From: Vermamoeba vermiformis
Taxonomy: Eukaryota
Direction: 5' to 3'
Assembly: GCA_045837725.1 (NCBI GenBank)
Contig: JBEWZL010000244.1
Location: forward strand, 248,001-312,000
DNA length: 64,000 bases
Below are positions 1 through 64,000 of this stretch, one piece after another. The notes beneath the pieces were generated by a model. That model made no database searches and was not told the DNA's origin. It saw nothing but the letters and a program-made list of their open reading frames with translations. The translations under genes and the position numbers were made by a program. Every line of letters starts with the position of its first letter. Positions within the stretch are counted from its first letter, which is position 1.

Positions 1-891
1 AGCGAGACCTTCGTGCAGTGCGCGCACCTCTTGCTCTACCCCACGCTGTACGATGCTGTCACACTCGCGCCCAGCAAGAAGAGTGCCACCAACAAGAAGG
101 AGCACGAGGCACTCTACGCGGCACTCAAGAAGCAGAGTGGCACTGTGTCAGCGGAGCTCAATATACTCCGCAAACTCTACAAAGCACTCTGGGCCAACGA
201 TCGAGCGAGCATCAAGACCCTGTTGCGCGAGATTAAATCTCCGCTGCTGAGTGCCAGCGCCAATCGCATGATCTGCGCGTATCTCGTCAACGAGGAGCTG
301 TTCGATCAGTTCTACGCGCGCATTGTTCCGCTCATCGATCTCACCAAGAATTATCCGCACAATGCAGTCTTTGCGGGAATGTTAACCGATTCGATCGATC
401 GGCTCAAAAAGTTTATCAACGACTTGCCAGCACGTGTCAACACGTCATCAAATGCAAGTGCCAGCACGCTCAAGGACAACATTGACATTTATAGAAAAGC
501 CCTCGTGATGCTCGTGACTATAATTAGCTCTGCTGACACCTTGCCGCGCGGTGTCACCTCGACAATCACCAAGTCCTTCAAGTACGGCGGAACAATTGTT
601 GCCATCCTCACTAACGATGCTATTTTTAGATCACTGGGCGCTGATCTCGACAAGTGGCTGCGCGAGTTGAGTGGCAAAGACGAGGCCAGTGCGGGGAAAT
701 TGCGACGCGAGATGAGCGGAGAATTGCGTGCCCTGGTGAAGAGCAGCGACAGCGAGGACTTGACAGCACTGCTCGACACACTCGATCGATCGGACAGCAA
801 GACCGATGCCAAATCGAGCTCGAATTCTTCTCGCCGCACTGACTCGGAATCTCGCCGCAGCACACGTGACCGATCACGTGACGACAAATAA
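1..891 (+). CDS. 3' part of an unknown, mostly helical protein with an S/R/D-rich tail (5' end outside the window)
   Basis: Open frame of about 290 aa ending in TAA at 889-891. No recognisable motif. Confidence 0.6.
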   Translation, partial: SETFVQCAHLLLYPTLYDAVTLAPSKKSATNKKEHEALYAALKKQSGTVSAELNILRKLYKALWANDRASIKTLLREIKSPLLSASANRMICAYLVNEELFDQFYARIVPLIDLTKNYPHNAVFAGMLTDSIDRLKKFINDLPARVNTSSNASASTLKDNIDIYRKALVMLVTIISSADTLPRGVTSTITKSFKYGGTIVAILTNDAIFRSLGADLDKWLRELSGKDEASAGKLRREMSGELRALVKSSDSEDLTALLDTLDRSDSKTDAKSSSNSSRRTDSESRRSTRDRSRDDK

Positions 892-937
892 TGGCAATCC
901 TTTTTTTGTAAATTTCCACTGTACAAAACTAAACGTT

Positions 938-2158
938 CTATTTATGGTAATTGCGTGCTCCAAATATAGTGCTGCCCACGCGGATGTTCGTGCTGCCCAG
1001 GGCAACAGCCTGCGCGAAATCTCCGCTCATGCCCATGGAGAGCTCGAACGACTCTACCGGCACTCCTAATTTGGCAGTGACTTCTGCGCGACACTTGACG
1101 AGGGCCTGTGCGAGGTCAGTGACATGACACGTGTCAAACAGCGACCACTACACGTACCTCAAAATCACGTGTTGGATCACCGTGCAGTGCACCAATGGTC
1201 ATCAGACCTAGAGCGATTAGCCTTATTTGGCAGTGTTATTTATAGCTCACCTGTCACACGGAGGTGCGGACACTGCGCGCGAATCTGTTCTACCAGGGCT
1301 GCACAGGCACTTGGCTCCACGCCTGATTTGGCTGTGACACGTGTCAGTGAAAAGGCAGCACAGAGAGCTAAAAATAGACTCACCGTCCTCGCCGCTGGTG
1401 TTGACTTGCACGAACACGTTCAGTGAACGGTTCGGATCAATGCTTTGCAGAGATTTATCGAGGGTGGTGGCGAGGGAGAGCGAATCCACAGTCTCGATCA
1501 CGTGGAGGGACTGGTGCGCGACTTTGAGCAACTTCTTGACTGCAACAATGCGTGAGATGGTCGTATATATATATATGTGCATATTAATATAGTATCATAG
1601 CCCAAGCAGTGGCTGCACCACACCTTTGTTGGACTGCAAGTGACCAATGAAGTGCCACTGAATGTCTGCTGGCAACTAACGCGCGTCAACACTCTGTGTA
1701 TATAATATATATATATTGCTATCACTTACTTGCGGCACTTTCTCCATCAGTTCTTGCGCCTGAATAGAACACATCTGTCAATTTACTAGCTACTCGCATC
1801 AGCACCGCTACACTCACGTAATTTTCTCCGAAATGGCGCTGTCCCGCATCGTAACACGCTTTAATGAGCTGCACGGACTTGGTCTTAGACACCGCTACGA
1901 GACGTGGCTAATATATTAAAAGATAATCAGCAATATTCACAGTTAATACGCCACTCGTACTAGTGTCTTCAAATTGTGCTTGACGCGCAGTGCCTCAATG
2001 TCACTCTGCACTTGTTTGAGCTGTGCGACGACTTGCTCGGGAGTGGGATCTGGTTCAGCCATGCTGTAGTGCCGTGCAGATGTGCCTCGTGTGACTCGTC
2101 GCGAGGGGTGTAATGCGCTGACTCGTAGTAGTGCTGTGCGTGCTAGACTTGGTAGCAT
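938..2158 (-). CDS. PLPBP: Pyridoxal phosphate homeostasis protein (YggS/PROSC family), multi-exon, with a putative mitochondrial presequence
   Basis: Spliced motifs LVAVSKTK, GQRHFGENY, WHFIGHLQSNK, VQVNTSGEDAKSG, GLMTIG, LSMGMSGDF and NIRVGSTIFGAR. The N-terminal extension is Arg/Leu/Ser-rich. Confidence 0.95.
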
Positions 2159-2309
2159 TCACAACGCGCAGTGAAAATGAAATCAGCTGCACTGCGCAAT
2201 TATTTCACAGCCTCGCACACAGCGGTCAAACATTGCGTCAATTTATTCACGGCAGATATTTGCAGCAGCTCCAAGCATATCAGTATTAACATCTGCACCA
2301 AATATCAAC

Positions 2310-3350
2310 ATGTTGAGGTAAAGTTACGCAGCTATTCATTGATTTCACCAGCACAAAATATTATCAGTTCTGCGCTGTGTGCTACTATTTATAGCGCTAT
2401 AAATACCGGCGTTTATATTACTAGTAAATTAAAAAATATTGTTGTTGTCGATTTATTTGTTCACGAATTCCGTTCACAGAACACTTGCCCATCGCGTGCT
2501 CACTCGTGCGAGACACGTGTCGCTACAAAGATCACGTGCTCTTCGTGCCAAATTTCCAGTCCGTGGTCCCAGTCCACAGCTCCACACCGCGGTGGCACGT
2601 GTCACTTCGCTCACTGCCCTCGGTCTCGCTGCTCTCGCTGTCACGCCCATCGAATTTCCTTTTAAGGAAAGTACCGAGCAGTCCAGCAACAAAGACACGC
2701 ACCACACATTCCCCGTGACGCTGCGGAACAATGCAGTGGCCCTGACGCTGATCGGCAGTGCAGTGCGCACAGTGACCATGTTCAACTTCTACACCTACAC
2801 GCTGGGGCTATATTTAGCTGACGATCAGCTCGCAGCTCTGCGCAAGGAGTGCGGAACAACTCCCAGCACGGAACAGGCCGCGACAGCACTGAGTCAGCTG
2901 AGCAGTGCAGTGACAGGTGCCAGTCCGCGCGTGGTGGCACTCATGCGCATTATTCCGTACCGCAGTGCCTCGCCGCCACACTTGTTGGGCAGTTTGTCCC
3001 GCGCCACCTGTCTGCGCGTCAGAGAGCTGCACGGCACCGAGGACGAGTCACGTGACTGGTGCGCGCAATTGTCCGCGAGTCTGCCCGGTGTGAAAGACAT
3101 TGCCCCGGGTCACGTGATTGACATTGAACTCCGTGCTGATGGCACCGCTTGTGTCTATTTTAAGGTGCGGTGACGTTCACTGAATCAGCAGTACTGACGC
3201 TATTCCTACCAGGGCCAGTTGACGGCAGAATTGACACGTGATTCGCGCGCAGTGGCAGCGTTGTTGCAACTATTCACAGGACCCAAGCCCCGCACTGCAG
3301 CTGTGCATCAAGCCCTGGTTGAGGGTCTGCGCGATGTACTTGCCAAATAA
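2310..3350 (+). CDS. Chalcone-isomerase-like fold protein (Aim18/Aim46/FAP type), 3 exons
   Basis: ATG at 2310 with intron 2318-2479 gives MLRTLAHRVLTR, a presequence-like start. Motif LIGSAVRTVTMFNFYTYTLGLY and C-terminal ALLQLFTGPKP resemble CHI-fold proteins. Confidence 0.75.
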
Positions 3351-3524
3351 AGCAAGAAGTTTAAATGTTAAATCTTTTAGCAACAATTGTTTCAGTCTTG
3401 CCCTTCAACCACAGCACAAGACTCACTTGGTAATTAATAGCACTATTCGCGCCGATAATTATACAATTTACTATACTACTAGCCGCAGCAACAAATACAG
3501 CAGTCAAACAAAATATATTAGTCG

Positions 3525-5461
3525 ATGACGAGCCAATTTGATCAGGAACTCACACAATTAGAGCAATTATATCGCAGCATCACTGAGAGCGCACAGAATT
3601 ATGCAGATCTGCTCATCCACTTGCTGCACGAGTACGCGCACTCAGATCACGCACCACAACTGTTTCAAACACTAGTACCACACCTCACCGCCTCTAACTC
3701 ATCCAGCGAGTCGACATTGCGCACACTATATGAAGACTGTGCTTTTGAATTGTTTCCAGCACTTGTCACCGCGTTTGACACAGATCCAGCCACCTTCACC
3801 GCTGTAAGTGGCCTGCAGCGATGTATATTCACGTCCCTATTAATATTGCGATAGATATTCGAAGCCATGTCCAAGTACGGCAGACCTCGCGAAGTGCTGT
3901 TGCTCATCCAAGAGCAGTGGAGTGCACATCCGCGCCAGTACGCGCTCAACACCTTGTTGCTCACCTGCACGCGTCTATGTATGAATGTGATGTATATACT
4001 GCGCTATACTGATGATAGTCGTAGTGTTAGAGCGATTAGGCGAGAAGAGTGCCTCACATCTGGATGCAGTGGCTCGTGCGAGTGTTAAATTGCTGTGCCA
4101 GGTGCCAGCACACGACGACGACGACCACGAGGACAAGCACGATGAAGAGCAGGTCAGCAGTGCCCTATTAGCTGTCATTATGCATCGCTCATCACGTGTT
4201 GCAGGTGCTCGCTGTGCAGACGTTGAATACCGCGGAACAATTGCGGAACAATAGAATTACGCGCCGCGAGGATGATTCACTGAAACACATCGCGCAGTAC
4301 TTAAATCACGTGCTAGATTTGTTGGAGCACGTGACTGCATCGTGCACACCGCGCCTGTCCAGTGCCGTGTCAAATGCTATTTTTAAACTGCTCGGATTGT
4401 TATTGCCTTATTTGGAAAGCATGGATGTTCGCGCAGTGCTGCTGATACTGCGCACAGTGCCACGTGTCAGCGAATTCATGCAATTGCTGCAGCAAGGACG
4501 CGACGAACACCCGCACGAGATTGGCGGCTATTTATATCTCCTCTATCTCCGCAGCTCGAATCTCCCGCTCGAGATTGCGCACCGACCGCCACTCGTCTAC
4601 GCACCGCGTCACGTGTTCGCAGCGAGCGTGCCGTACTGGACTGCCCTGCTCAGCGCTGACTCGCCACGTGTGCGGCACTGTGGCGTGCGTCTGATCACGT
4701 GGTGCGTGTGCGAGCACGTGGTGGCAACTGATCTCGCGCTCGGAGATTTCAAGCACTGCACATCGGAGATTTCGCAACACCCCGCACTGCTATTGGCGCA
4801 AGTAAGTGTCAGTCGTTCAGTGAAACAGCTGTGCTCATTTCCTTTTTAGGCAATTGTGGATTATGTCGTGCGCTGCGAGGATCAACAGCAGCGTATTGCA
4901 GTGTTCAATTCACTGAACAGATATTTGCAGCTGTTCCAGGACCAGGCCCACTATGAGCTATTAATAGCCCTCATCGCGCACTGTCCTTATCCGCACGTGG
5001 CTGCGGCCTTCATCGACCAGTACAGAAAGCTGTTGCCCCACGTGACAGCGGACTCACCGTTCATGAAACACTTGGTAGACAACCTCAAGTCGTGGTTGAC
5101 AGCACGTGACTTGGTGACAGGTCGCGATGTGCTCAATGCAGCCCTCAGTTTGACACGTCTGGCACTGCTGAATCGACACGTGTCCGCGAGTGCAGCACTG
5201 CAAACACATCACGTGGAGCTGCTGACCTGCGTGAAGCGATTGGACGAGCAGTTGGTGGTGGAGATACGACGGGAGATTTCAAACAGTGACTGGGAGGCAC
5301 AGAAAGAGACGGCCTCGCTGATGACACGTCAGGGCCTGGCATCCATGTCAGCACGTGACATTGACCGCGCACAACAGCAGCACATTGTACAGCTGCAAAT
5401 GATCCACTCGCTGGTGACACGTGTCATGGAGCTGTTGAATGAGGCACGTGATCAGTACTGA
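3525..5461 (+). CDS. Glomulin/ALF4/Ybp1-family helical repeat protein
   Basis: Motifs IFEAMSKYGRPREVLLLIQE and VVRCEDQQQRIAVFNSLNRYLQLF..YELLIALIAHCPYPHVAAAFIDQYRK resemble glomulin/ALF4. Short GT-AG introns join the listed ORFs. Confidence 0.75.
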
Positions 5462-5471
5462 CCAGCGCCAT

Positions 5472-6076
5472 TTATTTGAACACTACATGTCGCCCCTTGC
5501 TCTAAAAATAGATCAGATCACGTGATCACAGCACTGCCAGCACTCACCTGCAACATCCGCCATCGTTTCCTGTGATTGCGCACTTGTTCCGCGGTGACGT
5601 CACCGATCAGCTCCGCCATCACCTGGCAATCTGCACGCACGGTCAATCAGGGCGCGTACTGCAGTCATAATTAGCTGAATAAACGCACCTTTGATGCCCT
5701 GTCCGACTAGTTGCACGAAAAGTTCGTGCTGACCCTTGCTCCAACGAAAGCGCTTCTTGGTAGTCGGTTGCGCGTATCGGACGAGCAGTGTGGGGCTCTG
5801 AGCGCGGTGCAGCACTGCGAGGTGCCGATCTGGTTCTAACTCGTAGTAATGCGCTAGCAGCTCTTGAAATGCCTCCGTCCACTCCTGTACAGTAATTAGC
5901 AATATTGAATTATTTCCGATGCTCACCTGTTTAAGTTGGTTGAATTGTACTGGATTGAATTTCTGATTGCGCATCTGCACCACTACAATTAGTCAGTAAC
6001 GAGAGTATTATCCCCGATTCATACGGATGTGCTCTGAGCGGTGCACTGCCAGAGCTAATGCGCTGTGGTCGTTCAT
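5472..6076 (-). CDS. Small Myb-like (SHAQKYF/GARP-type) DNA-binding protein, 5 exons
   Basis: The spliced product contains KKRFRWSKGQHELFVQLV..VMAELIGDVTAEQVRNHRKRWR. ATG at 6076, stop at 5472-5474. Confidence 0.65.
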
Positions 6077-6200
6077 TTGTAGCGGAGGATAAATTGAGTT
6101 CGGGAGCGATGTTCACGAAATTTCGCTGATGCACACAACACGTCAAAAAAGGACAGACCTGTTGGTCCCATTCAGCTGCATTATCATCACACTGTAGACA

Positions 6201-7923
6201 ATGTCGGTCGATGCTCTTGCTGCACTAGTTGGATTTGACGATCCGTTACAGTTCCGCTATGCCTTGTGCTTGCTAGCTTGTTATCCCTTAGCGACAATCC
6301 ACAAATTACTGCCAAATGCACAGCTAAAATACACATATTCACTGTTAGTGGGTCTGTTCTATTGTTTCTTCTGCTTTGGATGGGATACGCTTCACTTTGT
6401 GGCCACGAGTACCGGCACTTATTTGTTAATGATTGTTAACAAAGGAAAATATCCTTGGTTAATAACTATATACAACTTGGTCTATTTAACATGGGGGTAA
6501 GCAGCTTCTAATTATCAATAATTTCTTTAATTATCAAAAAAACGAGTTTGTTTTATATATTCTCCTCTTTATTAATATGGTATCGGTTAGCCACTATGAC
6601 CGACTAGTGAATCACTATTTGGAGTATTCGCTTGACTGGACGCTGCCGCAAATGATTTTGACATGCAAGCTTGGGGCCTTAGGTTTCAATTACTATGACG
6701 GCACGCAAGTCTCTGATCCGAAGCAGTTGAAGCCTGAACAAGCCAAGACTCGCATCACTCGCTTGCCCAATCCCCTTGAATTCTACAGCTACGTATTTTT
6801 CTTTGTTGGATTTTTGACAGGTCCTTGGTAAGTGCTGGATCTTATTTATTATTCTCAGCCACATCCACTCACTGCACGACAGGGGTGAATTAAAGGAGTA
6901 CCAAGACTTTACTACGAAGGAGATGTACGCTGATGTAAGTAGCTGCACAGTGTCTTATTAGTGACTCATGTGTCGCAGAACAAGGGTGAGATCCCGAGTG
7001 CTACGCCGTTTGTGTTGCGTCGTGTGGTGATGGCAGTGGCAGGCTACATCTGCTTCCAACTCTCCAAGGTGATCAGCGCCGTCTACATCACCACTGACGA
7101 GTTCCTCACGCACTCGCTCGGCTATCGTATTGTCTACTACTACATTGCCTGTGAACTCGCCTTCAGCAAGTACTACCTCGCCTGGTACCTCGGTGAAGGT
7201 GCGTGTGCCTATGTAGGTCTCTCGTACAATGGCAAGGACAAGGACGGCAAGCCGCGCTGGGACCGCATCCAGATGGTGGACATTGTGCGCTGGAAACTCG
7301 CGCGCAACACTCGCGAGCTGGTGGCATACTGGAACATGATGATTGCCAAGTGGCTCAAGTTCCACATTCACTTCCGCGTGCTGCACAACAAGTTGTTCGG
7401 CGTGGTGCTCGGTCACACTGCTGCACGCGCAGTCACCTTTGCAGCGAGTGCGTTCTGGCACGGTCTGTATCCAGGCTACTACTTCTTTTTCTTGGGCTCC
7501 TCGCTGTTGTGGCTCGAGTGCGATGACTGTACGTAACTCAACTGAATAACAATCGTAGCGTACGACTGACATCCACTCTCAGTGCTCATGTACAAGGTCA
7601 AGCCCTGGATTGTCGACGAGAAGGGACAATTCAAGTACCCCCACACGACGATATATCGCACCTTGGGTACCATTCTCTCCTACCTCTCGCTCATGTACAA
7701 CGTCATGTCATTCCACGTATGTAGCGCAAAGACTTCTCCTCATCATAATGTACTGACCTGCTTGTAGTTACTCTCATACGACCGTGCTGTGCGTGGCTAT
7801 GCCTCAATCAATTATTTAGGTCACATCATAGTCATTTCCTTGATCGTCTACCTTAAGTTCATCGATCCACTCATCTTCGGCAAGCCTCGTAAATTGCCTC
7901 GTGACATTGAACGAGAAAAATAA
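6201..7923 (+). CDS. MBOAT lysophospholipid acyltransferase (Ale1/LPCAT-like)
   Basis: Multiple transmembrane segments, with QMILTCKL, FFFVGFLTGP, YWNMMIAKWL and the catalytic SAFWHGLYPGYY motif. Confidence 0.93.
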
Positions 7924-8101
7924 ACCATTTTAGTGTATTGCTAACAGAAAAGTGTAGCAGAGTATCTCCTCTCAATTTTGAATTTTCGTTGGGCCTGGGG
8001 CACCACAAAGTGGTTTTGCGCTCTTTGGTCATTCTTGTATTTTTTTTTTGACGACAACCAAACAAGACCTTCACTTTTCTTGAAGTTGAGCGAATATAGT
8101 A

Positions 8102-10812
8102 ATGGCTAGCTTTGATTTTGAGAAGAAGTGGGCAGAGTTAAAGGATGGCATTGCTTTGGTGATCAACGTTTGTTTGGGTTTGGAAACCCGCAAGATCGAG
8201 AGAGCTGAGTGGGCCACTCACTACAAGTATGTATCAATTACCAAAGTGTTTGCCACAAATACTACAAACCATATATAATTATTTAAAATTCCAACTCTTT
8301 TCTAACTAAATCTGCAGCACTGTTTACACTTGGTGTACGAGACCAGAAGAACAAAAGAAGGAAGAATTATACCAAAATGTTTCTACCTTTTTTGATTCGG
8401 TTGTCGCTCAACAAGAAGAGGTAAAATTAAATTATTGGTCTTGTTGCATTCGCAGTATTTTTTGTTCTTACAATTCTAACTTTTATTGAAATTTTTAGAA
8501 ACTTAAAGTACATCCTGATGGCGAGGTATTGCTTAAGGAATATTTGAAGACACTTGAGAACTTTGCCAGCGCAACTAGCAAGATCAAAAATATCTTTTCT
8601 TATATGGTAAGAATTCGCTCAGAGAACACTTCTATGAACTACCAATGAATTTAATTGCATATTTAAGTATCAATTAGCAATTGCTCATATTTTTAATTTA
8701 AAGCACCGTTATTGGATCCCTTCCCAGCAAACCAATGGTGAAGTTCGTGTGCGCAATATTGACGTCGTAAGTACTTACTTTAGAGTCTTTACACCCCCAC
8801 GATATACTAACGTGAACTTAAAAGATGTCTTTGGTGCACTGGCGTGAGCGTTGCTATGCCAAACTCAAGCCTCGTTTGCTTGAAAGCATCTTGAGTCTTG
8901 TTAACCGTGAGCGTCTCGGCGAGCAAGTCGACAAGACACTGTTGTCCAGTATGGTCAACTCGTACATTCGTCTCGGTGTCATCGAAGAGAGCCCTGTTCA
9001 CTTTTACAAGGCCGAGTTCCAAGATCCGTTCATTGCAGCCACCAAAGAGTTTTACAAGAAGGAAAGTGATGACTTCTTGGCCCAAAACAGCGTCAGCGAG
9101 TACATGAAGAAAGCTGAGATCCGAATCAACCAAGAAACAACCAACGCTCAACAGTACTTGCATCCGTCAACTGAGCCCGAATTGAAGCGCGCTATTGAAG
9201 AGTCGTTGATTGAGAGACACAACGAAGTGTTGCAAAACGAGTTCCAAGCTATGTTGCGCGATGATCGTGACGAAGACATGCGTCGCTTCTTCTTCTTGCT
9301 GTCAAGAATTCCCGACGGTCTTAACAACAGCTCTGCCACCATGCGAACTTTCTTGAAGGAAGTCGGTATGGGCATTGTCAAAGAACAATCCACCAAGCTC
9401 GACACCAAGGCAGCCGTGAAGAACTCCATTCCTCTCATCAATGCCTTGCTCAATCTGCACAAGAAGTACTCAGGCATTGTCAAGCGTTGCTTCTCTGATC
9501 ACAAGTTGTTCTCGCAAGCTATGGACGAAGCATTTACCTTCTTTATCAACAAGAACGTTGGTGTCTTTTCTATGGCTGAACTGCTCAACTTCTTCGTCGA
9601 TCACTTGCTCAAGGGTAATGAGAAGCTGCCTGAAGACCAAATGGAAGAGACTCTCGAAAACGTCGTTCGCCTCTTCTCTTACTTCGATGATAAGGACGTC
9701 TTTTACTTGGCCTTCCGCAGAGGTTTGAGCAAGCGTTTGTTGTCACGAAAGATCAACGAAGAAGCTGAAATGCAATTCATTTCTAAGCTTAAGGTAAGTC
9801 ATCATTAGGTGAATAATCAAAAGAAATCTAACTTGCTTGTACATAGATTCGTTGTGGTGATGTCTACACAAAGAAATTAGAAGGCATGTTCAATGACATT
9901 AAGTTGTCAAACGAAAGATTGCCCCTCTTCAAGGAATACTTGAAAGAAACTGGCCAAAGTGTTGGAATCGATATGCAAGTTACAGTCTTGAACGACTTGT
10001 ACTGGCCGCTGTCCAAGCAAACCGAGCTTGTGTTGGGCAAAGAATTGTTGCCCGCTGTCAAGGCCTACGAAGCTTATTACCACAAGACCAACGAGAAACG
10101 AAAGTTGACTTGGTTGTATAATCACGGCACAATTCAGTTGGCTCACAACTACTCAGACAAAGGTCGCATGAAGAAGGTTGAGTTGATCATCTCTGCCATT
10201 CAAGCCTCTGTTTTGCTCATGTTCAATACCAACGACAAGTTGACCTTCAAGCACATTCAAACAGAACTCAACCTCAATGAGGAAATGCTCAAGTTCTCTC
10301 TTGCTCCCCTCGTCTACAACAAGGTTAAGATTCTCAACCGTCATGGCGAGAAAGAAGAGGGCGAAGGAGAAAAAGAAAAAGAAACTCCTGCCGAAGAGGA
10401 CGAAGATGGCGAGAAGAAGAAGAAGAGACCCAGCAAATCTAAATCAAGCTCGGCTGATAGCGAATTGATCGACTCTAATGACACTTTCAGTGTGGCAGTG
10501 ATGAAGAAGTTGCCCAAGACTAAGATCACATTCCCGCCTGGCTCCACGAAGATGTTGAAACAAGAGTCTGACACCATTGTTGAAAAGACACAACAGGACC
10601 GTATCATCAAGATTGAGTTGGCTCTTGTCCGTGTCATGAAGTCGCGTAACGTTTGCGCTCAGAACGAACTGATCAGTGAGGCCTCACGCCAATTGATGCA
10701 GTTCTTCAGACCTGATCCGAGATTGATGAAGAAACGCATTGAAACTTTGATGGAACGTGGTTTCATGCGCCGTGACGAGAACGATCAGAAGATGATCCAC
10801 TACGTTGCTTAA
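8102..10812 (+). CDS. Cullin (divergent, Cul1-like)
   Basis: DKDVF..LSKRLL, FISKLK.RCG..YTKKLEGMFNDI, RKLTWL, the neddylation motif VRVMKSR and the C-terminal KKRIETLMERGFMRRD..YVA. Confidence 0.95.
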
Positions 10813-10995
10813 TGTATTCTTTTGTTAATCATGCTTTTCTGCAATAAATAGACTTGTATTTCGAAAGCTTGTTGCTCTGTAGTAGTTCAACCGCTGTAAA
10901 TTTTATTGATTGACGAGAATCTCGCTAAATTTAGTATTGTCTTTTTATTCTGTCTTATTTGATCTTGATCACACTATCTCCTCAAGCAGTAAACC

Positions 10996-12430
10996 ATGAG
11001 TGTGCCTACCGCAGTATCAGAGGTTAAAGTCGAAGGGGACAAGTCAAGCTCCACCAAACGAGATTTGATTGAAGGAAGAGACCATAGCGAGGGAGAATTG
11101 GCAAATTGGTTTCATACCAGCACATGGCCCGTTTTGTTGGCTAAAATCCCCGGCAAAGGCATGTTCCAGATGACAAACTCGAATTAATTATTATTTATTT
11201 TTTTAAGTCAAAAACTTCATTTATTTATTCGCGATCGTGTTGCTATTTTTGACGTCAATAGTGCACTATTTGGGCAACTACATTTAATTATTTGCTTTAA
11301 AACGCAGAATCCGGTGTCCTAATTAATCTTTATTCATAGGTTACGGTATGATGAGCCGCGCCACCGTTGAAGAGAATACACTAGTACTATCTGCACCACC
11401 ATATGTATTTGTACCTTATGAAACAAAGAAGAAAACGGTTTGTGCTTACTGCTACAGATCGCGCAAAGACGAGACAGTCACAAGCACAGCGAAGGATGGC
11501 GCCGTATTAGGCTCCAATTGGCACGAGTGTAACGGCGGATGCAAGCAGATTTGGTATTGCTGCGACGATTGCGAAGAAAAAGACAAGATCTATCACTACC
11601 CGTACGAGTGTCAAGGCCTGCAACAAATGGACACTGCGTGGATCAAAGAGTATTGTACGTATAGCCCTCGATCATGCAGCGCAATTGCAAGCACGGACTA
11701 ACGAACAGTGTATTCAGACCAGTACTGCGATGACTTGATTACAGACGTGCGCCTCTTAGTCCGCTCACTGCATCGTCGTCGCATTGAAGTGGATCTGAAT
11801 GAAATGGAAGAGAACAAGAGCGAGAACGGCGTCTACTTGATGGACGAGCAGATACCCCTCGCCGACACACTGCCCATGACCTTCGATCAAGTCTATTCGC
11901 TGCTGATCGCCAACAAGTCAGCCTATGCCCCCGATGTGCTCGACAGTCTGCGCGGTGTCGTGCAGCTCGCGAACTGGCTGATGCCTGACGAGGCACAGAT
12001 CGACGAGGAGGTGTTGCTGGACATTTACTGCAAGCACCGCGTCAACATGTTTGGTATCTGGGGCGAGGCAGGCGAGTGTCTCGGCTACGGCATTTATCCG
12101 CAGGCCTCGTACTTCAATCACTCGTGCTGGCCCAACACAACCTTTTTTAGAAATGAAACGCAGCACTTGCCTTATTTGGACTTCAGCACCATCTACAAGA
12201 TTGAGAACGAGGCTGAAGTGTCCATCTCGTACATTGACATCAGCACTGATCTGGCCACGCGTCGTCACACCTTGAGCGACAAGTACTTCTTCCACTGCAC
12301 TTGCGACAGATGTGTCTATCAGCAGGAGAATCCTACATTGCCTGATCCGTACTTTGAGGATCAGAACGAAACCAAGGCAGAGAGCAATGGTAGTGTTACA
12401 CCCGAGGCCAGCCCTGAGACTAAAAACTAG
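10996..12430 (+). CDS. SET and MYND domain protein-lysine methyltransferase (SMYD family)
   Basis: IPGKGYG, MYND cysteines (CAYC..CNGGC..YCCDDC), ASYFNHSCWPN, SISYID and post-SET YFFHCTCDRC. Confidence 0.92.
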
Positions 12431-12537
12431 GGTCAGATCTGCTGTTTCATTGTAAAATTTTACCATAAACTAGATCCGAACAACTTGTGTGAAGACCACA
12501 ATAAGTAAGATTAATATTCGAATAGAATATTCACAAC

Positions 12538-14308
12538 ATGAGTTCTCCACAACAACAAAAGAAAAAACCAGAGCCATCTGAAGGTAATCACGAGTGATTG
12601 GATCGCGTTAGCCAATGGCATTTAATTTAATTAAAATAGTAAAAATATAGAATCACAATACTATACGATTAAACAAGTTTTTGACGTAATTGATAATTAC
12701 TAAATATAATCCTTTATTTTATTCAGAATAATTAACATCGTTTTTGCTCGTGTCTCAATAAGACCCAAGTGAATCACGTATAATTATATATTTATTAAAT
12801 AATATTACCATTAAAAGGCGCGGAAGATAAGCCCGTAACTGAGAAGACAGACAAAGCCGCGGCTGGCGCTAAAAAACAACAAGGTGAGGGCAAAGAGAAG
12901 CCACAACCAAAGAAAGACGACAAAGCGAAGAAAGACGGTGAGGGCAAAGAGAAGCCACAGCAGAAGAAAGAGGGCGAGCAGAAGAAGAACAACAACAACA
13001 ACAATGCAGCCAAGCAGAACAAGACCAAGCCAGCCCCTGCAGGAGGTGATGCATCCCAACCGCGTCGCAAGAAGAGCGAGGCCACACCAGCCCCTGCAGG
13101 AGCCAGTGACGGTCGCGGGGCACTGCAGTTTGATGACAACGAGCGCAGAAAGAAAGCTGTCAAAAAGCAGATCTTGGCACTCAAACCCGTCGCCAAACAA
13201 GTCGCGCTGTTCGGTCATTTGCCGCAATATGATCGCACCAGCAGCGCAGGTCCTGTGACCAGCTCGCAGCCCAGCCACGACGGACTGCACCCAGAGATTG
13301 TGCGCTTGGGCCTGACGTACGGTGATCGATCGCTGCTGGGCTCCTCAGCGCGCACAGTGGGCATGTTGACGGCATTCAAACAAGTGATTAGAGACTACAA
13401 GACCCCTCCTCAGAAGTCACTCGCTCTCGATCTCGACGCCAAGCTCAAGCCACTGATTCAATACTTGATTGACTGCAGACCTCTCGCGATTGGCATGGGC
13501 AATGCTATCAAGCACTTGAAGTCGCAGATTGGTCACACGATCAGCATGACAGAAGACGAGGCCAAAGAGTTTCTCATCGATGAGATTGATCGCTTCATTC
13601 AAGAGCGCATCATTGTCGCGGATCAACAGCTCACTGCATTCACATCGCAAAAGATCAACAACGGCGATGTCATTCTCACCTACGCAGGGTATGTATCAGC
13701 ATTGTAGCGTAGCTGTCTGTATTAACACTGCGCGCAGTTCACATGTGATTGAATTGGCTCTCAAAAAGGCCTATGACGAGGGCAAGAAGTTCAAAGTGAT
13801 TGTGGTTGACTCGCGACCCAAGTTTGAAGGCAAAGTGTTGTTGAAGCGACTCGTGCAGCACGGCATTCACTGCACGTACATCATGTTGAATGCGATCAGT
13901 TACATACTCAAAGAGGTCTCTAAAGTGCTCATTGGCGCGCATGCACTGCTCAGCAATGGGTCAGTGTTCAGTCGTGCCGGCACCTCTTTGATTGCAATGA
14001 TGGCACACCACTGCGATCACACTGTGCCCGTCATTGTGGCGACTGAAACATTCAAATTCGCTGAACGCGTGCAACTCGACTCAATTTGCTTCAATGAACT
14101 TGACGACCCTGACTACCTAAACATTACAAACCCTAATGAAAACTTACGTGATTGGAAGGATAACCCGCAGTTGAAATTGCTCAATTTGGTGTACGACGTA
14201 ACGCCGATCGAGTACATTGACGTCGTAATCACCGAGGTCGGTATGATTCCACCAACATCTGTACCTGTAGTTATTCGAGAATATCGCAAGGATCTGCCGT
14301 CACTATAA
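12538..14308 (+). CDS. EIF2B4: Translation initiation factor eIF2B delta subunit
   Basis: VALFGHLPQY, LHPEIVRLGL, CRPLAIGMGNAI, VVDSRPKFEG, ETFKFAERVQLDS and GMIPPTSVPVVIRE, preceded by a lysine-rich N-terminus. Confidence 0.95.
12883..12959 (+). repeat. 23-nt direct repeat inside the eIF2B-delta low-complexity N-terminus
   Basis: GGTGAGGGCAAAGAGAAGCCACA occurs at 12883-12905 and 12937-12959 and encodes GEGKEKPQ twice. Confidence 0.85.
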
Positions 14309-14452
14309 CATCTACGTAGCGAATAAATGGTTTGTTGAATTGAAATTTCGCGTCACGTGATCGAATTGTTGAGAATGAATTCAGCGCGGGTTGACGACTT
14401 GTGTGTGCTATTACTCTGTTATTCAGCGCCACATTATGGTAAAATCGGTGGA

Positions 14453-16234
14453 ATGAGTAATAGTTGGCAAGTTAATACTAACACAAGCCCCCCCGATCAT
14501 GGAGCTACAAAATGGAAAAACTTCATCAGCATTAGTGGGTTTTGTGTTAGCTTCCCTGAGGATTGGCATCAACTACAAGGTACAGAATACACGAGGTCCG
14601 ATGAATACGTGTTCTCTCCAACCCCAGGTAAGCTCACTGAATTTTAAAACATTTTTTTATAATTTTCAGATCCACGACGAATTTAATTGTAGATTACGGT
14701 AGAAAGCTGTTAATATAGCTAACATTTGAGTATTGATTTTTTGTAACTTCCTATGTTAGAGAAAAAAGATCTGCTCGTGCTGATCCAAGCGAAGAAAATG
14801 ACCGCAGATGTCACCCTGGAACAAGACATGTTGCGCTGCATTGAGGCAGTTCAAGCGCGGACAGATATATTTGACTTTTCTTTCGATACAACTGGCTACC
14901 TCAGCGAATTCAAAGCGAACAAGACGCGCTACAAGATGGTAAGTCGATCCAGATCCCGATCAGAACACTCGCTCACTCGCGGTGCAGGAGCTGAATGGTC
15001 GCGTAATTGAATGCATGACTATATGGACCTTTCACAACAAGCTGGTCTATCAAGTGGGGGTGGAGTGGGAAGATGTCTCGCTCGTTGACCGGTCGCGCAA
15101 CATCATCGAGAGCATCGTGCAGAGCTTTGTGCTCGTCACTGTGCCGCGCAAGTTGCGACTGCTGACACACGTCGAGCGCGACACCTTGTTCGTGGTGCGC
15201 ATGCCGAGCTTCATGATCCCAGCTGCAGTGCCCAAGCGCAAGAACGGACCAGTGCTGAGCGAGCGCTATTCGTATCACTCGCGCACGCAGCGCATGGAGA
15301 TGATGATCAGCGTCAGCGTGGAGGAGTTGCGCGACATGTACGATCTCGATGACTACGGAGATTTGCTGCTGCTGCAACTCGAGAAGATGTTGCCTAATAA
15401 GGAAACACGCGTCAATATGCGCAGATGTCGCTTGGACGTAGAACCAGCGCGCTGTGTGCAATTCAGCACGCCTCGAGGGGACATCTACGTGCAGGTACGT
15501 GATTGGCTGACTCGGCGATGAGGACTCACTCGTTCATGAACAGGTGTTCGCTATTCGCAACAACAAGGTGTACATGGTGACATTTAACGCCACGGGGGTT
15601 GCAGATCTCGAAGTCAAAGACCGTTGCTACTTGTTGTTTGAGCGCGTCTTGTCTTCTTTCAGATTCCTCGCAGACAGTGAGTGGTCTTTGCAGTTATGTT
15701 AAGTTCACTAAACTAACGCCGCGATTAGACGAAGTTGAGCGCGAACAGAACGAAGCGGCGCTCGAAGTGCATTACGAGGACTTGGTGCACAAGTGCGGCT
15801 TCAAGTGGCGCCGCGATGACTATGTGCAGCTCGATGGCTTTGAAGACCACGTGTTTCATTTGGTGCAGAAGCCAAGCGATGCGCTCACCATCGCAGAGGA
15901 CGCAGCGTATTTTATTTTGACTGCCTCGCAGGGCGTGGACAAAACAGCCATGAAGCTCGAGGACTTGGCCGCGCTGTTCAAACAACTCAATCAAGCGCAC
16001 TTTGGCTCTCGAGGGCGCACTGTGCAGCACGAAGTCGATGATCACTCGCAGTTGGCAGGACTCGCTGCTCGGCGCTGGGTCCTCTCTGCTGGTGAGGAGA
16101 AATGTTTGCAGAAATTTGCGCTGCTGACTGGCAATGGCTGGGTGAGTTTGTTTTTCAACACAACAGCGCAGCACTGGGATGAACAATTCAGGCAAATATC
16201 GCGGTACTTTGATTCATTCTATTTGTTTAAATAA
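14453..16234 (+). CDS. Uncharacterised protein with about three tandem PsbP/Mog1/DUF1795-like domains
   Basis: Repeating units start with FCVSFPEDW-like strands and end in IWTFHNKLVYQV, VFAIRNNKVYMVTF and FALLTGNGWVSLFFNT..YFDSF. Confidence 0.55.
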
Positions 16235-16310
16235 TACTTGTATATATGCGACGAACCATGTAAAATAATGAAGCATTCAAAATTGAACCTTTATTCACTT
16301 GACAAGAGCT

Positions 16311-18435
16311 CTATTGTCTCATGTAAGGATAGGCGAAGTGAGTGGGGGGCACGAAGGTCTCTTTGATGGCTCGGCAAGAGATCCAGCGCAACAAGTTGAG
16401 CTTGGAGCCAGCTTTGTCGTTAGTACCTGAGGCACGAGCACCACCGAAGGGTTGTTGACCAACTACAGCACCAGTGGGCTTGTCGTTAATGTAGAAGTTA
16501 CCAGCAGCGTTCTCGAGAATGTCAGAGGCCACGCGAATGATCTCACGGTCACGCGCGAAGAAAGCACCAGTGAGGGCGTAGGGTGAAGTTTGATCGCAGA
16601 TCTTGAGTGTCTCAATGAACTTGTCGTCCTCGTAGACGTAGAGAGTCAAGACAGGGGCAAAGATCTCTTCTTGCATCAACTTGTTGAGCGGATTGGTGGT
16701 CACAACAATGGTGGGCTCGATGAAGTAGCCAACAGAGTCGTCGCACTTGCCACCAGAGATAATTTCACACTCGCTGTTGTCACGTGCGAATTCAATGTAC
16801 TTCTTGGTGTTCTCGAATGAACGGCGGTGAATGACGGCATTGACGAACACATCGGCCTCTTCAGGATTGCCCATCTTGACCTCGCGCATCATGGACAACA
16901 TGTACTCCTTGACTTGCGGCCAAATGGACTTGGGAATGTAGCCCTGTGCGTGCCAGTCAGTACCAGTGCTGATGAATCACGTGCTAATGTGACTCAATAT
17001 CACTGTTGCAGTACTTACGCGAGAGGCAGCGGAGCACTTCTGACCGGCGTATTCGAATGCACCGCGGACGAGGGCAGTGGCCAGCTCTTGCACGCCAGCA
17101 GTGTTGTGCGCGAAGATGAAGTCTTTGCCGCCCGTCTCACCGACAATGCGCGGGTAGTTCTTGTAGTTGTGAATGTTGTCGCCAATCGACTTCCAAATGT
17201 CGCGGAAGATCTGCGTGGAGCCAGTGTAGTGAATGCCTGCAAAGAGGTGGTGTTTGATGCACGAGGTGGTGATCAGTTCGGGGTCACCAGGCACAAAGTT
17301 GATGACGCCATCGGGCAGACCAGCCTCCTTGAACATTTTCATCAAGTAGTACGCCGAGTAGATGGCGTATTGAGCGGGCTTCCACACGACGACATTGCCC
17401 ATGATGGCGGGGGATGTGGGCAAGTTGCCAGCAATCGAAGTGAAGTTGAAGGGCGTGATCGCGTAAACGAATCCTTCGAGAGGTCTGAACGAGGTACGAT
17501 TCCAGACACCTTTGGAAGAGATGGGCTGATCCTCGTAGATCTCTTCGGCGAATCTGCAGGCATATTAGCAACGACTGATATATAGCGCTGTGGCTGTACG
17601 TACTTGCAGTTGAATCTGAAGAAGTCGATCAACTCGCAGGCAGAGTCAATTTCAGCTTGGAACATGTTCTTGGATTGACCCAACTGTAGTATTAATGTAT
17701 GATTAGTATTGTAATGAAAGGTGCTATTTAAGAAAAACAATGCGAAATCTGGATCTTTAACGAAGGGACACGAGGATCGGATGTCATTTTACTCCACCTA
17801 TTGTCATATAATAGAGTGTACTAATTATGACCAACGTACCATAGTTGAGGCGTTCAAGATTTGACGATAAGGACCGGCAAGCAGATCTGCCATCTTAAGG
17901 AAAATAGCAAATCTATCTTCGTTGGGCATCTTAGCCCATGTCTCTTGGGCCTATTAATACAACAACTAATTAGTATTGTCGACATTAATATTGCAAGAGC
18001 AGTTAGCTAATTCAATCGATTATTGCGTTTTATGAAATATTTTCTAAAATAAGAAACAATATTGCAACAACAACCTTATGAATAGTAACACTCAGATAAG
18101 GGCATAATAATATTAATGAGTGTACACTCTATCTAAGCTAGCTTAGTAACGCTGAGTTCACGTACCTTAACGCAGCCTTCGATCGCAGCTTGGATCTCCT
18201 TAGCACCAGCCTTGTGATAAGTAGCCAACACGTGCTTGTGTTCGTGAGGGATGCGCACTTCACCAGTCACACCAGTGCGAATCTCTTGGCCGTTGATAAT
18301 GATGGGGATGTCGATCACCTTGGAGCGCATCTCCTTCAACGTCTTCTCGAGTTCAACCCGTTCCGGGCTGCCCTTCATATAGCCCAAGACAGGCTCGTTC
18401 ACGGGAGTAGGCACGTTAGTTCTGCTGCCGATCAT
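16311..18435 (-). CDS. Delta-1-pyrroline-5-carboxylate dehydrogenase (ALDH4/PruA type)
   Basis: NEPVLGY, FQAEIDSACELIDF, GETGGKDF, AFEYAGQKCSAASR, EEIFAPV and NFYINDKPTGAVVGQQPFGGARASGTNDKAGS. Confidence 0.95.
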
Positions 18436-18596
18436 TGTTGATTGTTCGATCGAAAAACACGAAATGGACGCTTCTCGATACCACAGACTTATGGACCACG
18501 TCACGTGACTGCAATATTTAAAATGTGATGACAGAACCAGGAAAGAGCTGTTAGAGTAAATTCGCTTATTAATTACAATTTGGAATTATGTTACAA

Positions 18597-21500
18597 TTAA
18601 GGACTCTCTTCGAAGTTCTGTAATGGCTTGGCTGGCACGTTGAAGAACAGAGTCAGCTTGTTAATACTACAAAGGTGATTAGTTTGATATGATTAAGCAC
18701 ACTAGGTGATCCAAATATACGTACAATAGATCGCGATCTGGAGCGATGAACAAAAACTTGGTCTGGCCATACAGAGGCACCTTGGAGTGCACAATGAAAG
18801 TAGTCTCCGGTGTGGTGGGCACTATGACCTCCAATATATCGTTGGTTGGTATTGATTTAGGCATGTACTCGGGACGAGTCTGAAGTCTTCAAGTCAGTAC
18901 GCAGAACAGATCCGCAGCATGTATTCAGCACTCACCAATTTCGGCACAGAGAGAATGTACAATGACTTGAGAGTGAGCAACAACACTCTGTCACTCACGC
19001 GGCCATAATGATTGATCACTTTGACGCGATCCTGCGCGAACAACTTCTCGTTGTTGTCTTTGAGCCAGCGATCGATCACTTCTTCTTCATTGGTCTGCGG
19101 ACCTGTCAGAGGCTTGCGCTGCTGATGCGAGCGTGTGAGCATGAGATTGCCGCGGCCGAGTGACTGCAGCACACCCTCAAATATCTTCGAGGTGAAGTCG
19201 AGCACGCCACCAATGGGCTTCAACACCACACCTAGCGCGCCGGCACCCAGTCCTTGGAAGAAGCCGGTCACTCCTTCTTCTTGGGCCCCGCGATAGGACA
19301 CGAGACACACTGACGACGCTGCACCCCAGAGACCGCGGAGCAGTTCAGTGCCGCCCTGAATGAGTCCGTCGAGTGCGTCGACTGGATGGCGTCTGTTGAC
19401 ACGCGCTTTGATGTCGAGGTACTGGTCGTCGAGTGTGCCCCAGTGCACCAGCCACGAGATGGCATTGATTAGCTTCATCAGTCTGTCAAAAGAGTCAGTA
19501 CGAGTCACTCGTTGACACGTGTCAAGTTGAGGTACGTACGTTGTAAAGACAAAATCGGCTAAATTTAGCAACAAACTGCGTGTACCGCGCGCAGCACCGA
19601 ACAAGAACGCACCTGGCGTGTCGTCGAGTACAAGACTGTCACGTGATTAGTATTTCCTAATTAGGCAATGCTGTACCATACCTCTCGACGGGCATCAAGA
19701 AGAAGTCCTTGAAGCCCATGAACAATTTGCGCGCGTTCTGAATCGGACTGGCAATGACGTCCATGTTGCCAATGATCTGATAGAGCTCAGTCCACACGAA
19801 CTTGAAGTACGACGAGGCAATGAACTGCATCAGACTCGCCATCGTGTGGTACAGACTCGAGCGTTGAAAGCTCGGCAGCGACAGACGCGCTTCAGAGCTG
19901 TGACACGTGTCAATGAGTGCACTGCAACACAAAGAGACAGTCTCAGTACGTACATGACAGGCAAGTAGTAGTTGTTGGCACCGATCGAGATGGTGATGTC
20001 GAGTGGGAAGATGTCAATCTTGTCGACGTAGATGGCACTGTTGTTGGCAGCTTGCGTGATGAAGTGATCGAGGTTCATGTTCGTCACGTTGTAGTTCTGC
20101 AGCATGGCTTTCATGCGCGCCTGTTCATCGTCCTCTTCCACTGCATGACACGTGTCAGTCAGTCAGTGGAGCAGTTAGATGAGATTACGTACCATTATCG
20201 GCCTTGGGATTGAGATAGCCCTTGAGCTGCATGATGGCATCGAGCGCATCGCCATCGAGCTGCAAGAACAGCGGCAACAGACGAGCACCGAGGTACTGCA
20301 CAATGGTGTGCTTGTCGCGCACTGACCACTCCACCAGGGCCTCGAGCAAGTTGGGCTTGATGCTGTGCAGTGTGCGGCGATCAGTGGTGAACAGCACGGG
20401 GTACTCGGCAGTCTTGAACATGGTGTCAATCTCGAGCTCGTGCACGGTGAGATAGACGTAGTACTGATAGCTGCTCATCTTGGACAGCTCCATGTTGATC
20501 TCCGTGATGGTCGTGTACAGCGCCTCTCGCGTGCTGCTCTGATCCATGATGCAAATGTCAAACTGAGGCACGCGCAGATTGACGCGCAGCACTTCAGTGG
20601 CGGTGTTGAGTGGTGCCACTGAGCCGTCTTCTTTGCGCGTGGGCAGCGAGAAGGTCAAGATCTTCGTGTTGCCGCGCGTGATGACGGAGAGCAGCAGCGA
20701 CTGGCCGTGCTCCTGCTTGTCTTCATCGTCTGCGTGGCGATGATTGCCCATGCTGATCTTGGACGCAGCAGTGGATCGTTCACTCAGTGGCGGGGCAGTG
20801 CTGTCATCGAGCTCGTCAAATTGCACCACAAATTCACCGAGTCGCTCAATGTTGAAGGGCTGACTCCACTGATTGCCGCGCTCAGTCAGCAGCGAGGTGT
20901 ACTTGTCTATCTGACTGCGCCGTGTTTGAATGGACTGGCGCAAGTTGAGTTGTGGCACCAGTGCGCTGCTGCTCAGTGTGCGCTCGTGCTTGGCAGGGGT
21001 AGAGCGACGTGTTGGTGGTGTGCTGTACTGTCCTGGCTGCGGCACGTGTCTGTTGCGCCGCACTGACGAGCTGGGAGTGATGTTGATGACCTCGCCACTG
21101 CGCGCTAGTGTGTTGCGCTTGATGCTGCCACTGCTGTTGTTGCGCGAGTGACCGGGCTGAAAGACATTGGTGTTGTTGCTTGCATCAGGCTCGATTTCAC
21201 TGAAGGACTCGTCATCGAGCAGCAGACTGTCCTCGCCGCCAGCATCGCTAGTGTGGCCCGAGCCATTGGCACGACTGCGCGGTGTGAGTGCGACATCGTT
21301 GTTGGCGAGTTCAAGTGCAGCTTGGAACATGAGCGTGTTGAGTATCGAACTCGCTCTGCGCTGTCGCTTCTTCTTCTTCTTGCGCTCTTGTGCAGCCTCT
21401 TCAGCACTCTTGTCGTGTGCCTGTTGCGTCAGACCGTCATCGTACCACTCCGCACTGCCGCGCGGTTCCACGACAATGAGTGGTGGCGGATCAAACAAGC

Positions 21501-24500
21501 TGTCTGGGCCTGAATTGAGTGCGGGACTCGTGCCACCTTCACTGCGACTGCGACGATGACCGCCAGACGAGGGAGTGCCGAGCAGTGGCACTTTGTCGTT
21601 CTTGTCGCGGTACTCGGCCTCGTGCTGCTCCTCGTCCTGCACGCCATTCATGTTGAGTGCAGGGGCGTTGAAGAGAGCAGGCCGCAGCTTGAGATTGAAG
21701 GGCGTGTTGTTGTAGATCAGATAGGGCGGCGTCACATTCTCCGTGAAGCAGATGTACACGCCCTTCTCGTCTTTCTCCACGGCAATGTCTGCGATGAAGT
21801 ACTGCGTGAAGGAGGTCAGGTTGTTGATCTTCTTGGTGAATCGGCCCACTTTGTCGATCTTGAACGGCACGTAGTCCCACTCTTCGTAGCTCAGCGCGGG
21901 TCCATTGTCACGTGCCTGTTGTTGTTGCGAGACACTGAGCTCGAGGCGTGCAGGGGCAATCGCGCTGTCCACGAGCGAGTTCTTCTTCAACAACAGCGTG
22001 TTCGTGCGCGTGCCCTCAGTGCCCGAGTTGAATCTGATCACGAGATCGCGATTGGTCTGATTCGTGAAGTGCAACCGACTGCGCCAAATGACGACGCGAC
22101 TGAAGGCATCTAACTGCTTGACTTCCATCATGAGATCGTAGCTGAGCTGAATGTCTTTGATTGTAATGTTGATGCGGTTCACTGACGGCTGCGAGATGTT
22201 GATGGCACGACTCCACGCCGTATCTGCGACTTTGACTTGCAGCTGACGTGCCCCGAACTACATTATGTACTGGTTAGTATTCGCGTACTGCGAGTGCAGG
22301 GTGCTGACCTTGAGCCAACTGAACGGTGCTTTGGTGTGCGGCAGAATGGCTACTTCTTCGCGCGTACCTCGCTGTCTCACGAACAGTGGCTAGTTATCGA
22401 TGCACGTTAGTTGCCATATATGGTAATACCATTCATGAACACTCACCAAATCGGTCTCATTGATCAGCAAGTACTTGGTGTTGACGTACATGGTTCTGGC
22501 CCTGGCAGAATGGTCGTTAAGTACTGTTAATATGCACCTATCTGCACGTACTCTCGCGAGGCCAAGCGGTGCTGATTGAACACATTCAAGTAGACGAGAC
22601 TCTTGTCTTGATCGCGATGCACATCTTTCTTGTTCTCGAGGGTCGTGCGCTGCAAGTAGTGCACGGGAATGGGTCGAGAATAGCGGTCATAGCCCTCGAG
22701 CTTGAATGCCACCGTCTGATTGGGCTGCGCAGGGTCAAAGTAGAACGCTTGCTGCGAATTGGCGGGAATGGTCAGGTCAAAGCGACGATTGTGCGGGAAA
22801 TCACAGGCGAGCGGGAAGACCGAGAGGTTCTGAATGATGAACGGTGCGGTGAAGTTGATGCGCACCAGGGTGGGGTTGGTCGGGTCTGAGATGTAGGTCA
22901 TGAAGAGCACGCGTTGTGCGCTCTGATCGACACTCGTGATGGTCAACTTCTGCGTCACATCGCGGTCACGGAACTGCGCGGAGTGTGTTAGTAGTGGCAG
23001 CGGTATTACGGGGATCTAATACTTACTCGACGGATGGAGGGCATGACAAAGTTGTCGCTGAAGTCCCAGTCAATGTGGTCGTTACACCGCACTGCGAATT
23101 GCATCTCCCACAGCTAACTGTGTGTTAATAGCAGCACTTCCAAATATGGCAATACCACGTACCTGACTGCAGCAGATGGGCACACTCGTGCCTGGTTCAA
23201 TGGTGTAGGTCTGTGTGGGCAAGTTCTTGTCACTGCAGCTATAATTAGCTACAAGTCGAATGAAATTTCATCTCCGATTGTGAGACGTACCTCCACCAGG
23301 TCATGAGTTCGAGACAGAGGTCGGTCTCGTTGTGCACTTGATGGCTGGCAATCAGCTCGACGTAGCGCTTGAGTCCCTTGGGCTTGACATTGACAATAAT
23401 GTCGCGCGTCAGTTGCGGATTGTGCTCTTGTTGTATGGTCATCACACTGCTCGAGGGCTCGTCCACTGCCAGGGCCTTGTTGGTCTGTTGCCAGCCACTG
23501 AGCTTGATGGACAGCAGCTTGGGCAGGTACGGATTGGTGAAGTTGAACGAGGCCTCTTCACCTGGGGCCAGCACTTTGATGTCTGCAGTCTTGGCCTGGT
23601 GATAGAGCACTTGCGACTCGGTCTTGTTGGAGAGAATGTACTGGAAGTGCGAGTGATCGTCGCTGCGGTGATTCAAGTAGAGCTGATAGATCTCAATCAA
23701 GTGGCGCAACAGCTCTTTGGTCACGCGCACCACCACCTTGTCGAGCACCACCACTTCGAGACTGAGGCGCGACTGCTTCTTGGTCCTGCGCTCAGTGTCG
23801 TTGAGTGTGCCGTTGAGCGAGGGACGACTCGACATTTGCGGTGACTCGCCGATCTCTTCGTCGAGCAGCACGCCTGCACCATTGTCGACACTCAGGAAGT
23901 CGAGTTGTGTGGAACTCGCGCTCTCAAAGTCACTCGCGGGCTCAGGGTCATCGAGCTCAGTGATCTTGTTCGAGAGGCGCGCTTTGACTGCAAAGTGCAT
24001 GTCATCAATGAACTGCTCGGGCATCATGAAGCTGAGGTTGTTGACCATGGCTTCAAACTTGGCGGACATATTCACCTCGGTGAACTCTTCGTACATGTTC
24101 GCGGTCACATCCACGCCCTGGTCGAGTCATTAGCACGTGTTCTATATACAGCGCATAGATGCTCGCATACCTTGAAGTACAAGTAGAACAGCTCCAGTTC
24201 AGCGACATAATCGCTGACAATCGTCAAATTGACACTGCGCACACTGAGTTCAATCACTTTGTCCACAAATGGGCCTTTGTTCGCCGGTTCAATCGAGCTG
24301 TTCGGATCTGATTGCAAACTCTTCATGAACTGTTCCACGTACTGCTGCACAATGCCAATGCTCGTCTGATACTTTTGCAGCGAGATGACGCCTGCAAATG
24401 TGTCGATGATGGTCTCAATGTGCACAAAATTGGGCCGCGAATAAATGTTGACCTCGCAGGTGAGTGGCTTCAACACGTCCAGGGACTGCAGCACACGCGA

Positions 24501-27500
24501 GCTCTGGTCGATGGCCAGGGTCTGAATGCGCTTCAGACGTACAGTGGCGTGTTGCACGGTGATCTGCGTCTTGTTGGCAGTGTTGTTGCCGATCTGCACT
24601 GCGCGCAATGTGACCTCGAGCACGGAGGTGATGGACTCGGTCAACTTCTCGGGCAACAGCACCACTGGCTGAGTGATGTTGATCTTCAGACGCAGCTGTT
24701 GTGCTTCACTCTTCGGCACATCCACGGCATTGAGTTGAGCAGGGCCAGACATATCCACGCGTTGTGAGGCCCGTTTGATCATCTCTTGCTGCGTCTCTTT
24801 GAACACATTGCTGTAGTCGTCTTTTTGATAGAGCGACAAGATCTCAGCTTGTATTTTCTGATATTGACGGCGCAGATTCTTGTGCTCGCCGACCAATGAG
24901 AAGAATTCTTTCAGCTGGCCAAATGTCTCAGGCACGTAGACCACTTCCAGCTGTGCAATGTCAATCATCCAGCTCGTGCTCCATGCGCCGTCATCTTCAT
25001 CCTCGCTATCAGACTGGGGCTCCTCGTCGTGCAAGTGATCGATGGACAGCCCTTCGCTGATGCGTGCAGCAATGAACTCTTTGTTTTTGCTCTCAAAGCA
25101 CAGTCGGAAGAGTGCTGCAGATCAGTCAGCATACACGTGCAGTCAATGCCACGCTACTTACGGTCCTTGTCGTTGAGGTCATCTCGTGCAGCCTTGTCAG
25201 CAATGCGCTTGATTTGCTCCAAGCTCGAAGTCGTGAGGCCTTGTCGCACAGGCCCAGGACTCTCCGTCAGTTCGACACCGCTGTGCTCCTCTTCGTCCAC
25301 ACGATTGGGATCGATGATCATGCGCAGCTGTTTGGGCAGTCGTCTCTTCTTGCGCTTCTTCTTCTGGACCTGTGCCTGATTGTTGTTGTTGTTGTTGGGC
25401 TCGTTGATCAGCACGCCTGCACCATCGTCCTCGTCCTCTGTGTCTGGCTCGTTGTCGTGCACTTCTTCGCTGCTAACACGACTTGCATTGTGACGGGGCT
25501 GCACGAGTGTTTTGAACTGAGTTCGTTCAGCGCTCAAGTCCTCAATCACCAGAGCATCACCCTCAATTAGCGTGCGGAACTTGTGCGTCCAGTTCTCGTA
25601 CGTGTAGCTGAAGCGATCGATGTGCACTAACGCGAGATTTTTCTTGCCTTGCCGCAGCGTGAGGTGAGAGGCGCGAATGTTGATTTGATAGCGTGCTCGC
25701 AGTCGTTTGCGCGTGTCTACTTTGACAATCTTGCCCTCATCTCGCTTCGTAGACACATCGCGAATGTCCGCGAAGAGATTGTCGACAATTGTTTGCATGA
25801 AGATGAACTGCGTGCGACTGAGCGAGGCAGTCAAATCATCGATGGTCATGGTCACGTGATTGGTGCCGTCTTCTTGCAGGTTCTCGCGCGTACTCAAGTA
25901 CTCGAGGGCTACATTGCAGGGCTGACTGATGTCTTCGCGGTGGAAGTGCGTCTGTTCCCACATAATGGACGCGAAGGCGAGACTGCCACCGAAGTTGTAT
26001 TTGACATTCAAGTCATCAATGCCGCTGTGCGCTCAATTAGCAAGGTACTATAAATAGCTCTAGCATGGAGTACTCACACTTTGCTGATTGACACGTGATG
26101 CAGAATGGCAGGAGCACATTCAGGGGTGTCAGGACTCTCCACGACCAGTGCCTCGCTCGCGGTGAAATCAACGGACCAGTTCATGCCGACATTCTCGACA
26201 TTGCTATATTTGGACAAGAACTGCTTGAACTTCTCAGTGTCCACTGTGATCTTCAAGTCATCAGAGGTCAAGAAGGATTGTAGCTTGGACAGCGTGCTGT
26301 AAATCAAACAGATCTGCACGTGATTGATCTTGGCCTTGACGTCTGCGGGCAGTGGTTTGTCGCCAGGCTGCAGTTTGATGGACTCGTAGCGCACTACTAG
26401 CATTGGCGTGCGTGAATTCTGCGCGGAATTGAGGGGCGATAAGAGCATCGGGAATGGGGACTTGATGTGCTGCGGACATTGGATCTGCAGGTATATAATG
26501 TGTTAATGTGGCAATGGAAAAGGTCCGTATGTTAAGTCATACATTGAAGGTGTCAAGCTGCACTTTGATGGCGTTCTTGGTTGCTTGACTCTCCAAGATG
26601 ACAGCAATGTTTTGAAATTCAATTTCCGCGAGTGTTGAATAGTGCAAGTCATGTGACTTGGGGTCAGGATTGGGCAGCACTTCATTCAGCTGAATCAGAC
26701 CGCGATCGACTTTCACTTTGAAACAGGACCTGGTCATGTTGAGTTAGAACTCGTATCATTAGTTGTTGAGAGTAACTCACAAGAACGGTGCGTCTTGCAC
26801 GGGACTGGCAGGTAGTGGTGCAATCTCATTGGTGTTGTTGGTATTGAGCTCTTGATGCTGTTCGAGTGCTTTGTTTTCATTCAACAACGCACCAGGACTC
26901 CAGCTCAATCGTTCAGAGAACACTGAAGTGAAGTACTTGTACTGCGCAGGGTTGATGGCAAAGTTGACACGTGACACTTGCACGAACAGCTCGAAGTTCG
27001 GTGTGAATTTTGGTGCGTGCAAATAATCGTTCAGTGAAATATTCACGACGAGATTGAACGGCTGCAGAACACGCTCAATGCGACTTTCAGGTGTGGCTTG
27101 CAGATCCACGGAGAGATTGGTAGTCTCCACCTGTAGTGCTTTGTTAGTTCGATATTCAGCATACTGATATCTCACGTACTTGAAATTTCTGCGCTGATAT
27201 TAGCTTCTCTTCGCCAATATGCGATGAAAAGTCGTAAGGTGCAGCAGGAAAGTGCGGGGCAGGCAGCGTGAATAGCCCAGCAGTGAATGCCTCGGGTGTG
27301 GGATAGGTCGGATCGTTGTTGCTCATGGACACATAGCCGACATTGAGTCGCATCACTTGTGAAGCAATGTGTGGCGGACCTTTGTGACCAGCATAGGGTG
27401 GCAGGATAATTGTCGGGTTCTTGGACTACAATATGATGTTAATATATTAATGCCCACAACAACACTATCAATGACCACACACCTCAATTTTGAACTTGAC

Positions 27501-29766
27501 GTAATCGCGCAGCGCTACTTGCAACATGTTCTCCATGCCCTGTTCGAGTGTGCGCTGCAGTTGTTTGCCCTTGCGACCGCTCAAAAAGAAGTTGTAAGTG
27601 CGCTCCCAGATCTCTTTGTCGAAGATGATGGCGCAGTTGTTGAAGGACAGTTCGAGTTCGCGTGAAAATATCGTGACATCTTGTCGTCGAATAGTGGTGG
27701 GAATGTGGCGCTTGATGAAATTCAAATTCAACATGGGTGCTTTGACTTTAACTTCAGTGTGCAAGCCACTCATGTTGTCGTGCGAGTTGTTGTTGCTGCC
27801 AGTGTCAAATTTAATCAGCTGCAAATAGTCGGGGTGACGCGAGGGACCAGGATCGAGTACTGTGAGTGAATACGAGTTGATTTTTATATGCGCCTCGCTC
27901 TGTGTAATCCACTGGCCTTGTTCTATATGGGTCCATTAGTGGCGTGACATGTTAAATTCTGCAATGTACCTTGATAATCACCGCGCATCTTGGGGAAGAA
28001 CGAGCACTTGAGCCCGTCAAATCTGAGCGAGCACAGACCCTTATTTGGCGTGTCCTTATTCTCCGCACTAGTGTCGCGATTGAGTCGTTCGTACAGCTCT
28101 AACGTGCCCTTGTGAATGTGAATGTTGTACGAGGTGTATCGAATGTCTTCGTCATCTGCCACCGTTGCCTCTTCATCAGGCAAGTCCTCTTCGCTGCCAC
28201 TCTCGGCGTCTTGATACTCCGCGTCGCTGTCTGAATTGTCGGGCTCTGCGACACTTTCAACGACCGGCTGTGGTTGTGGTGTTGGCTCTGGTTGATTTTT
28301 CGTTGAATAATAGGACCACAGTCGCTGATAAAGATATTAATATCGGGCTATATTAAATATATACTAGTATTTACATTAGTCAATCGGCCCCAAACACCCG
28401 CTTGTTGTTGCGGATGTGGCTGTGTCTCGTGTTCACTGACATCTGCTTCAGACCTGTTCGTTGTTAGCGCATGACCACAGCATTATATTGAATAAATCTT
28501 GTATGGAATATTAATGCATCTTACGTCTCAGAGATGTCGTCGCGAATGTTGTTCGTGTTCACGTTGTTGGCGTGACCATTCTCTTCTGCTTTCGGAGCAG
28601 GGTCCGCAGTAGCTTGTTTCGGTTGTCGCGAGAGACAGTTCAAAGTGCCATAAATAGCTTTTTGAAAGTCGTTGTATTGCGTAGGGTCTAATTTGAGTGC
28701 AATGTCACTCAGCAGATCCACATCAATCTGAAAATCGACCAAAGGACCACCAAAATATTCTTTTTTCGTTTTGATCTGCATTCAAAATTAATTCCATATT
28801 ATTATAGTGCCGTATAATTGACGTACTCTGACGCGAATGGGAATTTTGTCGAGTACCGCCATCGGAATGCGATTGTCATCGTTGTGCAGCGAGAGTGAGA
28901 CCTGTCCGAGATGTATCTCTTTGAATATGAGCACTTGATTGTTGTGATTCACTTTGTGCACTTCTTTCAAGTCCACTGCCTCCCACTTGGCATTCGTGGA
29001 TTGAATTAAAATATCTTTCACGTGCAAGAACAGCGCTGGTGGCTTGCTGCGCTCTTTGTCCTTGCGATGCTTGCCTAGTGTAATCACTTTGAAGGTCAGT
29101 TCGTGCACTTCGAATTTAATGTTGTCCAAGATCCGATCTGTAAAGCCCGGTGCTTTCTTTTTGGGCTGCAAGCTAGAGCAAAGTTCAATTAACGACTGCA
29201 ATCAAATTCAAGCAATAATTATTTCGCACCTCTTGGGAACTTTCTTGGGCGCAGGTTTAATTTCCTCGGGCTCTTCGAGTTCAATGTAGATCTTGTCCGC
29301 AACGAACACGATCGGATCGTGACCCAATTTCTTCCAAGGAATCTGACGAAGAAATAATGATTAAAATTATGAATTTTTGTTATATAAAAACAATTGGCGC
29401 TAAGCAAGTTCCATAAGGATCCAGCAAAAGAAATTTGAAATAACGAAAAAAATCAAGAGAATTTTCTACAGCTTTAATTAAGAAAACCATCAATCAAATA
29501 ATTTAAAATACATACCTTTGTGTATATTTGATTGCATGTAACCTTTTTTACACGTAGTTGTGGCGGGATGCCAACCAAATTTTGAATAACTTCTTCGTTA
29601 AACTCTGTATTTAATTGATAGTTGCATAAGAATATCACCCTTTGATAATAATATCACAAGCCATACCTAAATCATTTAAAGCCCAATTTTGAAATTTTTG
29701 TGATGAAAAATCTTTGATATAAGTCGCTAAATAGCGTGTCAAGGCGATGCCGACAATGCGCTCCAT
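18597..29766 (-). CDS. Large VPS13/BLTP-superfamily bridge-like lipid transfer protein (many exons)
   Basis: Chorein-N start (MERIVGIALTRYLATYIKDF..IPWKKL), long beta-groove repeats, VAB-like repeats (APFIIQNLS, KYLLINETD, PPYLIYNNTPF), ATG2_C-like helices (GFFQGLGAGALGVVLKPIGGVLDF) and a PH-like tail. Confidence 0.9.
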
Positions 29767-29951
29767 CGATAGACCTGATACTAATTAAATGGGTAGAGTG
29801 GCTATAATTGCATTGCGGCCTTGTGCTTCGTTTAATGTTTCTTGTTAACGCCGAAAATTTCACTCCGGCCTTTTTGGGCGATCGTGTCCGGTTTTTGTCA
29901 TTTGAAATCTGAAACAAACTGAAGTACCAACACTTCGAGTCATATATATTA

Positions 29952-31097
29952 ATGGCTGAACAATCCTCAGTATTCAAAGCTAATATTCTCAAAGGCAAAG
30001 TGGCACTGATAACAGGTAGGTAACTTTTCTTTTCCTGCAAGCAAAACTTTCAATCAATAGTCAATGCTGCCTATTTATATGGAAGTGAAAATTATATGGA
30101 GATTAATGGCGAAATAAAGGTGGTGCAACCGGGATCAACTTCGGTATTACCAAGCTTCTTGGCACGCACGGCGCGAAGATCGGTAATTAATTTACAACTA
30201 GACACGCTTATGCATACATCAATACAGTATCGCCAATTGTTACTTAATTTGAATTTTAAATTTTGCCTGGATCGGCGATTTACGTCTCGTTTAGCAATCA
30301 TGGGTCGCCGCGAACAAGTCCTCAAATCTAGCTGCGAACAGTTGACACAACTTGGCGTCGAATGCACATGGGTCCAGGGGCAAGTACAGCGCCGACAACG
30401 TTTTTAGCAATGTCTAATGTCTTTGTTCGCCAGTGACGTGCGCGAGTACAAAGACTGTGAAAAAGCAGTGCAACAAGTGGTGGACAAGTGGGGCAAGTAA
30501 GTATTATACGCGCTCTAGTATTAGTCGCACTCGACTGACAGGTGTCACACCGCCAGACTCGACATTCTCGTCAATGGTGCTGCGGGCAATTTCCTCTCCC
30601 CAGCCGCCAAGCTGAGCTCGAATGGCTTCAAAACAGTGCTCATGATCGACACTGTCGGCACATTCAACATGTCACGTGCGGCCTATTCAGCCTTGGCGCG
30701 TCCACAACTCGCGAGTACTGCGCCAGCTGTGATCTTGAATGTCACTGCGTCGCTCCATCGTCCCGCCACCCCGATGCAAGTCCACGCCTCCGCGGCCAAG
30801 GCAGGTGTAGACTCGATCACACGCACCTTAGCCATGGAATGGGGTCCAGCAGGCATTCGTGTGGTGGGTGTGTCCCCCGGGCCTATTGCTGCCACTGAAG
30901 GCATGTCCAAGCTCGGCGGTCCTGATCCCACCGCTGTGTTGCAACAAGTGCCTCTCGGTCGTGCTGGTTCTGTCGAGGATGTGGCCCGTGCTGCACTGTT
31001 CTTGGTCTCCGATGCCGCGAACTGGGTCACAGGCACTACCATTGACGTCGATGGTGGCTGGGTCGTCAATCGCGCTGGATTCACCGCCAAGCTCTAA
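29952..31097 (+). CDS. DECR2: Peroxisomal 2,4-dienoyl-CoA reductase (SDR family)
   Basis: GKVALITGGATGI, LDILVNGAAGNF, IDTVGTFN, HASAAKAGVD and a C-terminal PTS1 (AKL). Confidence 0.93.
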
Positions 31098-31331
31098 TTC
31101 GCCGCAAACGTGGTCCGGTAGATCCGTTTTTCCGTGAGATCCACCGCTTGTCTCTCGCTGTAAACCTTGTAACATATGCTCGATTACAAATAACAATCAT
31201 ATAGCCTTATAAGTACTAGTTGCAGTGATGTTATTACGAAAGATCCCGGTGATTTCACACGGGCAAACTAAGTTCCGTGCAAGTTTTTTTCGCTGTTCAT
31301 CCTAATTTTATTTTCGATACAACACAACAAC

Positions 31332-32172
31332 ATGTGGAAACAAGTTAGCCACGGAGTCGTCCGCTCTAGGCGGATATTCAGCCTCGCCCCTCGCGTAACA
31401 GAGGTCCGATCTGCTAATTTTTCAACCCTATTTGCTGCCTCGCAATCCAAAACCCTCGAAAACAATAAGAAAAAATATATTATGTCACAAAATAGTGCTT
31501 TGAGCCTTGCAAACACGCATCATTCAATACCAGGTAATTGTTCTTTGGATCTGATCTACCAAAAATTATGCAAAATTTTCTGTTGCAAAAATCTAACGTA
31601 GTTATAACAGCGTTTACATCACCATTCCACGTTAGCGCGAAAAAATTTTACAGCACCGATCTGAACAAACACAAACAGTCAAAGGACTTGGACGATGACG
31701 ACGATGAATGGAAAGACAAAGTATGATCATTATACAATCAAAATGAATAGGACCGACGTGTCTAATAATGCTTTATTGTTATTAGGCCAAGTCAACATAT
31801 GCAAAATTCAAAATCTTCGTGCGCAAATACGGACGAATTGCCTTATTTGTACATTTCACCGTGTACGGCATCACACTGGCCACTATATACAGTCTGATTA
31901 AGAGTGGCGTCGATGTCTCCGCGTGGGTCAAACACTTGGACTTCATCGGCTTGAGTCACGAGTCCACAGCGGTGCAGAAAGGCTCGACATTTGTGCTGGC
32001 CATTGCAGCCACCAAAGTGACGTCCCCGCTCAGACTGGGCATCACATTCCTCGTCACTCCTGCCCTCGCGCGACAGCTGCGGAAGATGGGTCTGTACTCG
32101 CCCCCCACTGCTGACAAGAGCACTAGCACCACGGCCACTGATGCACACAACTCCACTAAAAAAGACGACTAA
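31332..32172 (+). CDS. FAM210/DUF1279-family protein, probably mitochondrial
   Basis: Presequence-like N-terminus, RKYGRIALFVH..IKSGVDV and FVLAIAATKVTSPLRLGITFLVTP. Confidence 0.85.
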
Positions 32173-32233
32173 ACAACGAGTTGCTTCACTTGTAATTATT
32201 TTGCCGCACTTGTGATATATACACCTTAATATA

Positions 32234-33926
32234 TTACAACACTATCGTCTCCATGTGTTCGCCCTCGCTGTGCAGTGCCGTTGTGTTCTCTTCTTCGTGC
32301 TCAGCGTGCCACGCAATCACATCTTCAATGCGCATGTTCTCAGCACTCGCGCCAGGGACTTGAAAGTATTCGTTGTCACCCAGCAAATACAAATCTCCCG
32401 CACCTGACGAGAAGATTGTTAAAGCTGGCCACTGCATCTGATGATAGACCTACCGCTCACGAATGCAGAGTGTTTGAAGCCAGCAGCCACGGCGTGAATG
32501 TCGCGCAGTCGTGTAACTTTGCGCGGTACCAGTTCGGAGACACGACCTCCGTGCCCCAACTGACCATTCGCGCCCCAGCCAAACGAGTATACTTCGTGTG
32601 ATTTGGTTAGCGCGAGATTATGTGCGTAGGGTGAAGCTGCTGCCTAGATAAGCATGTTAGTGACCATCAGTGCCATTATCATTCAACTTACGCTGATAAA
32701 CAACTCCGTGCCACTGACTCGGCGCGGTGCATGGCTGTTGTCCATGTTGCCTTGACCTAACTGACCGTTCTCACCCCAGCCCCACGCATAAATGCTGCCC
32801 GTCTCTGCGATGTGTTAATCAACAACTTTAACGAGTGTTGTACGTACTTGTGAGTGCGAGCGAGTGATCTCCACCGCAAGATATCTTCGATACTTTTTCA
32901 GACAAGATCACGTGCTCGAAGACTTGAGTGTCGTGATCAGCGCCGATTCCCAGCTGACCGAACTGATTCCAACCAGTGGCGTAGATTTTACCGTCAGCTG
33001 TCACGCAATGTTATAGCTTGAAAACATCGCTGTCAACTACTTACATGTCAGTATCATCGAGTGATGTCCCCCACCACACGCGGATTTGACGTGAATGTCG
33101 TTGTCACGCAGACTGGTCACCACTACTGGCTGTGCTGTCTCGCGCAGTCCTTCAACACCTAATTGCCCGCTCTTGCCCTCACCCCACACAACCAACTGTT
33201 TCTCCGCTGCAAATGTGTTAAATATCGGTGTGGCACATGACACGTGTCAATGAGTGACTTACTCGTCACGAACAGCGCGTGTTCATAGCCCGCACTGATC
33301 TTCTTGATGCGATGCTCTTTGAGCAGGTCATTGAACGCACTCAACATCACTGGCTGCACGTAGCTCTCATTGCTCAGTGGCACTCGTCCCCAGCCGTAAA
33401 TGGACTGTTCGCGTGAAGCTGAATGTGACACGTCAGTATGGACGTCAAAGTCACACGTCACTCTTACCGTCTTGAATAAGAGCCAAACAGTAATATCCGC
33501 CACATGATATGTCCAATAAATCATGCTTCCTGTTTTCTGCTGTGAAGTCCATGGGCTCATTATTTGGATCCGTAAATATTAACTTGCGAGGCTCGTTGGC
33601 GTTCGTTAAAATACCCCATTCGAAAACACCGTTTGTTTCTGAGGATATTAGCTATAAATTCGCTTTGAATTTGGCTTACCATTAAGAATAGTAGTACTGT
33701 AACCTCCCAAGGCTATTTTGTAGTCAAAAACTTTGTAACCACGGATCGGCACTAATAACTCCTCTGTCAAATTGGTTAATTTATACAATTAATATTAAAT
33801 TATTTTCTTACCCTCTTCTTCGTCTAAAAGTTGCTCTGCCTCTTCACTTGCTTGGATCCGTACCGCGAATCCGCACAAAAAGCAAACTACAGCTAATAAC
33901 ACCAACCAATTTATCCTTGTAGACAT
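32234..33926 (-). CDS. RCC1/BLIP-II-repeat beta-propeller protein with an N-terminal signal peptide
   Basis: Starts MSTRINWLVLLAVVCFLCGFAVRIQA. Repeats include ISAGYEHALF, WGEGKSGQLG, ACGGGHHSM, GWNQFGQLG, ISCGGDHSL and WGWGENGQLG. Confidence 0.85.
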
Positions 33927-34237
33927 TACTTAATCGTTTTACGTACAGGGTGTTGTTGTGGCTAGTGCAGAAATAAAATGAAGTGGCGTTTGTGACGTCA
34001 CTACTTTTTTGTAAACCGGTGGCCACGTCCCTCGACAAGTACCGGCTACGAATTGATTCCTTGCAAACTTCTAAATCATAGCTGCAGCATTGTAGGTGAA
34101 CTATTCTCAATTTCGTGAGTGATCATTTTCTCCTAGATTTTTGGGGGATCTCAGATTATTGCGAAACAAAAAAAGACAAACGCGAAAAGTTTTGCTTTGG
34201 CATTTTATCTAACACGCAACACTTTACAACCACAACT

Positions 34238-34553
34238 ATGAACTGCGGTGATATTCTCTTGCTTTTGCTTGCTCTCATCCTTCCTCCTATTCCCGTTCTG
34301 ATCAAGGTCGGCTGCGCTGGCCACTTTTGGCTGAACGTTCTGCTCACCATTTTGGGTTACCTCCCTGGTATGTATTTTTTGATATGATCGCGCCGTTGCA
34401 GCGTATTCTTTTTTTGATCAATTATTTTTTATTTGTGCAACTTTATTCCGCGTCCTCATACTAACGCTGTATTATTCAGGTGTTATTCACGCTTGGTGGT
34501 TGATTATTACCCGCTCTGAACCTGCTGAAGTTCACTATCACGTCTACACCTAA
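34238..34553 (+). CDS. PMP3/UPF0057 (YqaE) small membrane proteolipid, 2 exons
   Basis: LLALILPPIPV..FWLNVLLTILGYLPGVIHAWWLI. Confidence 0.93.
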
Positions 34554-34761
34554 ATTGGATCTTGTACATATTCCCAATAAAACAATTAAACAGCTACACT
34601 CGGAGCGTGATATTCTAGTCTTATTTCAAGCATCAAATATGTAAACAATTTTTATGTGATTGTTTTTGGCACTCGCGTCCCCTTGCTATTTCGCGCCCAT
34701 TTTTAATGTTGTTTTGATTTTACGCGAACTGACACAAGTCTCCCACTCGTCTTAATAAATC

Positions 34762-36714
34762 ATGAGCAAAGCAAAGAAAGTTAAGGATATTAAGGACTTA
34801 ACAGCCGTGCAATGGTGGTGGAAAGCAGATGACAAGTGGATCAAATACAGTGAAGAGACGAATTTAGAATTAGAAAACGATTATCAAAATGGCCTCAAAA
34901 AAATTAAAGTCGATGACGAGCGCTTTGTCGATGTATCATTAACTGTAAGTGCCAAATTAATTATTAGGCGGATCGCGGCTTTATATTTTTACAGTCCTTT
35001 CTAATTAATTGTGGCTATTAACAGGTGAAAAAAATCAAAGATCAAATGGGCTCAGCTGAAGGTGCTAAAGACGACGAGTTGATTGGTCTTCAACGCCGTT
35101 ACGACGATGAAATGAAGCGTCGTCTCGTCAAGCGTGTGGCGCCCAAGTTCTTCAAGGGCTGCACGACTACCATACTTGTCAACGATGAAGATACGCGCAC
35201 TGTAAGTCATTAGTTAATTTTGGATCTTTTTCCGCGATATTTTGTTAGCAACTTCTTACGAATGTATGTTTGACTAGGCCATGGAGCGTGTTATCACGAC
35301 TTATGGTGGCACTGTGCGTCCTGCTGTGACTAAGCGCGTAAGTATCTTAAAGAGCTATCAACTTAACTAACTGCGGCTCTAAGACCAAACTTGTCGTGTG
35401 TGTTGAAGAGGATCTGAAAGATTTTGAAGACGATTACAAGGTCGCTGAAGGTAAGTAGAGAGTTAGCTGCCACTTCACATAAGATTAATAACGTGCTTCA
35501 ATTAGACAACGAGATCCCAGTGGTGAAAAAAGAGTACTTAGTGGCCTGCATGGAAGAAGAAGACAAGGTCGACGAGGCCAATTACATTGCCAAACTCGCG
35601 AGTGACTCGAGTACGTAGTGTTTGACGATACTAGGACTAGTATACGGAGGTTAATACTTTGCCGCAGAGAAGAGAAAGCGCGAGGAAGAGGAAGAAGAGA
35701 AAGAAGAAGAAAAAGAAGAAGACGAGCCACCCAAGAAGAAACAAAAGACAGACACGAGCAGTCAAAAGAGCAACACCAATACTACTACCAACAACAACAA
35801 CAATCAGAAGTCAACCGCTGCCACCAAAGCCAGTACGTGCCGGTGCAATCGATCACGTCACCGTTGCTAATTAACTCCTATTTACAGCGCCTAAAGTGTT
35901 CAAGGCGGGTTCAGAGGTAAGTACCGTGCTCTCAGCGATAATGACCCACAACTGACACGTGTGGCAGTGGATGGGTGTGTGCAGCTACGCCGAGGGTGAC
36001 ATGTTCCCGTTCATATTGAAGATTGCTTCAGTGAAAGCCAACAAAGTTGAGGGCACCATTGACTGGCCGACAATGAACGACGCCAAGACCAAGGTGAATG
36101 GCACACTTGACGGCTGCAAGTTTGAATTCACTGAATACGAAGTGATTCAAGGCGAGGATGAGGTTGAGATCCCTGTCACTTACTTGGGTGAAATCAGTGA
36201 CACATCGATCGAGGGTCAAGTGAAAGAGACTGTACGTGATTGGCCGGCTTGATTGTCATTTGCTAATCTTGTCAATCAATAGGAGTCAGGCATGCAAGCA
36301 ACTTTCAAGTTGGATCTGGTGCACAATGAAGATGAGAACGGCGAGGAAGAGGCAGCTAAAGAAGACGAGAAAATGGAAGAGGCCGATGTCGCCGATCAAC
36401 TGCAAGCCAACAAGACCTACAAGGGCAAGAGCATCACCGAGTTCCCCTTCGAGATGAAGATCTTGAAGCGCAAGGGTGTCGATGTGGAGGGCGAGATCAC
36501 ATGGACCACCATGAAGTGCGTGACAAAGTTCAAAGGCAAGATCAACGGCGACAAGATTGAGTTTGAAGAGACTGAAATCCTCAAGACCGAGAATGGTGGT
36601 CTCGAAGCTGTGGTGCCTACTAGCTACTCGGGTCAATTGTCGGCTGCTAATGGCTCAATCAGCGGTGATTTCAAGTCGGACGATCAGAACGGCACATTCA
36701 AAATTGAGCTCTAA
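34762..36714 (+). CDS. WWE + BRCT domain protein with NLS-like motifs and two C-terminal beta-rich repeats
   Basis: WWE (QWWWKADDKWIKYS..LQRRYDDEMKRRLVKR), BRCT-like (FKGCT..YGGTV..TKLVV..IPVVKKEYLVAC), KKRKR and PPKKKQK, then two repeats FPF.LKI..VEG.I.W.T..TK..G...G.K.EF.E.E. Confidence 0.75.
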
Positions 36715-36789
36715 ATAATAATTGTTGCACTAGATTATCGATTAAAATTCTATTTACATTAATTTGTATAATACAATAGCACTTATTAT

Positions 36790-39752
36790 TTACATATTTC
36801 GTTGCACATAATTCGGCACCCATTTGACGATGGAAGCAGTAATCGCTTGGCGCGTGATCGGCTTGGTAATGTAGTCGCTCATGCCCGAATTGATGCACTT
36901 GTCGCGATCACCTGGCAGCGCTGCAGCTGTTACAGCGATAATAGGCACGTGATAGTCGTCTCCCGCAGCGCCTTCATTCTCCCTAATGGCCTTGGAGGTC
37001 TCGTAGCCGTCGAGTCCGGGCATGTGACAGTCCATGAAGATCATTGCAAAGCGTTGTTTCTTGTTCACGATGAGGTCAAGTGCTTCGTAGCCATTGTTGG
37101 CGCAGGTTACATCGCAGCTCAGCTTTTTGAGCGTTAATTGCATCAACTTCTGATTGACCGGATGATCTTCAACAACGAGGATGTGTGGCACATTGTCATC
37201 GCGATGGGTGGTAACAACGCTCAATCGAGACGCAGGAGGGGTAGCAGGAATAGAATGCAATCCTGAGGCTATTGGGCACGGCAGTACAAACCAGAACAGT
37301 GCGCCATGTACCCTCGCGACTGATGAGTCCGGTGGTGCCGTGCATCAGTGTTACTAACTTCTTGCAAATGGACAGTCCCAGACCAGTGCCCCCGAACTTC
37401 CTTTGTGTGCCATGTCCTTGGACAAACGGAGAGAAGAGTTGTTGCTGCAAGTCCGCGGATATGCCAATGCCTGAGTCTTGCACGCTGAACAAGACATTCA
37501 CCGTGCTGTCCACGAGTGAGCTGAAGCTAGGCATGCTTGTGGCCAGTAGTTGCGTTGTCACTTCGCCAGTACGTTCTTCTGCAGCCTTGGCGGTGTTCAG
37601 TTTGACGTGTTGTGACTCCAAAAATTCGTGCACAAAACTCTCACGCATGTCTGGCACAGGTACTGCTTTGACAACGATTGAGCCTTGTGAAGGAGTGAAT
37701 TTGATGGCGTTGGAGATGAAATTGAGCAATATCTGTCCAATGCGCCCTTCATCGCCAATCAACTGTCGTGTCGCCAACATTTCATCGAGATGTACTTGCA
37801 CGTCCAATTGCTTGCCTTGAATCTTGTGCGCGAACATTTTGGTGCGTGTTTGCAACAGATCGACCAGATTGATTTCACTCTGCTCGAGTTCCATGCGACC
37901 AGAATCAATTTTGGAGTAATCGAGAATGTCATTGATCAGATCCAACAGCTGTGCACTCGAGTTCTGAATGATGTCGAGGTACTTGTGCTGATCAGTGGTC
38001 AATGTGGTCTCAGCGAGCATTTCACTCATGCCAATCACGCCGTTGAGTGGTGTGCGGATCTCGTGGCTCATAGTCGCCAAGAACTCTGACTTGAGTTGTG
38101 CCATGCGCAGTGCACTCTGCTCGCTGATTGCTAGCCGCGCTGCTTCTTTTTTGATGGTGATGTCAGAGGTCACGACCACCAGTCCAGTCACTTGATCGCC
38201 GACAGTGATAGGCGAGTAGTGCACTTCAAACCATCGGTCTGCAAAATTGGTCTCGATGGAGAACGCTTCTCCCGCTAGACCGCGGCGAATGTTCTCAGAG
38301 TACTGTGGCACGCCATGGCCCTCGAAGAATTCGTAGATTGACTTGCCCTTCAAGTTCTCGGTGCCAAAGGTCTCGCCCTTCTTCTCGCGCGGGCCCTCCA
38401 CGAACTGCACAATGCCCTGCGCATCGACGGTGTAAATCGAGACGGGGAAGTGTTTGATGATAGCTCGCAGCTGTGCTTCAGCAGCTGTTGCGTTGTCTTC
38501 TGCGCGCTGTTGCTCGTCGATGTCGGTGCAGGTACCGAACCACTTGTAGATCTCGCCAGTGCCCGCACGTTTGATGGGCAACGCGCGGATCAAGAACCAG
38601 CGGTATTGTGAATCAGCACCGCGGTATCTAGCGCGCACTTCGTACGTGCAGCCAGTCTCGACTGCGTGGTGCCACGCTTGCATGAGTCGTTCGTGGTCCT
38701 CGGGGTGCAGAAAAGTCTCCCAGCCGTGACCGAGCGCGCAGTTGAGTCCTGCTCCCGTGTACGTGAACCACTGCTTGTTGAAGTACGAGACAAAACCACT
38801 CGGCTGCAACAGAATCTATTAGTATTATATTCATATCTAATAAGCTGAATATAAATCGTAATTTATCATGCGAGTTTTCTATTGCCAACACTGTAAAGTG
38901 ACTGACGTGCGATCCAACACTTACATCCGAGGTCCAGACGAGCTGCGGAATAGTTTCTATAACAATTTTAACATCGTCCTCTCTTTGTCGCAGCTTTTCA
39001 CTGTCTTGCACGCCTGCCAACACGCGTTCATGAAGCCGAGTCACATCCTGCATTACGCCACTCAGCTTGATTACGCGTTGTACAGGTCGTTCATCACTCG
39101 AGAATGACACCGATGAGTTCAATGAGCTGCTGCCGCTGTGACTAGCGCGCACGTAATCAAAAACTTCGGCGCTGATGCTCATACACGTATCAATGGGCAC
39201 TAAACACAGATCTTCGGATTCGGACAATTCGTCAGGTGCGACACTTCCGCGGCAATTGATCCATTTAAGAGTACCATCGAGGCATTGTACCCTGAAGTCA
39301 AAGTCGAACTCGCCGTCGCTGAAATCAACCGTTACTTCGTCGTCTAAAAATTAGGGCTGTTAATTAAAACTGTTCGAATTATTATGGATATTATGTAGCC
39401 GCAGTGCAGTGTTTTACGTACTGGCTGATATTATTTCACATTATAATTCGTTTTCATGAAATTAAAAGAGCTCTCGCGCTGGAACAATTTTGGATTTACC
39501 TTTTGTGGCTGAATCAGCGAATGACTCGCAGTAGGCTATGAGTTTACTAATTTCGTGTAAGAATACGTCTCTATCAATGCAACATGCCAAAATTCTTTCC
39601 ATCGAAAGCCGTTCGTTTTCATCTTTAAATCCAAACAGAGCAGCCAGAGGAGGCGTGTATTCGAACCTATTCATCGTCAAGTCCCACTCCCAGCTAGCTA
39701 TTTTAGCGCTGCGTGTGGCGCGGCTTAATAAATTGCTCTTCTGCGTTAACAT
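36790..39752 (-). CDS. Hybrid sensor histidine kinase (3 PAS + HisKA + HATPase + receiver), with a frame disruption near 37309
   Basis: FLATMSHEIRTPLNGVIG, QILLNFISNAIKFT, VQDSGIG, GGTGLGLSIC, and the receiver motifs ILVVEDHPVNQ and FMDCHMPGLDG. The start codon is uncertain. Confidence 0.9.
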
Positions 39753-40135
39753 AAGATCTGATTCGACGTTACACAAGCATTTGTTCGCCTCGTACCAAGT
39801 TAATTCTCCACGATATTATTGATAGTTAAACCCGTGTGGTGTGGCAGGCGGGTTCTATAAAGTTTAACTAATTTCAGTTTTTTTGCCTCGTATGGCGCGT
39901 CACACAAATCACGTGCCAAAATTAGATCTGCTGTACTCCGAGTAATAGTGCTCTAGAGGTCGCATTGGATGGAATAGGAATAAGTAAACATGACTGGGAT
40001 CGAGTCTAAAACGTTCGGGTAGAGTATTTCCAGAGATAACCGACATTTGTCGATTAAAAAAAAAGCCGGCGAACCCGACAAATCCCCTAATGTACAAAAA
40101 TATGGTTATATGAGCATATTAACACCACAATAGAA

Positions 40136-41802
40136 ATGTCCAGTGTATTGGCGGAGTCAGATCTCGACAATATCAGCAAAAGACGGGCTCGCGAACTAGA
40201 GCAACGTAATCGTCGATTCCTACGAAAACAACGTGCCGAAAGTGCAGGATGGCATCAAGCATCGAGGTACTTATTCGCTGACTATCGTATCAATGATCGA
40301 ACGTAGTGGACTCCAAATAATTTTTGGTGACGTGGAGAAAAAATAATCCAAAGCATTAATTGATTATTTCTAAAATATGGTCCATTATATTACATATTTA
40401 CTTATTTATTATTATAAATTAATATAATGATTTTCGAACCAAGTAAATTTCGGAAATTGAAAGATTACGCCTGGATGAAACTTCTGCTCAATAATGGTGT
40501 ATTCATAGAGAAGCGATGGTGACGCGCATATTAAAGAATATCACCAAGCAAGAAGCTGAAACAGACGAGCAATTACAACAACGGATTCGGGCCTGCGATC
40601 TGCTGATCTCGCTGTTTAGCACCGCTCTGTATAATTATCGTCGTGCATCTGTATGCGATCCATTCCCTAGTCATTTGATAGATGCTACTACGCACGAGAA
40701 GTTATTTGAACAAGCTGTAAGCTCAAATCACCGCTAACCCCAAAACGAGATCATTCTAAATGGATTACTAGGAACTGTATATGAAAGGCATGCCCGACAT
40801 ATATCATTTTGCTGCCAATCCCCGAGCAATCTCCAACCTGCCGCAGACTGGACTGATGATGCTCGATTGGATACTCCATCCCGAGCACGACGGCCTCTCT
40901 GTCAGTCAAATACCACTTGACCAGGTTAGAAATCACCTTATTGATCATATACTCGTGATTACTAATGTCTTCTATCAATAGTTCAAGCGAGAATTCGAAA
41001 AAGATCTGCCGCGCTACAAAGCCGAGCATTTAGAGCCACAATACGTGTTTAAAATTGACTATAGTGACCACCATGACTACGCACATGTGTTTAACGAGCT
41101 GAAGGACCGTTATGGTGCTTTAAGAGGTACAAATCAATCAAATGCTAGTGTGATTGATGACTCATTTCCTAATTAGGCTATCACGGCAGCAGTTTTGAAA
41201 ATTTGCACTCCATAGTGCGCAATGGTCTCGATGCCACTTATGCAAAAGAGACCTCGTTGTTTGGCACGGGCATTTACTTGAGGTATGCGCTGCTTGACAC
41301 GTACCAATTAGGCAATAACTGACACCTACCCCAGCTCGGATCGAGATGTAGCGTATGGATACCTCAAGCCAGGTCTGAACAGCGGTGCTAACAGTGTGTT
41401 TGGCTCGCAAGTCGGCTGCATTGTGTGCTGCGATGTGGTGCGACATCATGACGTCAAGCACGCGAGCAAAGAACAATTGAAACAGCTCAAAGAGTTCAGC
41501 ATTCACAGCGAGAATGATGTGCCACGCGGTACGTATTATACGCGAGTAATAAAATGCTAGTCCTTCGCCCCTAATCAACGACTTCACTAGGCTACATTGT
41601 GGCCCCTAAGAGCGAGTTCGTGCTCGTCAAGTACGTGCTCGTGTATTGCAACTTTGCCCCTGTGGCGCGCAAGAAAACTAACTTCTGCGCGATCATGCTC
41701 GTCATGTACATACTCATCATCGTGTTCATTTGGCTCGTCAAGTCCAAGTACAACTTCAGAACATTTTTCAATCAACGGTTCTTTTTCTTGACGGACAAAT
41801 AA
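40136..41802 (+). CDS. PARP16-like tail-anchored mono-ADP-ribosyltransferase
   Basis: CDLLISLFSTALYNYRRASVCDPFP, YHGSSFENLHSIVRNGL, SLFGTGIYLSSD, GYIVA..VKYVLVY and a C-terminal transmembrane helix. Confidence 0.9.
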
Positions 41803-41965
41803 CGTGTACATAGTTGTAAATACATTGTTTATAGCGTTCCTTATTTAACGAATCCATTGTCACATGTTGAACAAACTCCGCTCCCCATTTTTTTGTTGCC
41901 GTCGGATCTGTCAGTGAATCCAGACCACGCCATTCCTTGAGTTAACCGCCACTGACTTGCCATCA

Positions 41966-42779
41966 CTATATATTGTCATATTCATGTCTCTTCCCAAACG
42001 GCCAAATTGGTCTGAGGCCCTTTTGCTTTCGATACACCATCCACAGTCCGAGGCCAATCACCATAGTCAGTGCAACGGCTACGAACAAAATGACGAGTAT
42101 TTTGATCGTCTCTTCAGCATAAGTGCACGTGTATCTGTGACGCGAGCACGTGATTGGTCCGTGAGGTGCGGTCAAATTGCCTGACCAGCACTGCGAAGTG
42201 TCAAAGCACCAGATGCACTCGCAGTCCTCGCACTCTTGTTCTGTGCGACCAGTACACGAATCTACGACACAAAGTCAATATTATACGCACTGTCATAATA
42301 CTAACACTGCCCTACCATCGCACTGCTGCTTGAAAGTAAACAGATTTGGACAGTGGCCCTCGCTGCCACTCTTCTCAATGCACGTGTTAGTATCTTCGCA
42401 CCACGAACAAACTTGCTCATTAGCAAGACATGCTTTGCACGAACTGTATTGATTACATTGCTCTGTGGATTGCGTTAGTGTAAATTAGATCTGGATCGCT
42501 CAATGAAATTCGAATACAAACAACCATAATATTTGGAACATTATAATATAATATGCATAGAAAACGATAACGCCTCGTTGGCCAACGTAACTAAAATTTG
42601 AACGAAATAATTAAATTAACTGGACGAACTATATTCCTCAGTATCCACAATAAACTATTTTATTATATATTTCCGTTTGATAAAAATAGTAGTAAATAAT
42701 ATATTTAAACAACTTACGTGAGTCAACCGCAATTAAAAACGCTAAAAAGCAAGTCAAATACCACAATTAACTTGCTCAT
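41966..42779 (-). CDS. Single-pass membrane protein with Cys-rich PSI-like repeats (PTTG1IP-like); apparent 1-nt frameshift in exon 1
   Basis: CNQYSSCKACL..CSWC and CEDCECIWC, a transmembrane helix ILVILFVAVALTMVIGLGLWMVY, and a C-terminal YDNI (YxxPhi motif). Confidence 0.7.
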
Positions 42780-42912
42780 TGCCCTTTTAATGCTTAATTA
42801 TCATTATAATATTAGCAGAGCAACTGATGTGCTTGTCGATCAAATCAAAAATAAATAAATAAACAAATTTTGGAGGTCCCATTATTTTGACACGCGAAGA
42901 CAATCTATCACA

Positions 42913-43468
42913 ATGCCACGAGTAATACACGTTGATAAGGAAGATACATATTTAAATCAAATAGGAAATAAAGAAGGCGGCTTGGTAAGTCCATTTAAAG
43001 GACCTTGAGGCGGATCTGACTTGCTAAATTTTTGTTCTTTAGACCGTAGTTGATTTTTCTGCCGCGTGGTAAGCTGGATATAAATACTTTATTCGCTGAT
43101 AAAATATTAATCAATACTTCTTTAATTATTTATTATGGAAATATTTTCTCATTAAAATCGCAGGTGTGGTCCTTGCAAGAGAATAACGCCCCACTACGAA
43201 GTACTGAGCGATAAATTTCCTAAAGTCACATTTCTGCATATTGATATCGATGAATTACCTGTAAGTACCAGATCTTTCAATGACACCGTGTTTCGATCCA
43301 TTTAACTCACGGATGTGCTTGCTAATGATGCACTAGAACCTCCCCGATGTGATGAGCGTGCGCGCAGTGCCTACATTCATGTACTTTGTCAACGGCCGTA
43401 AAGTCGCTGAAGTAGCTGGCGCGAATATTGATGCAGTTGAAAGGCTCGTCAAACAACACAGTTCATAA
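42913..43468 (+). CDS. Thioredoxin, 4 exons
   Basis: Spliced VVDFSAAW|CGPCK, FLHIDID, VRAVPTF and VAGAN. Confidence 0.95.
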
Positions 43469-43662
43469 TGACGCTCAGTGAGTTCAATGCCCTTAATTGT
43501 AAATAAAAGATTCTTTGACATGGCACTACTGCGCAAAATAGAAACGGTACAAACGCCGTGAAATTGGTGAACTTTCATGCGAAGAATCAGCTACCAACCA
43601 AGCTAAAAAGGCCCGCTCGAACATTTGAAGTTTAATTGTGTCGATAAAACAACAATGATATC

Positions 43663-45688
43663 ATGCATAAGTCAAGTATAGTCATTATACTGGCTCTACT
43701 GTCAACATCAGTGCTGGCATTCATGCACGATCAGCTCTTCACGGATTCCACCGAGCGTTTTTATGGTATGAGTATTTAATTCCATAATTCTAAATTAATA
43801 TGTATTATAGCCGCAGAGAGCTGCTCATTCCCACCCAAGGTAACAATTTTAAAATTCGTTCCAATATTCAAATTTAAATTAGCCCGTTCCTCTTCCCAAC
43901 CCGTTGCCTAATGAAATAGCCAATGCCTTGGCTGCAGTGGATAATTTAATTCAACAAAATATGGCAGCGTTGAAATATCCTGGTAATAAATAACGGCAAA
44001 CAATCGACGACCCCTCACCTTCCAAATTAGGAATATACTTCAGCGTCATCTATCGAGATCAAGTGCTGTTAGAAAAAGGCTACGGATATTCTGACATTGC
44101 TAAGGGCACTGTACCATCGCGAGGTTAGTTGCCTTCGAGCTGCCAAGTCAGCACGCACTAATCATCACGTACAGACACGGTGTGGTACATTGGCTCCGTG
44201 ACCAAAATCTTGCCCGCAATGATGTTGTACATGTTGCACGAGAATCAAATCATTGCATCGCCTACGGACCCAGTCGTCAAGTACGCACCACATTTTAATG
44301 TAAGTTGCACTATTATGATCATTCACTGAAACACGCTGTTAACGCCGCACAGCCTCTCAATCGCTTCACCTCCGAGCCAATCACTTTCATGCAGCTAGCT
44401 ACTCAATTGAGCGGTCTTCAACGCGAGGCTCCGTGCTTCACCAACGAAGGCAAGTGACATCAATAGCTCCACTGCGTTAGTGCTAATCACCAGTATAGAC
44501 TGTCAATCTGTCACCACCGATCAGATTTTAAGTCGTTTGCAATTGTATCCGACACTCACCGCTCCTTTCGCGAAACCTTCGTACTCGAATTTGGTAAGAA
44601 AAATGTACCGATAATAGCAACTCTAACAAGTAATTAGGGCTTCTCGCTCTTGGGCCGCATTCTTGCTGAATTGACTCCCTACTCTTTTGAAGACTATTGT
44701 GCTCAAAAGATCGGTGCACCTCTTAATCTCACCCAGTTCGGCTTCAATTTGACGAATCAAATGATGCACAACTTGGTACGCCCATCCATATTCCATTAAC
44801 GTCCTCAGTCTGACACAGCCAAACAGGCTGTTGGTTATATGCCTGGCAATCAACCCGCTCCAACGACTAACTTCGGTTGGTCAGCTCCCTGTGGCGGTGC
44901 TTTAGCTTCAAGCTCAGATTTAGTCAAGTGGGCTCAATTGTTCTTCACGGACTTCAGTGACCCTGTGTCGCCTGTGCTCAAGACTACCTCACTCAAAGAG
45001 ATGCTCGTATGTTTTCGATTTACTAGTCGATACTTACTTTTCTAACACGCGCTTAGTCTGTTCGTTACGTCAATCCCAGTGGCAACACAGGCTTTGGCTC
45101 GCCGTGGGAAATCGCTTTCCAACAAGGCTATGTCGTGCGCAACAAGGGTGGAAATGTTGCTGGGTATGTTGCCGTTGGACTATTAATCGCCGCTTCTAAC
45201 ACACGCACAGTTACACGACACTACTGTCTGTAGTGCCTGAAATTAAGCTTGGCTTCACATTGAACATCAATGCTGGTGCCGATGAACTCGGCTTGTCACG
45301 CCAAGTCTATGACATTTTATTGCCCGCGTTTGACTCAGCATTGAAGAAATTGCAGCCCAAATATCAACTGCCTACCAACACTTCACTTTACACTGGCCGT
45401 TACGTCGCCCAAGGCGTTGGAACTACACTGGACATAACCCTGATCGATGATCAGTTGTACCTCGGTCAAGTTGTGAATGGCAATGTGGGCTATTTTGCAG
45501 CACTTGAATCGGTCTCTTACGAACAGCTGCAAGTCCATTTGACCACAGATTACATTGCGAAACAACCTTGTCAAATGCCCGAGCTGCTCGCGCTGGACAA
45601 TAGTTACTTGGACTTCGCGCTTCAAGGTCAATATCGTTACTTCACTTGGCCTGGCAACTTAGTCGGCTTCTATTTCGTGCGCCAATAA
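43663..45688 (+). CDS. Secreted beta-lactamase-family serine hydrolase (LACTBL1-like)
   Basis: Signal peptide MHKSSIVIILALLSTSVLA, SxxK (GSVTK), LATQLSGLQRE, YSN (PSYSNLGFSLLG) and NKGG. Confidence 0.88.
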
Positions 45689-45784
45689 AAAAAAGGATTT
45701 TTTCAGCGAACACGTGATGCAATAACTTCTACATTGCCATAATCTAAATTACAATTATTATTGCTGAGTAATATACAGCACAAT

Positions 45785-47024
45785 ATGTCCGACTCTTCAC
45801 CTACTCGTAAAAGAAAGAGAAGTCCTAGCAGGTAAGTTGTCCGATCGCGCTCAGTGATTTTCTCGTCTTTTTCTAATGTACTTGATAGCTCCCGCTCGAG
45901 TAGTCGCAGTAGGAGTCGCAGCAGAAGCAGAAGTGATAGATCTCCTCCTCGAAAACGAAGAGATCGAAGCAGAAGTCGTGATCGACGAAGAAGTAGAAGC
46001 AGAAGTCGTAGTAGAGATAGAAGAAGAAACGAATCAAGACGTGATGATAGAAATATTAAATCAGAACCTAACAGAGAGTAAGCTAAGAATAATCAAAAAT
46101 TGAAAATATTTTAATTTCAGATATTTATCCAAAATAACGAACGAGATAAATATACCAATATTGCCTGGTGCTTATTATATTTATTAAAAATAATTAGAGA
46201 AAACTCAATAATTTCTTTACAGCGACAGAAGAAATGACAGAGAGAACCGCGATAATGGTCGCAGAGATAATAGAAACAATAACAAAGACGATGTTAGCAA
46301 GCCATTTTTCAAGAAACGATCACACGATGTTGGCGAAGATAGCGATATTCCGGAAAGTCAGATGCAGTGGGGCAAGGCCAATCAAGCAGCGTACGTTTTA
46401 CTGCCTTACAATTCGAATAATAAGCTCGTGCAATACTTACAATAGACAATAGGGAGCAGAAAGACGAAGAGCCAGCTGAGAAAGAACAACCAAACTTCAA
46501 ACCTTCAGGAGCGCTCGATAGAGAACAGAAAACTATTGTTAATGGTAAGCACAAAATAGTTTATTATTTAAGCTGTCAAAATATGTTTCTGGTAGCGCTA
46601 ACGATTCGTTACTGAAGGTGTGGAATTGAATTATTTTGAGCCCAAAGATTCTAAAGTGCCAACCAAGGTCTACGTGCTCTATCCATTCAAGGGCAACGAG
46701 GCATTGGATCCGTTGTATTTGCGCAAGTCTTCGTTCTTCTTACTTGGGCGCGATCGCACGATCGTCGACATCCCGCTCGATCATCCATCGTGCTCCAAAC
46801 AGCACGCTGTAATACAATTTAGACAGCGAACGGTTGAAAATGAATTTGGTGAGAAAAAGGCAATAGTGAGGCCATACATCATCGACTTGAAGAGCACTAA
46901 TGGCACCCATCTGAACGGGACGAGGATCGATGATTCCCGTTACTTCGAGTTGAAGCATAAGGATGTACTGAAATTCGGGTTTAGTTCAAGAGAGTTTGTT
47001 TTCATGGACGAGAGCGCCGTCTAA
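45785..47024 (+). CDS. SNIP1: SNIP1/Pml1 FHA-domain RES-complex splicing factor
   Basis: RS-rich N-terminus, EQPNFKPSGAL, and the FHA motifs GRD..DHPSCSKQHAVIQFR..PYIIDLKSTNGT..FGFSSREF. Confidence 0.92.
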
Positions 47025-47293
47025 TAATAAACCAAATTTAATTTAGATCAAAAAACGCGCGCTTTTTTAATAATCTACTAATTAGCACAGAATTTTGATG
47101 ATATTAGTGATAAACTTCGAGTAAAGGGTGGTGTCAATAGACACCCTTGTAGTGTTGATTGTGTATTATACACGAAGATCAAAAAGAGAATCAAAGCAAC
47201 CATTAGTAGTTGTTTTCGCAGGAAGCAGAGACCTCGTTTAAGATCCGATTGCGCGGTAGAAACCACATCCCGAAGGAGTAGTTGCCAAGCCGC

Positions 47294-47719
<426 letters not shown>

Positions 47720-47971
47720 TCAAGGTTTGAGTTAATTGAATGAACTGAGTGCGCCGCTTTCGCTTTTATCTCTGCCAAAAAAGTAACGGTCACTTGGTCA
47801 GGGAGGCAATTTTGGGCGGCAAAGTTGTAACGGTCAAATACATCGTCGTCGCCTGTTGCGCGGGAACACAATACAACACAAAAACCAAATCTTTACAAAA
47901 ACTGATGAGCACCACGCGAGGCGGGTCTAGTCGCAGGTTGTTACAAGAACCTGCATCTAGCAAAGTGTTCT

Positions 47972-49900
47972 CTATTCTTCATAAGCAAACGGAGAGCTCT
48001 TCGCCACGCTGCATCTCGTTCCACTGGCAGCTTTGAAAAATTTCTTCGACCCTTGGCTCTCTTCTTCTCGCTTGCGCTTCAGATCTGGTAATCAATTAAT
48101 TATAGAATCGTTTTTAAATTACTAAAATTTACTACCATCATCAAGCATACCTTTGGGAGTGTTGGGAGCACTGTCGGAATTTTTCAGCTCCTTAATAGCG
48201 CCGTCTACGGCCTCCAGTACCTTTTTCGTCTTTTCTTTGTCCACATCCTTGCCTCGGTTCTTGGCGCCAGAATCCTTAATGCACTTATCCTTCAGTAGCT
48301 TCTGGATTAGCTCATCAGCGAGTTTACTGTTGACGACGAGATCGCGCTGGAGCTTTTTCGAGCTGACTGAAGTTTCCTTGATCGTTACTTCCAAGGCGCG
48401 CTTGTAGAGTTTGGCGAGCTCGAGCTTGATGTTAACTTCCTTGGAGCCTACCACTCGCACGCGTGGTGTTTGAGGCGTAGTTGGAGCTGAAGCAGGTACT
48501 TGGGAGTTGATTGAGTTGCTATTCGTCAAGGAGCTCTTGATCTCGCTGCTAGCGGCCAGCTGGCGCTTGTTTGGCTTCGGCAATCGTTTAATAGCATCTG
48601 ATTGGTCGCGTAAGTAATGAAATTATCGCTATAATACAAACCTTCAAGCACTTTGGGCGGATAATTGAAGAACTTCGCGCGAATTGCTTCCTCATTAGGC
48701 TCTACTTCTTTATTCGCGACTGAGCTCAGTACCATTTGAACGCGATCAGAGTGACTGATTTCATCTTGGGTGAACTCCTCCGAGTCATTGGCCTGAATAG
48801 AGGTGAGCAATCATATACTTGCCAAAGTAACTACGCCGGCGCACTCACCTCAGCACGGGCATGGGCTTGAGTCTCATCGTCTGACGAGTTGAGTTCCTTC
48901 TCTACATCATGTCGCTTAGTAGTGGTCTTGGGCGCGATGTCAACAGGCTTTGGCAGTTCTGTTTCGTCATTCTGATCGAGTTGATCCGTAGCAGTAATGA
49001 CTCTAAGAAGCTAGTTAGCGCATGCACGGCACTTATTGTATATCTTACTTCAACTTAACAGCGTGGAATGGCGTTCGAACGTCTCCAATCGTCATCTGAA
49101 CAGGATCCGCTACGAACTCGACACCGCCGTCTATCTCAGGTAATGATTAGCTTTGATATTGTACCGACTACTGATACTAACCGTCATCAGCGTTGCTAAA
49201 GTAATCGGGCTCGTAGTCAGACGGAGTGTGAGGATAGTAGAGTAATCGCATGGTAATGTAACGGTTCTTCGGCAGCTTGTTCAGCGTACTGGTCATGCAC
49301 ATAAGACGTCGGATGAGCGTAGTTGTGGCGTCTTTAATGTCTTCTTTACTTGGATGGGGCATTCGAACCAAAGGATTGCCGATGGAGAGCGTATCAAATG
49401 ACAAGTTGATCTCGTCGTTCGGGTACGTAATCGTAACTACAAATTGTTGAAATTAATTCGTTAAAAAATATTATACGATCAGGTACTTACAAGTGTAGCT
49501 CTCCAGCAGACTTGTCTCGCGCTCTGGATCCAAGTAAATTCCAAATATTATTTTCCTCAACTAAAAAATAATTAATATAGCTTCAGATAGTAAAAAATCA
49601 TACGTATTTCTTCTGCATAGCATCGAAAACGCCCTTTTCTATCCATTCGCAGAGCTGAGATGACTCAGGAGAGGCAGGTAACAGCGCCTTGATGCTGATC
49701 CCGCTCAAGTTCTTATCCTGGAAACAGGCCTCGTCGAAGATGTTGCGGAGGTAGCATATGCACGACAAAGACGCCCGAAGAAGGTTTCGCATCAACGTCA
49801 GAGACTGCTGATGCGTCGGCGTTTCGGTCTGCTCTTTCAGCGCTACTTGACTCTGCTCAAGCTTAGATCCGACGTTCAGGAGAAGTCTTGGACTTACCAT
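47972..49900 (-). CDS. HOP1: Meiotic HORMA-domain axis protein (HOP1/ASY1/HORMAD)
   Basis: QSLTLMRNLLRASLSCICYLRNIF, WIEKGVFDAMQKKYL, LLESYTF and RYITMRLLYYPHTPSDYEP, followed by a winged-helix-like region and a C-terminal closure-motif-like TRCSVAKSSP. Confidence 0.9.
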
Positions 49901-50867
49901 TATGAAATAGTATCGATCTTGTGGTGTTCAGGTGCACAAAATGAGGTAATCAAGCAAGACGGTTTCCAGTACGAAATTCTTGTTAAACCACGAAATTTCA
50001 AAATTCGATGCACCTCGCTTCCATTTAAATTGTAATCGCAGTGAGTTTTGACATGTTACCTGGCCGTAGGATATTGAATCACTTTGAAATCAGTTGAGCA
50101 ATTTCTTGTCTTCTACATCCAAATTGCAGTAGCGACCAATTGATGAATAGACACTAACAAGACATAATCGAAAATCATGCATGCTATTTAATACGGAAAG
50201 TAGCGAAGAAGTTGGCGCACAACACTTCCTTCATGACTTTTGACACCAGATCGATGATATTTCTTGGCCATCGCGACTCAAATCGTTATTTCTGAAAGGG
50301 TTAAGAAATATAACCGCCTTTAGTTCTATTTTTGGATAAAAAGATGAAATAACTGCACTTGCGCTGCAGATCGGATTCGAAGATCAAACTCCATCGCGAG
50401 TCTTTCAGTACAACTCGTTGCAAACTCCCGGAAAGAGCCCCTAACGTCAACACAATCATCTAATTTTTAACTTTTCGAAAGTATGGTCAGTTTTCCCTAC
50501 AAATCACACGAATTTTCGTATAATTTGTGTTCGACGGAAAGTTGGCGTTCATTGAAGGGTCTGCGCGAATCATTTTGATGTTGTAAAAGCAAGAAGCAAC
50601 ACGACGCACAGACGTGACTTCTTATTGTAAATAATTGTTTATATTTTGTATATTTGGTATCTCCTATTTGTATATTCACGTAAGTGTTTTAACTTTGGAT
50701 CTGATCAAAAAATTCGAAATTATTCTAATTACGTTGAAATAAAATGCTGATCGGCGGTAATCATGATATAATAAGAGTTAAATACAATATAGTGAATTAC
50801 TTGAAAATTGGAAAAACGGATCTCGACAGTTTTTTTATCGATTTTATTTTGCAGGACGTTTTTTTTC

Positions 50868-53203
50868 ATGGGCCAATGTTTGAAAAAGCACTCGCAACCA
50901 AGACGAGATTATAATGACAACAGCAGAATAGTTAGAGGCAAAAAACCGAACAGTCCATTATACAACCGAGACTCTCAACAACACCTCATCAAGAAAGTGA
51001 CTTTGCCTAAAATGAATGATCCTCGTCAAATCCTGATCAAAGAAACTAATACTGCTGGTCAAAACAAACAAGCTACACTACAGAGCAATAAGAGGCTGAC
51101 GACTCCCGTGGGCCTGGACAGCGACAGCGACGATGAAATGATCATCGAAGGAAATGCAGGCCACGCTGGTGCAATGATTGATTCTGTGCGCAAATTAAAT
51201 ATAGACGATAATTCTTCAGAGGGTAGTGATGAAGGCGACGATATTGAATGGGTTGATGATGCCCGAGATGAACCGATGCGGTTATCTGCTTCTGATGTGA
51301 GCATGGCCCACTCAATAGACAATATGGTGCTATCTGGAAAGAGTATGGAAGATACGGGTGGCAAAGCATCATTGTTTGCACAACCCTCAGCTGTGCCCCA
51401 GCATATGAAACTTTCCGTCTCTGGCGCCCCCATGACTCAATCGCAAGAAGCACGCAAAAAGCCAGGTAAATATTAATTCTTATTTTTATTAGTAATTCAG
51501 ATATTTTTAAACCAATATTGCACGACTTTCAAGCAGCAAGAAATTAAATTTATTTACGGTTTCTGCAATTTTTGGGATGCATAGGAAGCGAGATCCGTTA
51601 ATTTTATTGCTTTCGATGCTGATATGACAATATTGAAAGTTGCGGTTTATATCAAAATTTGGAAGAATTTTCCATTTGTCGTTTGAAGAACGCGCGAATC
51701 CGCAGAAAATAAATTGAAAACTCAGCGGCAACACACTTACTAACGCTCGTTTCACTCACAGCTCTTCTCAATCAACCGACATACTCACCAAAGATTCTTA
51801 AAACCGCTATCCCACCCCATTTAACCAAGGACTTCCATCGGATCAAATCCAACTCTACCTCTACCTTATTTATTAATAGCACATTGAACGCCCCCGATAA
51901 CGAAGAGATTGTAAGATGGTAAGTGACACTATAATACTATTTTACGCCATACAACTGACACCAGTATGTGTATGTTGTCGTATTCAATAGAAATTTCTTC
52001 CTTGTATTTTATTCGTAACACGAGATAGTTTCGGTACATTTCACTCACGGTTTATATTCAAGAGATTAATATGAACATGTTTGATTTTAATTAAAATATT
52101 TTATAGCAATAGGAAATTATTGTCATATAAAAAATTTTAGATCACAAGTAAATAATTATTTATTTGCATTTATTAACAATACTTGTATTTAGCATGGCAG
52201 TAGCACTCTATTGGAGTCTTAGGAAGAGCGAAAAATTACCAAATAAGAAGTTTGCCGATATTTTTAGCGAGAGAAAGTTCCCCTTGGTAAGTTGATACAA
52301 ATTATTCCATGAAGTGCTCCTTACTTAATAATTCTAAATACAGAACGACGATATCGATCTCGAACACTCCCCAACAATCAAACAAATTCAAGAATTTATT
52401 AGTGTCATTTTCCACGGAGAAAATTTGAGCGCTGAATGCGGTGTGATGTGCATGGTAAGTCGATAATAGCATTATATTAGTATACCGCACGTAGATATTA
52501 ATTACACTATTATTGTTAGGCTTATATCGAAAGAGTTTTGATTTTGACTGGTGTCACTATTCACGCCTCAAACTGGCGCCGAATTGTTTTGGGCGCGTTG
52601 ATTTTAGCGTCAAAAGTGTGGGAAGATCAAGCAGTGTGGAACGTAGACTTTTTGAATGTGTTCCCCAATCTGACAGTCGACGATTTGAATCAGCTCGAGC
52701 GTCACTATCTCAACTCGCTGCAGTTCAATGTCAGCTTGAAGGCCTCAGTCTACGCCAAGTACTACTTTGAACTGCGCGCCTTGTCCGAACGCGACTCGCA
52801 ACACTTCCCGTTGAAGCCTCTCGACAAAGAGGGTCAAAAACGACTAGAAGTAAGTGTCTTATAATCGAATATACGCTGTAGTATTGCACATTATAGTACT
52901 GATTTAGAGGTTGAGCCGTTACTTTTCAGTTTTGTTCTAATTGAAAATTCGCGCTGTTCTTTGATGCAGCGCTGTTGAAATTTCTTTAAACTTCAATAAG
53001 TATCTACGGCGGTTATTCACCTGTCAATCAGTTTATATTCAAATTGAATAGAATCACGTGCTATTAATCACAAGATACTAACTGCTATTCTCACCTAGAT
53101 CCGATCGAAAGGTCTGGAAACAAGTGCAAAGAAAAACAAAGTTCAACGAAGTCAAAGCATGGATACGTACAAGTCCCCGTCAATTCCCATCAGCTTGAAC
53201 TAA
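50868..53203 (+). CDS. Cyclin Y-like protein
   Basis: N-terminal MGQC acylation motif, IFSERKFPL, LSAECGV, NWRRIVLGALILASKVWEDQAVWNVDF, SVYAKYYFELR and a C-terminal RSQS. Confidence 0.92.
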
Positions 53204-53413
53204 GAATATACAAACAATAAGAATTAATCACTTGTACAAAGCTTTCCTGCGGATCCCGTTAAAAACCCATCCATAACCCGTCAAATCCGACAGCCGACAG
53301 GTCACCCCATTACCAATAGGACCTCATGTAAATAGTCAAAACAGTGAATAAAACTGCGATTAATCAGATCCGTTTAAGTTATATTTACTCAGTCCTATTC
53401 ACAATTCTAACGC

Positions 53414-55408
53414 TTATTTGCGCCACAAACCACGCACGGCATCGAACAAGCCAGTGCGCGAGACTTGTTCCGTGGCCAAGCGGTACAGCGTGATCATTGG
53501 TCCCTCGGCACTGCTGTTCGAACCAGTAGCATACCGCCACAGACGCGAGGCAAATACAGCGAACGCACCGACAGTAACGGCCGTGAACAAGCGACGTGGC
53601 CAGCGATTAGGGCGCACGGCGGGCACGTGCCAACGGGCGTACGAAAGAGGGAAAGGAGCAGGTGCACCAAGTCTCTCGGCGACAGTCAGACCTGAAGTGG
53701 CTGCGTCCTCGTGGAAGCCAAACGTGCCCCAAGCACCGCAGAACAACACTGGTGGCTGAACGGTACTGAGCTTCTGTTGCTGTGAAACGTTCTAACGGAA
53801 GCACATTAGATCACATTCAATGACGTGCGTTGCAGTAGAGTTACCTCGAGCAAGAAGACAGGGTGCTCGTATTCGATCACTTTGTACGTCAGTTCTGGCT
53901 TGGGTGGTGAGAGCGGATTGAGTGTCACGAAGAAGTCTCTGCCGCACTCCTGCAACCAGGGCTGCAATCGATTCATCCAGTACGTCAAACAAATGTCGTC
54001 GTTGATTTCACCGGGCTTGTCGGCCTTCATCAACACGTTCCAGCTGCTCCACGTCTATCAATATAATAAGCAACGGGCTTAGCACGACATATAATCGAGA
54101 CTTACGCTTCTTCGAGTGGGCATTAAAGACGGATCGCTGTGCAAATAAGCGATGTTTTTCTTGAATTTAAAGTCTTTCAACAGTGTCTCTTCATCAGAGG
54201 TGATATCTTCGCCCAAAATTTCACGTGATTGGTCAGCGTGACACGCGAGCACCTAGGCACGAGTGAGAACTGGTCAACTATTATAATCGCTCGTTACTTA
54301 CGACTGAATCGAACACTTCTTCGTTGCCTTTATCATCGAACACATGTACTTTGCCGTTGACACGCTTGATCTTTGTCACACCAGTGCTTTTGCGCACATT
54401 TTCTGGCTTCAATTCTTGCAAGATCTTCTTCACGTACTCGATGCTGCCATTTTTGACTGAAAATCGTGTCAGAGTTCGCTATTTTTTAAGAATTGAAATG
54501 GATTATTTACCAGTGCGCCAGACCGGTCTGCCGACCAACTGCATAAAACAATGATTTTGCATGAAGTGGATCATAGTCTGAATAGGAAATTCGAACATAG
54601 TCGTGAGGGGTGTGGACCACACAGCGCCTGTCATGGGCAACAAATAATAGCGCACAAAGCTCTGTCGCGATACCGCAAAGTTAATACCGTGACCAAATAT
54701 GGCAATAATTTGATGAAATTATGGTTGTAAAATCCTCGTTATATAGTACGTATCGCGACATAATGTAAGTGATTGGTACTTACCTCTGAATAACCTCGGA
54801 GGCGGATGTATTCTCCAACCGTAACGCCGTTGAATTTAGGATTGTTCAACACTTCAACTGCTTCGTTATTGAATTTAACCATGTCAAGGCTAGAGATAAT
54901 TAGTTTTTGAAGCGTATTCGGATATTTGACACGCGATCGTGATTCATGAATACTTACAGCATGCTCCAGAAAGAAGGAGAAACAATATTTGACCTTTGAG
55001 CAAAAACGGTGTTGAGATTGTCGCTAGACCATTCGACATTCTCTTTGCCCTAACCGGCAAAATTAGATCCAAAAATCAAAATAAATCTTTGTAAAATTTC
55101 CTTACCCTCAGAGACAACGCAAAGCTCATATCAGATGCTACGGTTTCAACACCTACTTCTTTAAAAAAATTTACAAGGTTTGGGTAGTTTAGGGTGTTGA
55201 AAACAATGAAGCCGGTGTCGATCGGGACCTGTTTTTTCTGTCCTTTACTGTCCGTGAAGTCCACAGTGACTGTGTTGGTGTGTCCGCCAATGTAATCGTT
55301 CTTTTCATACAAGTACACGTCGTTTTCAGGTCGACGGTTAAGCGACCAAGCGCTCATCATTCCAGCAGCGCCGGATCCTACAACAGCAATTCGTTTTCTT
55401 TCGGTCAT
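53414..55408 (-). CDS. COG2907-type FAD/NAD-binding oxidoreductase (UfaD-like fatty acyl desaturase family) with a C-terminal hydrophobic anchor
   Basis: RIAVVGSGAAG, EKNDYIGGHTNT, IDTGFIVFNTLNYPNL, SDMSF, LHSDPSLMP, LTYWMNRLQ, YEHPVF and FCGAWGTFGFHED. Confidence 0.9.
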
Positions 55409-55677
55409 TGTGGTATATGCAATTAGCGAGTGCAAGAGATAATTGAGGTCGCAGCTATCGCGTGACCTGTCGAGCACGTGCGCTTTCTACAAATTTGGAA
55501 TTTCGGTTATGATAAAATTTGACCGTCAAATTTCTTCCTAGTTTTGACGAGCAAAATTATTTGTCTTTTTCTTTGCGTTCGCAAAACATTTTCTCTACGC
55601 AACCATTTATTGCACAACCACATTTCTTGTCTTTTTCATTCAATACGAAGCCACACTTCCTCAACTACTACCTACCT

Positions 55678-56652
55678 ATGCAGCTCAATATTGTTAAACA
55701 AAACTCCCTCTTGGAAGAGATTTGCTCGAAGAATGGCAAAACGGAGAAGGTTCATAACGTTGTTAAGAACATGCCTTTTACCATTATTGTCGGCAGTCGC
55801 GGAGTTGATTTAACGAAGGGCAATTTGGAAGCAAGACTCATCTACAATTCCGCTGATCGAAAAGAAGTCCCTTTCTTGGCCAAATCCCCGTTGGAATACT
55901 TCACCCACTTCAATGCCTCTGGTGACGAAGTTACTATCGAGTTCAGAATCAAGGTACTCAGCTCTCAATTGGAGAATTCCACTTTCTTGATCAAGGTGAC
56001 TGTCAAGCACGATGCGAAGAATGCCGAAGTTTTGTCTGCGCCCATTCGTTCCGTCTCAAAGGTTCAGCAAATTCAACGCAAGAAGGATGCCATTCAGAAC
56101 AATGTTGTCCCTACTACCCCATCGATTGATCAATTGAAGAAGAGAAAGCGCTCTCGTGCTGTCGTTGAAGATGAGGACTCGTCAAGCTCATCTCCTGAAA
56201 TCATGGAAATGCTACATCAAATCCGTGAGACTCAATTGCTTCAGCTTGAGATGATGGAAAGAGCCTCGATGGTGCAGACTCCTTTGATTCCCAAGCTCGA
56301 GTTCGATTCTTCGATGGAAGAGGACAGCTGCGCATCACCACGCACCCCTTCACTCGAAGATGCCTTCCGCACTTTCATTGCCGCCTATCAAGCTACCAGC
56401 GCTTCTGAACGACCTTCAAAGCTTCGTCGATTGCTTGAGTCTTCTGACGTGTCTCAAGCTGCTTCGGAGTTAGTTGTCAACCTTGGCCAAGCAGGTATTC
56501 AAGTACCTTGCTCGCACAACAGCGAAGACTTCAACACTGTCTGCAACTGCGCTAACTGCCCTTACAAGTCTCAGTTAAACCAACTCGACGACTTCTACAT
56601 GACCTATCTGACTAATCCGGTCAATTTAGAGCAAACTGAAACATCGATCTAA
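55678..56652 (+). CDS. CudA-family (amoebozoan STAT-related) transcription factor, intronless
   Basis: VHNVVKNMPF, RLIYNS..KEV..PLEY, GDEVTIEFRIKVLSSQLENSTF, PIRSVSK, the NLS-like KKRKR and LEDAFRTFIAAY..ERPSKLRRL match the recalled CudA core. Confidence 0.88.
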   Translation: MQLNIVKQNSLLEEICSKNGKTEKVHNVVKNMPFTIIVGSRGVDLTKGNLEARLIYNSADRKEVPFLAKSPLEYFTHFNASGDEVTIEFRIKVLSSQLENSTFLIKVTVKHDAKNAEVLSAPIRSVSKVQQIQRKKDAIQNNVVPTTPSIDQLKKRKRSRAVVEDEDSSSSSPEIMEMLHQIRETQLLQLEMMERASMVQTPLIPKLEFDSSMEEDSCASPRTPSLEDAFRTFIAAYQATSASERPSKLRRLLESSDVSQAASELVVNLGQAGIQVPCSHNSEDFNTVCNCANCPYKSQLNQLDDFYMTYLTNPVNLEQTETSI

Positions 56653-57567
56653 GTTCCTTACTTCGGTGCTTCGGCCTCTAAGTGTTCGGACCTGCTGCTC
56701 CAACGACCACCAGAGCAACCACAATTTTGGCTTCTAAGGTAAACATCCCCCAACTGTATATAGTGTATAATAGCTTTCGATTCCATTCAAATCATCAATG
56801 GAATTCAAATTCGATAAATTGTAATAATATCAATATTTTTTGTTTTATTCATTAATAGAATCAGTCTCACAACTTTATTCCCTTAGTTTCGTACTAGTTA
56901 GGAAGTGTGGCGACGAAGCTTCAGAACCTCCCTCGCAACCGGTGTGCACCCCAATCTCAACCGCAGCCGCGCATGTTCTGGCAAGATGTCTACGCAACCA
57001 GCGCTTAATGTTCATCTCGTTCGTTGCTCAAGGCACCAAAGAGCGTTGAGGTAGTGCGTATAGTGTCTCTTGTTTAATTACGCTTGTGTTTGTCAGACAG
57101 CTGCCAGCCACGCTAGTGCCAAGTTGTAGCCTCGCACTGGGTGCGATTGCCATGTGTCTTTATTATTTCGTTGTGTAGGGTATGTGTCACGTGTCTTTGT
57201 TTAATTTGTTAGAGCCAGAGCTGCGAACTTGTGGAGGCCTCCTCCGTTAAACGTGCCTTGAGCAATCGCTTTGTATTACAATCGTAAGTTGAGTTGCGGG
57301 TGAGTCGTTATGTAGTATATTTGAGTTTGTCCTAGATCGATTTTTGTTGCTTAGATCTGGCGAGTCCGATCTATTCAACGTGCATCTTGTATTTGTAGAA
57401 ATAAATGCTTATTTAGCATAATTATTGCGATGGGTGTATTAGATTATATTTGTGACTCGATCACAACCGTGGCCTGATAGGTCGCGCGACGTGATCGTAC
57501 TTTCACAAACTCGGACAATTTCAGAAAATCATTTTTGTTATTCAACCGAGGAGTGATCAACACGAGA

Positions 57568-60518
57568 ATGTACAGTTCCCGCGTTTATATCGGACATACC
57601 GGCCATTCTCGTCTTACTCCTGTCAAGCACACCTTTCGGTATCCAGTAAACTATTACGTTTTTGACTTGGACGAGCTTCAAAAATTAAGCGACAATGTAA
57701 GTTAATTGCCAGACCAACGGCATTAAGTATTTGGATGGTTCTTTATTATTTTCGGTGACAACCGCTCAAAATAATTCAATAAAATACTAACAAATCACCT
57801 GGCAGCTGTATCTCTTTGGTTACAATAAATCTCGTCCAGTAGCAATATATGACGACGATTATTTGGGTCGAGAACTGCCAGGAACCCCAATCAAACAAAA
57901 ATTGTATTCGGTGCTGAAGGAAAGACGCGTGGATCCAACACCAATATCGAGAATCGAGCTCGTAACATCTGCCCGATACTTTGGACACGCATTCAATCCA
58001 GTTAATTTTTATTACTGCTATCACAATGTTGCAAACCCGATTAACGGAGTAGATCAAATGGTTGATAGCGCTACAAATAATGAACAGCTGTATGCAATGG
58101 TCGTTGAAATCAATAATACATTTGGGGAGACGCACGTTCACGTAATTAAGAGCGATGAGAGTGCTCTGCCACTGAATGCAACGGAGGATCCGTACCGAAA
58201 CAAAAAGGTAAGATTCTATTTCCCATTGATTCATTAGCAACGTACAAATATGAACATCGACTTGAAATATCGAGTATTGGATTTGTCCGTGTTGCTCAAT
58301 TTGGCGGTTTTATTTCTAGCTTTCAGACCTTTCAATTTCAATTTGCAATACATGGGCGTTATTTTACTATAATAACGATATTATTATCTAGCTTACCAAG
58401 AGTACATTTGAATACAATTATGTGCGATGGCGTGACTTCCATGTGAGTCCGTTCAACGACCGTCAAGGCTACTTTCACTTTCAATTCGCTGACGTCCGCA
58501 AGTAAGCTTGGAATTATAATCAAGTTATAATAGATTCTTAATATCTGTATTCAGGGAGTTGCACGTGAAGATATCTCAAACCGATGCAAGTTTTAATCCG
58601 ATTGTTGTTGCGACTTTGCGTGGGGACAATTGCTATTCACTGTGCGACTCTGTTATTGCGAAGAACATCGTTAGGTAAGTTGGACACGACTGCGTTCTAG
58701 GATTGGTATTAATTTATATACAGATATCCCGTGACAGCACTGATGACATTCCCTCGGATCTTGGTTCAAGCGGGCAAGTTACACTTCAGGTACGTCGTAG
58801 TACAGCCACTAAGCACAATACTTAACCTCTGCCATAGCAAGAAGCTACCTATCTATGTCAAACCAAACCCAACTCAGCCGGACACAATCATCTTGATTCC
58901 TCCTGGAGCCTTGCAAGTTGAATGTATGACACGTGTCACGGATGCGTGGCGTGCTCTGTTCAGCACAAAGGCCGCATTGTTGCCAGTAGGTTCTTTGTCA
59001 CTACAATTGCCTGATGGAAAAGTGCAGTCGTTCGGAGTTGAGAGTGAGTATTCAAAAGCCGTTAATGCGGTCATAATTCTGACTATCATTTTAGGTTCCA
59101 CCAAGCCATGTTTAGAGCTCAAAGTAGTCAATTATGACTTCTTCAATCGTATATATGAACATGGGTCTTTTGGTTCAGCTCTTGCATTCATGGCCGACGA
59201 CTTCTCATGCCCAACAAATCAAATGCGAGATTGGCTGGCCTTCTTGCAAACGACAAGTAAAGCCACCAGTGTTGCCGGTGTACAGACAAACAGTAAACCA
59301 CTGCTGAAGAATGGCAACAAGTTGACTGTGCCCGAGTCCACAGCACAAGAACGCTTCTTGGCGAGCTTCTTAGACCCGACAATGAGCTTCCATTGTCCTT
59401 CATTTGACAAAAAAAGCATCAATGAGCGAGCGTTGATTGATATCAGCGAGTCTCGGCCTAAAGCACGTGGTCCTCAGTCCCTTGAAAGTGCTCAGATCCA
59501 GGGCATCAATCAGCTGTTAGACTTGGTTTCAATCAAGAGCGAGCACAAAGTACTTGATCTATCGAATGGTAAGTCATCGATGTTGAGCGTATTCGAGTCT
59601 AACAATCCCTTAGGATGGGGTTCACTGACAGCGATTCTCGAGGAACGTAACACAGGGTGTTCAATGACGTGCGTTGTGTTGACAGTACAACAGCTGTTGC
59701 ACGTCAGAAAACGTCTTCCAGCGAACTCAAACGTCAATGTGATTCTGTTCGAGGACTTTGTAGAGCAGAACGCATCAGCAGGCAGTCAAGGCTTTGATGT
59801 CATCTTTGCGGTGGAGAGCAGTGAGATGTTTGCTGGGTACATGACGAACCAGCGAATTCAATCACGCACCGGCAGGAGTGCAACAACGACACGCCAAGAA
59901 TTGTATCGATTTTTTGAGCTGTGCTACAGCAGACTCGAGCAGGGAGGGCAACTCGTGGTCCAGTCAGTTCATCGCGTTGCCGACACGAGGCCAGCAGAGA
60001 TTAAAAACCAATTGTCCTCTTCGATTGTCAGACCTTCCATTGCCTCCAAGTGGCGCATGCAGAAAGCTCGTGTATCACGATGGATGGAGATCAAGCTGTT
60101 CGAGCACATCACCGAGTACGTCATCAATCCCTTCGAGCTCGACAAGAGATTTTATCGCAACTTCTCCTTCGTGCCCAATGTGCGCATCATTTCCGCGCCA
60201 GACGCAGTGCCTGGAAATGTCGACTTTATTGCCGCAGCTACTGGCAGCAAATTCACAATGGAGTCGATGAAAGACTTGGGTTCGATGGACTATGCATTGG
60301 CATATCAGACATGGGCTAATAATTTGGAAGATGCTCGTGTAGACATTCGCGCGAGTGGTTCTGTTACGCTGTATGACAACGCAGTGAACTCTGAACGAGA
60401 TCGACAACTCGCTGAAGAATTGAAGCGACAGTTCAGGTATTACTTGAGAGGCGCGCAACATATGTTCGAACTAGGACTATTTGGCGTGTCGAGATACCTG
60501 TTTAGCAAACAAATGTAA
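57568..60518 (+). CDS. DUF1365 (UfaO-like) domain fused to a degenerate cyclopropane-fatty-acyl-phospholipid synthase-like methyltransferase domain
   Basis: DUF1365 motifs HSRLTPVKHTFRYP, FDLDEL, RYFGHAFNPVNFYYCY, VVEINNTFGE, FHVSPFN and PRILVQAGKLH. CFA-like remnants FLDPTMSF, SLESAQ, VLDLSNGWG and RLEQGGQLVVQ. Confidence 0.85.
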
Positions 60519-60638
60519 ATAAAGCGAAGAAATTTGTCTAAAGCGAAATAAATTCAAAGACTGTAACGCTTGGTCTTCAATTTTGTGATTGATAACATTT
60601 AAACACAACTGAGGCTTGTTAGTGAAATATACCTGAAA

Positions 60639-61444
60639 ATGATGACAAACGAGCAAATCAAGGCCAAAGTAGATCAACTCTATTTTCATACATTCGGAGG
60701 GCTGCTGGAGCCAAACGAAGAAACGCCACATTTAATCATCGAACCATATTTATACTTAGGAAGCATGGCCGATGCATACAATATTGATAAACTCGTTGAG
60801 AAAAATATAACAAATGTTGTAAACGTTGCTGATCCCAGCCAAGAAGGTAATTCTATTTTTGATTACCATCCCCTAATTTAAAAAATACTGTATAATTTTG
60901 CGTTAATCATGGGCTTTCAACAGACGGCAAGGGATCCAAAGCTTTTTCAGGAGCAGTAATACATTTTCCTCATCAAAGACGCATTCAAATCAACTATTTG
61001 GGCTTGTGTAAGTTAATAATTGATCTGTTTATTGGATCCAGCACTAAAGGTGGAAATTGAATTTTAGGTTGTATCGACACGGAGGATTTTCAAATTCGTC
61101 CATTCTTTGACCGAGTATCAGACTTTATTAAGGCAGCTAAAGATAAGGGCGAGAAGGTGTTAGTGCACTGTCAAGCTGGTGTCAGCAGATCTGCAGCAGT
61201 TGGTAAATTTCATCCTTATTGTCAGAATACCTTTTACTAATATGGTGCAGTTTGTGCCTATTTAATGCGCGAGTATGGCTGGACCGCTGAAAAAGCATTG
61301 CTACACGCGCATCAAAAGCGGAACTGTGTTGCACCGAACCTCTCGTTTATGAAGCAGTTGTTCCTCTATCAAAATGAATTAGGCATTAAAATGACCGAAG
61401 AACTGTTTACTAAGCCAGCTCCAAAAATAACCATCGATTACTAG
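60639..61444 (+). CDS. Atypical dual-specificity protein phosphatase
   Basis: IEPYLYLGS, the catalytic VLVHCQAGVSRS, CAYLM and VAPNLSFMKQL. Confidence 0.93.
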
Positions 61445-61491
61445 TTAATGACAGCGAATATTAATTAAACGTTACAAATGTATATTTAGCT

Positions 61492-64000
61492 TCAATCAAA
61501 TAGCGCCAAGCTTGCGTGGTCCATTAACAAGGCATACGAATTGATCGCGTACATTTCTCTGTGGCCGTCAGTGAACAACACGCTCTCCCAGCCTCGTTCT
61601 CGAATGTTGTAAATGACATTCCAACCTTCCTCATAGTTCTGAATGTAACGCGCGCCGCTCAAGTCAAACACGTGATACATGTGCTATGATACAGTAAATG
61701 CATTAATTCATGTGAGCGAGTGCAGATGTGTCATCATACCTGGCCGAAATCGTATTGTCGGATGAAAGGTACTGTTTCCAACAGGCGATGAGTGCGCACG
61801 TCATAGTAATGGATGCCACTCTCGCTAAGGTGCACCACTTCATTGTTGTGAATGTACACGCGCAACGAAGGGTCAGTCGTGTCGAAAGTAGCGATGTTGT
61901 TGAATGTTTTGTGATCATACAACGACAGGCCAGTGGTAGTAGCAGCAACGATGAGTGACTCGTTGGCATGCACGTCACGCACCGAGGTATCAGTCAATGC
62001 GGTTTGATCAAGCAAATGCCCTACAGTGGCATCAACGCCATAGTTCCAAATTGCACCCTCTGAAACACGATGATTAGCACGCACAATTTCATCGCTGCAT
62101 TAATGCACGTACCTCGTCCTAACACGATGTTGGTGCCCACCAGCTGTCGTATGTACGTCGGCTCGTAGTGTTTGGATTGCGGGGACATAGCAAACGAGGC
62201 ATCTAAGTGTGCGGCCCCATAGGCTGTGACTTGGCCATTAGTGGTGAATCTCAACAGCGTAAACTTGGCCGTGGCGCCATTGAGCATGGCCACCAGAGGC
62301 AAGTTGACCGGTCCTGAGTCGAGCAACAACGGCTCGGTGAAGTAGTGGCCGCGATAATTTGCTTCAATCACCTGGTCCGTGTGCATGTTATACAGCCACA
62401 CGTCTCGATCACCACCTGTGTACATCCAGTGCTCGTTCATTGCCGCGTTGCACAAGCGGTACGGCACGTCTTTGATGATGCGCACACGATACTTGTGTCT
62501 CTTCCACTTCACATCGAGTCTGTGCATGGAGGTCGTCAGAAGACATGTTACTAGGATGATAGTGCTTACTTGACGCGGCGACTGAACTCTGTTGTTGGCG
62601 AGTCAATGTGCGTGCCAAGTGAGCGCGGGAAATAATTTGTCAGATATTTTGTGCGATTGAAAGCTGTGTCTAGCCCTTTCGAGCTCATTTTCAAGCACAT
62701 GACATCGACTGGCTCGAGGTCTGCAAGAATAATTTCGAATATCTCTATCGGCAGCTGTTCGAACGTGAAAGTTGTGCTGGATCCATCAACGAATTTTTCC
62801 GCGCCGATTTTTTTTCTCTTTGTTCGCGCATAAGCTGCAGTATATTAGATAAGTCTTGTAATTAAATAAGTATTGTTATTACTTTGTTTATACTGATCTA
62901 ATGCTTTGTTGTGAGGGAAGTCATATTGAGCAAATAAATATGAAAATCGATCGCGATACGCGTCGGGTATTGGCGGCAATCTTTGCAACACTTCGAACTC
63001 GTTGTTTTGGACGAGTGTTTGGAACACGAGGTATGACAGCTTGTCATCTGAGCGTGACACGTGTCAGTTAATTCTCACACGAAATCAATGACGTACAGTT
63101 ATAATGCCCGCGCCAGAAAAAGAACTCTGGATATTTGTTGTCCACAATGAAGTATTCAATCATCGCCTTGCCTTCCTTATTTCTGAGAATTCATTAGTGG
63201 GCCGAAGATCCATCAATCAAATGTACGTACTTTTCACAAAGCATCTTTACCACGGTGCTCTTTTTTTGTCCAAGTATAATGTACTTAATATGCACCTTGT
63301 ATTTAAACACGTAGTACAGCAAATTGTTGCCCTGCTCATCATAGACTAACGCAAAAGAATTCATCAATAATCTTTGCATTTGCAGCTCTGTAAGTGGTAC
63401 GTACTTTGGCTGACTTGATTGACGCGACACAACACTGAATTCCACACTGATCGATAGCGATGCGTAATGGCTGCAATGGCTGGGGATGGAAGGCCGTTGT
63501 AGGCAGCCAGATCTAACAGCTCTCTGTCCTTCATAAACCTCAGAATATGCATCTTATTTTCTACAGTGGTCTTATTTGTCATGACCACATAGTACGTCAG
63601 ACTTTCACCTATGAGTTTGGATAAGTTTAAAGATCAACATAGGATCCGAATTCGGATGTACCTTTGTCGGTGAACTTAAGAGACGAATGTTGCCCGACCC
63701 CTAATCGAATCATCTTGATAAATGTTTCAGCGCTATTGATGCATTGCCAGGGATCAAATATGCGCTCTTGAACGAGCTTCACAAGGCCTTTGAAGAATGG
63801 TGTCGTTTCCAAGCGGTTGTAATAGCGATCGGACATTCCATACACTACAACAATATAATGTAATTATTTTTGAGTGCAATTATGACGAGTAAATGAGATT
63901 TACGGATGAATTGGCCCCAAAAAGGCAATTTTTCAACGTCATCGTATTTTTTGTGCTTGCGCTTGAAGTCCTTGATAACCTTCTTCTGATGATTGATCAC
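61492..64000 (-). CDS. Multi-exon protein with an internal F-box and a C-terminal WD40-like propeller (5' end probably outside the window)
   Basis: F-box-like FEQLPIEIFEIILADLEPVDV at about 62700-62765, followed by beta-rich repeats (WMYTGGDRDVWLYN, LSLYD, IHYYDVR). A phase-1 intron at about 62835-62882 joins upstream helical exons. Confidence 0.65.

Follow-up and report, generated by a model that had tools for sequence, protein, structure and literature searches.

Does a heterotrophic eukaryote carry a bacterial lipid-modification module in its own nuclear DNA, and how much of each component has it kept? The question is raised by two neighbouring genes in the amoeba Vermamoeba vermiformis, found in a window of 64,000 nucleotides (contig JBEWZL010000244.1 of assembly GCA_045837725.1, positions 248,001 to 312,000), by which we mean the whole stretch analysed, numbered from its first letter. 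A first-pass annotation of the window had named three families at this locus—an FAD oxidoreductase, DUF1365 and a CFA-synthase-type (CMAS) protein—and Pfam searches and gene models place all three there, the first in a gene of its own and the other two in a fusion gene (Table 1). Both are real nuclear genes, expressed and bacterial in type. On balance, and by a slight preponderance of probability for the account as a whole, we favour the explanation that the two genes carry the three-domain bacterial module whose characterized example is UfaD–UfaO–UfaM.

Table 1. Features of the locus, in window coordinates
Feature	Coordinates	Strand	Details or basis
UfaD-like FAD oxidoreductase gene	53414..55408	-	8 exons, 513 aa: 55408-55106, 55049-54958, 54889-54784, 54661-54511, 54456-54302, 54252-54106, 54054-53845, 53791-53414; stop codon 53414-53416
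Oxidoreductase C-terminal extension, ~80 aa	53414..53656	-	absent from bacterial homologues
Short spacer, oxidoreductase start codon to first ATG of middle gene	55409..55650		RNA-type contig ends
Middle gene, family unassigned	55651..56652	+	open frame 55516-56652, first ATG 55651, 333 aa
DUF1365::CMAS-like fusion gene	57568..60518	+	8 exons, 803 aa: 57568-57696, 57806-58207, 58392-58501, 58555-58674, 58724-58789, 58838-59043, 59095-59568, 59614-60518; stop codon 60516-60518
DUF1365 (UfaO-type) half	57577..58875	+	exons 1-6; Pfam PF07103
Linker between DUF1365 and CMAS halves	58876..59043	+	common to bacterial fused family
Strongly diverged CMAS-fold (CFA-synthase-like) half	59095..60515	+	Pfam CMAS, Foldseek on AlphaFold model
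SAM-binding motif I, split by intron 7	59550..59624	+	VLDLSNGWGS versus bacterial vLEIGCGWG

Conserved oxidoreductase and DUF1365 domains

Exon 1 of the oxidoreductase has two Pfam matches, NAD_binding_8 (E = 4.5e-14) and Amino_oxidase (E = 2.4e-9), which indicate an amine-oxidase-type fold, and the protein bears an N-terminal FAD/NAD Rossmann motif, GSGAAG, at residues 11–16. Compared by phmmer with open reading frames from bacterial operons, it gave E values of 3.5e-58 to 6.3e-96 among the 70 matches listed; identity to bacterial homologues is 37–46% over ~430 aa, the nearest named rows being Pseudomonadota (Cupriavidus, Nevskiaceae), and 66 of 72 near-invariant bacterial residues are kept. 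With FAD as cofactor, the enzyme most likely would still desaturate a lipid-bound acyl chain. The protein continues for 80 residues past the last column filled in most bacterial rows, and this extension, which includes a moderately hydrophobic stretch (aa 455–474, ~53537–53593; best 19-residue Kyte–Doolittle mean 1.23), may act as a membrane anchor.

The DUF1365 half is also well preserved. PF07103 (cut-off 25) is matched by exon 1 of the fusion gene at 34.6 bits (E = 2.1e-8) and by exon 2 at 91.9 bits (E = 6.2e-26); the half is 40–49% identical to bacterial proteins, holds the motifs NPVNFYYCY, EINNTFGE and FHVSPF, and keeps 59 of 70 near-invariant columns, defined by conservation of 90% or more across 60 fused proteins from bacteria. 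It most likely would still carry out an O2-dependent step. The whole fusion protein is collinear with the profile of 60 bacterial fused proteins, with the same domain order and a homologous linker: a single aligned stretch of 346 bits covers profile positions 3–484 of 658, linker included, and further weak collinear pieces lie at 518–543 and 579–619. Given this collinearity, the DUF1365::CMAS fusion did not originate in eukaryotes, and in a tree of DUF1365 sequences the eukaryotic half falls inside a mostly fused clade. The CMAS-fold half would have arrived already fused, as it is in many bacteria.

The diverged CMAS-fold half

Divergence across the three domains is unequal: set against the other two, the CMAS half keeps only 40 of its 93 near-invariant columns. 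Gone are HYDL, DYR, FPGG, the initial glycine of GCGWG and two residues, C and A, of YCEAGF. The SiEMxEAVG block still has both its glutamates and the viQvI block its Q; these persist together with the YY near the C terminus, GWG and the T/Q columns that follow strand 2, and we take this whole set to line the SAM and bicarbonate sites of CFA synthases. FLD and the W columns persist as well. Motif I is not intact, reading DLSNGWG, with SNGWG in place of the family's GCGWG (consensus E/D-x-G-x-G-x-G): a serine replaces the first glycine, which does not vary across 56 bacterial rows, and the preceding column has changed too. The intron that splits this motif, intron 7, is in-frame and 45 nt long (59569–59613). 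It is absent from the splice joints shown for the RNA-type run X1 described below, and was placed by its GT..AG ends, by a relative (P0002) that diverges right after VLDLSNG, and by an alignment that runs uninterrupted once the intron is spliced out.

Pfam CMAS (PF02353) recognizes the last long frame at 38.4 bits (E = 1.2e-9, cut-off 27) over profile positions 18–177 of 273, whereas its scores stay below the NCBIfam equivalog levels for CFA synthase (24.3 bits, cut-off 400) and mycolic-acid methyltransferase (20.7 bits, cut-off 390). The best PDB sequence match has E = 0.005, and only two sequence relatives were found among 1.84 billion representatives. An AlphaFold model of this half (pLDDT 64, pTM 0.69, ~160 residues below 50) contains a low-confidence insertion of ~80 residues; its best Foldseek matches are the CFA synthases 6bqc, 5z9o and 7qos (E = 1e-15, probability 1.00), although the fold is biased by the alignment used for modelling, in which bacterial CMAS proteins predominate. 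With these caveats, the half is predicted to adopt the CFA-synthase fold. Relative to 6bqc, 5z9o, 7qos, 7l9u and 8raq (CFA synthases of E. coli, Lactobacillus and Aquifex, and mycobacterial mycolic-acid methyltransferases), it shows Foldseek TM-scores of 0.66–0.73 (normalized to target length), but identity is 12–17% and sequence E 0.005–0.24, in addition to the altered motif I and the insertion. The half that the first-pass annotation called 'CFA-synthase-like' thus has the Pfam match and the predicted fold, but lies a long way from every working CFA synthase or UfaM-type enzyme.

The same odd residues recur in a relative that is 67% identical (P0123), which argues for selection rather than decay. 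Under our preferred account, the half would have diverged strongly under continued selection after its arrival, and may either continue to use SAM, with a changed substrate, or do no more than keep the lipid substrate in place for DUF1365. So altered is the CMAS part that the product cannot be predicted. An alternative is that it is no longer a methyltransferase, having become a lipid-binding or scaffolding domain for DUF1365, with a separate methylase encoded elsewhere or an end product that is an unmethylated oxygenated lipid unlike the bacterial 9M5 furan fatty acid. The 53 changed columns, the motif I glycine and FPGG block among them, the near-absence of sequence relatives and the scores far under the equivalog cut-offs all speak for such a change, and preservation of the half in the relative is what a new but real role would lead one to expect. 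Against it stand the retained glutamates, Q, YY pair, GWG and T/Q columns, and replacing the leading glycine of motif I with serine is not enough on its own to rule out SAM binding; we give this alternative a minority share of probability, though one of some weight.

Relation to bacterial, plant and algal systems

The homology of both genes to the bacterial module is strong as judged from their sequences, and the named best matches of both are bacterial. Among 80 bacterial DUF1365 loci, a close homologue of the window oxidoreductase is present in 71, a CMAS gene in 72, all three families together in 64 and a DUF1365::CMAS fusion in 18. Among the matches listed, the bacterial oxidoreductase homologues end just upstream of the DUF1365 match, and 99 of the 120 DUF1365 matches listed are proteins of 620–700 aa, nearly all with both Pfam families. 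The 'conserved proteobacterial operon' of the first-pass annotation is thus a conserved cluster, but one of many phyla and not of Proteobacteria alone. Fused proteins of ~655 aa occur in FAD-oxidoreductase operons of Thermodesulfobacteriota, Lentisphaerota, Bdellovibrionota, Vulcanimicrobiota and others; by comparison, the window protein is ~150 aa longer, with insertions in its CMAS half and under half of the invariant residues there, and its oxidoreductase partner belongs to another oxidoreductase clade.

Trees give the two window genes different nearest bacterial relatives, so that a simple inherited operon is not supported. The oxidoreductase lies outside the clade of oxidoreductases that adjoin fused DUF1365::CMAS genes (forcing it inside costs 58.8 lnL; AU p = 0.016), and joining the DUF1365 half to the oxidoreductase's nearest bacterial rows is rejected (AU p = 0.001). 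Given this conflict, a single simple operon transfer is not the obvious history; one bacterial locus (L016) has the same mixed make-up as the window pair, and a donor of that type is therefore possible.

Two further readings of the locus were weighed. The first, a joint one that we consider unlikely, holds that the rebuilt and selected CMAS half no longer methylates in the manner of UfaM but presents or selects another lipid for the DUF1365 oxygenase, and that the oxidoreductase, acquired from another bacterial lineage, was placed beside the fusion gene secondarily. The outcome would be a two-gene lipid cluster assembled within a eukaryote, giving a non-photosynthetic protist an oxygenated or furan-type fatty acid that has yet to be described. 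The second takes the genes' proximity as the leftover of a transferred bacterial operon, later inverted and with a gene inserted, under no present joint regulation and encoding enzymes that may serve unrelated processes. Gene order is in keeping with it, the bacterial oxidoreductase and DUF1365 genes being adjacent and co-directional while those of the window are divergent and parted by an unrelated, far more highly represented gene, as are the bacterial best matches; yet the rejected topologies and the high conservation that both enzymes (oxidoreductase and DUF1365) retain tell against it, and we hold it to be decidedly improbable.

The closest functional parallel is the Ufa pathway of Rhodobacter (Cereibacter) sphaeroides, built from the same three protein families, a likeness drawn at the level of those families. 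The first-pass annotation had described these enzymes correctly: PMC7380195 gives UfaD as RSP1091 and UfaO as RSP1090, with DUF1365, and describes the demonstrated activities of UfaD, UfaO and UfaM in R. sphaeroides and R. palustris, where the counterparts are RPA2569–2571. Unlike the Rhodobacter genes, those of the window are spliced, nuclear and divergent with a gene between them, and DUF1365 is fused to a strongly diverged methyltransferase-fold domain; stand-alone DUF1365 proteins of the proteobacterial type, UfaO's assumed group, occupy the other major clade of the DUF1365 tree from the window half.

Eukaryotic homologues of the same three enzymes are described in Arabidopsis, where PMC10940516 and PMC13247531 present UFAM1/UFAD1 (AT3G23510) and UFAO1 (AT1G30130) as lipid-droplet proteins and proposed makers of furan fatty acids, the latter source calling the plant homologues only "putative" there. 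AT3G23510 aligns to both UfaM and UfaD (PMC10940516), bearing out the fused FAD domain that had been ascribed to plants. Two of the three domains are fused in Arabidopsis, as in the window, but not the same two: judged by architecture, the plant joins oxidoreductase to methyltransferase and leaves DUF1365 alone, whereas the amoeba joins DUF1365 to the methyltransferase-like half and leaves the oxidoreductase alone. In Chlamydomonas, singlet oxygen jointly induces CFA1, CFA2 and a DUF1365 gene (PMC4067076). These protein families, their operon and fusion in bacteria, and homologues in plants and algae had all been described before, and the window pair does not represent a novel type of system.

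The eukaryotic route to furan fatty acids is still an open question; a 2026 preprint reports that viral infection induces furan fatty acids in Cafeteria burkhardae, a flagellate, with no pathway reconstructed. Under our preferred account, the two genes would act together, and the likely product would be an unsaturated fatty acid modified to a methyl-branched, conjugated-diene or furan form and carried in membrane or storage lipids, a furan being plausible. The first-pass statement that the amoeba 'keeps the pathway' is something we can only infer, because the CMAS half is far from working enzymes and its SAM motif is altered. Compact and expressed, and with the three domains all present, this pair from a heterotrophic eukaryote offers a small gene set for knock-out or expression, with a domain arrangement unlike that of plants, and the unusual methyltransferase-like half could reveal whether ring formation needs methylation.

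Splicing, expression and surroundings of the locus

Gene models place both genes exactly where the first-pass annotation had put them, and its description of an intron-bearing, divergent pair ~2.2 kb apart stands, the start codons being 2,159 bp apart. All seven oxidoreductase introns are GT..AG (49–122 nt), as are the seven of the fusion gene. Evidence of splicing comes from RNA-type contigs of the public run X1, which are 95–99% alike to the window, so that their source is a close relative or another strain. These contigs skip all seven predicted oxidoreductase introns and four of the seven in the fusion gene (1, 4, 5 and 6), with a loose end that fits intron 2; introns 3 and 7 are placed by GT..AG ends and homology only. 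Word depth in X1 is 10–18 for the oxidoreductase and 1–6 for the fusion gene, a disparity that lends no support to co-expression and counts against our preferred account.

Neighbouring genes in the window (cullin, eIF2B, histone, VPS13 and a hybrid histidine kinase) mark ordinary eukaryotic nuclear DNA, which excludes bacterial contamination. An artefact in any form, whether contaminating bacterial DNA, a pair of pseudogenes or an unrelated oxidoreductase and methyltransferase that happen to be neighbours, is extremely improbable, given spliceosomal-type introns removed in RNA-type contigs, eukaryotic neighbours, reading frames that are intact in both genes and conserved in relatives, and homologues that occur specifically as operon partners, in 71 of the 80 loci from bacteria.

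A single plus-strand gene, which is outside the lipid module, separates the pair. Its first-pass label, 'transcription factor', finds no support: a Pfam search returned no family, a PDB sequence search no match at E ≤ 1, and a single-sequence AlphaFold model has pLDDT 39. It has the top word depth in X1, 126.7. X1 contigs reach 55416 on the left of the short spacer and begin by 55619 on its right, and the spacer is a possible two-way promoter; the partner with which the oxidoreductase shares it is the middle gene and not the fusion gene, a second point that counts against our preferred account.

The gene pair, its transcripts and its surroundings

Reading the region in all frames, we built models for two divergent genes whose start codons lie 2,159 bp apart, each with seven GT..AG introns (49–122 nt in the oxidoreductase gene, 45–184 nt in the fusion gene; see table). 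Three of the fusion-gene introns (48, 51 and 45 nt) are in frame, so that its last 1.8 kb reads as one open frame. In a Pfam search of 13 open-frame pieces from the pair region, minus-strand exon 1 matched NAD_binding_8 (E 4.5e-14) and Amino_oxidase (E 2.4e-9), fusion-gene exons 1 and 2 matched DUF1365 (E 2.1e-8 and 6.2e-26), and the long last frame matched CMAS (E 1.2e-9; 38.4 bits, cut-off 27; profile positions 18–177 of 273). Eight of the 13 pieces, including the gene lying between the two (the middle gene), matched no Pfam family, and neither DUF1365 nor the later oxidoreductase exons matched any NCBIfam family. These models and matches bear out the FAD oxidoreductase / DUF1365 + CMAS-like gene pair claimed in the first-pass annotation. 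In an NCBI protein from a near-identical strain (P0001; 442 aa, 98% identical), translation starts partway into the CMAS half and intron 7 is read through; as deposited, the fusion-gene annotation is probably truncated and unspliced.

Positions of the gene models, RNA joints and neighbouring frames in the window (X1, X21 and X22 are public RNA runs)
Feature	Position	Strand	Detail
Oxidoreductase gene	ATG 55408 to stop 53414-53416	minus	8 exons, 513 aa
Oxidoreductase X1 joint	53791>53845	minus	
Oxidoreductase X1 joint	54054>54106	minus	
Oxidoreductase X1 joint	54250>54300	minus	cut +2
Oxidoreductase X1 joint	54456>54511	minus	
Oxidoreductase X1 joint	54661>54784	minus	
Oxidoreductase X1 joint	54889>54958	minus	
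Oxidoreductase X1 joint	55048>55105	minus	cut +1
Middle gene	55651-57318	plus	
Middle gene, X21 joint	56573>56630	plus	
Middle gene, X1 intron	56737-56884	plus	beyond stop codon of the long frame
Middle gene, X21 and X22 joint	56738>56895	plus	5 foreign letters between
Fusion gene	ATG 57568 to stop 60516-60518	plus	8 exons, 803 aa
Fusion-gene X1 joint	57696>57806	plus	
Fusion-gene X1 loose end	58390	plus	last letters of exon 2
Fusion-gene X1 joint	58673>58724	plus	one letter between
Fusion-gene X1 joint	58787>58836	plus	cut +2
Fusion-gene X1 joint	59043>59095	plus	
Fusion-gene X1 piece	59789-60207	plus	without a break
Chalcone-isomerase-like frame	2433-3170	plus	
MBOAT acyltransferase frame	6490-7533	plus	
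Short-chain dehydrogenase frame	30525-31094	plus	
Hybrid histidine kinase	36793-38815	minus	PAS domains, HisKA, HATPase_c, then response-regulator receiver (Pfam)
Open frames 3' of fusion gene	60640-61444	plus	motif VHCQAGVSRS

Four of 23 public runs were compared with the window. Contigs from one of them, X1, are 95–99% alike to it, which marks their source as a close relative or a different strain. All seven oxidoreductase introns are absent from these contigs, as predicted, and so are fusion-gene introns 1, 4, 5 and 6; a loose end fits intron 2, and introns 3 and 7 have no joint among the X1 joints listed, which are all but one. One unbroken piece indicates that the unusual central part of the CMAS half is exon rather than a missed intron. 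Both genes are thus transcribed and spliced, at X1 word depths of 10–18 for the oxidoreductase gene and 1–6 for the fusion gene, values that say nothing on co-regulation. Raw reads from X21 and X22, which carry the same species label, gave almost nothing on the two genes at 95% likeness, and those on the middle gene differ from the window at many positions; we take these runs to represent a relative too distant to map, and hence as uninformative on expression.

The middle gene has by far the highest X1 word depth (126.7). The extra joints in X1, X21 and X22 leave the 3' end of its model unsettled; a single-sequence AlphaFold model reached pLDDT 39. Its first-pass label as a transcription factor found no support in Pfam or in this model. 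The spacer that it shares with the oxidoreductase gene is ~240 bp, or less by the RNA contigs.

Pfam matches among the window's 136 other open frames show the pair's neighbours to be ordinary eukaryotic genes (cullin, eIF2B, aldehyde dehydrogenase, VPS13, histone, HORMA, FHA, cyclin, hybrid histidine kinase), and no further CMAS, DUF1365 or amine-oxidase gene was found among those frames. Contamination, a pseudogene and chance adjacency were rejected on the GT..AG gene models, the spliced RNA-type contigs and these neighbours. Hybrid histidine kinases are characteristic of protists, fungi and plants, not of animals. Three lipid-related frames lie 23–50 kb from the pair, and nothing ties them to the module; the chalcone-isomerase-like domain of one is the fold of fatty-acid-binding proteins. 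The frames directly 3' of the fusion gene resemble a dual-specificity phosphatase.

A widespread bacterial module and its published counterparts

Of 373 candidates in a search with the DUF1365 exon, 268 proteins reached E <= 0.001, with identities of 35–49%. Proteins of 620–700 aa make up 99 of the 120 matches listed, nearly all of these carrying both PF07103 and PF02353, and the nine matches with an organism name are all bacterial. Against a profile of 60 fused proteins, the spliced eukaryotic fusion protein scored 346 bits over one stretch (profile positions 3–484 of 658) that takes in the linker together with the CMAS domain's first half, followed by weak collinear pieces at positions 518–543 and 579–619; hence the fusion of the two domains either came from bacteria or is shared with them.

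In a prokaryote scan with one genome per species, 574 of the 590 pattern matches proved to be DUF1365 relatives, and our operon counts rest on the best 80 of these 574 loci. A strong homologue of the spliced oxidoreductase is present in 71 of the 80 (phmmer E 3.5e-58 to 6.3e-96 in the 70 rows listed), a CMAS gene in 72 and all three families in 64; DUF1365 and CMAS share one frame in 18. In five of the nine loci without an oxidoreductase, DUF1365 lies within ~500 bases of the contig start, which leaves no room for one. Typically the three genes share one strand, the oxidoreductase coming first, then DUF1365, then CMAS, and a second CMAS gene is often present. Homology of the eukaryotic pair to this bacterial module, as first proposed, is thus well supported by both the operon partners and the collinear fusion alignment. 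The conserved proteobacterial operon named in the first-pass annotation is real and broader than described there: the phyla that carry it include Thermodesulfobacteriota, Verrucomicrobiota, Acidobacteriota, Actinomycetota, Planctomycetota and Pseudomonadota. Among 14 named control genomes, a set that does not include Rhodobacter sphaeroides, DUF1365 occurs in one (Caulobacter vibrioides).

Many of the 80 loci hold two CMAS-type genes, for example in the orders FAD, DUF1365, CMAS, CMAS (n=12) and CMAS, FAD, DUF1365, CMAS (n=7), a doubling that suggests either a second methylation step or paralogue specialisation.

In R. sphaeroides, UfaM methylates vaccenate, UfaD (RSP1091) desaturates the product, and UfaO (RSP1090, the DUF1365 protein) forms the furan ring through O2 insertion; homologues from R. 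palustris are enough for the pathway, and eukaryotic homologues are also mentioned in that study (Lemke et al. 2020, PMC7380195). In Arabidopsis, AT3G23510 aligns to UfaM (34%) and UfaD (38.5%) and AT1G30130 to UfaO (26%), and both proteins are located at lipid droplets (Omata et al. 2024, PMC10940516); a 2026 review still terms their role putative (PMC13247531). Chlamydomonas CFA1, CFA2 and one DUF1365 gene are reported as induced by singlet oxygen in a SAK1-dependent manner (PMC4067076), and a 2026 preprint reports that giant-virus infection induces furan fatty acids in the flagellate Cafeteria burkhardae, for which, by its account, no pathway could be reconstructed (10.64898/2026.09.28.754671). 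Our literature search found no description of furan fatty acids in amoebae, nor of a eukaryotic DUF1365::CMAS fusion, on which the preprint's candidate-gene Tables S2 and S3 may bear. The fusion partner here differs from that in plants; this non-plant partner, a strongly remodelled CMAS domain and a possibly composite origin distinguish the present pair from the known systems.

Unequal divergence and a remodelled CMAS-like half

As a measure of conservation we took the columns that are conserved in 90% or more of the bacterial rows. Of these, the oxidoreductase retains 66 of 72 (against 71 bacterial rows) and the DUF1365 half 59 of 70 (60 rows). For the CMAS half the count is 39 of 83 in the 60-row alignment, and 40 of 93 in another alignment that has 56 bacterial rows. 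Lost from the CMAS half are the HYDL block, DYR, FPGG, the M, A and G of EMxEAVG, the C and A of YCEAGF, and the first glycine of GCGWG, which reads SNGWG in the spliced gene model; retained are FLDxM, the AQ pair, GWG, GCxxT, the Q after strand 2, both glutamates, the Q of viQvI, W, Y..W and YY.

A word-indexed homologue search with the CMAS half gave two matches among 8000 scored candidates, and phmmer against 1.84 billion representatives gave only P0123 (67% identity) and P0002 (78%), so that no wider family could be built. The best E-values against PDB sequences were 0.005 (UmaA), 0.025 (MmaA1) and 0.24 (E. coli CFA synthase), and the score against the NCBIfam CFA synthase was 24 bits (cut-off 400), underlining how isolated this half appears in sequence. 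An AlphaFold model of the frame 59097-60515, built on an alignment with 59 other rows, reached pLDDT 64 and pTM 0.69, with low-confidence stretches that include residues 160–173 (intron 7 read-through) and 296–375. Its best Foldseek matches were the CFA synthases 6bqc, 5z9o and 7qos (E ~1e-15; TM-score 0.66–0.73 by target length), followed by mycolic-acid methyltransferases, a fold partly imposed by the mostly bacterial CMAS alignment behind the model. The unusual residues recur in P0123, which speaks for a domain under selection rather than one in decay.

Both proteins align to the bacterial profiles right from their start and so have no N-terminal extension, from which we infer that organelle-targeting presequences are lacking in both. 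At its C-terminus the oxidoreductase runs on for 80 residues that the bacterial rows do not have; this extension holds one moderately hydrophobic stretch, LFTAVTVGAFAVFASRLW (Kyte-Doolittle mean 1.23); our guess is that it might serve as a membrane or lipid-droplet anchor.

The production of furan or otherwise modified fatty acids, as the first-pass annotation proposed, would be reasonable for the oxidoreductase and DUF1365 parts; the condition of the methyltransferase-like half weakens the claim. The main value of the pair is to provide a compact case in which eukaryotic furan-fatty-acid biosynthesis can be tested.

Bacterial relatives and the origin of the pair

Both proteins were placed in trees by a quick method, with no further homologues of known eukaryotic origin among the rows. 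In the DUF1365 tree (78 rows, R. sphaeroides UfaO not among them), the eukaryotic half belongs to a clade of 19 rows, 14 of them fused forms (SH-aLRT 85), adjoining a Bdellovibrionales row (SH-aLRT 80); the other major clade, 43 rows, all stand-alone, takes in every Pseudomonadota row. In the oxidoreductase tree (83 rows, R. sphaeroides UfaD not among them), the eukaryotic protein falls in the opposite major clade (SH-aLRT 99), within an 11-row group (SH-aLRT 98) that holds Cupriavidus, two Nevskiaceae and seven database proteins, to which it is 40–46% identical as against 37–40% for the locus proteins.

Topology tests used reduced 39-row sets with LG+G4 and fast searches, and their p-values are rough because of this simpler model and the long eukaryotic branch (0.93–0.97): forcing the oxidoreductase onto the fused-type side cost 58.8 lnL (AU p = 0.016), forcing the DUF1365 half to three Pseudomonadota rows cost 77 lnL (AU p = 0.0013), and placing the DUF1365 half on the stand-alone side was not rejected (p = 0.39). 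In this sample, the analyses place the two neighbouring genes nearest to different bacterial relatives, and the origin of the pair is possibly composite. The pair may be either a recent transfer or an old eukaryotic gene set.

A single transfer is also possible. One bacterial locus, L016 from a Kiritimatiellae MAG, is itself mixed, pairing a fused DUF1365::CMAS gene with an upstream oxidoreductase of the clade otherwise found beside stand-alone DUF1365, and a donor of this make-up could have supplied both genes at once. A second locus, L073, is noted alongside L016; bacteria thus have mixed operons similar in make-up to the eukaryotic pair.
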